Below, piece after piece: positions 1 through 64,000 of a stretch of 64,000 bases of DNA. This DNA is from Lachnospiraceae bacterium (GTDB taxonomy: Bacteria; Bacteroidota; Bacteroidia; Bacteroidales; Bacteroidaceae). Positions within the stretch are counted from its first letter, which is position 1. Every line of letters begins with the position of its first letter. A model generated the notes under the pieces. That model did no database searches. It was not told the DNA's origin and saw nothing but the letters and a program-made list of their open reading frames with translations. A program made the position numbers and the translations under genes. The stretch lies in contig CAVKCP010000001.1 of the NCBI GenBank assembly GCA_963654815.1, forward strand, positions 11,954-75,953, given 5' to 3'.

Positions 1-49
1 AGAATGGCAAATATTCAATGGCATATTTTGCGACAATTTGATTTATAAC

Positions 50-93
50 ACAGGAAAAGTTGTGAAGGCTTACACCTGCACAACTTTTCCTGT
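50..93. terminator. Rho-independent terminator-like hairpin downstream of htrA
   Basis: Perfect 15-bp inverted repeat ACAGGAAAAGTTGTG / CACAACTTTTCCTGT just past the htrA stop. Confidence 0.75.
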
Positions 94-131
94 ATCGCAA
101 TGTTTTGGGTTGGAGCCTTGTCGGCTCTGTA

Positions 132-1601
132 TTAGTTTTCTTCAAGTGGAACGGCGAAATACGATTTCTTTCCGCTCGGGTTGATGCCCTGTATGTAGAG
201 CACGGGGTCTTTGCTTGTAGAGGCTTCTTTCACGATGTTCTGAAGATCGTCTATCGTCTTCACGCTCGTGTCGTTCACTTTCTGTATGATGAAACCTTTG
301 CTCACGCCGGCGGTCTTCAGCTTTCCGGTGTTCACTTTCAGCACTTCAAGACCGTAGGCTATGTTGTATTGGCGTTTCTGTGCATCGGTTATCTCGCGGA
401 AATTGGCTCCCAACACGTCGAGGTCGGCCTTTTTCACAACTTGCGTGTTGCCTTGCTCGTTTTTCAGAGTTATGGTTTTTGTTGCCTTGTGCTTGTCGCG
501 CAGGTAGGTAAGCGAAACCTTGTCGCCCGGACGCTTCTTGGCTATTATCTCCTGAAGCTCGGCCATCTTGCTCACTTGCTGGCCGTCAACCGATGTGATA
601 ATGTCGCCCTCTTTCAGTCCGGCTTCCTGAGCAGCACTTTCGTCTGACACTTTGGCAATATATATGCCTTCCATTGTTCCGAGGTCAACATCCTTGCCTT
701 CTTCCTTCTGGGCATCCACATAGTTCTTCACGTCCTGACCGCTGATGCCAATAATGGCACGCTGCACTGTTCCGAACTTCTTGAGGTCGTCAACCACCTT
801 GTTCATAATCGATGTCGGAATGGCAAATCCGTAACCGCTATACGATCCTGTTTCAGAATAGAGCATGGCGTTGATGCCGATAAGTTCGCCGCGTGCATTT
901 ACCAGCGCACCGCCCGAATTGCCTCGGTTTATGGCTGCGTCGGTTTGTATGAACGACTCTACGCCGTTTTGATAGAGTGACCTTCCCTTTGCACTGACAA
1001 TTCCGGCGGTCACGGTGTTGGTGAGGTTGAAAGGGTTGCCTACGGCCAAAACCCATTCGCCCACCTTTATGTCGTCGCTGTTGGCTATGGTTATTGCCGG
1101 AAGGTTCTTGCAGTCAATCTTTATCAAGGCCAAGTCGGTGGTCTTGTCGGTGCCTATGATGCGAGCCGAATATTCCTTGTTGTCGTTGAGCGTTACGGTG
1201 AGTTCGTCGGCACCTTCCACAACGTGGTTGTTGGTGACAATATAGCCGTCGGCTGAAATTATAACGCCCGAGCCCGAACCTTGTTGTTTCGGTGTGCGCA
1301 CGCTGCGCTTTCTCGTGCCTCCCTTGCCTTGTCCGGGCGAGTTGAAGAAGCCGAACGGGTCGGAGAAGAAATCGCTGAACGGATCGCTTTCCACTTCAAC
1401 CGTCTGTATCTTTGAGTTGCGTGTGTTTAGAATATGCACGACAGTAGGGAGCGCTTTCTCTGCTGCGTAGGTGAGATCGATTGGTTGTCCGGCTATTGCT
1501 GCGGGTGTGTTGCTTGCCAACGCGCTGGTTGGCAGGCTTGACGGCAATGCAATCGAGAAGACGCATGCCGTAGCTAATGCAATTCTTGAATACTTTTTCA
1601 T
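132..1601 (-). CDS. htrA: HtrA/DegP-DegQ family periplasmic serine protease with PDZ domains
   Basis: Signal peptide; TNNHVV, DLALIK and AAINRGNSGG catalytic triad motifs; C-terminal PDZ-like segments. Confidence 0.95.
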   Translation of the reverse strand: MKKYSRIALATACVFSIALPSSLPTSALASNTPAAIAGQPIDLTYAAEKALPTVVHILNTRNSKIQTVEVESDPFSDFFSDPFGFFNSPGQGKGGTRKRSVRTPKQQGSGSGVIISADGYIVTNNHVVEGADELTVTLNDNKEYSARIIGTDKTTDLALIKIDCKNLPAITIANSDDIKVGEWVLAVGNPFNLTNTVTAGIVSAKGRSLYQNGVESFIQTDAAINRGNSGGALVNARGELIGINAMLYSETGSYSGYGFAIPTSIMNKVVDDLKKFGTVQRAIIGISGQDVKNYVDAQKEEGKDVDLGTMEGIYIAKVSDESAAQEAGLKEGDIITSVDGQQVSKMAELQEIIAKKRPGDKVSLTYLRDKHKATKTITLKNEQGNTQVVKKADLDVLGANFREITDAQKRQYNIAYGLEVLKVNTGKLKTAGVSKGFIIQKVNDTSVKTIDDLQNIVKEASTSKDPVLYIQGINPSGKKSYFAVPLEEN

Positions 1602-1672
1602 TTGCTATATTATTTATGTCTTTTTCATTTTACAGTGCGGAATGAGTGTTCCGCAAGTCTTGAATGGTGGTG

Positions 1673-1680
1673 CAAATATA
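1673..1680 (-). promoter_or_regulatory. Bacteroidota sigmaA -7 element for htrA
   Basis: TATATTTG on minus strand matches TAnnTTTG, about 70 bp upstream of start. Confidence 0.6.
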
Positions 1681-1784
1681 TGCGCAATATTTGTTAACGG
1701 GACAATTTGTCAGTAATCTTTATTCCATTTTAACACAACCAAATTGCATATTAACGGCTATTAATTGCAACTGTCGGCATTTTT

Positions 1785-1861
1785 GCATACGTTTAGCAAA
1801 TGTGCAGCATACGGTGCATGTGTGTGCTTCGTATGCCGCACGAGCGTGCTGCGTTTGGCTT
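1785..1861. repeat. Degenerate 22-bp tandem array, copy 1 of a dispersed family
   Basis: gcatacgttta gcaaatgtgca / gcatacggtgc atgtgtgtgct / tcgtatgccgc acgagcgtgct / gcgtttggctt. Confidence 0.7.
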
Positions 1862-1874
1862 TGGGTGATAAAGA

Positions 1875-1912
1875 AAATGCCTGTGCCACTCGCGGAAGTG
1901 GTACAGGCATTT
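1875..1912 (-). terminator. Terminator hairpin downstream of nfnAB
   Basis: AAATGCCTGTGCCACT...AGTGGTACAGGCATTT inverted repeat, with a U-rich tail on the minus strand. Confidence 0.7.
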
Positions 1913-1963
1913 GTATGAGTACGTCTGTGGATGTTTGTTAAAATGTGGCAGACAGTACGTTAG

Positions 1964-4315
1964 CTATTGCTTGCCGGACAGTTGTGCATCCATGTTTGCG
2001 GCGGCACGCCTTCCGTCGCCCATAGCGAGGATTACTGTTGCCCCTCCGCGCACTATGTCGCCTCCGGCATATATGTTGGATTTTGAACTTTGCATGCGGT
2101 CGTTCACGACAATGGTGCTTTTCCTTCCCAGTTTAAGACCTTCTATCGAGCGCGGAACGAGCGGGTTGGGCGATACTCCCACGGCCACCACCACTTGATC
2201 GACATCGAGTGTAAGCGTTTCGCCTTCAACCGGTATCGGGCTCCGTCGGCCGCTTGCGTCAGGTTCGCCAAGCTTCATCACTTGCAGAATGGCCTGCTTC
2301 ACGGCTCCTTTCTCGTCGGCGATATATTCTATGGGGTTGTGTAGCGTGAGGAAATTAATGCCTTCTTCCTTGGCGTGTTTCACCTCTTCGAGTCGTGCAG
2401 GCATCTCTGCTTCCGATCGGCGGTAAACCAGTGTCACGTCGCCCCCGAGGCGTTTCGCAGTGCGGCATGAGTCCATTGCTGTGTTGCCTCCGCCCACTAC
2501 AAGCACCTTGCGGCCTATGTTTATAGGTGTGTCGGTGTGGGGATTTGCGGCATCCATAAGGTTGATGCGTGTGAGATACTCGTTGGATGACATTATATTG
2601 AGTGAGTTCTCGCCCTTGATACCCATGAAATTGGGCAGACCTGCGCCTGAACCTATGAATATTCCCTTGAAACCTTCGTCTTCAAGTTGGTCTATTGAGA
2701 TGGTCTTTCCTATGATGCAGTCGGTGTAGAACTTCACTCCCAGCTTCTTGAGGTTTTCTATTTCAACGTCTACAATGCGGTTGGGAAGTCGGAATTCGGG
2801 TATTCCGTATTTCAGCACTCCGCCTATCTCGTGCAGGGCTTCATACACATGCACGTCGTAACCCTTCTTTGCCATATCGCCAGCAAAGCTCAGTCCCGAC
2901 GGGCCTGAACCCACAACCGCTACTTTTATGTCGTTGTCGGCGGCTTTCTGCGGTGTGGCTATGTTGCCGCTTGTGCGTTCGTAGTCGGCGGCAAAGCGTT
3001 CCAGGTAGCCGATGGCCACTGCTGGCTCGTTCATCTTCAGGTGTATGCACTTGCTTTCACATTGCTTTTCCTGCGGACAAACGCGTCCGCACACGGCCGG
3101 CAGAGCCGATGTGCTTTTCAAAACTTTTGCTGCTGCGAGGAATTGTCCGCGCTCTATGTTCTTTATGAACGACGGTATGTTGATGTTGACAGGGCATCCT
3201 TCCACACAGGTAGGCTTTGCGCAGTCGAGACAGCGGTGGGCTTCGGTCATGGCCATAGCCTTTGTCAGACCGATGTTTACTTCTTCTGTGCGTGTCGTGG
3301 CACGGTAGGCTGCATCAAGTTCTGGCATCTTTACGCGGCTTATGGCTTTCCGTTCTTTGGGTGACATGGCTTTGCGCAAGTCTGCACGCCACTGGGCATT
3401 GCGGTCGGTGAGCTGTTCTACCGTGTCTTCAACCGGCGGTTCGTCCATGGGTTCGGGCTCGCTTTCGGCACAGGTAGTTTCTGTCAAGCTGTCGATGTGC
3501 TCTTGGAAATGTTCCATTTCTTCACGTTCGGCTTCCTTGAATGTTCCCATGCGCTTGAACATCTCGTCCCAGTCAACGAGTGTTCCGTCAAATTCCGGAC
3601 CGTCGATGCACACGAATTTCATCTTGCCGCCTATTGAAAGACGGCATGCTCCGCACATTCCCGTTCCGTCAACCATAATTGTGTTGAGCGAAACGTCGGT
3701 TGGTATGTTGTATCTCTGCGTGAGAAGACAGCAGAACTTCATCATGATAGGAGGGCCAATGGCAAATACTTTGTCAATATGCTCCTGGTTTATGTATTTC
3801 TCAATGCCTATGGTTACAACGCCTTTTTCGCCATACGACCCGTCGTCGGTCATAACAATGAGCTCGTCGCTGCTCTCCCTTACTTCGTTTTCAAGAATTA
3901 CAAGGTCTTTGTTGCGGCCTGCTATGACAGAAAGCACTCTGTTGCCAGCTGCCTTCAATGCTCTAACAATGGGCAGCATAGGTGCTATTCCTACACCTCC
4001 GCCCGCACAAACCACGGTTCCGAAATTCTTTATGTCGGTAGGATTTCCCAATGGTCCAACCACATCGGTTATGTAGTCGCCTACGTTGAGCGAGCATAAT
4101 TTGCACGAGGAAAGACCTACGTTCTGCACGACAAGCGTGATAGTTCCTTTCTCGGTGTTGGCATCGGCAATCGTGAGAGGTATTCTTTCGCCGTTGCGAC
4201 CTATTCTTATTATGACAAAGTTACCTGCTTTTCTGCTTCGGGCAATCAAAGGCGCTTCGATTTCAAATAGAAACACTTTCTCTGAAAAGCGTTCTTTCTT
4301 CACTATTTTGTTCAT
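1964..4315 (-). CDS. Fused NfnA-NfnB (PyrK-like FAD/[2Fe-2S] domain plus GltD-like domain), probable electron-bifurcating transhydrogenase
   Basis: N-half: ERIPLT, GGGVG, MVDGTGMCGACR and CIDGPEF. C-half: RCLDC..C...CP, CGRVCPQE.QCE, GSGPSG and GGGNTAMD. Start taken at MNKIVKK (4315); the longer ORF overlaps serS and its terminator. Confidence 0.85.
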   Translation of the reverse strand: MNKIVKKERFSEKVFLFEIEAPLIARSRKAGNFVIIRIGRNGERIPLTIADANTEKGTITLVVQNVGLSSCKLCSLNVGDYITDVVGPLGNPTDIKNFGTVVCAGGGVGIAPMLPIVRALKAAGNRVLSVIAGRNKDLVILENEVRESSDELIVMTDDGSYGEKGVVTIGIEKYINQEHIDKVFAIGPPIMMKFCCLLTQRYNIPTDVSLNTIMVDGTGMCGACRLSIGGKMKFVCIDGPEFDGTLVDWDEMFKRMGTFKEAEREEMEHFQEHIDSLTETTCAESEPEPMDEPPVEDTVEQLTDRNAQWRADLRKAMSPKERKAISRVKMPELDAAYRATTRTEEVNIGLTKAMAMTEAHRCLDCAKPTCVEGCPVNINIPSFIKNIERGQFLAAAKVLKSTSALPAVCGRVCPQEKQCESKCIHLKMNEPAVAIGYLERFAADYERTSGNIATPQKAADNDIKVAVVGSGPSGLSFAGDMAKKGYDVHVYEALHEIGGVLKYGIPEFRLPNRIVDVEIENLKKLGVKFYTDCIIGKTISIDQLEDEGFKGIFIGSGAGLPNFMGIKGENSLNIMSSNEYLTRINLMDAANPHTDTPINIGRKVLVVGGGNTAMDSCRTAKRLGGDVTLVYRRSEAEMPARLEEVKHAKEEGINFLTLHNPIEYIADEKGAVKQAILQVMKLGEPDASGRRSPIPVEGETLTLDVDQVVVAVGVSPNPLVPRSIEGLKLGRKSTIVVNDRMQSSKSNIYAGGDIVRGGATVILAMGDGRRAAANMDAQLSGKQ

Positions 4316-4388
4316 GGTGTTATGTATTTTATGGCTTGTGGTTCGGTAGTATCCGCTATGGCGGTAAGGCAAAGGCATTGAAATCAAA

Positions 4389-4424
4389 ATGGGTGTCTGG
4401 GGATTTTTGTCTCCAGACACCCAT
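4389..4424 (-). terminator. Terminator hairpin downstream of serS
   Basis: ATGGGTGTCTGGGGA / TCTCCAGACACCCAT stem followed by U's on the minus strand. Confidence 0.65.
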
Positions 4425-4436
4425 AATATGGTCGTA

Positions 4437-5726
4437 TTAGAAGTTCTTGTCGTCGAGCATTTCAAACCCGCAATAGGGCACAAGGGCTTTTGGAACTCTT
4501 ATTCCTTCGGGGGTTTGGTTGTTTTCGAGAATGGCCGCAACGATGCGCGGGAGTGCCAATGCAGAACCGTTGAGGGTGTGGCACAACTCGATTTTCTTCG
4601 TTTCGGCGTTTCTGTAACGGCAGTGCAGGCGGTTGGCCTGGTAGCTTTCAAAGTTTGAAACCGACGAAACTTCGAGCCATCTCTTCTGTGCTGCGCTCCA
4701 AACCTCGAAGTCGTAGCATATTGCTGAAGTGAAGCTCATGTCTCCGCCGCAAAGTCTCAGAATGTGGTAGGGCAGTTCCAGCTTCTTGCACAGGCCTTCA
4801 ACGTGATCCAGCATCTCGTTGAGTGACTGGTAAGAATGCTCGGGTTTGTCGATGCGCACTAGCTCCACCTTGTCGAACTGGTGCAGACGGTTAAGTCCAC
4901 GTACATCCTTTCCGTAAGAACCGGCCTCTCTTCTGAAGCATGCAGAGTATGCGCAACGTTTGATGGGAAGGTTCTTTTCGTCGATAATCTCGTCGCGGAA
5001 GATGTTGGTTACGGGCACTTCGGCGGTAGGAATGAGATAGAGGTTGTCGAGCTGGCACTGGTACATCTGTGCTTCTTTGTCGGGCAATTGGCCTGTACCG
5101 TAGCCTGATGCTTCGTTGACAACAAACGGAGGCTGTATTTCCAGATACCCGCTTTTGCGTGCTTCTTCCAAGAAGAAGGCTTCGAGTGCACGCTGGAAAC
5201 GTGCCATCTTACCTATATATACGGGGAAACCTGCGCCTGTAATCTTTACTCCAAGGTCGAAGTCGATGAGATTGTATTTCTTGCACAGGTCCCAATGGCA
5301 CATTGCATCCTCGGGAAGTTCGGGTATCTGTCCGCCTTCTTTTACCACGACATTGTCGCTGGCATCCTTTCCTTCGGGCACATCGTCGTTGGGAATGTTC
5401 GGTATGGTGCAGAGAAGAGCTTCCAATTCTTTCTTTGCATTGGCTTCGTTCTCTTCAAGTTCTTTGTTGCTTTCCTTGAGTTGGGCTACATTTGCTTTGA
5501 TTTTCTCGGCTTCGTCTTTGGCTCCCTGCTTCATGAGCATGCCTATTTGCGACGACAATTTCTTTACCTCCGAAAGGTTACTGTCGAGTTTCTGCTGCGC
5601 TTCACGGCGGCGTTTGTCAATCTCGAGTACCTTGTTTACTGCTTCTTCTGCGTTCTCAAAATGCTTTTTCTTCAAGCCTTTGACAACACGTTCAGTTTCC
5701 TCACTGATGAGTTTAAGTGTAAGCAT
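4437..5726 (-). CDS. serS: Serine--tRNA ligase
   Basis: N-terminal coiled coil; LIPTAEVP, FRREAGS..RLHQF, EVSSVSN and HTLNGS motifs. Confidence 0.97.
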   Translation of the reverse strand: MLTLKLISEETERVVKGLKKKHFENAEEAVNKVLEIDKRRREAQQKLDSNLSEVKKLSSQIGMLMKQGAKDEAEKIKANVAQLKESNKELEENEANAKKELEALLCTIPNIPNDDVPEGKDASDNVVVKEGGQIPELPEDAMCHWDLCKKYNLIDFDLGVKITGAGFPVYIGKMARFQRALEAFFLEEARKSGYLEIQPPFVVNEASGYGTGQLPDKEAQMYQCQLDNLYLIPTAEVPVTNIFRDEIIDEKNLPIKRCAYSACFRREAGSYGKDVRGLNRLHQFDKVELVRIDKPEHSYQSLNEMLDHVEGLCKKLELPYHILRLCGGDMSFTSAICYDFEVWSAAQKRWLEVSSVSNFESYQANRLHCRYRNAETKKIELCHTLNGSALALPRIVAAILENNQTPEGIRVPKALVPYCGFEMLDDKNF

Positions 5727-5912
5727 ATGCTAAAACGTTAAAATTATAATCGTATAGTGTATTGCAAAATTACATATTTTTTTTCTTTCAACAAGAAATG
5801 TGTCTGTAAAAAATCTGTAAGATAGATGTCGGATAAATCATAATAAAATGCAAATAAAACGTAAAATTGGAATAATTACAATTTTAAATTCTTTGTTTAC
5901 GAAAGCTTTTGC

Positions 5913-5920
5913 TATCTTTG
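5913..5920 (+). promoter_or_regulatory. -7 promoter element for rubrerythrin
   Basis: TATCTTTG followed by CA; the divergent serS element TAATTTTG is at 5765-5772 on the minus strand. Confidence 0.6.
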
Positions 5921-6045
5921 CAAGCGTAATCAGATGTGCATTGGTGTGGCGACACAACATAAATGCGTTTCGCTCAATTGTATATTTGATTTCGCATATT
6001 GTGTAAAACGACTGTATAAAAGTTGGAAAAACCTTATAAAACATT

Positions 6046-6594
6046 ATGAATATGAAAGATCTTAAAGGAACAAAAACCGAGAAAAACCTCATGGAGGCAT
6101 TTGCAGGAGAGTCTCAGGCCCGCAACAAATACACTTATTTTGCGTCGAAAGCGCGCAAGGAAGGCTATGAGCAGATTGCCGCTCTGTTTGAGGAAACTGC
6201 ACTCAACGAGAAGGAACACGCCAAGATGTGGTTCAAACTTCTTGAGGGTGGCGCAGTGAAAGACACTATCTCCAACCTGAAGGCTGCTGCCGAAGGCGAG
6301 AACTATGAGTGGACTGACATGTATGTAAAAATGGCTGAGGATGCCGATGAGGAAGGATTCCCCGAGATTGCGGCTGCAATGCGCGGCGTGGCAGAAATAG
6401 AAAAGCACCACGAAGAGCGTTACCGCCGTCTGTTGCAGAACATAGAAGAGGGCATAGTATTCTCTCGTGAGGGCGACTGCATTTGGCAATGCCGCAATTG
6501 CGGCCACATCGTTGTGGGCAAGAAAGCCCCTGAGGTGTGCCCCGTGTGCAAGCATCCGAAAAGCTATTTCGAGATCAAGGCTGAGAATTATTAA
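6046..6594 (+). CDS. rbr: Rubrerythrin
   Basis: AFAGESQA, two ExxH di-iron motifs, C-terminal rubredoxin CRNCG...CPVC. Confidence 0.95.
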
Positions 6595-6635
6595 ATTCTT
6601 CTGACTCCTTGCACTGCTTTTTTGCAAGGCAACAA

Positions 6636-6671
6636 AAAGGGCTGGCTTCAATCAAAACGAAGCAGCCCTTT
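6636..6671. terminator. Bidirectional terminator between rbr and the GH3 gene
   Basis: AAAGGGCTGGCTTC / GAAGCAGCCCTTT stem with A and T tracts on either side, between convergent genes. Confidence 0.7.
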
Positions 6672-6719
6672 GTTTTTCAGCGTCACTTGCGGCAAAAGTG
6701 CCGAAAGTTTTGCGTGCTG

Positions 6720-8921
6720 TTATTTCAGTTCAAACTCGGCAGTTGCGCGCACATCGGTTTCGCTTGCACATATATAGGCGAAGAAGCGGCCCGGAGTTGC
6801 GGTGAAACCGTGTGTCTTTGTCGACCAGTATTCAAGGTCGCCAAGTGTTATGTCGAAGCTCACGGTCTTTGTTTCACCCGGTTCAAGACTGATTTTGGCG
6901 AAGTTCTTCAGTTCCTTTTTCGGGCGTTCTTCAACACATTTCTCCTCGCCGATGAACAGTTCTACAACCTCTTTTCCTGCCACTTTGCCGGTGTTTGTCA
7001 CCGGAACAGATATGGTTATCTTCCCATCTTTTGTCATCTGCTTGCCCGAAAGCTGCGGTTTGCCATACTTGAAGGTGGTGTAGCTCAGTCCGTAACCGAA
7101 CGGGAATTGCGGCTGTACATTCTTGGTGTTGAACCAACGGTAGCCTACGAATATGCCTTCGTCGTAATACACCTGCTTGTCGATGCCGGGATAGCCGCGC
7201 TTTCCCGAGTTGAAGCAAGGATAGTCGTTCTGTTTCTTGGCGAAAGTCACGGGCAGTTTGCCGCTTGGGTTAATCTTTCCCGAGATAGCTTCGGCGAGTG
7301 TCACGCCCGACATCGAGCCGAGATACCAGCAGTGCATCATTGCCTTTACGTTGTTTATCCACGGAGTGGCGAAGGCGTTGCCGCCGAATGTCACCACAAT
7401 GATGTTCTTCTGTATTTTCGACAGATCGCTTATAAGTTCGTTCTGGCCGTAGGAAAGGTCATACGATTCGCGGTCGCCGTCCTCGCAGTCTTGTTTCCAG
7501 TTCTTGTTAAGTCCGCCAATGAATATTATAAGGTCGGCACCTTTTGCTTTTTCAAGAGCCTCCTTTTTCAGTTCGGCCTGTTTCGCATCGTCAATGGGAT
7601 CGATTGCGTCATAAAGCGGTTTTCCGGCATAATAGCCTTGCACATATTCTATTTTGTCGCCATATATAGCCTTCAGTCCTTCAAGGGGCGACACGTCGCA
7701 TTTAGTTTTCAGCTCCGAAGAACCTCCGCCTTCGCTCATGTTGCGTGTGGCATTGTCGCCCACAACGAGTATCTTGCGGTATTTTTCGGGACGCAACGGC
7801 AGAATGCCTTGATTGTTTTTAAGCAGCACAATGCCTTCTTCGCCTATTTCGCGGCAGGCATCATAGTGTGCCTCTGAACACTGCGAACCCACAGCTTTGT
7901 CGGGATTCATGGCCGTGCGGAAAATCAGTCTGAGCACGCGTCCTGCCTTTTCGTTGAGCACGCTCATCGGAATCTTGCCTTCGTTTATGAGTTTTTCAAA
8001 CGGGTCGGCAAGGCGGTAGTTGTTGTATCCGTTGCTGTGGTCTTCGGTCTTTCCGTTGGTGTCGGTGCCCATTTCTATGTCGAGACCGTTCATTGCAGCC
8101 TGCCAAGTGTCGTGGGTTCCGCCCCAGTCGCTTATCACGCAACCGTCAAATCCCCATTCCTTTTTCAGCACCTTGTTCAGAAGTGAGTCGTTGTGGCAAA
8201 GGTGTTCGCCGTTCCATAAAGGGTAGGAACCCATTATCGACCACAGACCGGCTTCCTGCACACATTTCTTGAATGCCGGCATGTAGATTTCTCGGAATGC
8301 GCGTTCGCCCACGTTCACATTCACTGTGAAACGGTCTATTTCCTGATTGTTCAGCGCAAAGTGTTTCAAGCAGCATGCCACGCCGTTCTTCTGTGCCGCC
8401 TTTATGTATGGCACGGCCATTTCGCCGGCCAGGTAAGGGTCTTCGCCCATGTATTCAAAACTGCGTCCGTTGAGCGGAACACGGCATATTGTAGTGCCGG
8501 GACCGAGCAAGACATCCTTGCCGCGGAATGCAAATTCCTCGCTTACGGCATTGCCGTATGTCGCGCTCAGGTTGCGGTTCCATGTTGCGGCGAGGCATGT
8601 GAGCGACGGAAATGCCACGATGGAGTCGTTTGTCCAGTTGGCATTGTTCCACGAGTTCCAGTCCACCTCGGCACGCACTCCGTGAGGGCCGTCGCTCATC
8701 ATAAGCTGTCTTATGCCCAGACGAGGCACACCTGCCGACGAGAATTTGCTTTGGGCATGCAGAATGGCCACTTTCTCGTGGGTGGTCATGCGCGACAGTG
8801 CATCTTGCACGCGCTCTTCAATCGGTGCTTTGGGATCGAGATATACCGGGGTTTTGGTTTGTGCCAACATTGCGGTTGCGCAGGCAACCAGTAATGATGA
8901 CGTTAAAACAAGTTGTTTCAT
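6720..8921 (-). CDS. Glycoside hydrolase family 3 (beta-glucosidase)
   Basis: SDGPHGVR, KHF and ISDW nucleophile motifs; NPSGKLP, FPFGYGLSY and Fn3-like tail; signal peptide from MKQLV. Confidence 0.92.
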   Translation of the reverse strand: MKQLVLTSSLLVACATAMLAQTKTPVYLDPKAPIEERVQDALSRMTTHEKVAILHAQSKFSSAGVPRLGIRQLMMSDGPHGVRAEVDWNSWNNANWTNDSIVAFPSLTCLAATWNRNLSATYGNAVSEEFAFRGKDVLLGPGTTICRVPLNGRSFEYMGEDPYLAGEMAVPYIKAAQKNGVACCLKHFALNNQEIDRFTVNVNVGERAFREIYMPAFKKCVQEAGLWSIMGSYPLWNGEHLCHNDSLLNKVLKKEWGFDGCVISDWGGTHDTWQAAMNGLDIEMGTDTNGKTEDHSNGYNNYRLADPFEKLINEGKIPMSVLNEKAGRVLRLIFRTAMNPDKAVGSQCSEAHYDACREIGEEGIVLLKNNQGILPLRPEKYRKILVVGDNATRNMSEGGGSSELKTKCDVSPLEGLKAIYGDKIEYVQGYYAGKPLYDAIDPIDDAKQAELKKEALEKAKGADLIIFIGGLNKNWKQDCEDGDRESYDLSYGQNELISDLSKIQKNIIVVTFGGNAFATPWINNVKAMMHCWYLGSMSGVTLAEAISGKINPSGKLPVTFAKKQNDYPCFNSGKRGYPGIDKQVYYDEGIFVGYRWFNTKNVQPQFPFGYGLSYTTFKYGKPQLSGKQMTKDGKITISVPVTNTGKVAGKEVVELFIGEEKCVEERPKKELKNFAKISLEPGETKTVSFDITLGDLEYWSTKTHGFTATPGRFFAYICASETDVRATAEFELK

Positions 8922-8947
8922 ATTGTTGTATTTGTGGTTTTTGGGTT

Positions 8948-11491
8948 TCATTCTTTGTTGCATGGCTTCATGTCAATCACGGTCTTTGCCTCTTTCAGGT
9001 CAAAGCCCTTTGCCGTGAGTGTGGCCTTTCCAGCATCCTTTCCGGCCCGAAGTACTACGAGGCATTTGCCGTAGAGCGCACGCCGGTTGTTGGCCTTATA
9101 CCTTTCGAGCGATGCCTGGAAACCGTTGTCAACGCCTTCAATACGTGCATTACCGTCGGTTGAGAAATATATCTCGTTCATGGCATTGGGGCAAAGGTTG
9201 CCATCACGGTCAACCACCTCGACAGTCACGAACACAAGGCTTCGACCATCGGCCTGAATACACTTGCGGTCGGGCGTGAGCCTGATGTGGTCGGGGGCTC
9301 CGGCTGTGCGCATAGTCTGTGTGGCCACGATCTTGCCGGAACGTCTTGACACTGCCTTCACTATGCCCGGTTCAAACTTCACGCGCCACATTACATGATA
9401 TTGGTGGCTGTCGGCCTTGCGGCGCACGCCTTGGCTGCGTCCGTTTATGAATAGCTCCACCTCGTCGGCGTTGTTGTAGTAGCACCAGAGGTCGATGTCC
9501 TGGCCGGGTATCCAGTTCCAGTGCGGAAACAGGTGAAGCACGGTCTTTTCTGACCATTCACTTTGATACATGTAGTACACGTCTTTTGGAAAACCGGCGA
9601 GGTCGATTATTCCGAAATAACTTGAATGTGCAGGGTAAGGGTAGGGTGTAGGTTCGCCTATGTAGTCCCAACCCGTCCAAATGAATTGACCCGAACACCA
9701 TGGTGTGTGTTTCACCACGTCCCACGTTGCTTCGTGTGTCGATCCCCATGGCACATGGCAGTTGTCGTAGGCACTGCAACTGTATGAGGGGTCGGTATAA
9801 GGCTTCCACCATGCGTCGGGAGCCTCAGTCACCGAGTCGCTCGGCATCTTGTAGAAGCCTCGTGTCTGCAATGCCGACACGCTTTCGGTCATTATGAAGG
9901 GTTTGCCGGGGAAATTCTGCGGCACATCCTTTATGTACTGGTGGTGGTAGTTGAAGCCAACGATGTCCAAAGCACCGCTCTTGAAGAGGTGGTTGTTGGG
10001 GTCGGGTTCGTTGCATCCTGCCGTTACGGGGCGCGAAGTGTCGAGACCTTTCACAATGTCAACAAGCTGGCGCGTGAGTGCCGAGTTAACGCTCATGTGC
10101 CCGTCTTTGGCCAATGTCGATGCGTCGTGGCCGAAGTTAAGCAACAGGTTGGCCTGCTCGAGCGACAAAGTGTCGGCATCGGCGTGCGACCACTGTTCAA
10201 GAACCTCGTTGCCAATGCTCCACATCAGAATGCTCGGGTGGTTGCGGTCGCGGCGCACAAGGTCGGTAAGGTCGCGCTCATACCACTTGTTGAAATATCG
10301 GGCATAGTCGTTCTGCGTTTTTTTCTTGCGCCACATGTCAAACGATTCGTCCATGACAATGAGTCCCATGGTGTCGCACATCTCAAGAAGTTCGGGTGCG
10401 GGCGGGTTGTGTGAGCATCTCACGGCATTGGCACCCATATTTTTCAGCATGCGCAGCTGGCGGTAGAGTGCGTCTTCAGACAACGCTGCACCCAGGCATC
10501 CGAAGTCGTGGTGCTGGCACACGCCGTTTATTTTCATAGGCTTTCCGTTGAGCGAGAATCCCGTTGAAGGACTGAAAAGGAACGTGCGCACGCCCGTTTT
10601 CGTGATATAGGTGTCAACAACGTTTCCTCCGACAATGATGTCGGTCTGCACCGTATAGATGTATGGCGAGTCAAGAGTCCACAGTTTGGGATCGTGCATG
10701 GTGAATGTCTGCGTGTTGACGGGCAGTTTCTTTATGCCATCGCTCTCGGCCTTGTAGCTTGCACACGTTTGTGCCTTCAGAGTGACAGAGCTTTCCGACG
10801 ATGCCACTTTCTTCATCGTCTGGTCGAATACGGTGTTCTTCACCTTTGCGCGCACATCCTTTGCCGTGGCATTCTCGAGCGTTACGTCTACCTTGAAGCG
10901 TGCCTGGCCGTTTGAAAGAACCGTTGGATGCACAAAAGTGCCCCAATGGGCCACGGCCACGGGTGCGGCCTGGGTGATCCACACATGGCGATATATGCCG
11001 CAACCACTATACCAACGGCTATTGGGTTGGTCGCTGTTGTCCACACGCACGGCAATCACATTGTCGCCGTCGTTGTTGAGCCACGGCGTGAGTTCGTATC
11101 TGAAACTGCTGTATCCGTAAGGGCGTGTGCCTATCTTCTTGCCGTTTATATATACTGTGGAGTTCATGTAAACTCCGTCGAAGTCGATAAACCAACGGCT
11201 TGTATTGTCCTTTATGCGGTCGATGTGCAAGTGTTTCCTGTACCATCCCACACCGCCGGGCAAGGCTCCGCCGCCGGCTCCCGAGGGGTTGGAGTCGAGA
11301 AAATCGCCTTCTATGGCCCAGTCGTGTGGCAAGTCGAGCAGTCGCCACGACGTGTCGTCATAGTCGGCCATTGCCATTTGTACTGAGTCGCCGAGTGTGA
11401 AACGCCAGCTCTCGTCGAAGTTCTTGCGCACCTCGGCGTTGGCTCCCGTCCACATTATAGCCGCTATTATGAGTGTTATGATTTTTTTCAT
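8948..11491 (-). CDS. Glycoside hydrolase family 2 (beta-galactosidase)
   Basis: LPHDW, FDGVY, RCSHNP, RDRNHPSILMWSIGNE and WTGWDYIGEP motifs. Confidence 0.93.
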   Translation of the reverse strand: MKKIITLIIAAIMWTGANAEVRKNFDESWRFTLGDSVQMAMADYDDTSWRLLDLPHDWAIEGDFLDSNPSGAGGGALPGGVGWYRKHLHIDRIKDNTSRWFIDFDGVYMNSTVYINGKKIGTRPYGYSSFRYELTPWLNNDGDNVIAVRVDNSDQPNSRWYSGCGIYRHVWITQAAPVAVAHWGTFVHPTVLSNGQARFKVDVTLENATAKDVRAKVKNTVFDQTMKKVASSESSVTLKAQTCASYKAESDGIKKLPVNTQTFTMHDPKLWTLDSPYIYTVQTDIIVGGNVVDTYITKTGVRTFLFSPSTGFSLNGKPMKINGVCQHHDFGCLGAALSEDALYRQLRMLKNMGANAVRCSHNPPAPELLEMCDTMGLIVMDESFDMWRKKKTQNDYARYFNKWYERDLTDLVRRDRNHPSILMWSIGNEVLEQWSHADADTLSLEQANLLLNFGHDASTLAKDGHMSVNSALTRQLVDIVKGLDTSRPVTAGCNEPDPNNHLFKSGALDIVGFNYHHQYIKDVPQNFPGKPFIMTESVSALQTRGFYKMPSDSVTEAPDAWWKPYTDPSYSCSAYDNCHVPWGSTHEATWDVVKHTPWCSGQFIWTGWDYIGEPTPYPYPAHSSYFGIIDLAGFPKDVYYMYQSEWSEKTVLHLFPHWNWIPGQDIDLWCYYNNADEVELFINGRSQGVRRKADSHQYHVMWRVKFEPGIVKAVSRRSGKIVATQTMRTAGAPDHIRLTPDRKCIQADGRSLVFVTVEVVDRDGNLCPNAMNEIYFSTDGNARIEGVDNGFQASLERYKANNRRALYGKCLVVLRAGKDAGKATLTAKGFDLKEAKTVIDMKPCNKE

Positions 11492-11545
11492 ATTGTGTAG
11501 GTTGTTGCAGACAGTGTGTTCTGCGTAGGTTTCAATGTGAGATCG

Positions 11546-11682
11546 TCATGTGCAGAAAGCCCCTTGGTCGCCGTGGCGTGTGTGGAATGTGGCGCACCGC
11601 AAATGGTGTGCATGCATGCTGCATGTGCTGCACGCGCGTGCTCCATACGCGCCACGAGGGCTGCGGGGCTTTCTTGGCATGA
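11546..11682. repeat. Long imperfect inverted repeat enclosing a 22-bp tandem array (copy 2, 11599-11664)
   Basis: Arms TCATG..GAAAGCCCC / GGGGCTTTC..CATGA and CGTGGCGTGTGTGGA / TCCATACGCGCCACG. Array: gcaaatggtgt gcatgcatgct / gcatgtgctgc acgcgcgtgct / ccatacgcgcc acgagggctgc. Confidence 0.7.
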
Positions 11683-11710
11683 CTTAAAAACCTTGTCGGG
11701 GCGGCAAAGG

Positions 11711-14614
11711 TTAAAGTTTCACCTTTAACTCGCTGCCGTCATAGGCCACGAGCTTGCCTTGTGCCCCGTCGAAGTCGAGCTTTTGGCTGTGCGTCGGCGA
11801 CACGACAACGATGTTGAAATGGCGTTGTTTCAGCATTCCGTCAAACTCTCCGCTGCGCTTACCCAGCGTGAGCGTCTTCGATGCTTCGTTGTATCTGATG
11901 TTGATGGTGGCGTATTTGCCTTTCTCGTAGTTGTAGTTTGTGCCTTCATCTTCGTAGAGCAGGAATTCAGCGTCCTTTCCGGTGTACACATAAAGGTTTA
12001 TGGTTTCGGCCGGTTTCTCGTCGCTCCATTCGATTTCAGGGCCGAACGGCACGATTGCGCCCTCACGCACAAACACTGGCATCTTCTCATACGGAGCATC
12101 GGCAACTATTGTCTGTCCGCCGGCGAAGTGCTTGCCGGTGTAAAGGTCGTACCATCCGCACTGCTTGGGCAGGTAGACTTCGCGTGAGCGTGCCTTGTAG
12201 TAGCCCACGGGACATGCCATGAATGCAGGACCGAACATCCATTGGTCGCCTATGTTGTTCACTTTCGTGTCGGAAGCAAAGTCCATTACGAGGCCGCGCA
12301 TCAGGGTGTAGTCTTTCAGGTTGGCCCATGCTGCGATGCTGTAAAGGTAGGGCATCATGCGGTAGCGCAGTTTGTCGTAGTAGACTATCGACTTGTAGCA
12401 CGGATGATTTTCGGGAGCTATGTTCCAAACCTCGCGCAGCGGCCACTGGCCGTGGGTGCGGTAGAGGGGCACAAAACAGCCAAACTGATTCCAACGTGTC
12501 TGCATTTCGCGCCATTCCTTAAGGTCTTCGTTCTCTTCACCGGTCTTGTCATACAGACCCTGAGCCTTCTCGTAGCGGCTTTCAACCGAGAATCCACCCT
12601 GATCCATGCCCCAGAACGGGATGCCCGACATTGAGTAGTTGAGTCCGGCAGTCATTTGGGCGCGCATATCTTCCCACCGTGTGCCTATGTCGCCGCTCCA
12701 CGATGCGGTGCTGTAACGCTGAAGTCCGGCGAAACCACTGCGTGTGAGCAGGAACACGCGCTTGTTGTTGTCAACGCTGCGCTGCCCGTTGTATATGGCA
12801 TCGGCATTCACTATCGAGTAGGCGTTGAAATACTCGGTGCTCGAACCGAGTGCCGTCGGGCCACAGAGAGCCTTGCGGTAGCCTATTGGCGTGCAGTCGC
12901 GCACGTTGGGCTCAGAGGCATCCATCCACCAGGCATCTATGCCTTCTTTGTATTTCGAGAACAGGTTGTCGTCCATTTGACGCCAGAACATCTTGCGCGC
13001 ACCTGCCGAATAAGCATCGTAGAAGCCTGCCACATAGCCCGGACCTACCCAGTCGCGCAGCGAGTCTTTCACTGCCTGCGTGTACATCCAGCCTTTAGAG
13101 GTGAGCTCCTTGTAGTTGTCGGTGTTGCAGTAGAACTTGGGCCATACTGAAATCATGAAACGTCCGTTCATGGCGTGCACCTCGTCGAGCATTGCCTGCG
13201 GGTCGGGATAGCGTGTATCGTCAAACACATGGCTTCCCCACTGGTCGTCTTTCCAGTAGTTCCAGTCCTGCACGATGTTGTCAACCGGTATGTGTCGTTT
13301 GCGGAATTCGCCGAGTGTCTGCACAATTTCGTCGGATGTGCGGTAGCGTTCACGGCTCTGCCAGAAGCCCATAGCCCATTTCGGCATGACAGGAGCCTTG
13401 CCGGTGAGTGTGCGGTAGCCTGAAATCACACCGTCGATGTTCTCGCCTGCTATGAAATAATAGTCCATGTCGCGGCTCATTTCGCTCCAGATGTTTATGC
13501 GGTTCTGCTCTGCATCGGTCGTGGGCGTTGCTACGCGCAATCCGCAATACGACACGTCGCCGTCGGGTTGCCACTCTATTCTTATGGGCACGCGCTTGCC
13601 TTTCTCAAGCCGCAATGCGAATTTGTGGCTGTTGGGGTTCCATGCTTTGCGCCAACGTTCGGGCACAACCTCCTTGCCATTAATGAAAACTTTTGTGTAG
13701 CCGGCATAATATAGAATGAACTGGAAGTTGCTTGTTTCGCGCGGTTCAATCTCGCCTTCATACACTACGTTTGCTCCTATCAGGTTTATCTCCTTGGGAA
13801 GGCGCGTCACTTCGGCACTGTTCTCGTAGTAAATGGAGTCTTCGTCGCGTTGCAGACGCTTGCCGTCGGCCTGCACATACGTTCCTGTCAGGCAGCCACG
13901 CTTGCCGTCTTTATTATATAAGGTGAACTCTTCGCCCAACTGTCTGTATGCATTCGGGTTGCCCCAACGGCACAGCGAGTAGGAATCCCAAAGCAGTCCG
14001 TAGTTCTTGTTTGATACGACGAAAGGCACAGAAATCTTTGTGTTGTATTGGAACAGTTCCTCGTTCTTGCCTTTGTAGTTCCACTCGTCGGCCTGATGTT
14101 GGCCAAGTCCGTAGAAAGCCTCGTCGGCAGGGCTTTCGAATGTGGCATTCCACGACCATCCTTTGCGCTGGGCATCGGTGAGAGTTCCCACGCCTATGTC
14201 GCTTGTGGGCACTACATACGGCTTGAATGTCATTCCGTCGCGCGTCTCGTTAAGCAACAATTTGCCCTTTGCGTCATAGAAAGCAATGTGGCCGGTGGCC
14301 TCGTTTATTGTCGCGCTAACGTTTTTTGCCTTCAGCGTTATCACTCCTTTCTTTTCGGTTACGGTGTATTTCGGACGCGCATTTTGCGGTACAATCATCA
14401 GACTTTTCTTGTCGGTGAAAGTCTCTTCGCGTGTGGCCCGCACGCGAATAATGTTGTCGTTCATCACCTCGAGGCTGACAACGCGTGCGCCGTTGGCGCT
14501 GGCATTTTTCACGTTAAGTGTTATTCCCCGTCCCGTGTCGGTGTAGCCTGATGCAAATGAGGCTGATGCCCCCAGCAAGAGGCATGTGGATAGCATGATT
14601 TTGGTTTTCTTCAT
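11711..14614 (-). CDS. Glycoside hydrolase family 31 alpha-xylosidase with PA14-like insertion
   Basis: YGLGQH, WWMDASEP nucleophile and WSGD acid/base motifs; large insertion in the N-terminal region, as in xyloglucan-active GH31s. Confidence 0.9.
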   Translation of the reverse strand: MKKTKIMLSTCLLLGASASFASGYTDTGRGITLNVKNASANGARVVSLEVMNDNIIRVRATREETFTDKKSLMIVPQNARPKYTVTEKKGVITLKAKNVSATINEATGHIAFYDAKGKLLLNETRDGMTFKPYVVPTSDIGVGTLTDAQRKGWSWNATFESPADEAFYGLGQHQADEWNYKGKNEELFQYNTKISVPFVVSNKNYGLLWDSYSLCRWGNPNAYRQLGEEFTLYNKDGKRGCLTGTYVQADGKRLQRDEDSIYYENSAEVTRLPKEINLIGANVVYEGEIEPRETSNFQFILYYAGYTKVFINGKEVVPERWRKAWNPNSHKFALRLEKGKRVPIRIEWQPDGDVSYCGLRVATPTTDAEQNRINIWSEMSRDMDYYFIAGENIDGVISGYRTLTGKAPVMPKWAMGFWQSRERYRTSDEIVQTLGEFRKRHIPVDNIVQDWNYWKDDQWGSHVFDDTRYPDPQAMLDEVHAMNGRFMISVWPKFYCNTDNYKELTSKGWMYTQAVKDSLRDWVGPGYVAGFYDAYSAGARKMFWRQMDDNLFSKYKEGIDAWWMDASEPNVRDCTPIGYRKALCGPTALGSSTEYFNAYSIVNADAIYNGQRSVDNNKRVFLLTRSGFAGLQRYSTASWSGDIGTRWEDMRAQMTAGLNYSMSGIPFWGMDQGGFSVESRYEKAQGLYDKTGEENEDLKEWREMQTRWNQFGCFVPLYRTHGQWPLREVWNIAPENHPCYKSIVYYDKLRYRMMPYLYSIAAWANLKDYTLMRGLVMDFASDTKVNNIGDQWMFGPAFMACPVGYYKARSREVYLPKQCGWYDLYTGKHFAGGQTIVADAPYEKMPVFVREGAIVPFGPEIEWSDEKPAETINLYVYTGKDAEFLLYEDEGTNYNYEKGKYATINIRYNEASKTLTLGKRSGEFDGMLKQRHFNIVVVSPTHSQKLDFDGAQGKLVAYDGSELKVKL

Positions 14615-14690
14615 TTTGGTTTTTGTTTTATGTTGTGAATCGTTTTATCAATCTGTTTGTGAATGATTGGCATCCGTGCCGGAGCCCGTT

Positions 14691-17600
14691 TCAGTCTTTT
14701 CGCGTTAGTGCCGAAGGCAGTATGCCGTAGAAATCCTTGAAATATTTTGAGAAATTGCGCGGTTGGTTGAAGCCAACCTTGTAGGCCACCTCGCTCACGT
14801 TGAGACTTCCTTCGCGCAAGAGCTGTTCAGCGTGGCGCAGTCGTATGTTGCGTATGAATTCCGAAGGTGTCGTTCCCGTTACCGAGAGTATGCGTTTGTA
14901 CATGTTCACACGCGACATGCCAAGAGCCTCGCTGAGTGCTTCCACCGACAAATCCGGGTCAGACAGCCGTTTCTCTACATAGGCCGTTGCACGGTCGATA
15001 AGCTGTTGGTCGGCCGAAACCACCTGCTCTTCGGTTATCGTCGGAACGATGGATTGTCTCGTGCCGTTGGGTGAGCACGACTCTATTAGCTTTGATATGC
15101 GCATGTTCAGTAAGTCGAGGTTGAATGGTTTGGTTATGTATTCGTCGGCTCCGCTGGCGAATCCTTCTATCTTGCACTCGGTTGAAATGCGTGCGGTGAG
15201 CATTATGAACGGTATGGAGCAGGTTTTGCGGTTCTCCTTCACGGCCTTGCACAGTGCGTTTCCATCCATTACCGGCATCATCACGTCGCTCAGAATGGCA
15301 TCGGGACGATGCTTGGCTATTTCTGCCAAAGCCTCTTTGCCGTTGGTGGCAGTGCGCACAATGTATTGCGTTGAGAGTATTTCCGACATGAACGAAAGGA
15401 AATCCTCGCTGTCGTCAACAACCATCACCTCGCGTTTCCGGTTCTGCTTGCCCTGCTCAGCACTTGCCGTTATTGCATCGCTCTCATTCAGTGCCGGTTC
15501 ATCAGACGCATTTCCGATAGTCGGCGAAGCCTCTGTTTCTTCTTCAATCACGGGCAATACCATTGTGAAGACGGTGCCTTTGCCGTCGTTTTCCAAGTTG
15601 TCGTTCACCGATATGTTGCCTCCGTGCATCATGGCATATTCTTTGGCAATGTTCAGTCCGAGTCCGCTTCCGCCGAAAACTTTGTCCATGTGGTTGTGCA
15701 CTTGGTAGAAGCGGTCGAATATGTGCAGCTTGTCGGCATCGCTTATGCCGCATCCCGTGTCGGCCACGGCTATTTCCACCACCTGCTTTGTCTTTACGGG
15801 CAATTCCACATAAGTGTCTCTTAGTCTTACGCTGACAGTGACTTTTCCTCCCGTTGGGGTGAATTTCACGGCGTTGGAGAGCAGGTTGTTGAGCACTTTC
15901 GACATCTTGTCGGCATCAAACGGGATTGTGAGCGAGTCGGTATCGGTGTGGAATGCAACGGTAACTGACTTCTGCGACAGTTGCGAGAAAGATGTTGTTG
16001 CGTCGGAAACAAACTTTACAATGTCAGCCTTCTTTGCTTCCAATGCCATGCTTCTCGTTTCAATCTTGCGCAAATCGAGTGTCTGGTTTACCAAGGTGAG
16101 CAGTCGGTTGGCGTTGCGCAGCACGAGTTGCAGCGTTGAACGCTTCTTGTTGTCGTCTTCGTTGGCCACAAGTTTCTCTATTGGCGATATTACAAGAGCC
16201 AACGGAGTGCGCAGTTCGTGGCTTATGTCGGTAAGGAACGAGAGCTTCATCTCGTCGAGTTTGCGCTTGCGTTCGGCATCGCGCTGTATCTGTTCAATGC
16301 GCATCCGTGTCATTTGCCTGTGTATGGTGAGATACCATGCAAGCCAAATGATACCGCCAAGAAGCATTGCATATATTATGTAAGCCCACCATGAAAGCCA
16401 CAACGGAGGGTTGACTACGATTGTCATTTCCTCGGTTTGGTTGCTCACGCGGCCGTCTTTCTCCACCACACGCACTTGCAGTGTGTATTTTCCGGGATGC
16501 AGATTGGTGTAGGTGACACTTGGCTGCGACTCAACGGTCATAAACCATTTGTCGTTGGCAAATCCTTTTAGACGGTAGAGAAAATGGCATTTCTCGGGAA
16601 TCGTGACATTGTCTGATGTGAGAAGCACAGTGAATGCATTCTCGTCGTAGTTTAGCCGCAACTCGTGCGATGCGTTTACGGCCTTGTCGAGTATTATGCG
16701 CCGGTTGTATTTCTCGCCTACCGAGAGAAGATGGTCGTAGAGCACAACTCCCGAAAACAATACCTTTGAGTTGATAGTGTTGGGATATGTCTTGCCCGAC
16801 GGTATCACATTTATGCCGTCCTGACCTCCTATGATGATGTCTCCGTTATGAGTCTTGCTGATGCTGCGATAGTTGAATCTGCGCTTCTGCAGTCCGTCGA
16901 GTTCGTCGAAACTGCTTGTGAAGAATGTGTATTCGCCTGCCTTGTAGCCCACTTTCACCCTTATCACGCAATTGGGCAGTGTCGCCCATATATTGCCGTA
17001 GGCATCCTCGGCCACAGCGCAAGTCATCTGTGGGTTGTTGAATATGTGCGTTATCTTCCGCGTCTTGAAGTCGTAGACATCAAGCCCAGACATGTTGGCG
17101 TTCCACAAAAGTCCTCGGCTGTCTATACAGATGTCGTTTACGGCAAGACTTGAAAAGCCCGTTCCGATTGACGGCGAGGAGATGTCGGTTGATTTTCGGG
17201 TCTTCGGGTCAACAAGCGTAACCCCTACTGAATGTCCTACGATGTATCTGCCGTGTCTGTCAAGCTTTACTGATGACACATAGTCAGACTTTATACCGGA
17301 GTTGGATGTGTCGTAATTGGCAAATACTCCACGCCGTGGGTCAAGACATTGCACTCCGGCACCGAGTGTTCCGATTATTATGTTGCCATTGTTGTCTTCC
17401 GAAAGCGACCAAACGCAGTCGTTGGCCAGGCCCGATGCAGTGCGGTAGGCGGTGAATTTGCCGTCGGCATAGTGTGCAAGTCCACCGTTGAACGTGCCGA
17501 ACCACAATGTGCCGTCGGCAGCACAAAGACTGCTTACGATGACATCAGAGCCGAGCCCAGTTTCTTGCATAGTGTAGTGCCGTGTATTGCCCGTGCTTGG

Positions 17601-18785
17601 CTGATAGCAAACGATGCCGTTGTCGTTGGTGCCGCACCAATAGTTGCCTTTGCGGTCAACGGCAATTGTGCAGACATCGCCGATTTTTATTGTGGGATAG
17701 TGTGACAGTGTGGGCGAGTAATAAGCCACACCATTGTTGTAAGAACCAATCCACACGGCATTCGTTGGGTCGATATATATGTAGCGTAGTGTGTTGTCGG
17801 GAATGGAATTGGGGTTGTCGTTGCTGTGGACGTGGTTTTGCAGAATGCGTTTTCCTATGTTGACCACAATCAGTCCGTGTCGTTCCGATGCAATCCAAAG
17901 ATTGTGCTGTGCATCTTCTTTTATGTCGTTCACAAAAAAGTTTAGCTTGCCGGTGTCGATTCCGATAGAAGAAAAAAAGGCCAACGGTGAGTCATACCAT
18001 TTCTTTTGGGCCGAAGAATACACCCAAGTGTGCCCTGTCGAGTGGTTGCTCACCCAATAGTTGTACTGGCTGTCGATGTATGTGCGATAGTAATGTTTGC
18101 GGTATTTGTTGCATTCGGCAAGGTATTTGTTCGTCCACACCACTTTGTGTTGTTCGCCGTCGAGCCTTACAAGCACGCCGTTGTTGTAGGAAACGACAAT
18201 AGAATTGCCCCGTTCGGTTATGCCAGTGACGTATCCCGAATTGGCGATGTCGGCATTGTGCGCTGCATCGAACAGATATGTGCTTTGCTTTTTCAGTGAA
18301 TAATAGTAACAGCCTTTGCCGTTTACTGCCACCCAGAAGTTGCCTTTGGAGTCGATGAAAATGCGGTTTGGCTTGCCACTCATGCCTTTGTCGCGCATCC
18401 ATACCGATATGTCTTGGTCGAAACTCTCGGTGTCGGGGTTGTATATGCAATATCCATTGTCGGTCTTTACCAGCAATTTTCCGTCGGTGGTCTCTTGAAT
18501 TTCGTTGACTTGGTTGCTTGATATTGACGATTTGTCGGCCGAGTTGGAAAAGAAATTCTTGAATCTGAATCCGTCGTAGCGGCATAATCCTACCGCAGTG
18601 CCTATCCACAGAAACCCTTGGCGGTCTTTGGTTATGCAGCTGATATGGCTGTCTGAAAGACCGTTGTTTATGTCAAGACACCTGAATTCCATGTTCCTTG
18701 CGGCAGACGTGCAGAATGCCACCACCGCAACAAATGCGGCGATGAGTGTGCGCAATATGTTTGTGTCGTTTACAGTTCGGTACAT
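14691..18785 (-). CDS. Hybrid two-component system sensor/regulator (HTCS)
   Basis: Beta-propeller repeats, Y_Y_Y domain, TM helix, SHELRTPL, NLLSNAVKFT, GSGLGL, receiver SDVMMP, AraC HTH. Confidence 0.96.
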   Translation of the reverse strand: MYRTVNDTNILRTLIAAFVAVVAFCTSAARNMEFRCLDINNGLSDSHISCITKDRQGFLWIGTAVGLCRYDGFRFKNFFSNSADKSSISSNQVNEIQETTDGKLLVKTDNGYCIYNPDTESFDQDISVWMRDKGMSGKPNRIFIDSKGNFWVAVNGKGCYYYSLKKQSTYLFDAAHNADIANSGYVTGITERGNSIVVSYNNGVLVRLDGEQHKVVWTNKYLAECNKYRKHYYRTYIDSQYNYWVSNHSTGHTWVYSSAQKKWYDSPLAFFSSIGIDTGKLNFFVNDIKEDAQHNLWIASERHGLIVVNIGKRILQNHVHSNDNPNSIPDNTLRYIYIDPTNAVWIGSYNNGVAYYSPTLSHYPTIKIGDVCTIAVDRKGNYWCGTNDNGIVCYQPSTGNTRHYTMQETGLGSDVIVSSLCAADGTLWFGTFNGGLAHYADGKFTAYRTASGLANDCVWSLSEDNNGNIIIGTLGAGVQCLDPRRGVFANYDTSNSGIKSDYVSSVKLDRHGRYIVGHSVGVTLVDPKTRKSTDISSPSIGTGFSSLAVNDICIDSRGLLWNANMSGLDVYDFKTRKITHIFNNPQMTCAVAEDAYGNIWATLPNCVIRVKVGYKAGEYTFFTSSFDELDGLQKRRFNYRSISKTHNGDIIIGGQDGINVIPSGKTYPNTINSKVLFSGVVLYDHLLSVGEKYNRRIILDKAVNASHELRLNYDENAFTVLLTSDNVTIPEKCHFLYRLKGFANDKWFMTVESQPSVTYTNLHPGKYTLQVRVVEKDGRVSNQTEEMTIVVNPPLWLSWWAYIIYAMLLGGIIWLAWYLTIHRQMTRMRIEQIQRDAERKRKLDEMKLSFLTDISHELRTPLALVISPIEKLVANEDDNKKRSTLQLVLRNANRLLTLVNQTLDLRKIETRSMALEAKKADIVKFVSDATTSFSQLSQKSVTVAFHTDTDSLTIPFDADKMSKVLNNLLSNAVKFTPTGGKVTVSVRLRDTYVELPVKTKQVVEIAVADTGCGISDADKLHIFDRFYQVHNHMDKVFGGSGLGLNIAKEYAMMHGGNISVNDNLENDGKGTVFTMVLPVIEEETEASPTIGNASDEPALNESDAITASAEQGKQNRKREVMVVDDSEDFLSFMSEILSTQYIVRTATNGKEALAEIAKHRPDAILSDVMMPVMDGNALCKAVKENRKTCSIPFIMLTARISTECKIEGFASGADEYITKPFNLDLLNMRISKLIESCSPNGTRQSIVPTITEEQVVSADQQLIDRATAYVEKRLSDPDLSVEALSEALGMSRVNMYKRILSVTGTTPSEFIRNIRLRHAEQLLREGSLNVSEVAYKVGFNQPRNFSKYFKDFYGILPSALTRKD

Positions 18786-18838
18786 GGCTTGTAGGCGGAT
18801 TTATGGTTATGAGGTTTAGTTGTGGCTTTTTCAGAACA

Positions 18839-18846
18839 CAAATATA
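18839..18846 (-). promoter_or_regulatory. -7 promoter element for the HTCS gene
   Basis: TATATTTG on the minus strand about 55 bp upstream of the start. Confidence 0.5.
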
Positions 18847-18948
18847 ATGTTTTTGTTTGTATATTGAAATATTTTCCTTGCCAAGATTTGCAGAAATGGT
18901 GTTTATTGTAAAAAGAATGTTATTTTAGGATAAACGTTTTTCAGATAA

Positions 18949-19007
18949 AAGCCGGTGTGGCAAAGCCGTGAATACTTCTGTATTTAAAGTTTTGCCGCCA
19001 CCGGCTT
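18949..19007 (-). terminator. Hairpin/terminator after susD
   Basis: AAGCCGGTGTGGCAAA / TTTGCCGCCACCGGCTT inverted repeat. Confidence 0.65.
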
Positions 19008-19037
19008 CATCCTGAAACAATTAATATATAATTACAT

Positions 19038-20738
19038 TTACCAACCTGCGTTTTGCTTGTAAGTGTTGCCTGAAAGCGAGATTTCACTGCTCGGTATCTG
19101 CCAGAAGCCGCGCTTTTCGCGTATGTTCTGCTCTTTGAACGAACCGGCAATAGTGGTCTTCTGCTTGTTGGTGTACACTTCCGATGGCGTTCCGCTTGCA
19201 AGTCCGTTGTCGTTGGCTTGTCCGGCTATTGCCTTTACAAAGGCATCGAGTCCCTGACGTCGCAGGTCGAAATAGCGGATAGCCTCTCCCATGAACTCTT
19301 TGTGGCGTTCCTGCCATATAAGTTCGCGTCCGGGTGCGGTAGCTACGTCATGGTCGTGGTTCTTGTAGGCACGCCACATCACCTCGTTGTAGTACTTCGT
19401 TGCATTCTGACTACCGAGTTCGGCCGCCATAAGCAGCACGTCGGAGTAGCGCATAAGAATCCAGTCCTGGTCTTGCGAAGTCATGAAATTGGCTCCCGTG
19501 ACATCGCTTTCAGCTACTGGCATAGATGTTCCGTCGGCAAAGCAAAGCGGTGCATATTTCTTGATTGCATAGCCCGTGAAGTCGGCCACATCGTTGCTTA
19601 TCTGCTGTGAATATGCAGTATTGCCGTTGTCGTCGACAAGGTTGCGAGTGTTTATTATTGTAGCTTCACCGCGAGTGTCGTCGCTGCTGAACAGAGAGTG
19701 GGCATACGGGGTGATGGGGCAGGCTCCCCAACCGAAGTTGTAAGGTGCAACGCTGAGGCTTGGCATGCCGATATTAATCACGAAACGGTTGCCGTTGTAG
19801 TTGTTGTTGCTCCAGTTCTGGTCGTTGTTGAATTTCACCACCCACAGTATTTCCTTCGAATCTTCCTTATAGGTGGTCTTGCGTCCCAGTTCCTTGGTTG
19901 ATTTCTGTGTGCTTGCTCCCGGCCAAAGGTCGGCAAAGTTGGTTTCAAGCGAGTAGAAACCCGACTTGATAACATTCTCGCAGTAGTTAAGTGCGTCGGC
20001 CTTTGTAAGTTCGCCGGGCATTGTTTTGCCTTGGTTGTCGTTGTAAACTCCGTCGTAGAAGAGATATACACGCGCCAACATTGCACCTGCTGCATAGCGG
20101 CTTATGCGTCCGAGTGTGGCACTGTTGTCGGTGAACTTGTTAGCCGGAATGTTGTCGGCAGCATATTTCAGGTCTTTAACAATCTGCTTATACACCTCGT
20201 CGGGGTTGGCCTGCGGCACTATGTCGCGTGTCGGGGTGGTGAGCAGAGGCACATTCTCAAACATGCGCACAAGGTCGAAGTAAGCCAAACCGCGTATTGC
20301 TCGTGCCTGTCCTTCTATCACTGCGCGGTCGTCGGCCGATGCCCAGCTTATGTTGTCGAGCGAACCGATGAGCAGATTGCAGTTGTATATGCACTTGTAA
20401 TAGTCAGTCCAGATGCCGCCGAAGATGTTGGTTTCGTCGTTCTTTATGGTGCAGTCCATGCGGTCGAGTAGTCGGTTGCTCATGTCGCCCGAACTTCCGC
20501 CGCCGAAGCAGTCGTCGCCCATGGTTTCGGCAGCCTGATAAAGTGTAGGCCACGAACCGTTTGACACGGTGCGTTGGTATTGGTCGTAGCAGCCGACAAC
20601 TGCCGATTCGGCCTGCGACTCGGTTTTATAGAAAACAGTGGTGTTGAGACTTGTCTTCGAAGTGGTGTCGAGGAAACTGTCGGTGCAAGCCGACAATGCC
20701 ACGGCAGCAAGTCCCATGATTATTATATTCGATTTCAT
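19038..20738 (-). CDS. susD: RagB/SusD family glycan-binding lipoprotein
   Basis: Lipobox LSAC; RGLAYFDLVRMF, MRYSDVLL and ERHKEF motifs; directly downstream of susC. Confidence 0.95.
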   Translation of the reverse strand: MKSNIIIMGLAAVALSACTDSFLDTTSKTSLNTTVFYKTESQAESAVVGCYDQYQRTVSNGSWPTLYQAAETMGDDCFGGGSSGDMSNRLLDRMDCTIKNDETNIFGGIWTDYYKCIYNCNLLIGSLDNISWASADDRAVIEGQARAIRGLAYFDLVRMFENVPLLTTPTRDIVPQANPDEVYKQIVKDLKYAADNIPANKFTDNSATLGRISRYAAGAMLARVYLFYDGVYNDNQGKTMPGELTKADALNYCENVIKSGFYSLETNFADLWPGASTQKSTKELGRKTTYKEDSKEILWVVKFNNDQNWSNNNYNGNRFVINIGMPSLSVAPYNFGWGACPITPYAHSLFSSDDTRGEATIINTRNLVDDNGNTAYSQQISNDVADFTGYAIKKYAPLCFADGTSMPVAESDVTGANFMTSQDQDWILMRYSDVLLMAAELGSQNATKYYNEVMWRAYKNHDHDVATAPGRELIWQERHKEFMGEAIRYFDLRRQGLDAFVKAIAGQANDNGLASGTPSEVYTNKQKTTIAGSFKEQNIREKRGFWQIPSSEISLSGNTYKQNAGW

Positions 20739-20756
20739 AGATATTCGTTTTTGGTT

Positions 20757-23700
20757 TTAGAATTTCAAGTTTACACCCACAATGAATGTGCGGCAGTGCG
20801 GATAAGTACCCGTGTCGATGCCCGACATCCAAGCCTGCTCGCCGAATCCCACTTCAGGATCCATACCGTCGTATGAAGTGAAAGTGTAGAGATTCTGTAC
20901 TTGGAAGTAGAGACGGGCCTGTGAAATGGCCTTCACTGCTATGAGTTTAGCGAAATCGTAGCCCACCGTGATGTTGGCAATGCGCAAATAGTCGCCGTTC
21001 TGCAAGTAGATGTCGGTGAAGTTTGTCCAGTTCTTGTCGTCGTTGGTGAGGCGCGGCAACTTGTTGCTTGTGCCCTCGCCATGCCATCGGTTGAGGAACG
21101 TTGTGGTGTAGTTGCTCTTGTAGCTGTTGCCCCAGTTGCGGTAGCCGCCGTTGGCCACCTTGAAGCCAGCCGCTCCCGAGAGCGTTGCCGAGAAGTCAAG
21201 CTGCTTGTAGTTGAACCCGAGGTTCAGTCCGAAATTGAATTTCGGGATGCCGTTTCCAAGGTCGGTCTTGTCGTTGTCGTCAATGGTTCCGTTTTTGTCA
21301 AGGTCTACAATCTTCAAGTCGCCCGGTGCCACGTTGGGCAAAGTGCCGTTGCCTGCTGCTTTCCAGTCGTCGATTTCCTTTTGGTTCTGGAACACTCCGG
21401 CTGTCTTGTAGCCCCAGAAGAAGCCCATGGCGTGGCCGTTTTGGCAACGGAAGAACTCGGGCTGGTTGTTATACATGATATTTGCGTTGGTTGAGTTGCT
21501 GCCATATCCGTGGATAATTCCACCCTCAGTAGGTATTTCGTTCACCTCGTTTTTGTTGTAAGCCATGTTGGCTGCCACGTGGTATTGGAAGTCGGCATTC
21601 ACATGGTCGTCCCATGTAAGTCCTACTTCAAAGCCCTGGTTTGTCACGTTGCCGCCGTTTATGTAAGGTGCTTTTGCACCTGCTGTGGCAAGTATCGGGG
21701 CTTGCACAATCCAGTCTTTTGTCTTTTTATAATACCAGTCAAAGTTAAGTCCTAGTCGTGAGTTGAGGAAACGTGCGTCGATACCGAGGTCGGTTTGCTC
21801 AGATGTTTCCCATTTCAGGTCGTCGTTGCCAAGACGGTCGGAGATAGCTCCGTTGGTGTTGAGCGTCGAACCCTTGCCAGTTCCGAAGTTATAGCCTGCT
21901 CCGTCGAGTGTGACGGTTGCTGCATAGAGGAACGCGTCGATGTTGTTGTTGCCCACCTGACCCCAGCTTGCGCGTATTTTCAGAAAGTCGAGCCATGAGC
22001 GTGTGTTCTCCATGAATTTCTCACCAGTCACTACCCATCCTGCAGAAACCGAGGGGAAGTAGCCCCATCGGTGGCTTTTTGCGAAGCGGGAGCTGCCGTC
22101 TGCACGCACGGTGAGGTTTGCCATGTATTTGTCTTCATAGTTCCAACCGATACGGCCGAAATAAGAAATTCTGCGATAGTCTTCTGCCGGGTAGCCCAAA
22201 GTCTCGCCGGTGTGTCCGTTGCGGTCGTTGCTTACATAAGCGGTGCTCCATTTGTCGTAGATTGAAAGCAACACGTTTTTGCCGCTGAGGTTGTCGCCCT
22301 GCGAGCGTTCCACCTCCATACCAACCATGGCATTGAATGCGTTCTCGCCCCACTTCCAGTCATACATGGCCGTGTTGGTCCATGTCAGTGTCCAGGCTTT
22401 ATACATGCTCTGGTCGACGGTTGACCCCGATGTGCGCTGATCGTTGGTTGTCGATACATAGTCGGGGTTGTAGGCGCGGTAGGCGTTTGAGTTGTGGTTG
22501 AAGCCAAGAAGCGTCTTTATGCGCAGTTTCTTAATAGGCTGCAGCTCGGCATAAACGTTTGCAATCCAGTTCTGTGCATCGGTGCGGTTGTTGCCTCGGT
22601 AGAGGTTGGCCACCGGGTTGCCGTCATACTGGTTCCAGTCGCTTGCTATTGAGTAGCTGTAGCCGTTGTTCAAGTCGGCGCGTCCGTCTTGCTGGAGCCA
22701 CACGGGCTGCAAAGGTGATGTTGAGTAGGCACCGCGCAGCTTGTTGTTATACATGTTGCCGGTGATGCCCGAACGGTTCTTTGTGTAAGAGAATGACAGG
22801 TTTTCGCCTATCTTCAAGATGTCGCCGTAAATTTTCTGCTCGAGATTTGATCGGAAATTGTAACGCTCATAGTTGGAAGCCTGCTTTCCGCCCACGATAC
22901 CGTCTTGGCCGTAGTAGCCCAGTGAAACAGCGTAGGTGCAAGTTTCGTTGCCTCCGTTCACGCCAAGCGAATAGTTCTGCACGGGAGCCGACGACTCAAA
23001 CATCTCGCTCATCCAGTCGGTGTCGTACACATTGCCGTTGGCATCGTGTATTGAAGCCATTGAGTTCCAGTCGTAGGCAGTGCCGCCCGAGTTTATGTTC
23101 TGCTCGTCCATCAGTTCCATATACTGCTTGGCATTGAGCATCTTCACCTTCTTGGCAACAGTTTGCCATCCGTAATAGCCGTCGAATGTCACCTGCGCAT
23201 GTCCCTTCTTGCCGCTTTTGGTGGTTACGATAACAACACCGTTGGCGGCTTGCGCACCGTAGATGGCGGCCGAAGCGGCATCTTTGAGCACGTCAATCGA
23301 CTCGATGTCCGACGGGTTTACCGTTGTTATGTCAAGTCCCGGTATTCCGTCAATCACATAAAGTGGTTTGTTGTTGGTGTTTGAACCTTGGCCACGGATG
23401 ATAACCTTCATGTCGGCACCCGGTTGTCCGCTTTCCGATATGATGTTCACGCCGGGAGTCTGGCCCTGCATGGCTTGCAGAGCGTTGCCGGTGTTGCGCT
23501 TTGCAAGGTCGTCGCCCTTGATTTGCACTGTGGCACCGGTCACGAGTTTCTTCTTCTGCACACCGTAACCTATAACTACTACATCGTTGAGCGAATGCGA
23601 CTCTTCCTGCAACGAAATGTCGAAAGACGCTCCGTGTACCTTCACTTTCTGCTGCACAAAACCGATGTACGACACGACAAGCGTTTCGCCATCCTCGGCA

Positions 23701-23939
23701 TCAATCGTGAAATTGCCGTCGATGTCGGTCACGGTGGCAACCTTGCGGCCCTGCACTTCAACCGATGCGCCGATGAGTGGCTCCTTGTCGGTTGCCGAAA
23801 TCACTTTTCCGTTTACGGGTTTTGCTTGCAGCTCACCCGATGACAGAACGTTCATTGCCGGAAACAGTAATAAAACCGTTAAGGCAATCTTGCATAAAAG
23901 CGCGTTTATGCTACCTTCCCTAATTTGAAATTTCCCCAT
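20757..23939 (-). CDS. susC: SusC/RagA TonB-dependent transporter
   Basis: VVIGYG, PLYVIDG, VLKDAASAAIYG and LKWETS motifs; terminal Phe. Confidence 0.97.
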   Translation of the reverse strand: MGKFQIREGSINALLCKIALTVLLLFPAMNVLSSGELQAKPVNGKVISATDKEPLIGASVEVQGRKVATVTDIDGNFTIDAEDGETLVVSYIGFVQQKVKVHGASFDISLQEESHSLNDVVVIGYGVQKKKLVTGATVQIKGDDLAKRNTGNALQAMQGQTPGVNIISESGQPGADMKVIIRGQGSNTNNKPLYVIDGIPGLDITTVNPSDIESIDVLKDAASAAIYGAQAANGVVIVTTKSGKKGHAQVTFDGYYGWQTVAKKVKMLNAKQYMELMDEQNINSGGTAYDWNSMASIHDANGNVYDTDWMSEMFESSAPVQNYSLGVNGGNETCTYAVSLGYYGQDGIVGGKQASNYERYNFRSNLEQKIYGDILKIGENLSFSYTKNRSGITGNMYNNKLRGAYSTSPLQPVWLQQDGRADLNNGYSYSIASDWNQYDGNPVANLYRGNNRTDAQNWIANVYAELQPIKKLRIKTLLGFNHNSNAYRAYNPDYVSTTNDQRTSGSTVDQSMYKAWTLTWTNTAMYDWKWGENAFNAMVGMEVERSQGDNLSGKNVLLSIYDKWSTAYVSNDRNGHTGETLGYPAEDYRRISYFGRIGWNYEDKYMANLTVRADGSSRFAKSHRWGYFPSVSAGWVVTGEKFMENTRSWLDFLKIRASWGQVGNNNIDAFLYAATVTLDGAGYNFGTGKGSTLNTNGAISDRLGNDDLKWETSEQTDLGIDARFLNSRLGLNFDWYYKKTKDWIVQAPILATAGAKAPYINGGNVTNQGFEVGLTWDDHVNADFQYHVAANMAYNKNEVNEIPTEGGIIHGYGSNSTNANIMYNNQPEFFRCQNGHAMGFFWGYKTAGVFQNQKEIDDWKAAGNGTLPNVAPGDLKIVDLDKNGTIDDNDKTDLGNGIPKFNFGLNLGFNYKQLDFSATLSGAAGFKVANGGYRNWGNSYKSNYTTTFLNRWHGEGTSNKLPRLTNDDKNWTNFTDIYLQNGDYLRIANITVGYDFAKLIAVKAISQARLYFQVQNLYTFTSYDGMDPEVGFGEQAWMSGIDTGTYPHCRTFIVGVNLKF

Positions 23940-24020
23940 AGTGGACGTTTTTAGTTTATTGTTTGAAGTTTAAAGTTGTTGTCTACGTTTGCTTGATTGG
24001 CATGAGTTAGGTTTCGGTTG

Positions 24021-24028
24021 CAAAGCTA
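24021..24028 (-). promoter_or_regulatory. -7 promoter element for susC
   Basis: TAGCTTTG followed by CA on the minus strand. Confidence 0.6.
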
Positions 24029-24240
24029 CAAACAAATGAAAAACATCGGTTGAAAATACATTTTATATAAATGTAGCTTTTGTTTCAAAAATATGTTTGT
24101 TTTGTATCGTGGTTTTATAATGTTTTGATTATCAATGTGATTTTATGTATTGATATGTTTCTTTTGTCTTGTTTTAAATTTTGTTTGTAATCGTTTTGTG
24201 CTTTGTCTGTCGCCAATCATGCCTGCATTGGCGAGGTGTT

Positions 24241-24306
24241 GCAAATGGAGCACGAGCGTGTTGCAAACGGTGCATGTGCGTGCTGCATAAGCCGCACGCG
24301 GTGGGG
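24241..24306. repeat. Degenerate 22-bp tandem array, copy 3
   Basis: gcaaatggagc acgagcgtgtt / gcaaacggtgc atgtgcgtgct / gcataagccgc acgcggtgggg. Confidence 0.75.
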
Positions 24307-24446
24307 AAGTGTTAAAAGTGTTGCCATGTGCTTGTAGTAAAATTGCTGCAAACACTTCTTTCGTTTCCGTTCAGAGCCTTCCGTGCTTTTAAACCGTGCA
24401 TAATGGCTATTGCATGGACACATGGATGTTTCTGCCGAAAATGTAG

Positions 24447-24454
24447 TAATTTTG
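24447..24454 (+). promoter_or_regulatory. -7 promoter element for hrpB
   Basis: TAATTTTG followed by CA, 40 bp upstream of the start. Confidence 0.6.
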
Positions 24455-24494
24455 CAGTTAGGAATATTACATCATATAATAAAGACACAAGACA

Positions 24495-27047
24495 ATGGCC
24501 GACAACAACACTTCATCAAACCGCAACATTCTCGGCAACCTTTTGAGTCAGTATGCCGCAATGCCAGCAGCATCGATAGCCCAACGCGTTAACGATGCCC
24601 TCGCCACAAACAACACGTTGGTGGTGACTGCACCTCCGGGAGCTGGAAAATCGACACTGCTTCCGCTCACTATGTTGTCGGGCATTGACGGTTGCGGAAA
24701 AATACTGATGCTCGAACCACGACGGCTTGCCGCAAGACAGGTGGCTTGCCGTATGGCCGAAATGCTGCACGAGCCTGTAGGCCGGAAGGTGGGTTATCGA
24801 GTGCGGTTTGACAGTTGCACGTCGGCCGACACGCGCATAGAAGTGCTCACCGAAGGCATACTCACGCGCATGATTGTTGACGATGCCACACTCGACGGCG
24901 TTGACATCGTGGTGTTCGACGAGTTTCATGAGCGCAGCATCAATTCTGATTTGGCACTCGCTCTCGCCCGACAGACACAGCGGCTCATACGTCCCGATCT
25001 GAAAATAGTGGTGATGTCGGCCACAATCGATACCGCCGACATCTGCAATGCTCTTGGTGCTCCGGCCATAGAAAGTGCCGGGCGGATGTTTGACGTGCAG
25101 ACCGTGTATGCCGAAACCGACTTGCAACGCACCGACACGGCACATGCCGTGGCTGTGGCCATAAGCCGTGCGCATGCCGAACACGAGGGCGACATACTTG
25201 CTTTTCTGCCGGGGCAAGGTGAAATAGAACGGTGTGCACAGCTGCTTTCCGACTCGCTTGCACCCACGGCAGTGATGCCGCTCTATGGAAATCTGCCGCC
25301 CGAAAAGCAACGGCAGGCCATAATGCCTTCGCGGCAAGGTTGCCGTAAGGTGGTTCTTGCCACTCCCGTGGCCGAAACCTCGATTACTATCGAGGGCGTG
25401 AGGGTAGTGGTTGACTCCGGGTTGTGCCGCAAACCGGTGTTCGACCCGCACACCTCGCTCAGCAGTCTTGCCACCGTAGGCATAAGCCGCGATATGGCGG
25501 CACAGCGCAGAGGCCGTGCCGGACGTGTGGCCGACGGCATTTGTTACCGACTTTGGACGCTCGCCACCGAGCACCGAATGGCAGAAAAACGCGTGCCGGA
25601 GATTTTGGAGGCCGACCTCGCCCCGATGCTTCTCGACATACTTGCCTTTGGTGAGACCGATATTTACAATTTGCCGTGGCTCACTCTGCCACCGAAAGCC
25701 AACGTGCAAAAGGCTCACAATCTGCTCGTGTCGCTCGGGGCTGTGGGCAACGACGGACGTATAACGGTTTTTGGCAAGCGTCTGGCTGCAATGCCGTGCC
25801 ATCCTCGTATTGCAAGGATGATACTTGAAGCTGATGACGGCGCGCTGAAATGTCTTGCTTGTGACATTGCTGCCTTGGTGGAGGAGAAAGACCCTATGGC
25901 CGACAACCCTGACTCCGACATGCTTCTGCGCATTGCTTCGTTGCGCACAGGGCGCATGCGCCGTTCGTTGGGGCGTTGGACGCGCATCGAACAAATTGCA
26001 CACGACTATCGCCGCATGGCACATGTCGAGGTTGACAACAGTGCGGTGTCGGCCTACGACATAGGTATGCTTGTGGCATACGCATGGCCTGAACGCGTGG
26101 CGCAGGCTTCAGACACTGCCGGACTCTACCGGCTGTCGGGTGGGGGCGACGTGCGTGTAGCCTCGGACGACTCGGCATCGGCCTACCAATGGATTGCCGT
26201 GGCTTCGCTCAATATGTCGGCCAACGGCGGACGTGTGTTTCTTTCTGCGCCGATAGACATTGGCGCACTCGTGGAATCGGGATCGCCGATAGTGGGCGAA
26301 TATGACAATGTGTCGTGGGACAGCAAGGCGGGGCGCGTGGTGCAACGCCATGAGTGGCGCATAGGGAGGCTCGTTGCCGACAGCAAACCCATACAGAATG
26401 CCGACAAAAACATGGTGGTGGCTATCGTGTGCGATGCCGTGAAGAAAAACGGGGTGAGTCTGCTTGAATGGAACGAGGCCGTGGAACGCTTGCAATGTCG
26501 TGTGGCCACGGTTGCTGAATGGCATCCCGAACTGGAAATCCCCGACCTCTCGACACAGAATCTGTTGGCTTCGGCCGATAGTTGGCTGCCGCTTTATCTG
26601 GAAAGCAATGGCCGTATGGCCACCGATGTGCAGGCCTTGAAGAAAATAAATATGGAAGAAATGGTGTGGAGCCTTGTGCCATACGACATGCAGCAAACCA
26701 TAAACCGGCTCGCGCCAACGCATATAAAAGTGCCTACGGGCAGCAACATACGCATAGACTACCGCAAGGGGGCATCGGCACCAGTCGTCAGCGTGCGCCT
26801 GCAGGAGTGTTTTGGTATGGAACAGACACCAAGTGTCGATGACGGGCGTTGCCGGTTGCTGCTCGAACTGCTGTCGCCGGGATTCAAACCGGTGCAGCTC
26901 ACGCAGGATTTGGAAAGCTTCTGGCACTCAACCTATTTTGAAGTGCGCAAGGAATTGAAACGCCGATACCCAAAACATTATTGGCCGGAGAACCCGCTGG
27001 AAGCCGAGGCCGTGAGAGGAACAAGGCGCAATGTGCGTGGGAAATGA
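24495..27047 (+). CDS. hrpB: ATP-dependent RNA helicase HrpB
   Basis: GAGKST, DEFH, MSAT and QRRGRAGR motifs; HrpB C-terminal VRLQE...ELKRRYPKHYWP. Confidence 0.96.
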   Translation: MADNNTSSNRNILGNLLSQYAAMPAASIAQRVNDALATNNTLVVTAPPGAGKSTLLPLTMLSGIDGCGKILMLEPRRLAARQVACRMAEMLHEPVGRKVGYRVRFDSCTSADTRIEVLTEGILTRMIVDDATLDGVDIVVFDEFHERSINSDLALALARQTQRLIRPDLKIVVMSATIDTADICNALGAPAIESAGRMFDVQTVYAETDLQRTDTAHAVAVAISRAHAEHEGDILAFLPGQGEIERCAQLLSDSLAPTAVMPLYGNLPPEKQRQAIMPSRQGCRKVVLATPVAETSITIEGVRVVVDSGLCRKPVFDPHTSLSSLATVGISRDMAAQRRGRAGRVADGICYRLWTLATEHRMAEKRVPEILEADLAPMLLDILAFGETDIYNLPWLTLPPKANVQKAHNLLVSLGAVGNDGRITVFGKRLAAMPCHPRIARMILEADDGALKCLACDIAALVEEKDPMADNPDSDMLLRIASLRTGRMRRSLGRWTRIEQIAHDYRRMAHVEVDNSAVSAYDIGMLVAYAWPERVAQASDTAGLYRLSGGGDVRVASDDSASAYQWIAVASLNMSANGGRVFLSAPIDIGALVESGSPIVGEYDNVSWDSKAGRVVQRHEWRIGRLVADSKPIQNADKNMVVAIVCDAVKKNGVSLLEWNEAVERLQCRVATVAEWHPELEIPDLSTQNLLASADSWLPLYLESNGRMATDVQALKKINMEEMVWSLVPYDMQQTINRLAPTHIKVPTGSNIRIDYRKGASAPVVSVRLQECFGMEQTPSVDDGRCRLLLELLSPGFKPVQLTQDLESFWHSTYFEVRKELKRRYPKHYWPENPLEAEAVRGTRRNVRGK

Positions 27048-27064
27048 AGGATATTTTTACTCTT

Positions 27065-27264
27065 TTAAGGTGGGTTCTATAAATTGGCTTTGTCAGATTG
27101 CGAGGCTGTTTTCGAGGACAATTTGTCTGCGAGTGAGGGAGTATAGCGGGCTATACGACTGAACGAGTAGACGGATTGGACCGAAAAGAGACCGCAAGAT
27201 GACAAAACGCAACCCGTTATATTAATTCTTGTTTTGCGGTGGGAATTTATAGAACCCACCTTAA
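27065..27264. mobile_element. MITE-like non-autonomous element, about 200 bp including flanking TTAA
   Basis: Perfect 21-bp inverted ends TTAAGGTGGGTTCTATAAATT (27065-27085) / AATTTATAGAACCCACCTTAA (27244-27264). TTAA (or TA) on both sides; no transposase; long internal hairpin; removing it restores a clean gene end. Confidence 0.85.
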
Positions 27265-27756
27265 TACCTTTGGCGTCCAGTTTTTAAGGAATCGGATCAC
27301 TTTTTCTTCGCTATATCCCTTGCCTTCTTCAAGGAAACTTGAGTCTTGGATGTGCATTATTTCGCCTTCACGGTTTAAAACTACAAACACGGGGAAGCCG
27401 AACCGCTGCGGATTGCCAAGGCGTTTAAGGAGAGTAGCGGCCTTTTGGGCTGCTTCGTCGCCTGCTGCTTTACGGGGATTGTAGTTGACGTGAATGTAGA
27501 CAAAGTTCTCGTTAACGACCCTGTTCACCGTTGTGTCTTTCTCAACGAAATCGGCAAAGCGCAGACACCACGGGCACCAGTTGCCGCCCAATTGGCAAAT
27601 TACAAACTTGTCTTCGGCTTTGGCCTTGGCTACAGCGTCGTCGATTTGTGCAATAGGGTCGATAGTTTCATCGTAAACCTTTTTCAATGTTCCTTGGGCA
27701 TTGGCTGTCAGTATGGCGAATGCCATGCCGACAAAAATAATAAAAAGTCGTTTCAT
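27247..27756 (-). CDS. Exported thioredoxin-family protein; last codons and stop supplied by the MITE end
   Basis: Signal peptide from MKRLF, WCPWC motif, GFP cis-Pro loop. Confidence 0.9.
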   Translation of the reverse strand: MKRLFIIFVGMAFAILTANAQGTLKKVYDETIDPIAQIDDAVAKAKAEDKFVICQLGGNWCPWCLRFADFVEKDTTVNRVVNENFVYIHVNYNPRKAAGDEAAQKAATLLKRLGNPQRFGFPVFVVLNREGEIMHIQDSSFLEEGKGYSEEKVIRFLKNWTPKVLRWVL

Positions 27757-27833
27757 GTATTTTGCTGATATGTTGTTTTGTGCAAATGCGGGTGTCTTTA
27801 CCGTTTCGTGAATGAAAAAATACTGTGGCACAC

Positions 27834-29915
27834 TTATTCTATATAGAAATCTTCGTTGTCTATGTTGCCCGCCTTGTCGGTTTGCTCCGTCGGTTTCTTT
27901 GGCTGCTTTTTCAGGTTGCCCTTTTCGTCGAACATTCCGTATGTGGTGCGCAGTACGATGAATTCGGTGCGGCGGTTGAGCTGGTTGCATATTTCCTGCT
28001 TCTCGTCGTCGAGCTTCTTTATGAAATCTTCGGTGAGCACGTCATTCTCTTTCAGCCAGTTGTATTTCTCGGTGAGCTTCTTCTTTATTGTCTTGGGTTT
28101 CTCTTTTCCGTAGCCCACGGGCGACAGACGGTCGCGTGAGATGCCCTTGGCCACAAGATATTCAACCACTGTTTCGGCACGCCTTTGTGCCAGTAGTTTG
28201 TTATATTCGGCCGACCCCTTGTAGTCGCAGTGCGCACTTAGTTCGATGGTCACGTTGGGGTTCTCGTTAAGGAGCTTAACCAACTCGTCGAGAGCTGCGG
28301 TGGATTCGGGGCGTAGCGTAGCCTTGTCGAAATCGTAGAAGATGTTGTCGATGAGTACGGGGGCAGTGATTGATGCAAGCGGGAACTGCAACACATGCTC
28401 TTTCGACTCTTCAACCGGCTGCACCTGCAACTCTTCTTTGTGGTTGAGGTAGCCTTTGCATGTAGCAAGGAATATGTAGTCGATGCCGGGATTGACAACT
28501 GCCTCGAACGAACCGTCGCCCTTCACACCGAGTCTTTTGTTGGTTCCGTCGCTTCCCACCATATATATCTGTGCGGCAGGCAGTTCGTAACCGTCCTGCT
28601 CATACACCCAACCTTTCACGTTTTGCACAATCTCGGGGTTCTCAAAACTGTATATATGATCCCAACCACGGCCGTCGTTGCGGTTTGACGAGAAATAGCC
28701 CCGGTTGTGCACGCCCTCGAAAGTCATTCCGAAGTCGTCGCCCTGTGAATTGAGCGGATAGCCCGGGTGCTCGATGTGGTATTTGCCGTCTTTGCCAACT
28801 GTTGCTATGAAGATGTCGAGACCACCCATGCCCGGATGCCCGTCGCTTGAAAAATAAAGGTCGCCGTTGGGGCGGAATGTGGGAAATTCCTCGTTGCCCG
28901 GCGTGTTTATAGGTTCGCCGAGGTTTTCCACGCCACCCAGTCCGGCAGGTGTTATGCGTGCCCTCCAGATGTCAAGTCCGCCCATACCGCCCGGCATGTC
29001 CGACACGAAATAAAGCCACTGGCCGTCGGGTGATACGGCAGGATGTGCATAACTTGACAGAGTGTCGCGTGTGATTTCGAGCGTAGTAACCTTGCCCCAT
29101 GCCGCATCGGCACGGTTTGATGTGACTATTTGCGCATAGCGTGGATAAGAAGCATCGGTAAGGCATTGTGTGAGATACATGGTGCGTTGGTCGGGCGAGA
29201 GCGAGCTTGCTCCCTCATCGGCTTCGGTGTTGAGCCCGCCGGTCACAGCTTCGGGTTTGCCCCAGTGTCCCTTGTCGTCTTTCTGCGACACGAATATGTC
29301 GCCGTTTTTCGCTCCAGTTATTCCGCTCACCTCATTGCCCTGCGCCTCATTGCGCGTTGATGTGAAATAAAGCATTTCATATTGGTCGCCTGCAAGCATT
29401 GGCGAATAGTCGGCACGGCGTGAGTTGAACACATCCATGCGCTTCACCGTATAACGCGAACCCTCGTCTTTCATCTTCTGGGCGCGCTGCGCCGAGTACA
29501 ATCCGTTGCGCGCGAGCTTGTCATCGGGCATTGAGTCGAGCACGTTCTTGAATTCCTGCTCGGCCTGTTTGTAGCTGCCGTTTTTCAGCAGTTGCCTTGC
29601 ATACTCGAGCCGTGCCGTGTTGTCGGCCTGCCCGTAGCGTATGGCATTGCTGTAAGCGGCTATCGCTTTTTGTGTGGCGTTGATGCGGCGGTTGCACTCA
29701 GCAATCTTAAGGGCTATTTTTCCGCGCCTTTCACGCTCTTTGGGCGAGGTGCGGCTGTAAGCCTGCTTGAATTGTGTTGCCGCATCGTAATACTCTCCGA
29801 GCGCAAGATACTTCTCTCCCTTTTTCAGGTTTTTGTCGGCTCCGCACCCCGAAAAAAGCAATGCCGTTGCTGCGACAAGGATGAGTGCCAGATATTGTGT
29901 GTTGATTTTCTTCAC
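27834..29915 (-). CDS. porE: Type IX secretion system lipoprotein PorE (TPR, PD40 and OmpA_C domains)
   Basis: Lipobox FSGC, TPR-like N-terminus, PD40 repeats (LYFTSTR, LYFSSDG), OmpA_C IFYDFDKATL...NRRTEF; GTG start. Confidence 0.85.
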   Translation of the reverse strand: MKKINTQYLALILVAATALLFSGCGADKNLKKGEKYLALGEYYDAATQFKQAYSRTSPKERERRGKIALKIAECNRRINATQKAIAAYSNAIRYGQADNTARLEYARQLLKNGSYKQAEQEFKNVLDSMPDDKLARNGLYSAQRAQKMKDEGSRYTVKRMDVFNSRRADYSPMLAGDQYEMLYFTSTRNEAQGNEVSGITGAKNGDIFVSQKDDKGHWGKPEAVTGGLNTEADEGASSLSPDQRTMYLTQCLTDASYPRYAQIVTSNRADAAWGKVTTLEITRDTLSSYAHPAVSPDGQWLYFVSDMPGGMGGLDIWRARITPAGLGGVENLGEPINTPGNEEFPTFRPNGDLYFSSDGHPGMGGLDIFIATVGKDGKYHIEHPGYPLNSQGDDFGMTFEGVHNRGYFSSNRNDGRGWDHIYSFENPEIVQNVKGWVYEQDGYELPAAQIYMVGSDGTNKRLGVKGDGSFEAVVNPGIDYIFLATCKGYLNHKEELQVQPVEESKEHVLQFPLASITAPVLIDNIFYDFDKATLRPESTAALDELVKLLNENPNVTIELSAHCDYKGSAEYNKLLAQRRAETVVEYLVAKGISRDRLSPVGYGKEKPKTIKKKLTEKYNWLKENDVLTEDFIKKLDDEKQEICNQLNRRTEFIVLRTTYGMFDEKGNLKKQPKKPTEQTDKAGNIDNEDFYIE

Positions 29916-30048
29916 GTTGCTTGCTGATGTTTATATATGTAAAAACGTCGTCATCTAAATAAAGATAACGACGTTTCCTGTGTTTTATTGTGTGGCGTGA
30001 GGTGCATAGTGGCACCAATGTAGGTAAGTGGCGGCGCGGATCGCCGTC

Positions 30049-32121
30049 TTAGAACGGCTTGCGGTAGGTGCAACCGTTGCGCCATTCGCTGCATCCGTAT
30101 GCGGTTTTGCCTTTTATTATCTTGCCGTTGCCGCACAAAGGACATGTAGTGCCCACGATTTCGTCGGCAGAATCAGCGGCCAAGTTGTTGCTTGACGTGG
30201 CTTTTGTGTCGGCTTTTGCGGTCGTCTTGCGGGGCGTAGTTGCCGCTTTCTTTGCAGTAGAAGGCTTTTTGCGTGCCTTCTTCTTCAAATCATCGTCGGT
30301 TGTAACGGTCACGCGTCGGTTGCTGTTGTCGCGCAACACGTCGTTGACGATTTCGGTGATTTGTTGTTTCAGACCGTCGATAAATTCGGCCGCATCGTAT
30401 TTCTTGTGCTCAATGTCGCGCAGTTTCTTCTCCCAAATGCCCGTTAGTTCACAACTTTTTAGCAGTTCCTCGTGTATTGTGTCGATGAGTTCGATGCCCG
30501 TGGCTGTGGCTATTAGGTTTTTGCGCTCGCGCCGTATGTAGTGACGCTTGAACAAAGTTTCTATTATTCCGGCGCGTGATGACGGTCGGCCGATGCCATT
30601 TTCTTTGAGCGCAGCCCGCAAAGTCTCGTCGTCGACGAATTTTCCTGCCGTTTCCATGGCGCGGAGCAGCGTTGCCTCGGTGTAGTATTTTGGTGGCGTT
30701 GTGCTTCTCTCGGTGAGTGTTGGCGTGTGAGGACCGCTTTCACCGGGTGTGAATGTGGGGAGAGTGCGCTCTTCGTCAGTCTTCTTTGCATCGTCGTCTG
30801 CCTCTATTAGGGGCTGTGCCTGTGTTGCGGAGTTTCCGTTCTGATATACTGCACGCCACCCCGGCGACAGTATTTCCTTGCCACTAGCCTTTAATTCCAC
30901 GTTTTCAACGGTGCCGAGCACGGTGGTCGTGGCAAATTTACAGTCGGGATAGAATGCTGCGATGAAGCGACGCGCTATAAGATCGTAGACATTGTGTTCT
31001 ATGTCGGTGAGATGTGTAGCAGGAACTCCGGTGGGAATAATGGCATGGTGGTCGGTGACTTTCGACGTGTCGAAAACGCGTTTCGGCTTAGGGAGAGCTT
31101 TGCCGGCAAGCGGTTGTATGTGCTGTTCGTAGCCCCGCAGACCGCCAAGAATGCCTGCGCACTTGGGGTAGATGTCGTCGCTGAGATATTGGGTGTCTAC
31201 ACGCGGATAGGTAGTGAGCTTGTGTTCGTATAGACCCTGTATTATATTTAATGTGGTTTCGGCACTGTAACCGAACTTGCGGTTGCATTCCACTTGCAGC
31301 GAGGTGAGGTCGAAGAGCCGTTGCGGAGCTTCGTTGCCTTTCTTTTTCTGCACATCGGTCACGGTGAACGGTTTGCCTGCAATAGTGGAGAAGGCCGCTT
31401 CGCCTTCCTCTTTCGTGGAGAATTTGCCTTGGGTGGTGGTGAACAGCGTGTCGCGGTATATTGTTGAGAGCACCCAGAAAGGTTCCGGCTTGAAATTGTC
31501 AATTTCCTTTTGTCGGTTGACAATGAGTGCCAGCGTGGGAGTCTGCACACGTCCGATGCTCAACACCTGACGGTTCTGACCGTATTTGAGTGTGTAAAGG
31601 CGCGTGGCATTCATTCCGAGAAGCCAGTCGCCAATGGCGCGGCTAAGGCCAGCAGTGTATAATGACTGGTATTCTTCCTGGTCTTTGAGCGAGTTGAAGC
31701 CTTCGCGTATGGCTTCGTCAGTCATCGATGAAATCCAAAGTCGCTTCACCTTGCATTTCGCCCGGGCTTTCTGCATCACCCAACGTTGTATAAGTTCGCC
31801 TTCCTGTCCGGCATCTCCGCAGTTCACTATGCTGTCGGCGTCCTGCATCAGACGCTCTATCACGGCAAATTGTCGCTTTATGCCGTCGTCGTCGATGAGC
31901 TTTATACCGAATCGCGCGGGTATCATGGGCAATGCACCGAGGCTCCAGTGTTTCCACTGCTCGGTGTAGTCGTTGGGCTCTTTAAGGGTACAAAGGTGAC
32001 CGAATGTCCATGTCACTTGGTAACCGTTGCCCTCCATATATCCCTGGCAACTCTTGGTGGCTCCCAAAATGCGTGCTATGTCTTTTGCTACACTCGGTTT
32101 CTCGGCTATGCAGACTATCAT
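30049..32121 (-). CDS. topB: DNA topoisomerase III
   Basis: IAEKPSVA, DAGQEGE, SIGRVQTPTL and TYPRVD motifs; C-terminal zinc ribbon; start at MIVCIAEK. Confidence 0.95.
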   Translation of the reverse strand: MIVCIAEKPSVAKDIARILGATKSCQGYMEGNGYQVTWTFGHLCTLKEPNDYTEQWKHWSLGALPMIPARFGIKLIDDDGIKRQFAVIERLMQDADSIVNCGDAGQEGELIQRWVMQKARAKCKVKRLWISSMTDEAIREGFNSLKDQEEYQSLYTAGLSRAIGDWLLGMNATRLYTLKYGQNRQVLSIGRVQTPTLALIVNRQKEIDNFKPEPFWVLSTIYRDTLFTTTQGKFSTKEEGEAAFSTIAGKPFTVTDVQKKKGNEAPQRLFDLTSLQVECNRKFGYSAETTLNIIQGLYEHKLTTYPRVDTQYLSDDIYPKCAGILGGLRGYEQHIQPLAGKALPKPKRVFDTSKVTDHHAIIPTGVPATHLTDIEHNVYDLIARRFIAAFYPDCKFATTTVLGTVENVELKASGKEILSPGWRAVYQNGNSATQAQPLIEADDDAKKTDEERTLPTFTPGESGPHTPTLTERSTTPPKYYTEATLLRAMETAGKFVDDETLRAALKENGIGRPSSRAGIIETLFKRHYIRRERKNLIATATGIELIDTIHEELLKSCELTGIWEKKLRDIEHKKYDAAEFIDGLKQQITEIVNDVLRDNSNRRVTVTTDDDLKKKARKKPSTAKKAATTPRKTTAKADTKATSSNNLAADSADEIVGTTCPLCGNGKIIKGKTAYGCSEWRNGCTYRKPF

Positions 32122-32332
32122 TCTATTGTCGTTTTTCTTTATGTTAAGGGGTGGAAAATCCCGTCGTTGACTGTCGGCTGAATGTGCCGTGCATGAGGGG
32201 ACAATGTTGTTTGCGGCGTGCAAATTTAGATATAAATCTCGATTTATGTGCCAGTGGAATGAGAAAAAATCAAGATTGCCGCAATCTTTGTATAAACACC
32301 GTGAAACACTTGGCTAAGTGAAATAATATTAG

Positions 32333-32340
32333 TAGTTTTG
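32333..32340 (+). promoter_or_regulatory. -7 promoter element for the purT operon
   Basis: TAGTTTTG followed by CA; the divergent topB element TAAATTTG is at 32221-32228 on the minus strand. Confidence 0.55.
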
Positions 32341-32418
32341 CATACCGCATCGCGCAACTGCGGCGGGCGTAACCGTTTTGCTTGCATGTGGCGCAATAAG
32401 GAGTTAAAGTCTATTGAC

Positions 32419-33579
32419 ATGAAAAAAATATTGCTATTGGGTTCGGGCGAATTGGGCAAGGAGTTTGTCATCGCCGCAAAGCGTGCAGGACAATATGTCG
32501 TTGCATGCGACAGATATGAGGATGCGCCGGCCATGCAGGTGGCCGACGAGTGCGAGGTATTCAACATGCTTGACGGCGATGCTTTGTCGGCTGTCGTGCA
32601 ACGCCACCGTCCCGATATTATAGTGCCAGAGATTGAAGCCATACGCACCGAACGTCTGTTCGATTTCGAACGCGAGGGCATACAGGTGGTGCCGAGCGCA
32701 CGTGCCGTGAACTACACAATGAACCGCAAGGCTATACGCGACCTCGCTTCCAAGGAACTTGGACTGCGCACAGCTAAATATTTCTACGCAAAGACACTTG
32801 AAGAATTGCGCGAACACGCCAAGGAAATTGGCTTTCCCTGCGTCATCAAACCGCTTATGTCATCATCTGGCCACGGACAAAGCATCGTACGCGACGAGAG
32901 CCAGCTTGATGCTGCCTTCGAGGCAGCCATGGAAGGCAGCCGTGGCGATGTGAAAGAGATAATTATAGAAGAATTCATTAATTTCGATTCTGAATTCACT
33001 TTGCTGACAGTAACGCAGAAAGACGGCCAAACATTGTTCTGTCCGCCCATAGGACATGTGCAGAAAGACGGCGACTACCGCGAGAGTTGGCAACCATTCT
33101 GCCTGCCGGAAGACGAGTTGCGCAAGGCCGAGGAAATGGCAGAAAAGGTTACGCGTGCCCTTACCGGTGCTGGAATATGGGGCGTGGAATTCTTCCTTAC
33201 AAAGCAGGACGAAGTTATTTTCTCCGAACTTTCGCCGCGTCCGCACGACACGGGTATGGTGACACTTGGCCACACTACCAACCTTTCGGAGTTTGAACTT
33301 CATTTCCGTGCCGTAATGGGATTGCCCATCGCAGGCATACACCTCGAACATGCAGGGGCAAGTGCTGTGGTGCTCGCCAAAGAGGAAGCTGACCACGACC
33401 CGGAGTACAATTTTATAGATGCCTTGCGAGAAGATTATACACGCGTGAGGATATTCGGAAAACACCAACAACATGTGAAACGCCGCATGGGAGTGGTGCT
33501 CTGTTACGGAGAACCCGATGCCGACACAACGGCATTGCGTGACAAGGCCAAGCGTCTGGCGGCAACAGTTATAAAATGA
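32419..33579 (+). CDS. purT: Formate-dependent phosphoribosylglycinamide formyltransferase
   Basis: [28 protein letters not shown] and SPRPHDTG motifs. Confidence 0.96.
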
Positions 33580-34679
33580 AAGGAATGCAGGCGAATCCAC
33601 AGCCAAGTAAGGGTGCGACGATAAAGACATTGCAGTCGTCGCGCTTTATTTTCGTGCTTCTCATCTATTTGTCGCATTGCGCCCTTGTGGAAAACGGCGC
33701 GGCATTCGACTATGGAGGCGAGGCGGGCGTAGCTTTCTTCTTCATTCTAAGCGGTTTTGTGCTTTCACTCGGCTACGGCGAGAAGGCCGACAACGGCAGT
33801 TTCAGCATTCGCAGCTTTATGGTGAAACGCCTTGCCAAATTCTATCCGCTCCACATTCTGTTGCTTGTTGTCGCTGTTGTGTTTGATGCGAGGCTCGGAA
33901 TGACATATTCAATATGGCAGATTTTGTCAAGCATACTGCTTGTGCAGACTTGGACAATGTCTGAAAACTACATATATGTGGCCAATGGAGTGGCGTGGTT
34001 TCTGAGTGATATGATGTTTCTGTACTTCATATTTAGGCCGTTATACAGGTTTGTAACCCATGCACGGGTGCGCACTTTGTGTGCCGTTGGTGTGGCTGTG
34101 ATGGCCGGATATGTGCTCTTTGCGTTGCAGGTGCCCGATTGTGAACTCAATAGTAAGCTCTACACCAATCCGTTGCTGCGCATCATCGATTTCGCATTGG
34201 GTATAGCTCTTTTCCGCTTCTATGGCTCGCGACGTTCCAACGCAATTCGCAATCGCATTGCGCAATCGGGTGCATGTAGGGCTACCGTGGTAGAACTGGC
34301 GACCATACTGCTGCTTGCTGCATCGTGCCTTGCCTATTATTCCATGAACAAGACATTCCGCCTTGCAATGCTTTTCTGGGTTGTGATGCCCGTGGTGGTG
34401 TATGTTCTTGCCGCAACCGACAATACCCATGCGCTTGTGGCGCGCCTTTTGCACACGCGGCCAATGCTTTGGCTCGGGGGGATAAGTTTCGAGATATTTC
34501 TCATACACCGCATCGTGATGCGCGTAACGCTTCATTTTATAGCCCCGTGGGGCAACACCGCTATGATGTGCGCATCCTATGCTGTTGCGCTTGTATTTAC
34601 TGTTGCCGTGTCGTGGGCACTGAGCCGATGGCTTGTAATGCCCATATATAATAAGGTGTTGCGGCGTGTAAACAAATAG
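33576..34679 (+). CDS. Acyltransferase family 3 (OafA-like) membrane O-acyltransferase
   Basis: Multi-TM protein; [21 protein letters not shown] and [12 protein letters not shown] motifs; ATGA overlap with purT. Confidence 0.88.
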
Positions 34680-34687
34680 AATTTATA

Positions 34688-35098
34688 ATGAACGAGAAGC
34701 AGAGAAAAATAATTGATTTACCCAAAATATTCGATCCGCGCGGCAATCTTACCGTGGCCGAAGGCATGAACAACGTGCCTTTTGATGTGGCACGCGTGTA
34801 TTGGGTGTATGATGTGCCTGCCGGCGAAAGTCGGGGAGGGCACGCCCACAAGCATTGCCGTGAATTTATCGTTGCCGTTGGAGGGTCGTTTACGGTGACG
34901 CTTGATGACGGACATAGCCGTGAGACATACCATATGAACCACCCTTACCAAGGTTTGCTCGTGGAGACAGGAGTTTGGCGTACACTCGACGATTTCTCGT
35001 CGGGAGCAGTTTGCCTTGTGCTTGCCTCTGATCCATTTGACGAGAGCGACTATGTGCGCGACTATTCTGACTTTAAACGTTATGTAGAAAATGATTGA
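34688..35098 (+). CDS. FdtA/QdtA cupin, dTDP-4-keto-6-deoxyglucose 3,4-ketoisomerase
   Basis: DPRGNL, RVYWVY, RGGHAH and LVLAS...DYVRDY motifs. Confidence 0.92.
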
Positions 35099-36194
35099 AC
35101 TTGTCAATCTGAAAGAGATAACCGCGCTTCATGAAACCGAAGTAAGGAAAGCTGTCGATGACGTAATAGGCTGCGGTTGGTTCTTGAAAGGGCATGCCAC
35201 AGAGTGTTTTGAGCGTGAATATGCCGCATATATCGGTACGCGCCATTGCGTGGGATGCGGTAATGGACTTGATGCACTGACGTTGATATTGCGTGCCTAC
35301 ATCGAAATGGGGGTAATGGCAAAGGGTGATGAGGTGATAGTTCCGGCCAATACCTACATAGCCTCCATGATAGCCGTGTCGCGGTGTGGACTGCAGCCAG
35401 TGCTTGTTGAGCCTCGTTACGACACTTTACAGATTGACGATGCACTCGTAGAAGCTGCTGTTACACCACGCACCCGTGCCATAATGATTGTGCACATGTA
35501 TGGACGATGTGCTTACTCTCAGCTTATTGGCGAGGTATGCAAGCGCCACAATCTTAAACTTATAGAAGACAATGCACAGGCACACGGGTGTAGTTTCGGC
35601 GGAATAAAGACCGGGGCACTCGGCGATGCGGCCGGGCATAGCTTTTACCCTACCAAGAATCTCGGCGCGTTGGGTGATGCCGGCGCGGTGACAACCGACG
35701 ATGCAGAACTAGCCGACGTGGTGCGTGCACTCGGAAATTATGGTTCTGAACGCAAATATGTTTTCTCTTACAAAGGTATAAATAGCCGTATTGACGAGTT
35801 GCAGGCCGCAGTATTGTCGGCAAAACTGCCTTATATTGACGTAGAAAACGCACGGCGGCGCGAGAATGCCCTCTATTATATTGAAAATATACACAACGAT
35901 GCGGTGACTGTTCCCTCGCGTGAGTATTGGGCTAATAGTGTTTTTCACATTTTCCCGCTCATGTCGCCACACCGAGATGCACTTCGTGAGTGGCTCGTGA
36001 GCAAAGGCATCGGTTGCGATGTGCACTATCCGATAGCTCCACATCGCCAGCGTTGCTATGCAGAGTGGGGGAGAATGAACTTTCCTATAAGCGAGCGCAT
36101 ACACAGGGAGGAACTTAGCATACCCGTAAGTCAGGTGATCACATCAGCAGAACGTGACGAAATCGTAATGGCAATCAACACTTTCCGCTCATGA
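35091..36194 (+). CDS. DegT/DnrJ/EryC1/StrS aminotransferase (FdtB/QdtB-like)
   Basis: [27 protein letters not shown] and NSRIDELQA motifs. Confidence 0.93.
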
Positions 36195-37120
36195 TAGAAA
36201 TAGTAGAAGTAACGCGCGAAGAATATGCTGCGCAGCCATTGGCGCATATTCATGCCTACAACAGCGCCGATTTTGCGGCGTTGAATGCGGCGAAAGCCGA
36301 TGCAGTGCACTTTCTTCTTGCCGTCGAAGGCGGAAAAGTGCGTTTCGGTGTGGTGCTGGGCGAACGCAACGGAATGCTCCTATCGCCTTTTTCGGCACCT
36401 TTCGGAGGCTTTTCGCAGCACAAGAGTCCAAGTCTTGAATGCCTTGATGAAACCGTGGCTGCATTGCGCCGCTATGCAACAAACCGTGGTATGAAGGTGA
36501 TCATAACACTTCCCCCGGCATTTTATGAACCTCGGCTTATAGCCCATACAGTCAATGTGTTATCGCGGCAAGCCATACTTCACCACATCGACCTTAACTA
36601 TCATTTTCCCATAGCATCGTTTGACAACTATGATGCCGTGTCTACACACGCTGCACGCAAGAACCTTCACCGTGCCATGACCGAGCAATGGGAGTTTGTT
36701 TGTGTGGATTCTGCCGACAAGGAAGGCATTGCAGCAGCCTACGATGTCATACGTCGCAACCGTGAGGAGCATGGCTATCCTCTGCGAATGTCGCTCGATG
36801 ACGTACTTTCAACAATCCGCATCATTCCGGCCGATTTCTTCATCATGCGCCATGAAGGCCAAAATGTGGCTGCGGCACAAGTGTTTCATGTGGCAGAAGG
36901 CATAGCCCAAGTCATATATTGGGGCGACTTGCGCTGTTGTTCGCATTTGCGCACGATGAATATCTTTACCTACCGCCTTTTTGCCCACTACCGTGAACGC
37001 GAACTGCGGGTGCTCGACATAGGCCCTTCTTCGGTTGACGGCGTGCCAAACTATGGGTTGTGCGCGTTTAAGGACGGCATAGGATGTGTCCCGACACCCA
37101 AGTTCCAATTCATATTGTAA
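36191..37120 (+). CDS. GNAT/FemAB-like acyltransferase
   Basis: Tandem GNAT-like fold; SPFSAPFGG and [21 protein letters not shown] resemble GNAT_6/FemAB-type C-termini. Confidence 0.65.
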
Positions 37121-37128
37121 GCCCCTTT

Positions 37129-37166
37129 ACCTGCTTCGCTCACATTGCCGAAGCAGGTGTTTTTTT
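37129..37166 (+). terminator. Rho-independent terminator of the purT operon
   Basis: ACCTGCTTCG / CGAAGCAGGT stem plus T tract. Confidence 0.8.
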
Positions 37167-37337
37167 ATGACGCAAGTGCCATTTTTACCTGCCTTGCCAA
37201 TACATATTATGATAGCCAGTTGCGGTGAAGATGCCTTAAACAAGGTTATTTTTCGTATTAGTCTTTATGCTTTCCTGTTTTTTTAGTAATTTTGCGCCTT
37301 GTAAAAGTAAAGAAGAAAAATTTATAACATATAGATT

Positions 37338-38891
37338 ATGAGCAAACAAGTAGAGAAAATAAAAGAATTGGTTGCCAAACGCGAGCAGGCAAGTCTTGGC
37401 GGCGGTGAAGCTGCGATAGCCAAACAGCATGCCCGTGGCAAGTACACGGCGCGTGAACGCATCGACATGCTTGTCGATGAGGGTTCGTTTGAAGAATACG
37501 ATATGTTCAAGCTGCACCGTTGCCACAACTTCGGAATGGACAAAAAACAGTTCCTCGGCGATGGCGTTGTAGCCGGTTCTGCCACTATCGACGGCCGGTT
37601 GGTTTATCTCTATGCGCAGGATTTCACGGTGAACGGCGGCTCGTTGTCGGAAACAATGTCGCAGAAGATATGCAAAGTAATGGACATGGCAATGACCATG
37701 GGCGCACCGGTAATCTGCATGAACGACTCCGGTGGAGCCCGCATTCAGGAAGGTATCTGTGCCCTCGCCGGCTACGGTGAGATATTTGAGCGCAATATTC
37801 TTGCCAGTGGCGTAATTCCGCAGATTTCCGGCATCTTCGGTCCGTGCGCCGGTGGAGCCGTATATTCGCCTGCTCTCACCGACTTCATCCTCATGATGGA
37901 GAACACTTCATACATGTTCCTTACCGGTCCGAAGGTTGTTAAGACTGTAACAGGCGAGGATATCGACTCCGAACACCTCGGCGGCGCATCGGTGCATGCC
38001 ACAAAGAGTGGTGTGACACATTTCACCGCGAAGACCGAAGAAGAGGCTATGGAACTGATAAAGACACTGCTCAGCTACATTCCTTCAAACAATACCGAGG
38101 AAGCTCCGCGTGTGGAGTGTACCGATCCGATTGACCGCAAGTCGGATTTGTTGAATGAAATACTGCCCGACAACCCCAATATGGCCTACGACATGTACAA
38201 GGTGATTGGCGAAATAACCGACAACGGCGAATTCTTCGAGGTGCAGGCTAAGTTCGCAAAGAACATTATCGTGGGCTTCGCACGCTTCAACGGACAGAGC
38301 GTAGGCATCGTTGCCAACCAACCATCGTGCTACGCCGGTGTGCTTGACACCAATGCAAGCCGCAAGGCAGCGCGTTTCGTGCGCTTCTGCGATGCTTTCA
38401 ACATTCCTATCGTGTCTCTTGTTGACGTTCCGGGCTTCCTCCCCGGCACCGGACAGGAATACAATGCCGTCATACTGCACGGTGCACAGCTGCTCTACGC
38501 CTATGGCGAGGCCACTGTTCCAAAGATTACTGTCACCTTGCGCAAGAGCTACGGCGGAAGCCATATCGTGATGGGTTGCAAGCAATTGCGTGCCGACCTA
38601 AACTTCGCATGGCCTACTTCGGAGATTGCAGTAATGGGAGCCAGCGGTGCAGTGGCAGTGCTTTGTGCCAAAGAGGCTAAGACAAAGGAAGACCCGAAAG
38701 CCTTTCTTGCAGAGAAAGAAGAAGAATATACCGAAATGTTTGCCAACCCCTATCAGGCAGCACAATACGGTTATATCGACGATGTGATTGAACCCCGCAA
38801 CACACGTTTCCGCATTTGCCGCGGCTTGGCACAGCTTGCAACCAAGCGCCAGTCGTTGCCGGCAAAGAAACACGGATGCATGCCAATGTAA
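37338..38891 (+). CDS. mmdA: Acyl-CoA carboxyltransferase subunit (MmdA/PccB family)
   Basis: TARERI, QDFTVNGGS, DSGGARIQEG, VDVPGF and KKHG motifs; promoter TAATTTTG at 37287-37294. Confidence 0.9.
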   Translation: MSKQVEKIKELVAKREQASLGGGEAAIAKQHARGKYTARERIDMLVDEGSFEEYDMFKLHRCHNFGMDKKQFLGDGVVAGSATIDGRLVYLYAQDFTVNGGSLSETMSQKICKVMDMAMTMGAPVICMNDSGGARIQEGICALAGYGEIFERNILASGVIPQISGIFGPCAGGAVYSPALTDFILMMENTSYMFLTGPKVVKTVTGEDIDSEHLGGASVHATKSGVTHFTAKTEEEAMELIKTLLSYIPSNNTEEAPRVECTDPIDRKSDLLNEILPDNPNMAYDMYKVIGEITDNGEFFEVQAKFAKNIIVGFARFNGQSVGIVANQPSCYAGVLDTNASRKAARFVRFCDAFNIPIVSLVDVPGFLPGTGQEYNAVILHGAQLLYAYGEATVPKITVTLRKSYGGSHIVMGCKQLRADLNFAWPTSEIAVMGASGAVAVLCAKEAKTKEDPKAFLAEKEEEYTEMFANPYQAAQYGYIDDVIEPRNTRFRICRGLAQLATKRQSLPAKKHGCMPM

Positions 38892-38905
38892 AATAAAAGC
38901 AGTTT

Positions 38906-39082
38906 ATGACAAAAAATAATGACGCTATCTATGCAGCCATAGCAATGGCATTGCATGAATTCAGAGGAAACAACGTGCACGACCGTGAACCTGGGATTAT
39001 AACCATAAAACCCCGGCAGACGCAATGGAACGCACGCATGTTTCAGATGACAGCAACACCAAGAAAACAAAAGGAAAGATGA
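38906..39082 (+). CDS. 58-aa protein resembling the soluble C-terminal tail of OadG/MmdD (not in the ORF track)
   Basis: MTKNNDAIYAAIAMALHEFRGNNVHDREPGIITIKPRQTQWNARMFQMTATPRKQKER; fills the gap exactly and has an ATGA overlap with the next gene. Confidence 0.8.
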   Translation: MTKNNDAIYAAIAMALHEFRGNNVHDREPGIITIKPRQTQWNARMFQMTATPRKQKER

Positions 39083-39507
39083 AAGAGTACAAATATACAA
39101 TAGACGGCGACAAATACAATGTTAGCATTGGTGAAGTTGCCGACAACAAAGTCGAAGTTACGGTAAACGGTGTCGTGTATAACGTGGAAATGGAGCCGGA
39201 AGCCGAACCTGAGAAGAAAAAGGTGGTTGTGAAGCCCGTTGAACAGCAGCAGTCTGGCAGCGACACCGTTACCGATGCCGCAAGCGTTAATGCTGCCAAC
39301 GCACTGAAAGCTCCGCTGCCTGGCGTTGTAACCGAGATAAAGGTTGCCGTGGGAAGCGAGGTGAAGAAAGGCGACACAGTGGTTGTGCTTGAAGCAATGA
39401 AGATGGCCAACAACCTTGAAGCAGAGAAAGACGGAAAGGTAACAGCAATTTGCGTGAAGCAAGGCGAGAGCGTCATGGAGGACACTCCGCTGGTTGTTAT
39501 AGAGTAA
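39079..39507 (+). CDS. Biotin carboxyl carrier protein (MmdC-like)
   Basis: APLPG and LEAMKMAN biotinylation motif; start at MKEYKY. Confidence 0.93.
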   Translation: MKEYKYTIDGDKYNVSIGEVADNKVEVTVNGVVYNVEMEPEAEPEKKKVVVKPVEQQQSGSDTVTDAASVNAANALKAPLPGVVTEIKVAVGSEVKKGDTVVVLEAMKMANNLEAEKDGKVTAICVKQGESVMEDTPLVVIE

Positions 39508-39531
39508 TAGGCAGCAGACCGATGCCGGCAG

Positions 39532-39599
39532 ACCGCCGACTGCACTGCGTGGAACATGCTTTTGCATGCCACACGAGTGCTGTCGGCGGTATTTTTTTT
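39532..39599 (+). terminator. Long-stem terminator after the carboxyltransferase operon
   Basis: ACCGCCGAC...CATGC TTTT GCATG...GTCGGCGGT followed by a T8 tract. Confidence 0.75.
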
Positions 39600-39662
39600 G
39601 TATGTATTCCAAAGCAACGCATCGCAGATTGGTGTTTGACTATGGCCAGTCTGCGGAATGAA

Positions 39663-39740
39663 TCATGCGGAACATGGGCGTACAGCGTCTGCCGCACGCG
39701 CGTATGCCATGTGCTGCCCACGCGTGGCGCGCCTGCCGCA
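39663..39740. repeat. Degenerate 22-bp tandem array, copy 4
   Basis: tcatgcggaac atgggcgtaca / gcgtctgccgc acgcgcgtatg / ccatgtgctgc ccacgcgtggc / gcgcctgccgc. Confidence 0.6.
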
Positions 39741-39893
39741 AGTCAAAAAATACGCGGCATTATTTTGCACTTAACCCTATTTGTCGTATCTTTGCACGCA
39801 GATAACTTGCACCCCCATGTCATGGTACGCGGCGCGTTGAGGCGCTTATACCTGCAGTTTTGCACCGAGTGCCTTTAAAAGAAAAATCACACA

Positions 39894-41096
39894 ATGCCTG
39901 AAATATCAGTACGAGGAATAGAAATGCCCGAGTCGCCAATCAGAAAACTGGCACCTCTGGCAGTTGCCGCCAAGCAGCGCGGCATAAATGTCTACCATTT
40001 GAACATTGGACAGCCCGACGTGCCTACGCCGCAAGTGGGGCTCGATGCGCTCAAACACATTGACAGCAATGTGCTGGCCTATTCGCCGTCGCAGGGCATA
40101 CAGTCTTACCGTGAGAAACTCACTGGCTATTACAAGCGTTACAACATCAACGTGACGGCCGACGACATAATAATAACCTCCGGAGGTTCTGAGGCCGTGC
40201 TGTTTGCGTTCATGTCGTGCCTTAACCCCGGCGACGAGATAATCATTCCCGAACCGGCTTATGCCAACTACATGGCCTTCGCCATATCGGCTGGAGCAAA
40301 AATACGCACCATCGCTACAACAATAGAAGAAGGCTTCTCTCTGCCAAAGGTGGAGAAATTTGAAGAACTCATCAACGAGCATACGCGCGCAATACTTATA
40401 TGTAATCCCAACAACCCTACGGGTTATCTTTACACCCGCAGGGAGATGAACCAGATACGCGATCTCGTGAAGAAATACGACTTGTATCTCTTCTCCGACG
40501 AGGTTTACCGTGAGTACATATACACTGGTTCGCCATACATTAGCGCATGCCACTTGGAAGGCATTGAACAGAATGTGATACTTATCGACTCGGTTTCAAA
40601 GCGTTACAGCGAGTGTGGTATACGTATCGGAGCACTCATCACCAAAAACAAAGATGTTGTGGCTGCCGTGATGAAACTGTGTCAGGCTCGCCTGTCGCCG
40701 CCGTTGTTGGGACAGATTGTGGCCGAAGCCTCGCTCGATGCCCCTGAAGAATATTACCGCGATGTGTATGACGAGTATGTTGAACGCCGCAAGTGCCTTA
40801 TCGACGGCCTTAACCGCATTCCCGGCGTGTATTCGCCAATCCCTATGGGAGCGTTTTACACGGTGGCTAAACTGCCGGTTGACGATGCCGAGAAATTCTG
40901 CCGCTGGTGCCTTGAAGATTTCAACTATGAGGGCGAAACCGTCATGATGGCTCCGGCATCGGGCTTCTACACCACGCCGGGAGCCGGCTACAACCAAGTG
41001 CGTATAGCCTATGTGCTTAAAAAAGAGGATCTTGAGCGTGCTCTTCTGGTGCTGCGCAAGGCTCTGGAAAGCTATCCCGGGCGTAAAGACGATTGA
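39894..41096 (+). CDS. Class I/II PLP-dependent aminotransferase (aspartate aminotransferase-like)
   Basis: LNIGQPD, NPNNPTG, SDEVY and SVSKRY...RIG motifs; promoter TATCTTTG at 39787-39794. Confidence 0.92.
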   Translation: MPEISVRGIEMPESPIRKLAPLAVAAKQRGINVYHLNIGQPDVPTPQVGLDALKHIDSNVLAYSPSQGIQSYREKLTGYYKRYNINVTADDIIITSGGSEAVLFAFMSCLNPGDEIIIPEPAYANYMAFAISAGAKIRTIATTIEEGFSLPKVEKFEELINEHTRAILICNPNNPTGYLYTRREMNQIRDLVKKYDLYLFSDEVYREYIYTGSPYISACHLEGIEQNVILIDSVSKRYSECGIRIGALITKNKDVVAAVMKLCQARLSPPLLGQIVAEASLDAPEEYYRDVYDEYVERRKCLIDGLNRIPGVYSPIPMGAFYTVAKLPVDDAEKFCRWCLEDFNYEGETVMMAPASGFYTTPGAGYNQVRIAYVLKKEDLERALLVLRKALESYPGRKDD

Positions 41097-41101
41097 TAGG
41101 G

Positions 41102-42352
41102 ATGAATCTTCCGTTGTTTCTCTCACGCCGCATACACGCCAGTCAGGACGACAGGCGCAGAGTGTCGCGGCCTGCAGTGCTCATTGCCACGATAGGCGTG
41201 GCCGTGGGTTTGGCTGTTATGATTGTGAGCGTTTGCGTGGTGTTTGGCTTCAAGCACACCATACGCGACAAGGTAGTGGGATTCGGCGGACACATACAGG
41301 TGGCCGAATTCAATACCCTTCTCACGTCGGAAAGCCGCCCCATTGCAATGCCTGACTCTATGCTCAAAGTGTTGCGTAGCGTTGAGGGGGTGGCGCATGT
41401 GCAACGTTACGCCATGAAGCAGGGCATACTGAAGACCGACGATGATTTTCTCGGTGTGTCGTTCAAGGGCATTGGGCCGGAATACGACACTACGTTTGTG
41501 AGCGAAAACCTTGTGGAAGGTGTCATACCTCGTTTTTCCGACAGTAAAGGAAGCAACGAGATTCTCATTTCGAAGATAATGGCCGACAAGCTGAAGGTGA
41601 AGTGCGGGCAGCGCATCTTTTCCTATTTCATAGGCGACGGAGGCGATGTGCGCGTGCGGCGGTTCACCATAGCAGGCATATATCAGTCAAACTTGACACA
41701 ATATGACAAGGTGACGTGCTATGCCGACCTATATACTGTCGTGCGACTTAACGGATGGCAGCCTGACCAAGTTACCGGGGCAGAAGTGTCGGTAAAAGAT
41801 TTCGGCAACGTGGACAAGGTGGAAGACGAATTCGTGGCCAAAGTGAACCGGACGCAAGACAAATACGGCAATACATATTCGTCGAAGACAATACGCGAGA
41901 TATGTCCGCAGATATTCTCCTGGCTCGACCTTCTCGACCTCAACGTGTGGATTATACTCGCCATAATGACGGCTGTGGCCGTGGTGACAATGATTTCGGG
42001 TCTGCTCATTATAATACTCGAACAAACCACCATGATAGGTCTGCTGAAAGCCCTCGGTGCCACCAACCGCACCATAAGGCACACTTTTCTGTGGCTTGCG
42101 GTGTTTATCATAGGTAAGGGACTCCTCATCGGCGATGCTATTGCCTTGGCTGTCGTCGTGTTGCAGAAGTGTACGGGCTTGGTGAAACTCGATGCTGCCA
42201 CATATTATGTAAGCACAGTGCCGGTGGAGATTGACATTCCTGCTATGATTGTGCTCAATATCGGCACACTGCTTGTAAGCACGATGGTGCTTGTAATTCC
42301 GAGCTATCTCGTGTCGCACATACATCCGGCCAAGTCGATGCGATACGAATAA
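41102..42352 (+). CDS. LolC/E (FtsX/MacB family) ABC transporter permease
   Basis: 4-TM FtsX topology with a large periplasmic domain; IGLLKALGA and PAKSMRYE ending. Confidence 0.88.
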   Translation: MNLPLFLSRRIHASQDDRRRVSRPAVLIATIGVAVGLAVMIVSVCVVFGFKHTIRDKVVGFGGHIQVAEFNTLLTSESRPIAMPDSMLKVLRSVEGVAHVQRYAMKQGILKTDDDFLGVSFKGIGPEYDTTFVSENLVEGVIPRFSDSKGSNEILISKIMADKLKVKCGQRIFSYFIGDGGDVRVRRFTIAGIYQSNLTQYDKVTCYADLYTVVRLNGWQPDQVTGAEVSVKDFGNVDKVEDEFVAKVNRTQDKYGNTYSSKTIREICPQIFSWLDLLDLNVWIILAIMTAVAVVTMISGLLIIILEQTTMIGLLKALGATNRTIRHTFLWLAVFIIGKGLLIGDAIALAVVVLQKCTGLVKLDAATYYVSTVPVEIDIPAMIVLNIGTLLVSTMVLVIPSYLVSHIHPAKSMRYE

Positions 42353-42497
42353 TGCGGAGCTACACCTTAATTATATTGTTGCATAGTTGGGCACACTATG
42401 GTGGTTATAACGAAAAATGACAAATAAAAACGACCGATTTGTTTTGTTAATTGTGTGAAATGTAGTAACTTTGCACCCGCTTATCAAAAACAGTTGA

Positions 42498-43184
42498 ATG
42501 AAGAATGACAAAATAAAGAACCAATACCGCGTGAATGAGCATATTCGCGTAAGGGAAGTACGTATCGTCGGCGATGACGGGTCTACGGTAATGCCTACTC
42601 GTCAAGCGTTGGAAATGGCAAGGGCCAAAGGCGTTGACCTTGTCGAGATTTCGCCTAATGCGCAGCCGCCCGTTTGCCGTCTCATCGACTATAGCAAATT
42701 CCTCTACCAGCAGAAAAAGCATGCCAAGGAAATGAAGGCAAAGCAGGCTAAGGTGGAAATAAAGGAGATAAGATTCGGACCGCAGACCGACGAGCATGAC
42801 TACAACTTCAAGCTGAAACATGCCAAGGAGTTCTTGAACGAGGGAAACAAGGTGCGTGCCTATGTGTTCTTCCGTGGCCGCTCAATCCTTTTCAAAGAAC
42901 AGGGTGAAGTTCTGCTCCTTCGTTTCGCCAACGATTTGGAAGAATTTGCCAAAGTAGAGCAGTTGCCGAAGCTCGACGGTAAGAAGATGTTTCTTTATCT
43001 CGCGCCCAAAAAGGCTGGCGTGGTGAAGAAAAGCCAGCAGAAAATGGATCGTGAACGCCGTGAAGCCGAAGCCCGTGCAGTGGTTTCTGAGGAAAATGAG
43101 GCTCCGGTGAATGAGTCCAACGGCCTTCTCGCCAACGCCAAAATAAGCGAAGATGCTCTGCGCAAGCTGAAAGAAGAACAATAA
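42498..43184 (+). CDS. infC: Translation initiation factor IF-3
   Basis: [20 protein letters not shown] and FRGR motifs; promoter TAACTTTG at 42466-42473. Confidence 0.97.
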
Positions 43185-43259
43185 TGTGACATAAAGTGTG
43201 CGTAACGTCAGGTATATACGTTGCCACAATAATAAATAACAACTTTAAAAAACGAAAAA

Positions 43260-43457
43260 ATGCCAAAAGTAAAGACAAACTCCGGTGCAAAGAAGAGATT
43301 CCGCTTTACCGGAACTGGTAAGATCAAACGTCATCACGCTTACCACAGTCACATTCTGACTAAGAAAACAAAGAAGCAGAAGAGAAACCTGGTTCATCAG
43401 ACAATCGTAGACAACAGCAACCTCAAGCAGGTGCGCGATTTGCTCTGCCTTCGTTAA
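43260..43457 (+). CDS. rpmI: 50S ribosomal protein L35
   Basis: [14 protein letters not shown]; position between infC and rplT. Confidence 0.97.
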
Positions 43458-43493
43458 TTTTATTAGTCAAACATTTAAAGGAAAAAGAAAACT

Positions 43494-43838
43494 ATGCCAA
43501 GATCAGTCAATCATGTTGCTTCTAAAGCAAAGAGAACCAGAATCCTGAAACTTACAAAGGGATACTATGGTGCAAGAAAGAATGTTTGGACAGTAGCGAA
43601 GAATACCTGGGAAAAAGGTCTTACCTACGCTTATCGTGACCGCCGCAACAAGAAACGCAACTTCCGCGCACTGTGGATTCAGCGTATCAATGCTGCTGCA
43701 CGCCTCGAGAACATGAGCTACTCAACATTGATGGGTGCCCTGCACAAGGCTGGCATCGAAATCAACCGTAAGGTGCTCGCCGACCTCGCCGTTAACAACC
43801 CCGAGGCTTTCAAGGCTATCGTAGACAAGGTTAAGTAA
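43494..43838 (+). CDS. rplT: 50S ribosomal protein L20
   Basis: [24 protein letters not shown] motif. Confidence 0.98.
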
Positions 43839-43855
43839 ACAATACTTAAATACAG

Positions 43856-43890
43856 AAAAGGAGATTGCATTTGCATTCTCCTTTTTTTTT
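43856..43890 (+). terminator. Terminator of infC-rpmI-rplT
   Basis: AAAAGGAGATTGCA / TGCATTCTCCTTTT stem plus T tract. Confidence 0.8.
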
Positions 43891-44021
43891 GTGTCTTGTG
43901 GCATTTCGTCATAACGTGCTGCAAATGTATTTCAATTGTGAATTGCCAAAATGTTCAGCGCGTCTTGGTTGGGTTAATATGCTAAATTGTTTTTCTTCTG
44001 CATCAGGCAATTTTGTTTTTC

Positions 44022-44035
44022 GGCACACATTTTGT
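44022..44035 (+). promoter_or_regulatory. Possible sigma54-type -24/-12 promoter for the J-domain gene
   Basis: GGCACACATTTTGT compared with consensus GGCACnnnnTTGC; about 33 bp upstream of the start. Confidence 0.4.
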
Positions 44036-44067
44036 ATGGCAAAATGTAAAAATATGGAGGTTGAATT

Positions 44068-44754
44068 ATGGCATTCATAGATTATTACAAAATATTGGGA
44101 GTTGACAAGAATATTCCCCAAAAGGATGTACGTGCGGCTTATTTGAAGCGCACGAAACTGTTTCATCCCGATTTGCATCCCGATGACCCGAAAGCCAAAG
44201 CCAAGTTTCAGGCACTCAACGAGGCTTACGACGTGATAAGCGACCCTGAGAAGCGCAAAAAATATGACACTTACGGTGAACGGTGGCGTGAAGCCGACGC
44301 TTTCGGGAATTCTTCAGGTGGTTTCACTGGCGGAAGAAGCGCATGGGGTGGGGCTGCCGGTGGCAGTTCCATGTTCGACGGGTTTGACTTTGGTGGTGGA
44401 AACGGTGGCTTTTCGAGCTTTTTCCAAGACCTTTTCGGAGGCGGTGGGGGCATGGGCGGCCGTTGCGGGGGCTCAATGCATGGCGGAAATGCCGATTCCA
44501 ACGCAACGGTAGACATTGACATGTACACTGCATTGCTTGGAGGAGAAGTCATGTTGCAGCTTGGCAACGGTTCGAAGATAAAATTAAAGGTAAAGGAAGG
44601 TACACAGAACGGAGTCAAAGTGCGTCTACCCGGAAAGGGCTACGGCAATGGCTCGGGACGTGCGGGCGACTTGATTATAACTTACAATGTGGTGCTGCCC
44701 ACCAATCTCAGCGACAGGCAGAAAGCACTGCTGCAACAAATGCGCGCGATGTGA
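44068..44754 (+). CDS. DnaJ class II / CbpA-like co-chaperone
   Basis: DYYKILGV, HPD motif, G/F-rich region, shortened DnaJ C-terminal domain, no zinc finger. Confidence 0.9.
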   Translation: MAFIDYYKILGVDKNIPQKDVRAAYLKRTKLFHPDLHPDDPKAKAKFQALNEAYDVISDPEKRKKYDTYGERWREADAFGNSSGGFTGGRSAWGGAAGGSSMFDGFDFGGGNGGFSSFFQDLFGGGGGMGGRCGGSMHGGNADSNATVDIDMYTALLGGEVMLQLGNGSKIKLKVKEGTQNGVKVRLPGKGYGNGSGRAGDLIITYNVVLPTNLSDRQKALLQQMRAM

Positions 44755-44833
44755 TGTCCCTAAACATTTACGACTTTATTTCCACGTTTCAAATATTTGT
44801 TGTAATTTTGCAATATAACAAAAACATTCTGAA

Positions 44834-46606
44834 ATGTATAGAAGCAAAACGTGTGGGGAGCTGAGGCTCTCTGATGCCGGCCGCGAAGTGACATTGGCCG
44901 GCTGGGTGCAGCGCATCAGGAAAATGGGTGGAATGACATTTGTCGACTTGCGCGACAGATATGGCATCACACAGCTTGTGTTCAATGAGGCCGACGACGC
45001 AGATTTGTGCGCGCGTGCAGGCAAACTCGGACGCGAGTTCTGCATACAGGTGATAGGAAACGTTAGCGAGCGTCAGAGCAAGAATCCCAATCTTCCCACT
45101 GGCGAAATAGAGATAACAGTAAAAAATCTCAATGTTCTCTCTGAAAGTGCGACACCGCCGTTCACGATAGAAGACAATACTGATGGCGGAGACGACATCC
45201 GCATGCGTTATCGCTACCTTGACTTGCGCCGTCCGGCAGTGCGCAAAAATCTTGAACTGCGCCACCGCATGACTATTCTCATAAGGAATTTCCTCGATTC
45301 GAAAGACTTTATTGAGGTTGAAACCCCTATTCTTATCGGCAGCACTCCCGAGGGTGCACGCGACTTTGTAGTGCCTTCGCGCATGAATCCTGGACAGTTC
45401 TACGCTTTGCCGCAGAGCCCGCAAACGTTGAAACAATTGCTCATGATAAGCGGTTTCGACCGTTACTTCCAGATAGCCAAGTGTTTCCGCGACGAAGACC
45501 TGCGTGCCGACCGCCAGCCGGAATTCACGCAGATTGACTGCGAAATGTCGTTTGTTGACCAGGAGGATGTGATAGATTTGTTTGAAGACATGGCACGCCA
45601 CCTGTTCAAAGAAGTGCGTGGTGTGGAACTTCCTGCAAAACTTCAGCAGATGACGTGGCATGAAGCTATGCGCCGTTTCGGTAGCGACAAACCCGATTTG
45701 CGCTTCGGAATGGAGTTCGTGGAGCTTCACGATATTCTGAAAGGCAGTGGAACTTTTGCCGTATTCAATGATGCCAACTATATAGGCGGTATATGTGTGC
45801 CCGGCTGTGCCGGATATACCCGCAAGCAACTCGACCAGCTTGCCGACTTCGTAAAGCGTCCGCAGGTGGGTGCCAAGGGCTTGGTCTACATCAAATACAA
45901 CGAAGACGGCAGCGTAAAGAGCAGTGTTGACAAATTCTATTCTCCTGAAATTTTGCAGCAGGTTAAGGCTGCTGCGGGTGCAAACGATGGCGACCTCGTT
46001 CTCATCCTCAGTGGAGACAATGCCAACAAAACGCGCACGCAGCTGTGCTCTTTGCGCTTGGAGATGGGCGACAGACTTGGACTTCGCGACAAAGACAAGT
46101 TTGAATGTTTGTGGATTGTCGATTTCCCACTCTTCGAATGGAGCGACGAAGAACAGCGTCTTATGTCTACGCACCATCCGTTTACAATGCCCAATCCCGA
46201 CGATATACCGCTTCTCGACACTCATCCCGAGAATGTTCGTGCCAAGGCTTACGATTTCGTTTGCAACGGAATAGAGGTTGGTGGTGGTAGCTTGCGTATT
46301 CATGACAGCAAGCTGCAGGAGAAGATGTTCGGCATACTTGGCTTTACTCCCGAGAAAGCCATGGCTCAGTTCGGCTTCCTCATAAACGCTTTCAAGTTTG
46401 GAGCACCGCCTCATGCAGGTCTCGCTTTCGGTCTCGACCGCTTCGTTTCGATAATGGCCGGTCTTGATTCTATTCGTGATTGCATTGCATTCCCCAAGAA
46501 CAACAGTGGCCGCGACGTTATGCTCGATGCACCATCGGCAATCGACGACAAGCAACTTGATGAATTGTGCATAAAGGTTGATTTAAATCAAAAAAACAAC
46601 GAATAA
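44834..46606 (+). CDS. aspS: Aspartate--tRNA ligase
   Basis: [33 protein letters not shown] and GAPPHAG motifs; GAD domain. Confidence 0.98.
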
Positions 46607-46741
46607 CCCTTTAGAGGTGAAAGCAATCGACACTTTTCTCTTGAAAATTAGAAAGTTGATGAGAAATATTGTGTAATTTTGTAACAGAATTAAGTTCTGT
46701 AGTGCGAAAAGCATACGGATTTTTGATTTTATTACATTAAT

Positions 46742-47020
46742 ATGGCAGAAAAAAAAGCGACAAAGAAGGTTGCAGCAACGAGTGCTGCTGCTCCAAAGAG
46801 AACAGTGGCAAAGAAAGTTGAGATTGCAGTAAATGCAGAAAACGTAGGTTTCCGCGCTGGCGATGTGTATCAGACATTGGCAGCTTCAGAGAAGCCTTTG
46901 AGCCCGGCTGAAATCGCCAAGCTCTCGAAGATTAGCAAGGAAGAGGCTTATCTCGGCATTGGCTGGCTTCTGAAAGAAGGAAAGGTAAAGGGTGAGGGCA
47001 ACCTCATTGCTTTGGCTTAA
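46742..47020 (+). CDS. Small winged-helix protein (DUF2582-like) with Lys/Ala-rich N-terminal tail
   Basis: VGFRAGDVYQTL...YLGIGWLLKEGK pattern; own promoter (TAATTTTG 46674-46681) and terminator. Confidence 0.75.
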   Translation: MAEKKATKKVAATSAAAPKRTVAKKVEIAVNAENVGFRAGDVYQTLAASEKPLSPAEIAKLSKISKEEAYLGIGWLLKEGKVKGEGNLIALA

Positions 47021-47042
47021 ACACGATTTAGGAATTTGTTAC

Positions 47043-47080
47043 GGGGAGGGTTGCAATTTACAGGTTACAACTCTCCCCTT
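47043..47080 (+). terminator. Terminator hairpin
   Basis: GGGGAGGGTTG / CAACTCTCCCC stem followed by T's. Confidence 0.65.
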
Positions 47081-47090
47081 ATTTGTGCTT

Positions 47091-47417
47091 ATGAGTTACG
47101 ACGAGGAAATACTGCGTGTATTGTATGAGGCAGGCAATGAAGGGCTTTCGGTGTCAAAGATAGTACTGCATGTTTATAATGCCTGCAACTCACTATTTTG
47201 TCCGATTGAAATCGAAACGGTGAGAAAATATGTTGTGTCGTATGTCCGCCGTAACACATGTGGGTCACGATCGCTTTTGAAAAAGGCTTCGCGTCGTGGC
47301 CGCTATTGTCTTAACCCTTGTTCAAGAGAAACCGAATGGCTTCAGTTGTTTGCCGAAGACAGTCGTGAAGAGCAGTGCGGTGGCAGTCAGACTGACGGTT
47401 CGTTGTCGCTGTTCTGA
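47091..47417 (+). CDS. Hypothetical protein, possible winged-helix fold
   Basis: 108-aa ORF from MSYDEEILRVL; GLSVSKIVLHVYN...RGRYCL pattern; ends SLSLF. Confidence 0.7.
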   Translation: MSYDEEILRVLYEAGNEGLSVSKIVLHVYNACNSLFCPIEIETVRKYVVSYVRRNTCGSRSLLKKASRRGRYCLNPCSRETEWLQLFAEDSREEQCGGSQTDGSLSLF

Positions 47418-47472
47418 AACTTTGGCAGTGATAAGATGCCGTATTCCGCTATTTTTTATTAATTTTGCAATC

Positions 47473-47856
47473 AGGAAGCAGTACTCCGGTTCTGTCGCTT
47501 GGCAAATTGTTTGTCAAGAGGAAAGTCCGGGCAGCGCAGGACAATTCACTTCTGAAAATGGAAGCTGTTGGCGACAACAGGTGAACGTAGAAGAAAATAA
47601 CCGCCGTGCATTAGTGCGGTAAGGGTGAGAAGGTGGTGTAAGAGACCACCAGTCAACGGGTGATCGTTGGGCTGTACAAACTGGATGCTGCAAGTTCGCG
47701 TATACCATCGTTCGAGGGCTGTCCGTCCGATGCCGCAGTGCAACGATGGAGGGTAGAATGCTTGAGCTGTGGGGTGACTCACAGTCTAGATAAATGACAG
47801 ATGCTCTCTTGCGTGCAAGAGAGAACAGAACCCGGCTTATAGGGGTACTGCTTCCT
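47473..47856 (+). ncRNA. rnpB: RNase P RNA (class A)
   Basis: GAGGAAAGTCCGGGC and ACAGAACCCGGCTTA signature motifs; P1 AGGAAGCAGTACTCC / GGGGTACTGCTTCCT; promoter TAATTTTG at 47460-47467. Confidence 0.97.
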
Positions 47857-47970
47857 TTTTTAGTTTTTCCGTCAAACATTTTTTTTTTACCGACGCATAA
47901 AGGCTATGTTCGGCTTGCCATATTGCCGTGACAGTCTTTGTGTTGTGTGCCAGTTGCCGTCAGCGGCATC

Positions 47971-48441
47971 TCATTCGTGGTGATACGACTCTCCCTTTAT
48001 TATTGTACAGGCACGGTAAAGTTGTTCGGTAAATACCAGTCTCACCATTTGGTGAGAGAATGTCATCTTCGAAAGGGATATTTTTTCATCGGCGCGGGCA
48101 TAGACTTCTTCAGAGAAACCGTAGGGGCCTCCAATTACAAATACCACCTTGCGTGCGCCCTGCATCTTCTTTTGCAGCCAGCTTGCCATGTCCATACTTG
48201 TGCGTTCGGTGCCGCGTTCGTCAAGAAGGACAACAATGTCAGATGGTTGTATTTGTTTCAGAATAAGCTTTCCTTCCTCCTGTTTCTGCTGCGTTTGGGT
48301 ATAGTTGCGCGTGTTTTTGAGCGCAGCTATCGTGTTAATGGCAAAAGGAACATAATGGTTTATGCGTTTTACATAGTCGTCTATGCCCTCGGCATAAAGC
48401 CGTTCGGTTGTCTTTCCAACCAAAATAAGTTCAGTCTTCAT
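47971..48441 (-). CDS. rlmH: 23S rRNA (pseudouridine1915-N3)-methyltransferase
   Basis: LDERG, FVIGGPYG, SLSKMTFSH and EQLYRA...YHH SPOUT motifs. Confidence 0.96.
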   Translation of the reverse strand: MKTELILVGKTTERLYAEGIDDYVKRINHYVPFAINTIAALKNTRNYTQTQQKQEEGKLILKQIQPSDIVVLLDERGTERTSMDMASWLQKKMQGARKVVFVIGGPYGFSEEVYARADEKISLSKMTFSHQMVRLVFTEQLYRACTIIKGESYHHE

Positions 48442-48739
48442 ATTCATCCTTGCGTTTCGGGTTCTTTGGAAACCAACCTTTTTTCACTCGTTTGCGCTGT
48501 TCGAATATTTCGCCGATGCTCCATAACGACGACGCGCCGAGTATTCCGAAAATAGAAGATATGATGATGTTGCCGATGAGCAGTGCCCCCACGATGAAAA
48601 CAATGCCAAGAAGCAGGAACACCCACCACAGGCGTGTGCCCCAATAATATTCCACCTTTATCACAATGGGATGGAACAGTCCGATTATGAGGAATGTGCT
48701 GACGGCTATTGTAAGACCAGAAAAATGCAGAGAGTCCAT
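48431..48739 (-). CDS. Small membrane protein (DUF4491-like)
   Basis: 3 TM helices; IGLFHPIVIK.EY and EQRKRVKKGWFPKNP. Confidence 0.8.
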   Translation of the reverse strand: MDSLHFSGLTIAVSTFLIIGLFHPIVIKVEYYWGTRLWWVFLLLGIVFIVGALLIGNIIISSIFGILGASSLWSIGEIFEQRKRVKKGWFPKNPKRKDEYED

Positions 48740-48764
48740 GTGTATGTGTCGTTGTTGGCGTTTA

Positions 48765-49106
48765 TCAGTCGTCGGTTCTCAACTCAGGCACTACGGCGAA
48801 ATATTCTACATCGTCGTCGGTGAGGTTTTCCATATAGTGTGCGTGACCCTTCGGGCAATAATGCACTTGTCCTGCCGATGCCGTCTCGGTTACACCGTCG
48901 TAGTGCAGTGTGGCAGTGCCTTTGAGCACGAACATTATTTCGCAGTTTGTTTCATGTTTGTGCAAGCCGGTAGAAGCGTGCGGTTTCAGAGTCTGGCGCA
49001 TTATCTTGCAGTCGTTGTCGGCGAAATTTCTTGCCACGAGTTCGCCTCTCCCACCCTTGAAACCTTCTATTGTCAGTGGGGCGATGTCATTGAAATCTAT
49101 TATCAT
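48765..49106 (-). CDS. Cupin domain protein
   Basis: HKH...E and CPKGHAH cupin motifs. Confidence 0.88.
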   Translation of the reverse strand: MIIDFNDIAPLTIEGFKGGRGELVARNFADNDCKIMRQTLKPHASTGLHKHETNCEIMFVLKGTATLHYDGVTETASAGQVHYCPKGHAHYMENLTDDDVEYFAVVPELRTDD

Positions 49107-49122
49107 ATTTGTCTCTTTATTT

Positions 49123-50304
49123 TTAATGGTTGCATTGCTTGTTTTTCAGTTTGTGGTAAGGCAGCAACGTTATAGCCGTTGCAATACATGCCGCTGCGCA
49201 CGCCGCTATGGTGTGGGCACCGCTTGCCTGGAGCGTGATGCCTGCCGTGATGCCTATGATTATGCCCGTGTCGCTTGCGAGGAAATAGGTGCTTTCTGCC
49301 GTACTGCGTTGGCAGTGTTGGCATTGTGAGAGCAGATGAAAAAGCAGTGTCGAGCATATCGTGCCAAGAGCGCCTCCCGTTATTACCGGAGCCAGATATT
49401 GTGCCGTGGCCGACAAATCGGCGGTGAGAATATGCGCCACTGCCAATGCGTATGCCGCGAGAGCCACTATCGGCACATAGCGAGCCTCTCTGAAAGTCTT
49501 GCTGCGCAGTGCAATGAGAGCGAGCAGAAATCCGGCAAGCGTCATAATATAGAAAGTCGCGTTTTCGCCCTTTGCGAATATCATTCCGAAAGGAATGGTG
49601 GCACAGGTTATGCCTATGAAATCTTGCCAGCCCTGCGTAAGGAAAAAACGGTCGGCTGACACTACACTGGTGTATTCCTCGGGTGCGCGGAACGGGAATT
49701 TCACGCTAACCACCAGTATGGCGGGGATTACTGCCAATGCCGCTGCGGTTGCAAAATACAATGTGGGTGTCATTGCCTTGCCGATGACGATATAAAGCAC
49801 GGGCCCTATTGCGAGTGCCATTCTGGCCACGGCCACCGACGCATAGTTGGCTTCGGTGCGGTGATGCGATTCGGTTTTGTCGATAATCAGTGTACAGGAT
49901 ATTACCCGTTTTGCAAGACCGAATGTCGCTCCGGCCAATGCAAACGCCGTTGCCGGAATAAGAATGCTTATGCTTGCATCGGTCTGAGCTGTTTTGCGGC
50001 AGATGAATGGGATACCGAATGTAAGAATGCCGAATGCCATTGCCGCCACGATAAACACCTTGTTGCGTCGGTAGCGTTGTATGAGCCAGTTGCTTATTGC
50101 CCCCGACAGACAAATGCCAAGGATTAGCGCTGTGAGGGCTAAGGCCGCGTTTTGTGGAGAAATTGCCGCCCACTTGCCGAGGGTGAGCGGGGTGAACGGC
50201 GTCACCATATAATAAGATGTGCACAGGAGCAACTCGGCGACAACGAGCATAAAGAAATCTTTATGCCACATCCGGGCGAAGGTGGGTGTGAATTGTGTGC
50301 TCAT
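49123..50304 (-). CDS. MFS-like transporter
   Basis: About 12 hydrophobic segments; WHKDF start and STYFL..D.G late motif. Confidence 0.75.
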   Translation of the reverse strand: MSTQFTPTFARMWHKDFFMLVVAELLLCTSYYMVTPFTPLTLGKWAAISPQNAALALTALILGICLSGAISNWLIQRYRRNKVFIVAAMAFGILTFGIPFICRKTAQTDASISILIPATAFALAGATFGLAKRVISCTLIIDKTESHHRTEANYASVAVARMALAIGPVLYIVIGKAMTPTLYFATAAALAVIPAILVVSVKFPFRAPEEYTSVVSADRFFLTQGWQDFIGITCATIPFGMIFAKGENATFYIMTLAGFLLALIALRSKTFREARYVPIVALAAYALAVAHILTADLSATAQYLAPVITGGALGTICSTLLFHLLSQCQHCQRSTAESTYFLASDTGIIIGITAGITLQASGAHTIAACAAACIATAITLLPYHKLKNKQCNH

Positions 50305-50325
50305 GGCCGCTCAGTGTCGTTGTCG

Positions 50326-51147
50326 TTAGTAAGATTCCTGTTCATTGGGGAAGTCAGTCGATTTTACATCGGCCACATATCTACCAATTGCTTCGGTCAT
50401 GATTGAATACAGGTCGGCGTATTTCCGCAGGAATTTGGGCTTGAAACCATTGTTCATGCCGAGCATGTCGGCATACACGAGCACCTGTCCGTCGGTTTTG
50501 TTGCCTGCCCCAATGCCTATTGTCGGGCAGTTCACTTCTCTTGTTATCTGTTCGGCCAATGCGGCGGGCACCTTCTCCAATACAATTGCGAAACATCCTG
50601 CACGGTCGAGTGCTTTTGCGTCGGCCAGCAGTTTGCGTGCCTCCTCCTCGTCTTTCGCGCGCAGTCCGTAGCCTCCGAATTTGTGCACGCTTTGTGGTGT
50701 GAGACCGAGATGTCCGCACACCGGTATGCCAGCACCAACCATTCGTGCCACCATGTCGGCTATTTCCGACCCGCCTTCAAGCTTCACGGCATCCACGCCA
50801 GTTTCTTTCATTATCCTCACCGCAGTTGCAATGCCGTCGGTTGGCGATGTCTGGTAGCTGCCGAAAGGCATGTCGCATATCACGAGAGCATGGTTTACGG
50901 CGCGCGCTACGGCTCGTGCATGGTAAATCATCTCGTCGACGGTTATTGGCAAGGTTGTGGCGTTGCCCGCCATCACGTTTGATGCCGAGTCGCCGATGAG
51001 TATTGAGTCTACGCCTCCCGCATCGACGATGGTTGCGGTGGTGAAGTCGTAGGCGGTGAGCATGCTTATTTTCTCGCCGTTCTTTTTCATCTCGAAAAAT
51101 CGTGGAACGGTAACTTTCTTCTTGTCTGTACTTAAATATCCTGCCAT
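50326..51147 (-). CDS. panB: 3-methyl-2-oxobutanoate hydroxymethyltransferase
   Basis: MLTAYD, LIGDS, DMPF, VKLEGG, HLGLTPQ and IGIGAG motifs; promoter TACTTTTG at 51212-51219 (minus). Confidence 0.97.
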   Translation of the reverse strand: MAGYLSTDKKKVTVPRFFEMKKNGEKISMLTAYDFTTATIVDAGGVDSILIGDSASNVMAGNATTLPITVDEMIYHARAVARAVNHALVICDMPFGSYQTSPTDGIATAVRIMKETGVDAVKLEGGSEIADMVARMVGAGIPVCGHLGLTPQSVHKFGGYGLRAKDEEEARKLLADAKALDRAGCFAIVLEKVPAALAEQITREVNCPTIGIGAGNKTDGQVLVYADMLGMNNGFKPKFLRKYADLYSIMTEAIGRYVADVKSTDFPNEQESY

Positions 51148-51259
51148 AATATGTAATGAAAATAGCGTCGTGCGGTTCACGTTTCATTCAAAGAAACTGC
51201 CGTAGACGCGGCAAAAGTACAAATAAAATCCGAGAAAAGACTTGTTTGCAGCCGTTTTT

Positions 51260-51337
51260 TGGTATGCTGTCGGTGTGGCCTAACCATTGGCTGCGCGTGC
51301 TTTGCCGCATTTTCAGCGGCCACCGACATCATGCCGA
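51260..51337. repeat. Imperfect inverted repeat between the divergent panB and feoB promoters
   Basis: TGGTATGCTGTCGGTGTGGCC / GGCCACCGACATCATGCCG. Confidence 0.6.
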
Positions 51338-51488
51338 GGAGCTATGCAGGGTCATCATTTTTAGGTATTCGTTGCGATAAGCATATATATGCCACCCTGT
51401 TGCAAATAATTATTAGTAATTTTGCATTAAAATAACGTGGTGGCTGTGCTGCCATGGTTGTTTTTCAACAAACAATACGCAATTGAAT

Positions 51489-54017
51489 ATGCATTTATCA
51501 GATCTCAAAACAGGTGAGCGTGGAGTCATCGTGAAGGTCACGGGGCAGGGCGGTTTCCGCAAACGCATCGTGGAGATGGGCTTCATAAAAGGCAAGGTGG
51601 TTGACGTTTTGCAGAATGCCCCTTTGCAAGACCCCGTGAAATACAAGATAATGGGCTATGAGGTGTCGCTTCGTCGGGCAGAGGCCGGCATGATAGAAGT
51701 GGTTTCCGAAGACGAGGCAAGGACTATGGATAGTGTTGCCCAACCCGATGCTAACGGCCGGATTGACTGTGACGACGCTGCCGCCGATATGGAAAAGAAA
51801 CTGCACGATGCCGCGCGCAAGAAGCGCCGGGTGATAAACGTGGCTCTTGTGGGCAACCCCAACTGTGGCAAGACATCGCTTTTCAATTTCGCGTCGGGAG
51901 CACACGAGCGCGTGGGCAACTATTCGGGCGTTACTGTCGATGCCAAGACTGGCCATGCCGAGTTTGAGGGCTACACGTTCAACATAGTCGATTTGCCGGG
52001 CACCTATTCGCTCTCGGCCTACTCGCCCGAAGAACTTTATGTGCGCAAGCAGATTATAGAGCACACGCCCGATGTCGTAATCAACGTGATTGACACGAGT
52101 AATCTTGAGCGCAACCTTTATCTCACCACGCAGCTTATCGACATGCACCTGCGCATGGTGTGTGCCCTCAACATGTTTGACGAGACCGAACGGCGCGGCG
52201 ACAACGTTGACTATGCCAAGCTAGGCACACTTTTCGGCGTGCCCATGGTGCCCACGGCCTTCACCACGGGGCGCGGCGTTGACCTTCTGTTCCACATCAT
52301 AATCAACCTTTACGAGGGTGCCGACTTCCTCGACGAGAAGGGCACTCTGCCGCCGGAGATAGCCGCCGAGATAAGCGAGTGGCACGCCAAATGGCGCGAT
52401 GTGGCCGACGACGACCACGACGAGGACTTTGCAAGCGGTGTGCATCCGCGCCGCAATGTGTTCAGACACATACACATAAACCACGGACCGTTCATCGAAG
52501 AGGGAATAGCAAAGATACAGACTCCGCTGAAACGGCTCGACAGTCTGCGCAACCACTATTCCACACGCTATCTCGCCATAAAGCTAATGGAAGGCGACAA
52601 AGATACCGAGCGGCTTATAAAGACCGAAGCTCCCGATGCCCAGGCTATTTTGAAGGTGCGCGACGAGGCCACGGCCGACGTGCTAAAATACACGGGCGAA
52701 GATGCCGAGACTGCCGTCATGGATGCCAAGTATGGCTTCATACACGGCGCATTGCAGGAAGCCGGCTACCGCACAGGCACAAAGAAAGACACCTATCAGG
52801 TGACACATGTCATCGACAACATCATAACCAACAAATATGTGGGCTTCCCCATATTCCTCGCGCTTATATGGCTCATGTTCGAGGCCACGTTCACCCTGGG
52901 GCAATATCCCATGGACTGGATTGATGCCGGGGTGGGGTGGATAGGCCAACTCGTGGCGCAGAACCTTGCCGACGGCCCGCTCAAAGACTTGCTCACCGAC
53001 GGTGTGATAGGCGGAGTGGGGGCGGTCATAGTGTTTCTTCCGCAGATTCTTATTCTCTATTTCTTTATATCCTATATGGAAGACTGCGGATATATGGCTC
53101 GCGCGGCATTCATCATGGACAAGCTTATGCACAAAATGGGGCTGCACGGCAAGTCGTTCATCCCGCTCATCATGGGCTTTGGCTGCAACGTTCCGGCCAT
53201 AATGGCCACGCGCACGATAGAGAGCCGCCGTAGCCGGCTCATCACCATGCTCATAATTCCGTTTATGAGCTGCTCGGCGCGCTTCCCCATCTACATTATG
53301 ATAATAGGCACGATGTTCGCGCAACAGTATCGCTCCACCGTGATGATGTCGCTCTATCTTGTCGGCATAGTCACCGCAGTGATAATGAGTCGCATCTTCA
53401 GCCGGTGGTTGTTTAAGGGCGAGGACACACCTTTCGTAATGGAGCTGCCGCCCTACCGCTTCCCTACGGCCAAGGCAATAGGCCGCCACACATGGGAGAA
53501 GGGCAAACAGTATCTCAAGAAAATGGGAGGCATAATACTCGTGGCCAGTGTCATAGTGTGGGCTTTGGGTTATTTCCCGCACAACGAGGCTCTCACCAAG
53601 CAGCAACAGCAGGAGCAAAGCTACATCGGACGCATAGGAAAGGCCATCGAACCGGTGTTCCGCGCCCAGGGCTTCGACTGGAAACTCGATGTTGGCATAG
53701 TGTCGGGCGTGGGCGCAAAGGAAATCGTGGCCTCTACAATGGGCATACTTTATTCTGGCGACGAGGAAGTGGCCGACGGCGGAGAAGACTCCTACGCACG
53801 CCTGCGCACACAAATGCAAGCCGACGGCATAACCTCGCTCACTGCCTATTGCTTCCTGCTTTTCGTGTTGCTCTATTTCCCCTGCATCGCAACTCTTGCC
53901 GCCGTGAAAGGCGAAACGGGTTCATGGAAATGGACGTTGTTCGTTGCTTTCTACACAACGGCACTTGCCTGGCTTGTTTCGGCATTGGTCTATCAGGTGG
54001 GAAGCATGCTGTTGTAA
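51489..54017 (+). CDS. feoB: Ferrous iron transporter, FeoA-FeoB fusion
   Basis: N-terminal FeoA SH3-like domain; GNPNCGKT, DLPG and NMFD G-motifs; GFGCNVPA, PFMSC and ELPPY membrane motifs; promoter TAATTTTG at 51417-51424. Confidence 0.96.
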   Translation: MHLSDLKTGERGVIVKVTGQGGFRKRIVEMGFIKGKVVDVLQNAPLQDPVKYKIMGYEVSLRRAEAGMIEVVSEDEARTMDSVAQPDANGRIDCDDAAADMEKKLHDAARKKRRVINVALVGNPNCGKTSLFNFASGAHERVGNYSGVTVDAKTGHAEFEGYTFNIVDLPGTYSLSAYSPEELYVRKQIIEHTPDVVINVIDTSNLERNLYLTTQLIDMHLRMVCALNMFDETERRGDNVDYAKLGTLFGVPMVPTAFTTGRGVDLLFHIIINLYEGADFLDEKGTLPPEIAAEISEWHAKWRDVADDDHDEDFASGVHPRRNVFRHIHINHGPFIEEGIAKIQTPLKRLDSLRNHYSTRYLAIKLMEGDKDTERLIKTEAPDAQAILKVRDEATADVLKYTGEDAETAVMDAKYGFIHGALQEAGYRTGTKKDTYQVTHVIDNIITNKYVGFPIFLALIWLMFEATFTLGQYPMDWIDAGVGWIGQLVAQNLADGPLKDLLTDGVIGGVGAVIVFLPQILILYFFISYMEDCGYMARAAFIMDKLMHKMGLHGKSFIPLIMGFGCNVPAIMATRTIESRRSRLITMLIIPFMSCSARFPIYIMIIGTMFAQQYRSTVMMSLYLVGIVTAVIMSRIFSRWLFKGEDTPFVMELPPYRFPTAKAIGRHTWEKGKQYLKKMGGIILVASVIVWALGYFPHNEALTKQQQQEQSYIGRIGKAIEPVFRAQGFDWKLDVGIVSGVGAKEIVASTMGILYSGDEEVADGGEDSYARLRTQMQADGITSLTAYCFLLFVLLYFPCIATLAAVKGETGSWKWTLFVAFYTTALAWLVSALVYQVGSMLL

Positions 54018-54047
54018 AGCCCGTTTTGCCTATATCGCCATAATGCC

Positions 54048-54113
54048 CCATGCGCATTGCAGGCGTGCATCGTTTGATGCACGATCGTGCAGCGTATGGG
54101 GCACATGCGTAAT
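54048..54113. repeat. Degenerate 22-bp tandem array, copy 5
   Basis: ccatgcgcatt gcaggcgtgca / tcgtttgatgc acgatcgtgca / gcgtatggggc acatgcgtaat. Confidence 0.65.
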
Positions 54114-54332
54114 TAATCCACAAGCTTTTGCAGATAACCCAACTTTTTGCTCTCTTTTTTATGACGTTCTTATCCGGAACAGAGGTAAAGTTCTGTAAAA
54201 AGTTTACTAGACACCAATTGTTTTTTGTATTTTTGCATACAACATTCTTCGCTTTCTTGCACAGAGTGTGATAGATTACAACAGACAGGCTCTTTAACAG
54301 AGCCAAAAATCGAAAAATGTCCGACCTATATT

Positions 54333-55574
54333 ATGCTTAAAGTTTTAATCAATGCTTATGCCTGTTCACCCGGAATGGGAAGCGAACCGGGAATGGCCTG
54401 GAACTGGGTGAGTCAACTTGCCCATTACTGCGAGTTGCACATCGTCACTGAGGGGGAATTTCGTGACAAGATAGAGACTGTTGTGCCTACTTTAGATCAG
54501 GACAGTAACATGCATTTCTACTATAACCCCGTGAGTGATAAGGTGAGAAAAATGTGCTGGAACCAAGGTGATTGGCGGTTTTATAAGCATTATCGCCGTT
54601 GGCAATGGAAAACATACCTCATGGCTAAGGAAATCTGCTCGAAAGAAAATATAGATGTGCTTCACCAACTCAACATGATTGGTTTCCGCGAACCGGGGTA
54701 TCTGTGGAAATTGTCAAAGGAATGTGGAGTACCGTTTGTTTTGGGACCTGTGGGGGGCTTGAAACAATTTCCATTGGCATATTTGCATGGTGCAGGTTGG
54801 AAAATGACTTTGTTTAACAGACTGAAGAATTTCTTGAACATTTGGCAACTGAAGCATGACAAACGTGTGGATGAGGCATTCAATATGGCTCAGGTTATCA
54901 TAAGCTCTATTCCAGATTCCTATCGTGCCATTAAAAAATATAAAGGACTGGAATCCGTCGTCATACCGGAAACCGGATGTTTCTTGTCTGAGGATATACC
55001 TCCAGAACGGTTTGATAGTGATGATTTTCATGTAATGTGGGTTGGCAAGTTTGATTTCCGTAAACAATTGCCTTTGGCACTACGGGCGGTGGCTGCTGCT
55101 GACAATCCACATATCATATTGGATGTTTTTGGGACTGGAACGAAGACGCAGACGGAAGAAGCAAAGGCACTGGCACAATATTTAGGCATTGACAATAGGG
55201 TGGTGTGGTATGGTAATCAGCCAAACAACGTCGTGATGGATGCAATGCGGCAATCGCAATTGTTTCTGTTTACCAGTGTCAGCGAAGATACCTCTACCGT
55301 TGTGCTGGAAGCAATAAGCAACCGCTTGCCGGTTGTGTGCTTTGATGCTTGCGGAATGGCAGCAGTCATAGATGAAAAGGTTGGGAGTAAAATACCACTT
55401 ACTTCTCCCTTGCAATCCATCCAAGATTTTGCCAAAGTATTGAATGATTTGGAGAATGACCGGAATTTGTTGAAGCAGATGTCGGAAAACTGCAAGCAGA
55501 GACAGTTGGAATTGTCGTGGGACGAGAAGGCCAAAACCATGTTGAAATGGTATGAAAAGATTGTAGATAAATGA
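54333..55574 (+). CDS. Glycosyltransferase family 4 (GT-B)
   Basis: AYACSP..GSEPG, VGKF..RK and E/D-x7-E-like EDTSTVVLEA motifs; start at MLKVLI. Confidence 0.9.
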   Translation: MLKVLINAYACSPGMGSEPGMAWNWVSQLAHYCELHIVTEGEFRDKIETVVPTLDQDSNMHFYYNPVSDKVRKMCWNQGDWRFYKHYRRWQWKTYLMAKEICSKENIDVLHQLNMIGFREPGYLWKLSKECGVPFVLGPVGGLKQFPLAYLHGAGWKMTLFNRLKNFLNIWQLKHDKRVDEAFNMAQVIISSIPDSYRAIKKYKGLESVVIPETGCFLSEDIPPERFDSDDFHVMWVGKFDFRKQLPLALRAVAAADNPHIILDVFGTGTKTQTEEAKALAQYLGIDNRVVWYGNQPNNVVMDAMRQSQLFLFTSVSEDTSTVVLEAISNRLPVVCFDACGMAAVIDEKVGSKIPLTSPLQSIQDFAKVLNDLENDRNLLKQMSENCKQRQLELSWDEKAKTMLKWYEKIVDK

Positions 55575-55610
55575 GAAGTGCGGTGCAAAAGTAAATAATG
55601 CGAAAGTTAT

Positions 55611-56597
55611 ATGAAAGACTTTGACCGTTTGTTTATCCGTTTCCGGCAATTCGGCGGTTGGCGGCTTATATGCCAGTATGCGCGTATGGGTGTGCTGCCG
55701 ACGGCTGCTGTGGCATTGGTGCGCTGCGTTATAAGAGGCAAGTCGCCGAAGGAGGTCTATCCAGAAGTAACGCGAAAGGTGGACGAGTTGATGGCCATGC
55801 GCTATTGGCCAATCTTGGAACGTTATGCCGACGGTGTGGCGCATGATGCTGAAATCGGTAATAAAGTGCATGATGTGCCCAAAATAATTTGGACAGCATG
55901 GCTTCAAGGCTTTGGAAATGCGCCCGAAATGGTGAAGGCGTGTCTTGAGTCGCAACGGACGCACCTGCGCGGTTATGATGTGCGTGTGCTCGATATTGAC
56001 AATTATCGGCAGTGGGTGGATTTGCCAGAAGATATTGTGAGTAAATACCGCAAGGGACGCATACCGCCAGCATCTTTCAGCGATTTGCTGCGCCTGGCCG
56101 TGCTGCGCAAGTATGGAGGCGTGTGGATGGATGCCACGGTCTACTGTTCGGGTTTCGGCAGCGAACCGCTGCAGGCCCGTTGGCAGCGCATCATGCAGAG
56201 CGAACTCACATTGTTCCGCTATTTCCGTAGAGGCGAAGCACAACCCGTAGGTCTGTCAACATGGTTTGTGGCTGCCGTGCCCGGTCAAAGAAACGTGTCG
56301 GCCGTGCTTGATATGCTCGTGGCTTATTGGCATGATTTCGACTGCTTGGTGGATTATTACATCATTCATCTTTTCATGGGGCTGTCACTGCAACGGTTTT
56401 CCGATGTGACACTAGCCATGCCACGGGAAAACAGCTTCCACAGTTTGTTGCTCGGCAATGCCTTGGCAAATGATTTCGATGAAAAGAAATGGAGCGAACT
56501 GGTGGCGCATGTGAGCATACATAAGCTCAACTACCGCAAAGTGGAAGAGGCGTTGCACAACAGAAACAGTTATTGTGCATATTTGCTGAACAAATAG
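55611..56597 (+). CDS. Capsular polysaccharide synthesis protein (Caps_synth / GT32-like)
   Basis: PKIIWTAWLQG, SDLLRLAVLRKYGGVWMDAT and HKL motifs. Confidence 0.88.
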   Translation: MKDFDRLFIRFRQFGGWRLICQYARMGVLPTAAVALVRCVIRGKSPKEVYPEVTRKVDELMAMRYWPILERYADGVAHDAEIGNKVHDVPKIIWTAWLQGFGNAPEMVKACLESQRTHLRGYDVRVLDIDNYRQWVDLPEDIVSKYRKGRIPPASFSDLLRLAVLRKYGGVWMDATVYCSGFGSEPLQARWQRIMQSELTLFRYFRRGEAQPVGLSTWFVAAVPGQRNVSAVLDMLVAYWHDFDCLVDYYIIHLFMGLSLQRFSDVTLAMPRENSFHSLLLGNALANDFDEKKWSELVAHVSIHKLNYRKVEEALHNRNSYCAYLLNK

Positions 56598-56604
56598 AAA
56601 TAAT

Positions 56605-56652
56605 AAAAAAACTCTGCAAGGTAGAGCATTTTTGCACCCTTGCGGAGTTTTT
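56605..56652. terminator. Bidirectional terminator between convergent genes
   Basis: AAAAAACTCTGCAAGG / CCTTGCGGAGTTTTT. Confidence 0.75.
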
Positions 56653-56659
56653 GTGCTTG

Positions 56660-57136
56660 TTAGAATTTTGCCATCTTTATGGCATCAATGGCACATTCAT
56701 CACCCTTGTTTCCGTATTTTCCGCCGCAACGGTCTTTTGCCTGTTGCAGGTCGTTGGTGGTGAGAAGACCATATATAATAGGTATCTCGCTTGTTGAATT
56801 GAGTCGTGCAATGCCGTAGGTGACGCCTTGGCAAATGTAATCGAAATGCGGAGTCTCTCCGCGTATCACGCTTCCAAGTATTATCACTGCGTCGTAGCCG
56901 CCGTGCAGCACCATTTGGTGGGCACCGTAAATAAGCTCAAAGCTGCCCGGGACGGTCTTTACATGTATGTTCTCGGGCAAAGCACCGTGCTTTTCGAGTG
57001 TTTTCACGGCTCCGTCGAGCAACGCCCCGGTTATTTCTGTGTTCCATTCTGCTACGACAATTCCGAAACACATGTTGCTTGCGTCGGGAATGTTGTTGGC
57101 ATCGTAGTCGGAAAGGTTGTGAAGTGCTGTGGCCAT
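56660..57136 (-). CDS. ribH: 6,7-dimethyl-8-ribityllumazine synthase
   Basis: [23 protein letters not shown] and NKG motifs. Confidence 0.97.
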
Positions 57137-57138
57137 GG

Positions 57139-57849
57139 TTATTCAGATACTCTTTCGATGTATTTGTCGATTTCCGAACTCTGTACCACAGAGGCGTTCA
57201 CATATTTCTTTTTGATGTCTTGGTAAACCTTGAGAGCCTCGGCTTTCTTGCCTTGGCTTTCGAGCAATTGTGCTGCCTGAATGCGGAATGTGGGCGCAAT
57301 GCTCATATTGGCACCGTCTTCTGCCTTGCTGTCTGCCATGTCGGCAGCCTTCTGCAATTTGCTTATGGCTTTGTCGATGTTGCCAGTATTGGCGTAGGCA
57401 TTGCCCAAAGCAGCCACTGCCGACGGGCTTACCATGGCATCGTTTTCGGGTGAGAACTTCTCAAGCTTGTCAATTGCTTCGTTCCATTTGCCGAGGTTTG
57501 CATAGCAAAGTCCGGCATACAGATTGGCAAGGTTGGCAGCATCGGTGCCGCTATAGTCGCTTGAAATCTTCAAGAAACCTGCATATCCTGCGCCGTCGCC
57601 GTTGAGAGCCTTGTCAAACTGCTCCATATTGAAATAGTCCTGACCTTTGGCAATGGCTGTGCTGGCCTTTTCTTCACGAGGACCGGAGACAAATGCCTTG
57701 TAGAGCAACAATCCTGCAACAACCACGATAATGGCTACAACCACTATCGCTATTTGCTTTTTGTACTTGTCGAAAATTGTTTCGGTCATGCTCACTGCCC
57801 CGTTGTGGCCGTAAGCTTTTGAATCCTTGATTGATGATGTATTTCCCAT
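57139..57849 (-). CDS. Membrane-anchored TPR protein (YfgM-like)
   Basis: Single N-terminal TM helix followed by TPR-like helical repeats; promoter TAATTTTG at 57932-57939 (minus). Confidence 0.8.
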
Positions 57850-58175
57850 TATTGTTTTGTTTTTTATATTGCTTGTTTAAAATGTGCATGTCTTGTGCGT
57901 GCAATGGCTTGACGCGCACACAAATGCAGCGCAAAATTAGTTAATTTATCCCGTATATAGAAATTTATTCTATACTTTTTTATCATTCTCGTGTCTAATT
58001 GAAATGCCATGAAGACGGTTTTGTTGAATGATGTCGCTTTTTTGAATGTGAGGTGGCAATTAATTCCGTTTCTTTTTATTAACTTTGCATTTGCCAAAAC
58101 AATGCAAGCATGTGCTTTTCCTTCTTGATTTGAAAAAGCCTTGGAAACACTTGTGCCAAAAATAATTAACAAAAA

Positions 58176-59093
58176 ATGCCGTTAAGATTACCTGATAGAC
58201 TCCCGGCAATAGAGTTGCTGAAGAAAGAAAATATATTTGTAATTGACAATTCGCGTGCTACCACACAGGACATTCGTCCGTTGCGTATCGTCATACTCAA
58301 CCTTATGCCCATAAAGATAACGACTGAAACCGACCTCATCAGGTTGTTGTCGAACACGCCGTTGCAAATGGAAATATATTTCATGAAGCTCAAAAGCCAC
58401 ACATCGAAAAACACTCCGATAGAACACATGATGATGTTCTACAAGGATTTTGAGGTGATGCGCAACGAGAAATTCGACGGGATGATAATAACAGGCGCAC
58501 CCATTGAACTGCTTGATTATGAAGATGTGCAGTATTGGGATGAGGTGTCGGAAATATTCAAATGGGCCGACACCCATGTGACGAGCACAATGTATATATG
58601 CTGGGCGGCTCAGGCCGGACTGTATTATCATTACGGCATCCCGAAATATCCGCTTGAAAAGAAAATGTTCGGAATATTCAAGCAGCGTCCGCTTGATTTG
58701 CGGCAGCCTATATTCCGTGGCTTCGACGATGTGTTCAGTATGCCGCACAGCCGCCATACCGAAATAAGACGCGAAGATATATTGGCCGACAACCGATTGA
58801 CGTTGCTCGCCGAGTCGGACGAGAGCGGCGTGAGCATGGTTATGGCACGTGGCGGACGGCAGATATTCGTCACTGGGCATCTGGAATATGCACCAAACAC
58901 GCTCGACCAGGAATATCGGCGCGACAAGGGAAAACGCGATGATGTGGAAATGCCGAAGAATTATTATGTTGACGACGACCCGGAGAAACCGCCGTTGGTG
59001 ACATGGCGCGCACACGCCAATTTGCTGTTCAGCAATTGGATAAATTATTACATTTATCAGGAGACTCCATATAACATCGACGAAATAAAATAA
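58176..59093 (+). CDS. metA: Homoserine O-acyltransferase of the MetA family, probably acetyl-specific
   Basis: ILNLMP, ITGAPIE, ICWAAQA, PHSR and GHLEY motifs; promoter TAACTTTG at 58080-58087. Confidence 0.96.
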   Translation: MPLRLPDRLPAIELLKKENIFVIDNSRATTQDIRPLRIVILNLMPIKITTETDLIRLLSNTPLQMEIYFMKLKSHTSKNTPIEHMMMFYKDFEVMRNEKFDGMIITGAPIELLDYEDVQYWDEVSEIFKWADTHVTSTMYICWAAQAGLYYHYGIPKYPLEKKMFGIFKQRPLDLRQPIFRGFDDVFSMPHSRHTEIRREDILADNRLTLLAESDESGVSMVMARGGRQIFVTGHLEYAPNTLDQEYRRDKGKRDDVEMPKNYYVDDDPEKPPLVTWRAHANLLFSNWINYYIYQETPYNIDEIK

Positions 59094-59131
59094 CTGCCGT
59101 TAATATTAACAGTTCTTGGTCGGATGATAAA

Positions 59132-59293
59132 TATGTTACATTGAAGGACGTTGCCAGATGTCTGATAGACAAGATAAAGACGATAAGAAATTTAGGCTCG
59201 ACTAGCATTAGTGAGATAAAGCAGAAGTTGGTAGAGTAGAACCTTGGTTTTGGTGTGGACCTCATCGAAATAAAACGGAAATTACTGTTGTAA
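59132..59293 (+). pseudogene. Decayed RNA polymerase alpha C-terminal-domain-like fragment
   Basis: Frame reads YVTLKDVARCLIDKIKTIRNLGSTSISEIKQKLVE*NLGFGVDLIEIKRKLLL*; in-frame TAG at 59237-59239 and no ATG start. Confidence 0.6.
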
Positions 59294-59309
59294 TGAAACA
59301 TTGTGAATT

Positions 59310-59855
59310 ATGATTATCGAAGAAATCATCAAATATAATGAGCAGTTTTTAGCTACAAAAGGCTATGAAAAGTATCTCACAAGTAAGTATCCCGACAAGA
59401 AGCTTGCTATCCTCTCTTGCATGGACACACGACTGACAGAACTTCTGCCTGCCGCCCTTGGACTAAAGAACGGTGATGCCAAGATTATCAAGAATGCCGG
59501 CGGCCTGGTCATCAGTCCCTTTGACTCTGCCATGCGCAGCCTCTTGGTTGCCATCTATGAACTCGGTGTAGAGGAAATTATGGTTGTTGCACATTCCAAT
59601 TGTGGCGCATGTCACATGAACGGTGCACAGATGAAGGAACTGATGCTGCAACGTGGCATTCATCAAGATGTAATAAACACGATTGGGCTATGTGGTATTG
59701 ACTTGGACCATTGGCTTGAAGGTTTCCATGATACGGAGGATTCGGTGAGAAATACCGTTAACACAATCCGTAATCATCCTCTCGTTCCAAAGGATGTAAA
59801 TCTGCATGGTTACATAATAGATTCTGTGACAGGAAAATTGACAGAGGTGAAATAA
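59310..59855 (+). CDS. Beta-class carbonic anhydrase
   Basis: CMDTR and HSNCG zinc ligands; KNAGG. Confidence 0.93.
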   Translation: MIIEEIIKYNEQFLATKGYEKYLTSKYPDKKLAILSCMDTRLTELLPAALGLKNGDAKIIKNAGGLVISPFDSAMRSLLVAIYELGVEEIMVVAHSNCGACHMNGAQMKELMLQRGIHQDVINTIGLCGIDLDHWLEGFHDTEDSVRNTVNTIRNHPLVPKDVNLHGYIIDSVTGKLTEVK

Positions 59856-60093
59856 TAGCATTTAGTGAATGCCATTTGTTCAACCCTGCGCAAAGGTTGG
59901 AGATGAGGTAATAGAACACAACTATCTACATCAAGTTTCATTATTGAAGCATGGCTGATGAATGTTTATGTCAATGATGGATAAGCAGCAAAACGCATTA
60001 ATGATTTTGCTGAGGAGGATATGCCTTACTTAGCTAAATTATTGGGGTTCGTGGCTTTTTGAATTAAGACTTATCACTTTAAAACCAACAACA

Positions 60094-60666
60094 ATGAAGC
60101 ATTTTTTATTAGTACTTTTTCTGGCCTTTACTGTTAGCGTCAGCTCAGCCCAGACAGAGCACATGAAATTTAAGGGTATTCCAATGGAAGGTTCCCTTCA
60201 GTCATTCACGAGCAAGTTGAGAGCCAAAGGTTTTACCCCTATTGGTATTGAAAACGGTGTATCTTTGTTAAAAGGAGAATTTGCCGGTTATAAGGACTGT
60301 ACTATCGGGGCAGTAGCTGATAAGAGCGGTATGATATGTAAGGTTTCCGTCATATTCCCAGAAATGGACAAATGGGGCGATTTGGAACAGTGTTATTCTA
60401 ACTATAAATCCATGCTCACTGAAAAATATGGAGAACCAAAGGAATGTGTAGAAAAGTTCCAAAGCAACTATGTCAAAGATGATGATAACTCAAAACAACT
60501 TGAGCTGAAGATGGATAGATGCAAATATTATAGCATCTTCGATGGGACAAATGGCGAAATACAATTGCGGATAACTCATCAGAAATATACCTGCCATGTC
60601 ATGCTCAACTATTTTGATAATGCCAATCAGGAGCAGCTGAGGAAGCAAATCATGGACGATCTTTAA
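60094..60666 (+). CDS. Exported hypothetical protein
   Basis: Signal peptide; HMKFKGIP...KYGEP pattern; no recognisable catalytic motif. Confidence 0.8.
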   Translation: MKHFLLVLFLAFTVSVSSAQTEHMKFKGIPMEGSLQSFTSKLRAKGFTPIGIENGVSLLKGEFAGYKDCTIGAVADKSGMICKVSVIFPEMDKWGDLEQCYSNYKSMLTEKYGEPKECVEKFQSNYVKDDDNSKQLELKMDRCKYYSIFDGTNGEIQLRITHQKYTCHVMLNYFDNANQEQLRKQIMDDL

Positions 60667-60836
60667 CCCATTTAAATTGCAAACATGAACCTTGGTGCTC
60701 AAGGTTTCTTCGTCTTGGCCCATAGCAATCGCTTTTGCCAAAATACTCTCTGACATTAGCTAATAGTCAAAGGATAGTAAATGAAACATATGGATTCACT
60801 GCTGAGGCAGCATAAAATTTAACGAAGTATTGTAAT

Positions 60837-62711
60837 ATGAGACAGATAGAATTGCTTGCACCCGCCAAAAACCTTGAATGCGGAAAGGCTGCCATTGACC
60901 ATGGTGCCGATGCCGTGTATATTGGTGCGAGTGACTTCGGTGCGCGGGTGGCAGCAGGAAATTCTACCGACGACATTGCCGCCTTGTGCCAGTATGCGCA
61001 TGGCTTTGGTGCCAAGGTGTATGTTACGGTCAATACAATAATATATGACGGCGAATTGGAAGAAGCCCGTCGGCTCATAATGAGTTTGGCTGCGACAGGT
61101 GTCGATGCCATTCTCGTGCAGGACATGGGAGTTGTGAAAATGCTGGAAGGGTGTGCCGAGCCTTTGCCCGAACTGCATGCCAGCACGCAAACCGACAACC
61201 GCAATGCAGCGAAAGTGAAATGGCTGCACGATTTGGGTTTCAGCAGAGTGGTGCTTGCACGGGAACTTTCGCTCGCAGAGATAGCCGAAATTCACAAGGC
61301 TGTGCCTGATGTAGAGCTTGAAGTGTTTGTTCACGGTGCATTGTGTGTGAGCTATTCAGGTGCTTGCTACGCATCGGCTTATTGCTTTGGCCGCAGTGCA
61401 AATAGGGGAGAGTGTGCGCAGTTCTGTCGCCTGGCCTTCGATTTGCGCGATGCCGACGGCAACGTTATAGACAGTGGCCGCCATTTCTTGTCGCTCAAAG
61501 ACCTTTGTCAGATTGACGAACTTGAACGCATCGTTGATGCGGGATCCACCTCGCTGAAGATAGAAGGCCGTTTGAAGAATATTGACTATGTGAAGAATGT
61601 GGTTTCTGCATACAGCATGCGCCTGAACGAAATCATAGGCAGGTATCCCGACAAATACAGACGGGCATCGTTTGGGAGGGTTGAATATATGTTTGCTCCA
61701 CATCTCGAGAAAACCTTCAACCGTGGTTTTACCAATTATTTTCTCAATGGCCGGACGCGTGATATAGCGTCGTTTGACACGCCCAAGGCTATGGGCGAAT
61801 ATGTGGGCTATGTGAAGGAAATAAAAGGAAAATCGTTTAATGTGGCAGGAACGGCAATATTTGCCAATGGCGATGGCTTGTGTTTTGTGAATAAAGAACA
61901 TAAACTTGAAGGATTTCGCGTTAACCGTGTGGAAAATAACCGCTTGTACCCATTGACATTGCCTGAAAATTTGCGCGCAGGAATGGCTTTGTATAGGAAT
62001 AATGACCAGACGTTTGAAAAGATTTTGTCTCGCCAAACTGCTGTACGCAGGCTGTCGGTTGATTTCGTTGTGCGTTGTTCTGGTAGTGAATTGCGCATAA
62101 GTGCAACTGATGAAATGGGCAGAAAATGCACGATGGCGGTTGAAGGAAAGTTTGAAAAAGCCTTGAAGCCGCAGCACGACAATATCGTTAGGCAACTGGA
62201 AAAACTGGGAAACACAATATATAAAGCACGCAGCATAACGCTTGAAGGCGAAAGCGAGACGATGTTTATACCTGCAAGCATGTTGGCAGAGTTGCGGCGC
62301 AATGTCGTGGAGAATTTGCAGGCTCAATCCGCTCAATCCAAAGTAATAACTCACGATGCCGCATCGGAAAGGCATTCTGTTCAGCATGAGGCAAACGGAA
62401 ATACTGCGGCAAATGCAATAAATGCAGCGAATGTAGCCAACCACCTCGCACGGGAGTTTTATAATGAGCAAGGAGTGGTAGGAGCACCTGATGCCTATGA
62501 GTTGGGCTATGCCGAAGGGAAAAAGAAATATAATGTGTTTCCGATAATGACCTGCCGTCATTGTCTGCGCAATGCGTTCGGGTTCTGTTCGAAAAAAGGA
62601 AAGAAAATGCCTTGGAAAGAACCGTTGTTTCTCGCGCTTCCAGATGGAAGAAAATTCCGTCTTTCGTTTAATTGTTCACGGTGCGAAATGAATGTGTATG
62701 CGGAAAACTGA
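60837..62711 (+). CDS. U32-family Fe-S protein with long C-terminal extension, RlhA-like (probable 23S rRNA hydroxylation)
   Basis: ELLAPA, GADAVY, HASTQ, HGALCVSYSG.C, NRGECAQFCR and KIEGR motifs; 624 aa. Confidence 0.85.
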   Translation: MRQIELLAPAKNLECGKAAIDHGADAVYIGASDFGARVAAGNSTDDIAALCQYAHGFGAKVYVTVNTIIYDGELEEARRLIMSLAATGVDAILVQDMGVVKMLEGCAEPLPELHASTQTDNRNAAKVKWLHDLGFSRVVLARELSLAEIAEIHKAVPDVELEVFVHGALCVSYSGACYASAYCFGRSANRGECAQFCRLAFDLRDADGNVIDSGRHFLSLKDLCQIDELERIVDAGSTSLKIEGRLKNIDYVKNVVSAYSMRLNEIIGRYPDKYRRASFGRVEYMFAPHLEKTFNRGFTNYFLNGRTRDIASFDTPKAMGEYVGYVKEIKGKSFNVAGTAIFANGDGLCFVNKEHKLEGFRVNRVENNRLYPLTLPENLRAGMALYRNNDQTFEKILSRQTAVRRLSVDFVVRCSGSELRISATDEMGRKCTMAVEGKFEKALKPQHDNIVRQLEKLGNTIYKARSITLEGESETMFIPASMLAELRRNVVENLQAQSAQSKVITHDAASERHSVQHEANGNTAANAINAANVANHLAREFYNEQGVVGAPDAYELGYAEGKKKYNVFPIMTCRHCLRNAFGFCSKKGKKMPWKEPLFLALPDGRKFRLSFNCSRCEMNVYAEN

Positions 62712-63690
62712 GTTGTTTGCCTTTATATTGCTGCTGTCGGTTGTTCTCAGCGGGTGTTACCATGACGGGAGGCATGGCGGTGTGAGGCGTGATGTGCAAA
62801 CAAATGTAGAGAACGATACTGATATGTTTGTTCGCACACACCACTATTCGCAAAACTACAATTTTGTGGTAAAAGCCGATTCGCTGGTTCTTTTGTGCCA
62901 ACAACCCGAAGAAGGAGTGTCGCTTATGCCCACCGATTCGGTGGCAGTGCATAAGGGTGAACATCTCGTTGTCGTGGATATGCGCGTGTTGAAAAACGAC
63001 ATGGTGGATTCAGTATGGATTCAGGTGGCGCGCGACCAGTACACTTTCGGTTGGGTGCATGAAAATGTATTGTTGCGGAATGCCGTGCCCGATGACCCGA
63101 TTTCACAGTTTATATCGACCTTCTCCGATGTGCATTTGCTGATATTCCTTGTCGTCATTATATTGATAGCGGTGTGCTATCTTCTGCACAATATCTTGCG
63201 CAAGAAAGCCAATATCGTGCATTTCAATGATATACAGTCGTTTTATCCTACATTGCTCGCTCTTGTTGTGGCCTACTCGGCTGCATTCTATTCAAGCATT
63301 CAGTTGTTCGCCCCTGATGCATGGCAGAATTTTTATTTTCATCCCACACTTAATCCGTTTGTCGTGCCCGAAATATTGTCGATATTCCTTGTATCAGTAT
63401 GGGCAATGACGATAATCGCGATTGCAACAATCGACGACGTTTACCACAAGCTTGATTTCGGCGGAGCAACGCTTTACATCAGTGGCTTGGTAGCGGTGTG
63501 TGCCATAAACTATATAGTGTTCAGCGTAACCACATTATATTATATAGGCTATGTGCTGCTTGCAGCTTACACCGTATATGCATTAGTGGCTTATTTCAAG
63601 CACAACTATTACAAGTATATTTGCGGTAAATGTGGCGCACGCATGATGAAAAAAGGCGTATGTCCGAAATGTGGAGCCTATAATGAGTGA
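62698..63690 (+). CDS. Membrane lipoprotein-like protein with C-terminal zinc ribbon
   Basis: Lipobox-like LSGC, about 5 TM segments, terminal CGKCG...CPKCG. Confidence 0.8.
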   Translation: MRKTELFAFILLLSVVLSGCYHDGRHGGVRRDVQTNVENDTDMFVRTHHYSQNYNFVVKADSLVLLCQQPEEGVSLMPTDSVAVHKGEHLVVVDMRVLKNDMVDSVWIQVARDQYTFGWVHENVLLRNAVPDDPISQFISTFSDVHLLIFLVVIILIAVCYLLHNILRKKANIVHFNDIQSFYPTLLALVVAYSAAFYSSIQLFAPDAWQNFYFHPTLNPFVVPEILSIFLVSVWAMTIIAIATIDDVYHKLDFGGATLYISGLVAVCAINYIVFSVTTLYYIGYVLLAAYTVYALVAYFKHNYYKYICGKCGARMMKKGVCPKCGAYNE

Positions 63691-63905
63691 TGATAGAACA
63701 TTGATATGCAGCGATTTGCACTTTTACTCGAAAATAGCGCGCTGTTAAATGCATCGGTGTATGTCTTTTCTTGTTAAAAATGCGGTTGTTGTCGTGAAAA
63801 CGACATGCGCTGCAGCAGGTAAATTGTCTGTTAAAATTTTGTGAAATCCAGAAATTAATAGTATTTTTGCAAAACAATTTTCACTTATACGTTGCAACAC
63901 AGATT

Positions 63906-64000
63906 ATGAAAAAGTATTTACTACCATTTGTCCTTTTGGCATTGGTTTTATGCATGGGCAGTTGTGGCTCGATTAAGAAAATCCCTTATTTCACCAACAT
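63906..64000 (+). CDS. 5' part of a polysaccharide export lipoprotein (Wza-like), truncated by the window edge
   Basis: MKKYLLPFVLLALVLCMGSCGSIKKIPYFTN: lipobox plus the SC.S.K.I.YF start typical of Bacteroidota Wza; promoter TATTTTTG at 63862-63869. Confidence 0.65.
   Translation, partial: MKKYLLPFVLLALVLCMGSCGSIKKIPYFTN

Follow-up and report, generated by a model that had tools for sequence, protein, structure and literature searches.

Organization of the locus

Within the window, by which we mean the whole 64,000-nt stretch of DNA that was analysed, two genes converge on a short non-coding segment at positions 27065-27264. On the plus strand, at 24495-27047, lies the gene for an HrpB-type ATP-dependent helicase of 850 amino acids (hrpB; Pfam HrpB_C, 9.1e-48, with DEAD and Helicase_C domains), which ends 21 nt before the element described below. 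Its convergent neighbor, on the minus strand at 27247-27756, encodes a thioredoxin-like protein of 169 amino acids with a signal-like N-terminus and a CPWC motif (Pfam Thioredox_DsbH, 1.8e-10; Thioredoxin_7, 2.8e-9).

The original prediction, made from the letters alone, described perfect 21-bp inverted ends with TTAA at their outer edges. The region 26500-27800 indeed contains a single inverted repeat, whose 21-nt arms (27065-27085 and 27244-27264) are 100% complementary and separated by 158 nt, and TTAA flanks both outer edges of the 200-nt segment. Each arm is made up of TTAA, a 4-bp target duplication (27065-27068 on the left, 27261-27264 on the right), and the 17-nt terminal repeat GGTGGGTTCTATAAATT, which occupies 27069-27085 on the plus strand and 27244-27260 on the minus strand. 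Read without the element, the junction is TCTT-TTAA-TACC.

Between the outer TTAA sequences lies an element of 192 bp (27069-27260, plus strand) in which comparison of copies reveals no conserved reading frame. Its longest frame, of 60 codons, runs uninterrupted in only 11 of 31 copies, and in 14 a stop codon appears within 9-14 codons; the frame is therefore not a gene, in keeping with the earlier view that the segment holds no credible one. Folded as DNA, the 200 nt reach -45.1 kcal/mol, compared with -17.6 +/- 2.9 kcal/mol for shuffled sequences (z -9.6; none of 200 shuffles as good). Rfam covariance models gave no match at E <= 1 in 26900-27400, and simple scans of 26800-27900 found no promoter-like or terminator-like site.

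The 3' end of the thioredoxin-like gene

The thioredoxin-like protein now ends ...NWTPKVLRWVL*, and its stop codon (27247-27249) lies within the right arm. The right terminal repeat codes for W-V-L and the present stop, so that the RWVL ending and the stop derive from the target duplication and the element. When the element and one TTAA are removed, the minus strand reads AAG GTA TTA AAA GAG TAA, or ...PKVLKE*, and the inferred former stop TAA falls at 27057-27059 (minus strand), now 6 nt outside the element. Both endings had been predicted and both were confirmed from the sequence; the insertion likely swapped the last two residues, KE, for four, RWVL. Prior to the insertion, the hrpB stop and that of the convergent thioredoxin-like gene (27045-27059) would have been only 9 nt apart, which leaves no room for a terminator there.

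The stop codon within the terminal repeat had been proposed to let the element land in a gene end with little damage. The stop does lie in the repeat and is used by the gene, but it serves only one reading frame in three. Reading inward from the duplication, the frame used here stops at a TAA in the terminal repeat, a second one ends at the TAA that a TTAA duplication supplies, and the third runs on for 32 or 60 codons according to which end is entered. The small damage would thus be partly the luck of the frame, combined with selection after the event. For the gene itself we expect little effect, as the thioredoxin fold and the CPWC motif lie far upstream and are untouched.

Of 150 other genomes of the genus, 48 yielded an orthologue of the thioredoxin-like gene. 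The best 29 of these, all from species representatives and 59-70% identical, were read to their stops. They end ...WTPKAVKQ*, ...KAVK*, ...QAIKG* and similar, and in 20 of the 29 the K/Q-A-V(I) motif is followed by exactly two residues, just like the reconstructed KE*. No RWVL ending occurs among the 29, nor is there a terminal-repeat-like site at any of these loci (about 1.5 kb on each side, less at contig ends). The gene is not adjacent to hrpB at any of the 29 loci, the adjacency being seen only in the window's genome; the loci therefore support the ancestral protein end and are not true empty sites. The original prediction had suggested looking for an empty site; no true empty allele was found among representatives of at most 70% identity.

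Copies and target duplications in the genome

The window's genome is that of a gut-type Prevotella, assembled as 2.78 Mb in 186 contigs, 95.7% complete and with no contig below 2060 bp. The 200-nt segment gave 40 matches of at least 100 nt in this genome, at 87-100% identity, and a local blastn search gave 51 matches of at least 60 nt. The terminal repeat occurs at 81 exact sites and at 57 more with one to three mismatches (138 in all). Pairing of ends yielded 37 complete copies with 175-195 bp between the ends, and many further copies are cut off at contig ends, so the expectation of a multi-copy element was borne out. Numerous terminal-repeat sites lie only 35-150 nt from a contig end; this crowding indicates that the repeat breaks the assembly. 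The 17-nt terminal repeats are conserved in all copies.

A perfect 4-bp direct repeat lies immediately outside the ends in 26 of the 37 complete copies, and five more show it with one mismatch. When left and right flanks were paired at random (1000 trials), the mean number of perfect duplications was 4.35 and the maximum 12. The 26 duplications read TTAA (7 copies), TTTA (7), TATA (4), TACA (2), TAAA (2), and TGAA, ATAA, TTCA and TCAA (one each). Among the 11 complete copies that have no perfect duplication, those on contigs C26 and C178 share their right flank with the copy on C73 and are assembly duplicates. As the duplications vary from locus to locus, the TTAA of the window copy is target duplication and not part of the element, which sets the limits of the element proper at 27069-27260. 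The TTAA duplication proposed earlier is accordingly real as a 4-bp duplication, but the form is more generally TNNA, with TTAA in only seven copies.

Measured against the majority sequence of 31 family members, the window copy has 2 changes in its 192 positions. Across these members the number of differences ranges from 1 to 29; 15 copies lie within 6, the oldest at 21-29, and in several pairs identity reaches 99-100%. The copy in the window is in the youngest tier. That the insertion is recent had been argued from the unmutated ends, and the two differences, the perfect ends and the perfect duplication all uphold this.

By rough gene calls, the copies lie in very narrow gaps where the 3' end of a gene is often 0-20 nt away, and the A/T-rich TNNA target naturally overlaps stop codons. 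At 17 of the 21 sites with gene calls on both sides, the element sits between genes of the same strand. Relative to incoming transcription, 19 copies are in the opposite and 9 in the same orientation by these rough calls, a bias that is not established.

The element is an ordinary miniature transposon, a real MITE, and the 192-bp segment in the window is almost certainly a non-autonomous insertion of it flanked by a TTAA target duplication. The original prediction was thus correct about the anatomy, the class of mechanism and the recent date.

Distribution and subfamilies

Among 401 genomes of the genus, 89 contain a degenerate form of the terminal repeat, GGNGNGTTCTATWAATT, and none contains this pattern read backwards, which served as the control. 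At least 20 terminal-repeat sites are present in 19 of these genomes, with a maximum of 127, a sign that bursts took place in 19 of the 401 species sampled. Similarity over the whole element was detected in 4 of 36 same-genus genomes and in none of 24 genomes from other families of the order. Plasmid and phage collections contained no match to the 200 nt.

The window's genome also carries at least two further subfamilies of about 193 bp, with ends beginning GGCGTG... or GGCGGG.... They follow the same hairpin plan as the window's family and share with it the central motif GGAGTATAGCGGGCTATACGAC. Examples are found at C164:472-664, C35:16693-16886, C18:21121-21313, C6:18833-19025 and C91:9915-10108.

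A conserved internal hairpin

The interior of the element contains a long imperfect hairpin (27089-27206, plus strand; coordinates converted by hand from alignment columns 21-146) whose structure is conserved across subfamilies. To assess it, we aligned and jointly folded 19 elements taken from six genomes and representing every available subfamily. Standard pairs account for 95.5% of cells in paired columns, compared with 80.3% in shuffled alignments and 45-52% when the partners were slid by 1-3 columns. Changes on both sides were seen in 32 of 55 pairs, against 9-15 with slid partners, and the covariation score was 0.439, against at most 0.116 in the slid controls. Five internal helices (columns 21-146; about 27089-27206 in the window) carry most of the covariation signal, so the hairpin is not merely the pairing of the terminal repeats with each other.

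The hairpin is also strand-biased. With the ends removed, every one of the 19 elements gives a more stable RNA fold for the plus strand (window orientation) than for the complement; these are related sequences and not 19 independent trials, although the direction holds across subfamilies with many compensatory differences. For the window copy, the values are -63.2 kcal/mol for the plus strand and -37.9 kcal/mol for the complement. The mismatches of the hairpin are G-T on the plus strand and C-A on the complement. These observations point to selection on a single-stranded form, either transcript or ssDNA, and suggest that such a form matters for the spread or persistence of the element.

A stronger version of this idea is that selection acts on the hairpin itself: an RNA or ssDNA structure specific to one strand, kept through compensatory changes in at least six Prevotella species, would make the MITE a mobile 3'-end module putting stem-loops into tight gaps, often at stop codons. 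We regard this as speculative and rather unlikely. If true, the stem-loop would set the transcript ends or stability of flanking genes, and bursts of transposition would rewire operon boundaries across the genome.

An IS5-family candidate for the transposase partner

We searched the window's genome for a transposase that could move the element. Models PF01609 (DDE_Tnp_1) and PF05598 (DUF772), a 119-aa IS5-family piece and an IS982-family piece each gave no hit in this assembly. In a draft with a contig floor of 2060 bp, a collapsed IS contig of 1.3 kb could be missing. Inspection by eye of frames on contigs below 4 kb, and of those within 2.5 kb of 13 unpaired terminal repeats, likewise recognised no transposase. 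Separately, a frame on contig C171 (2314-2787) that begins ...LAKNYIHLVFSTKGR... resembles, by eye, an IS200/RAYT-type tyrosine transposase.

Other genomes of the genus were more informative. A DDE_Tnp_1 scan of five MITE-rich genomes found, in genome G224, the 3' part of a transposase gene running toward TTAA followed by GGTAGGTTCTATTAATT. This end of the truncated copy is identical to G224's own MITE repeat at 16 of 17 positions. Relatives of the G224 transposase are present in 11 of 401 genomes of the genus and are full length in three. The G407 element is 1312 bp long with ends GGGATGTTCTAAAAATT and GGTAAGTTCTAAAAATT, its left flank being lost at the start of a contig; the G139 element is 1371 bp long with ends GGGATGTTCTATAAATT and GGTAATATCTATTAATT; and the G243 element is 1325 bp long with ends GGGGAGTTCTAAAAATT and GGTGGGTTCTAATAATT. 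Both full-length copies with two flanks, those of G139 and G243, are bordered by the 4-bp duplication TAAA. The ends of the three elements match the MITE repeat of the window at 13-15 of 17 positions (14-15 of 17 for the best-matching ends).

The G407 transposase, 356 amino acids long, carries DUF772 and DDE_Tnp_1 domains and scores 276 bits on the IS5-family model NF033581 (cut-off 140). Elements of the IS5 group typically have GG ends and 4-bp duplications (ISfinder). The members of the IS5 group found here (NF033581; G139, G243 and G407) resemble the MITE in ends that begin with GG, in the repeat GG..GTTCTA.AAATT, with a 13-16 of 17 match, and in a 4-bp A/T-rich TNNA duplication. They differ from it in that the MITE lacks both a transposase gene and any detectable resemblance to their interior, and no full-length member was found in the window's genome.

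Inspected by eye with their ends side by side, the MITE and the full-length elements showed no clear similarity past the 17-nt repeats. Simple deletion within such an element thus does not account for the MITE, and its connection to IS5 is drawn from the ends and the duplication length. Its interior is a hairpin kept by compensatory substitutions, not the remnant of an IS5-family element. With these ends and this duplication length, the partner of the MITE appears reasonably likely to be an IS5-family transposase. The original prediction had left the family unnamed and had called for an insertion sequence with the same ends. Such elements do exist, with a duplication of 4 bp and ends that agree with the MITE repeat at 13-16 of 17 positions, but only in other genomes of the genus; the family is thus most likely IS5-related, with no transposase found in the window's own assembly.

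At two further loci, L292:1-372 (G301:C86) and L293:1437-1808 (G335:C13), a MITE-type end, GGCTGGTTCTATAAATTAGCTTTGTTAG..., and about 46 nt are followed by the 3' part of an IS5-family transposase gene. This junction could be a recombinant or a MITE inserted in an IS, and it may bear on the origin of the MITE.

A model of the insertion event can be drawn from these elements. A DDE transposase would make a staggered 4-bp cut at TTAA, and repair of the gaps would create the duplication; an IS5-family transposase would move the MITE in trans; and the insertion would have fallen two codons before the stop of the thioredoxin-like gene, where it was presumably tolerated because only the last two residues changed. 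We consider the account as a whole probable, namely that a 192-bp MITE with a TTAA duplication likely inserted two codons before the thioredoxin-like stop and was likely mobilised in trans by an IS5-family DDE transposase absent from the assembly.

IS982-family elements and other alternatives

A different partner has to be weighed, as the MITE may have been mobilised by an IS982-family and not an IS5-family transposase. Prevotellaceae commonly carry IS982-family elements, whose ends, A-CGTGAGTTCGATGAATT, are similar to those of the MITE, agreeing at 13 of 17 positions at the very termini and at 14 of 17 in the L272 variant. These are fewer matches than with the IS5-family ends, which reach 15-16 of 17 and share the 4-bp duplication. 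The two kinds of element also coexist, since one MITE copy in G224 contains a full IS982-family element and, at locus L118, a further element of that family adjoins a MITE end. Precedents are available as well. A MITE derived from IS982 is described for Cardinium (PMC9769881), and in P. gingivalis MITE239 and MITE700 have ACGTGAGTTCGA-type ends like those of ISPg3 (PMC4596501), as in the IS982-family elements here.

The target duplications speak against such a partner. IS982-family copies with both ends show a duplication of 6-8 bp and of the form TA..TA in 53 of 104 cases, compared with 4 bp in 26 of 37 MITE copies, and the IS982-family piece had no hit in the window's own genome. The IS982-family copies examined (L079-L237; 104 copies, 1024 bp) almost always read ...TAA/CGTGAG...CTCACG/TTA...; with their ends taken as A...T, the duplications of the 53 copies have the form TA(N2-4)TA, so that the target is strongly patterned. 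On balance, we regard mobilisation by an IS982-family transposase as unlikely.

The apparent parent in G224 dissolves on inspection. The locus G224:C48:81-1371 spans 1291 bp, with MITE-type ends and IS982-family frames, and was considered as a transposase-bearing parent of the MITE; it was rejected because its interior is a separate, nested IS. Its left 230 bp and right 30 bp align with the 262-bp MITE variant of G224. Between them (L072:307-1330) lies a complete IS982-family element of 1026 bp. It has separate ends (A-CGTGAG...CTCACG-T), a 6-bp TATTTA duplication of its own and frameshifted transposase frames, and it is 77% identical over its full length to a copy in P. bivia.

A conserved composite of MITE and IS982-family element was also considered and set aside. 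The junction pattern occurs in 29 of 401 genomes, but none of 20 fetched loci has a MITE end; TATTTA is simply a favoured IS982-family target. The intact IS982-family gene of the MITE-rich genome G389 was rejected too, as its element has ends ACCCGTTGGCGG... and is unrelated to the MITE. Scans of genome and metagenome contigs with the IS982-family piece covered 160 loci and found a GTTCTATWAAT-type end only in the G224 element and at L118, and both of these ends belong to MITEs.

At L118 (640-2986; Prevotella sp. P3-122), the right end of an IS982-family element abuts a 46-nt remnant of a MITE right end, at the same TATTTA site as in G224. The element is interrupted by a transposase-like frame of 408 amino acids (1125-2351), and its left flank is not MITE-like.

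Quite apart from which family is involved, the autonomous partner may be extinct in the lineage, which would make the MITE an orphan and its copies immobile relics. The absence of a recognisable transposase from the window's own assembly fits this, as does the IS5 query, which was negative in 18 of 19 MITE-rich genomes and in the remaining one, G224, hit only the truncated copy. Against it, 15 of 31 members carry at most 6 differences from the majority and several pairs reach 99-100% identity, which points to very recent movement; moreover, drafts with a 2-kb contig floor routinely lose IS copies, and many contigs end inside the MITE. An extinct partner is, in our view, quite unlikely.

It is extremely improbable that the element is no transposon at all. 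It would then be a structured-RNA gene or a REP-like palindrome, dispersed by some other means (e.g. an IS200/RAYT tyrosine transposase), with the flanking TTAA a coincidence. The strongly conserved hairpin with its covariation and strand asymmetry and the IS200-like frame on C171 speak for this, but they are outweighed by locus-specific 4-bp duplications at 26 of 37 copies (about 4 by chance), which REP/RAYT spread is not known to leave, by terminal repeats in common with DDE-transposase elements that make the same duplication, a signature of DDE cut-and-paste or copy-paste, and by the lack of an Rfam match.

Comparison with known elements

The preferred reading, a non-autonomous MITE with a likely IS5-family partner, can be set beside several known systems. 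The enterobacterial ERIC/IRU and the neisserial Correia elements are palindromes of about 100-200 bp that occupy narrow gaps between genes and, once co-transcribed, act at the RNA level through their hairpin; Correia elements also have short A/T duplications. The Prevotella MITE is similar to both in size, palindromic structure and location in tight gaps. It has no sequence relation to them.

Closer in taxonomy are the MITEs of P. gingivalis (BrickBuilt, MITEPgRS/MITE464, MITE239 and MITE700), which are also Bacteroidales elements, short, non-coding, intergenic and nested with IS elements. They are tied to their ISPg parents by near-identical terminal repeats only ('type II' MITEs), as here (PMC4596501). 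The terminal sequences differ, being GAGACC... or ACGTGAG... in P. gingivalis and GGTGGGTTCTAT... in Prevotella. BrickBuilt duplications vary in length and the element contains a minisatellite (PMC4596501), whereas the Prevotella MITE has a regular 4-bp TNNA duplication and a long covarying hairpin. The copy number of the Prevotella MITE is also far higher, with about 90 terminal-repeat sites, against about 19 copies for BrickBuilt (PMC4596501).

In the Cardinium endosymbiont, MITECca01 comes from ISCca4, an IS982-family element; it is likewise from Bacteroidota, about 240 bp long, present in high copy number and found by manual curation (PMC9769881). Its inverted repeats are like those of a resident IS, and its IS982 parent is intact in the same genome (PMC9769881); for the Prevotella MITE, IS982 fails on duplication length.

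Literature searches, by string with 14-letter pieces of the ends and by topic (MITE/Prevotella and IS982/MITE), returned no description of the family in the literature they covered. A MITE survey of 183,232 genomes expanded the Bacteroidota set to 81,380 elements (PMC11602168), and the supplementary tables of such large Bacteroidota catalogues may already list it.

For annotation, the MITE family explains many contig breaks in this and other Prevotella drafts, and some odd gene ends. For transposon biology, it offers a clean, high-copy Bacteroidales case with a regular 4-bp TNNA duplication, whose likely IS5-family partner is seen only in other species. Its sole unusual feature is the well-supported, strand-biased, covarying hairpin.

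One other repeat was observed near the MITE copies. At C118:1227-1412 of the window's genome, a 54-nt unit occurs three times at a 66-bp period, and it recurs beside MITE copies at the end of C30, at C77:2402-2455 and at C26:52-100; this unit may represent another repeat family.
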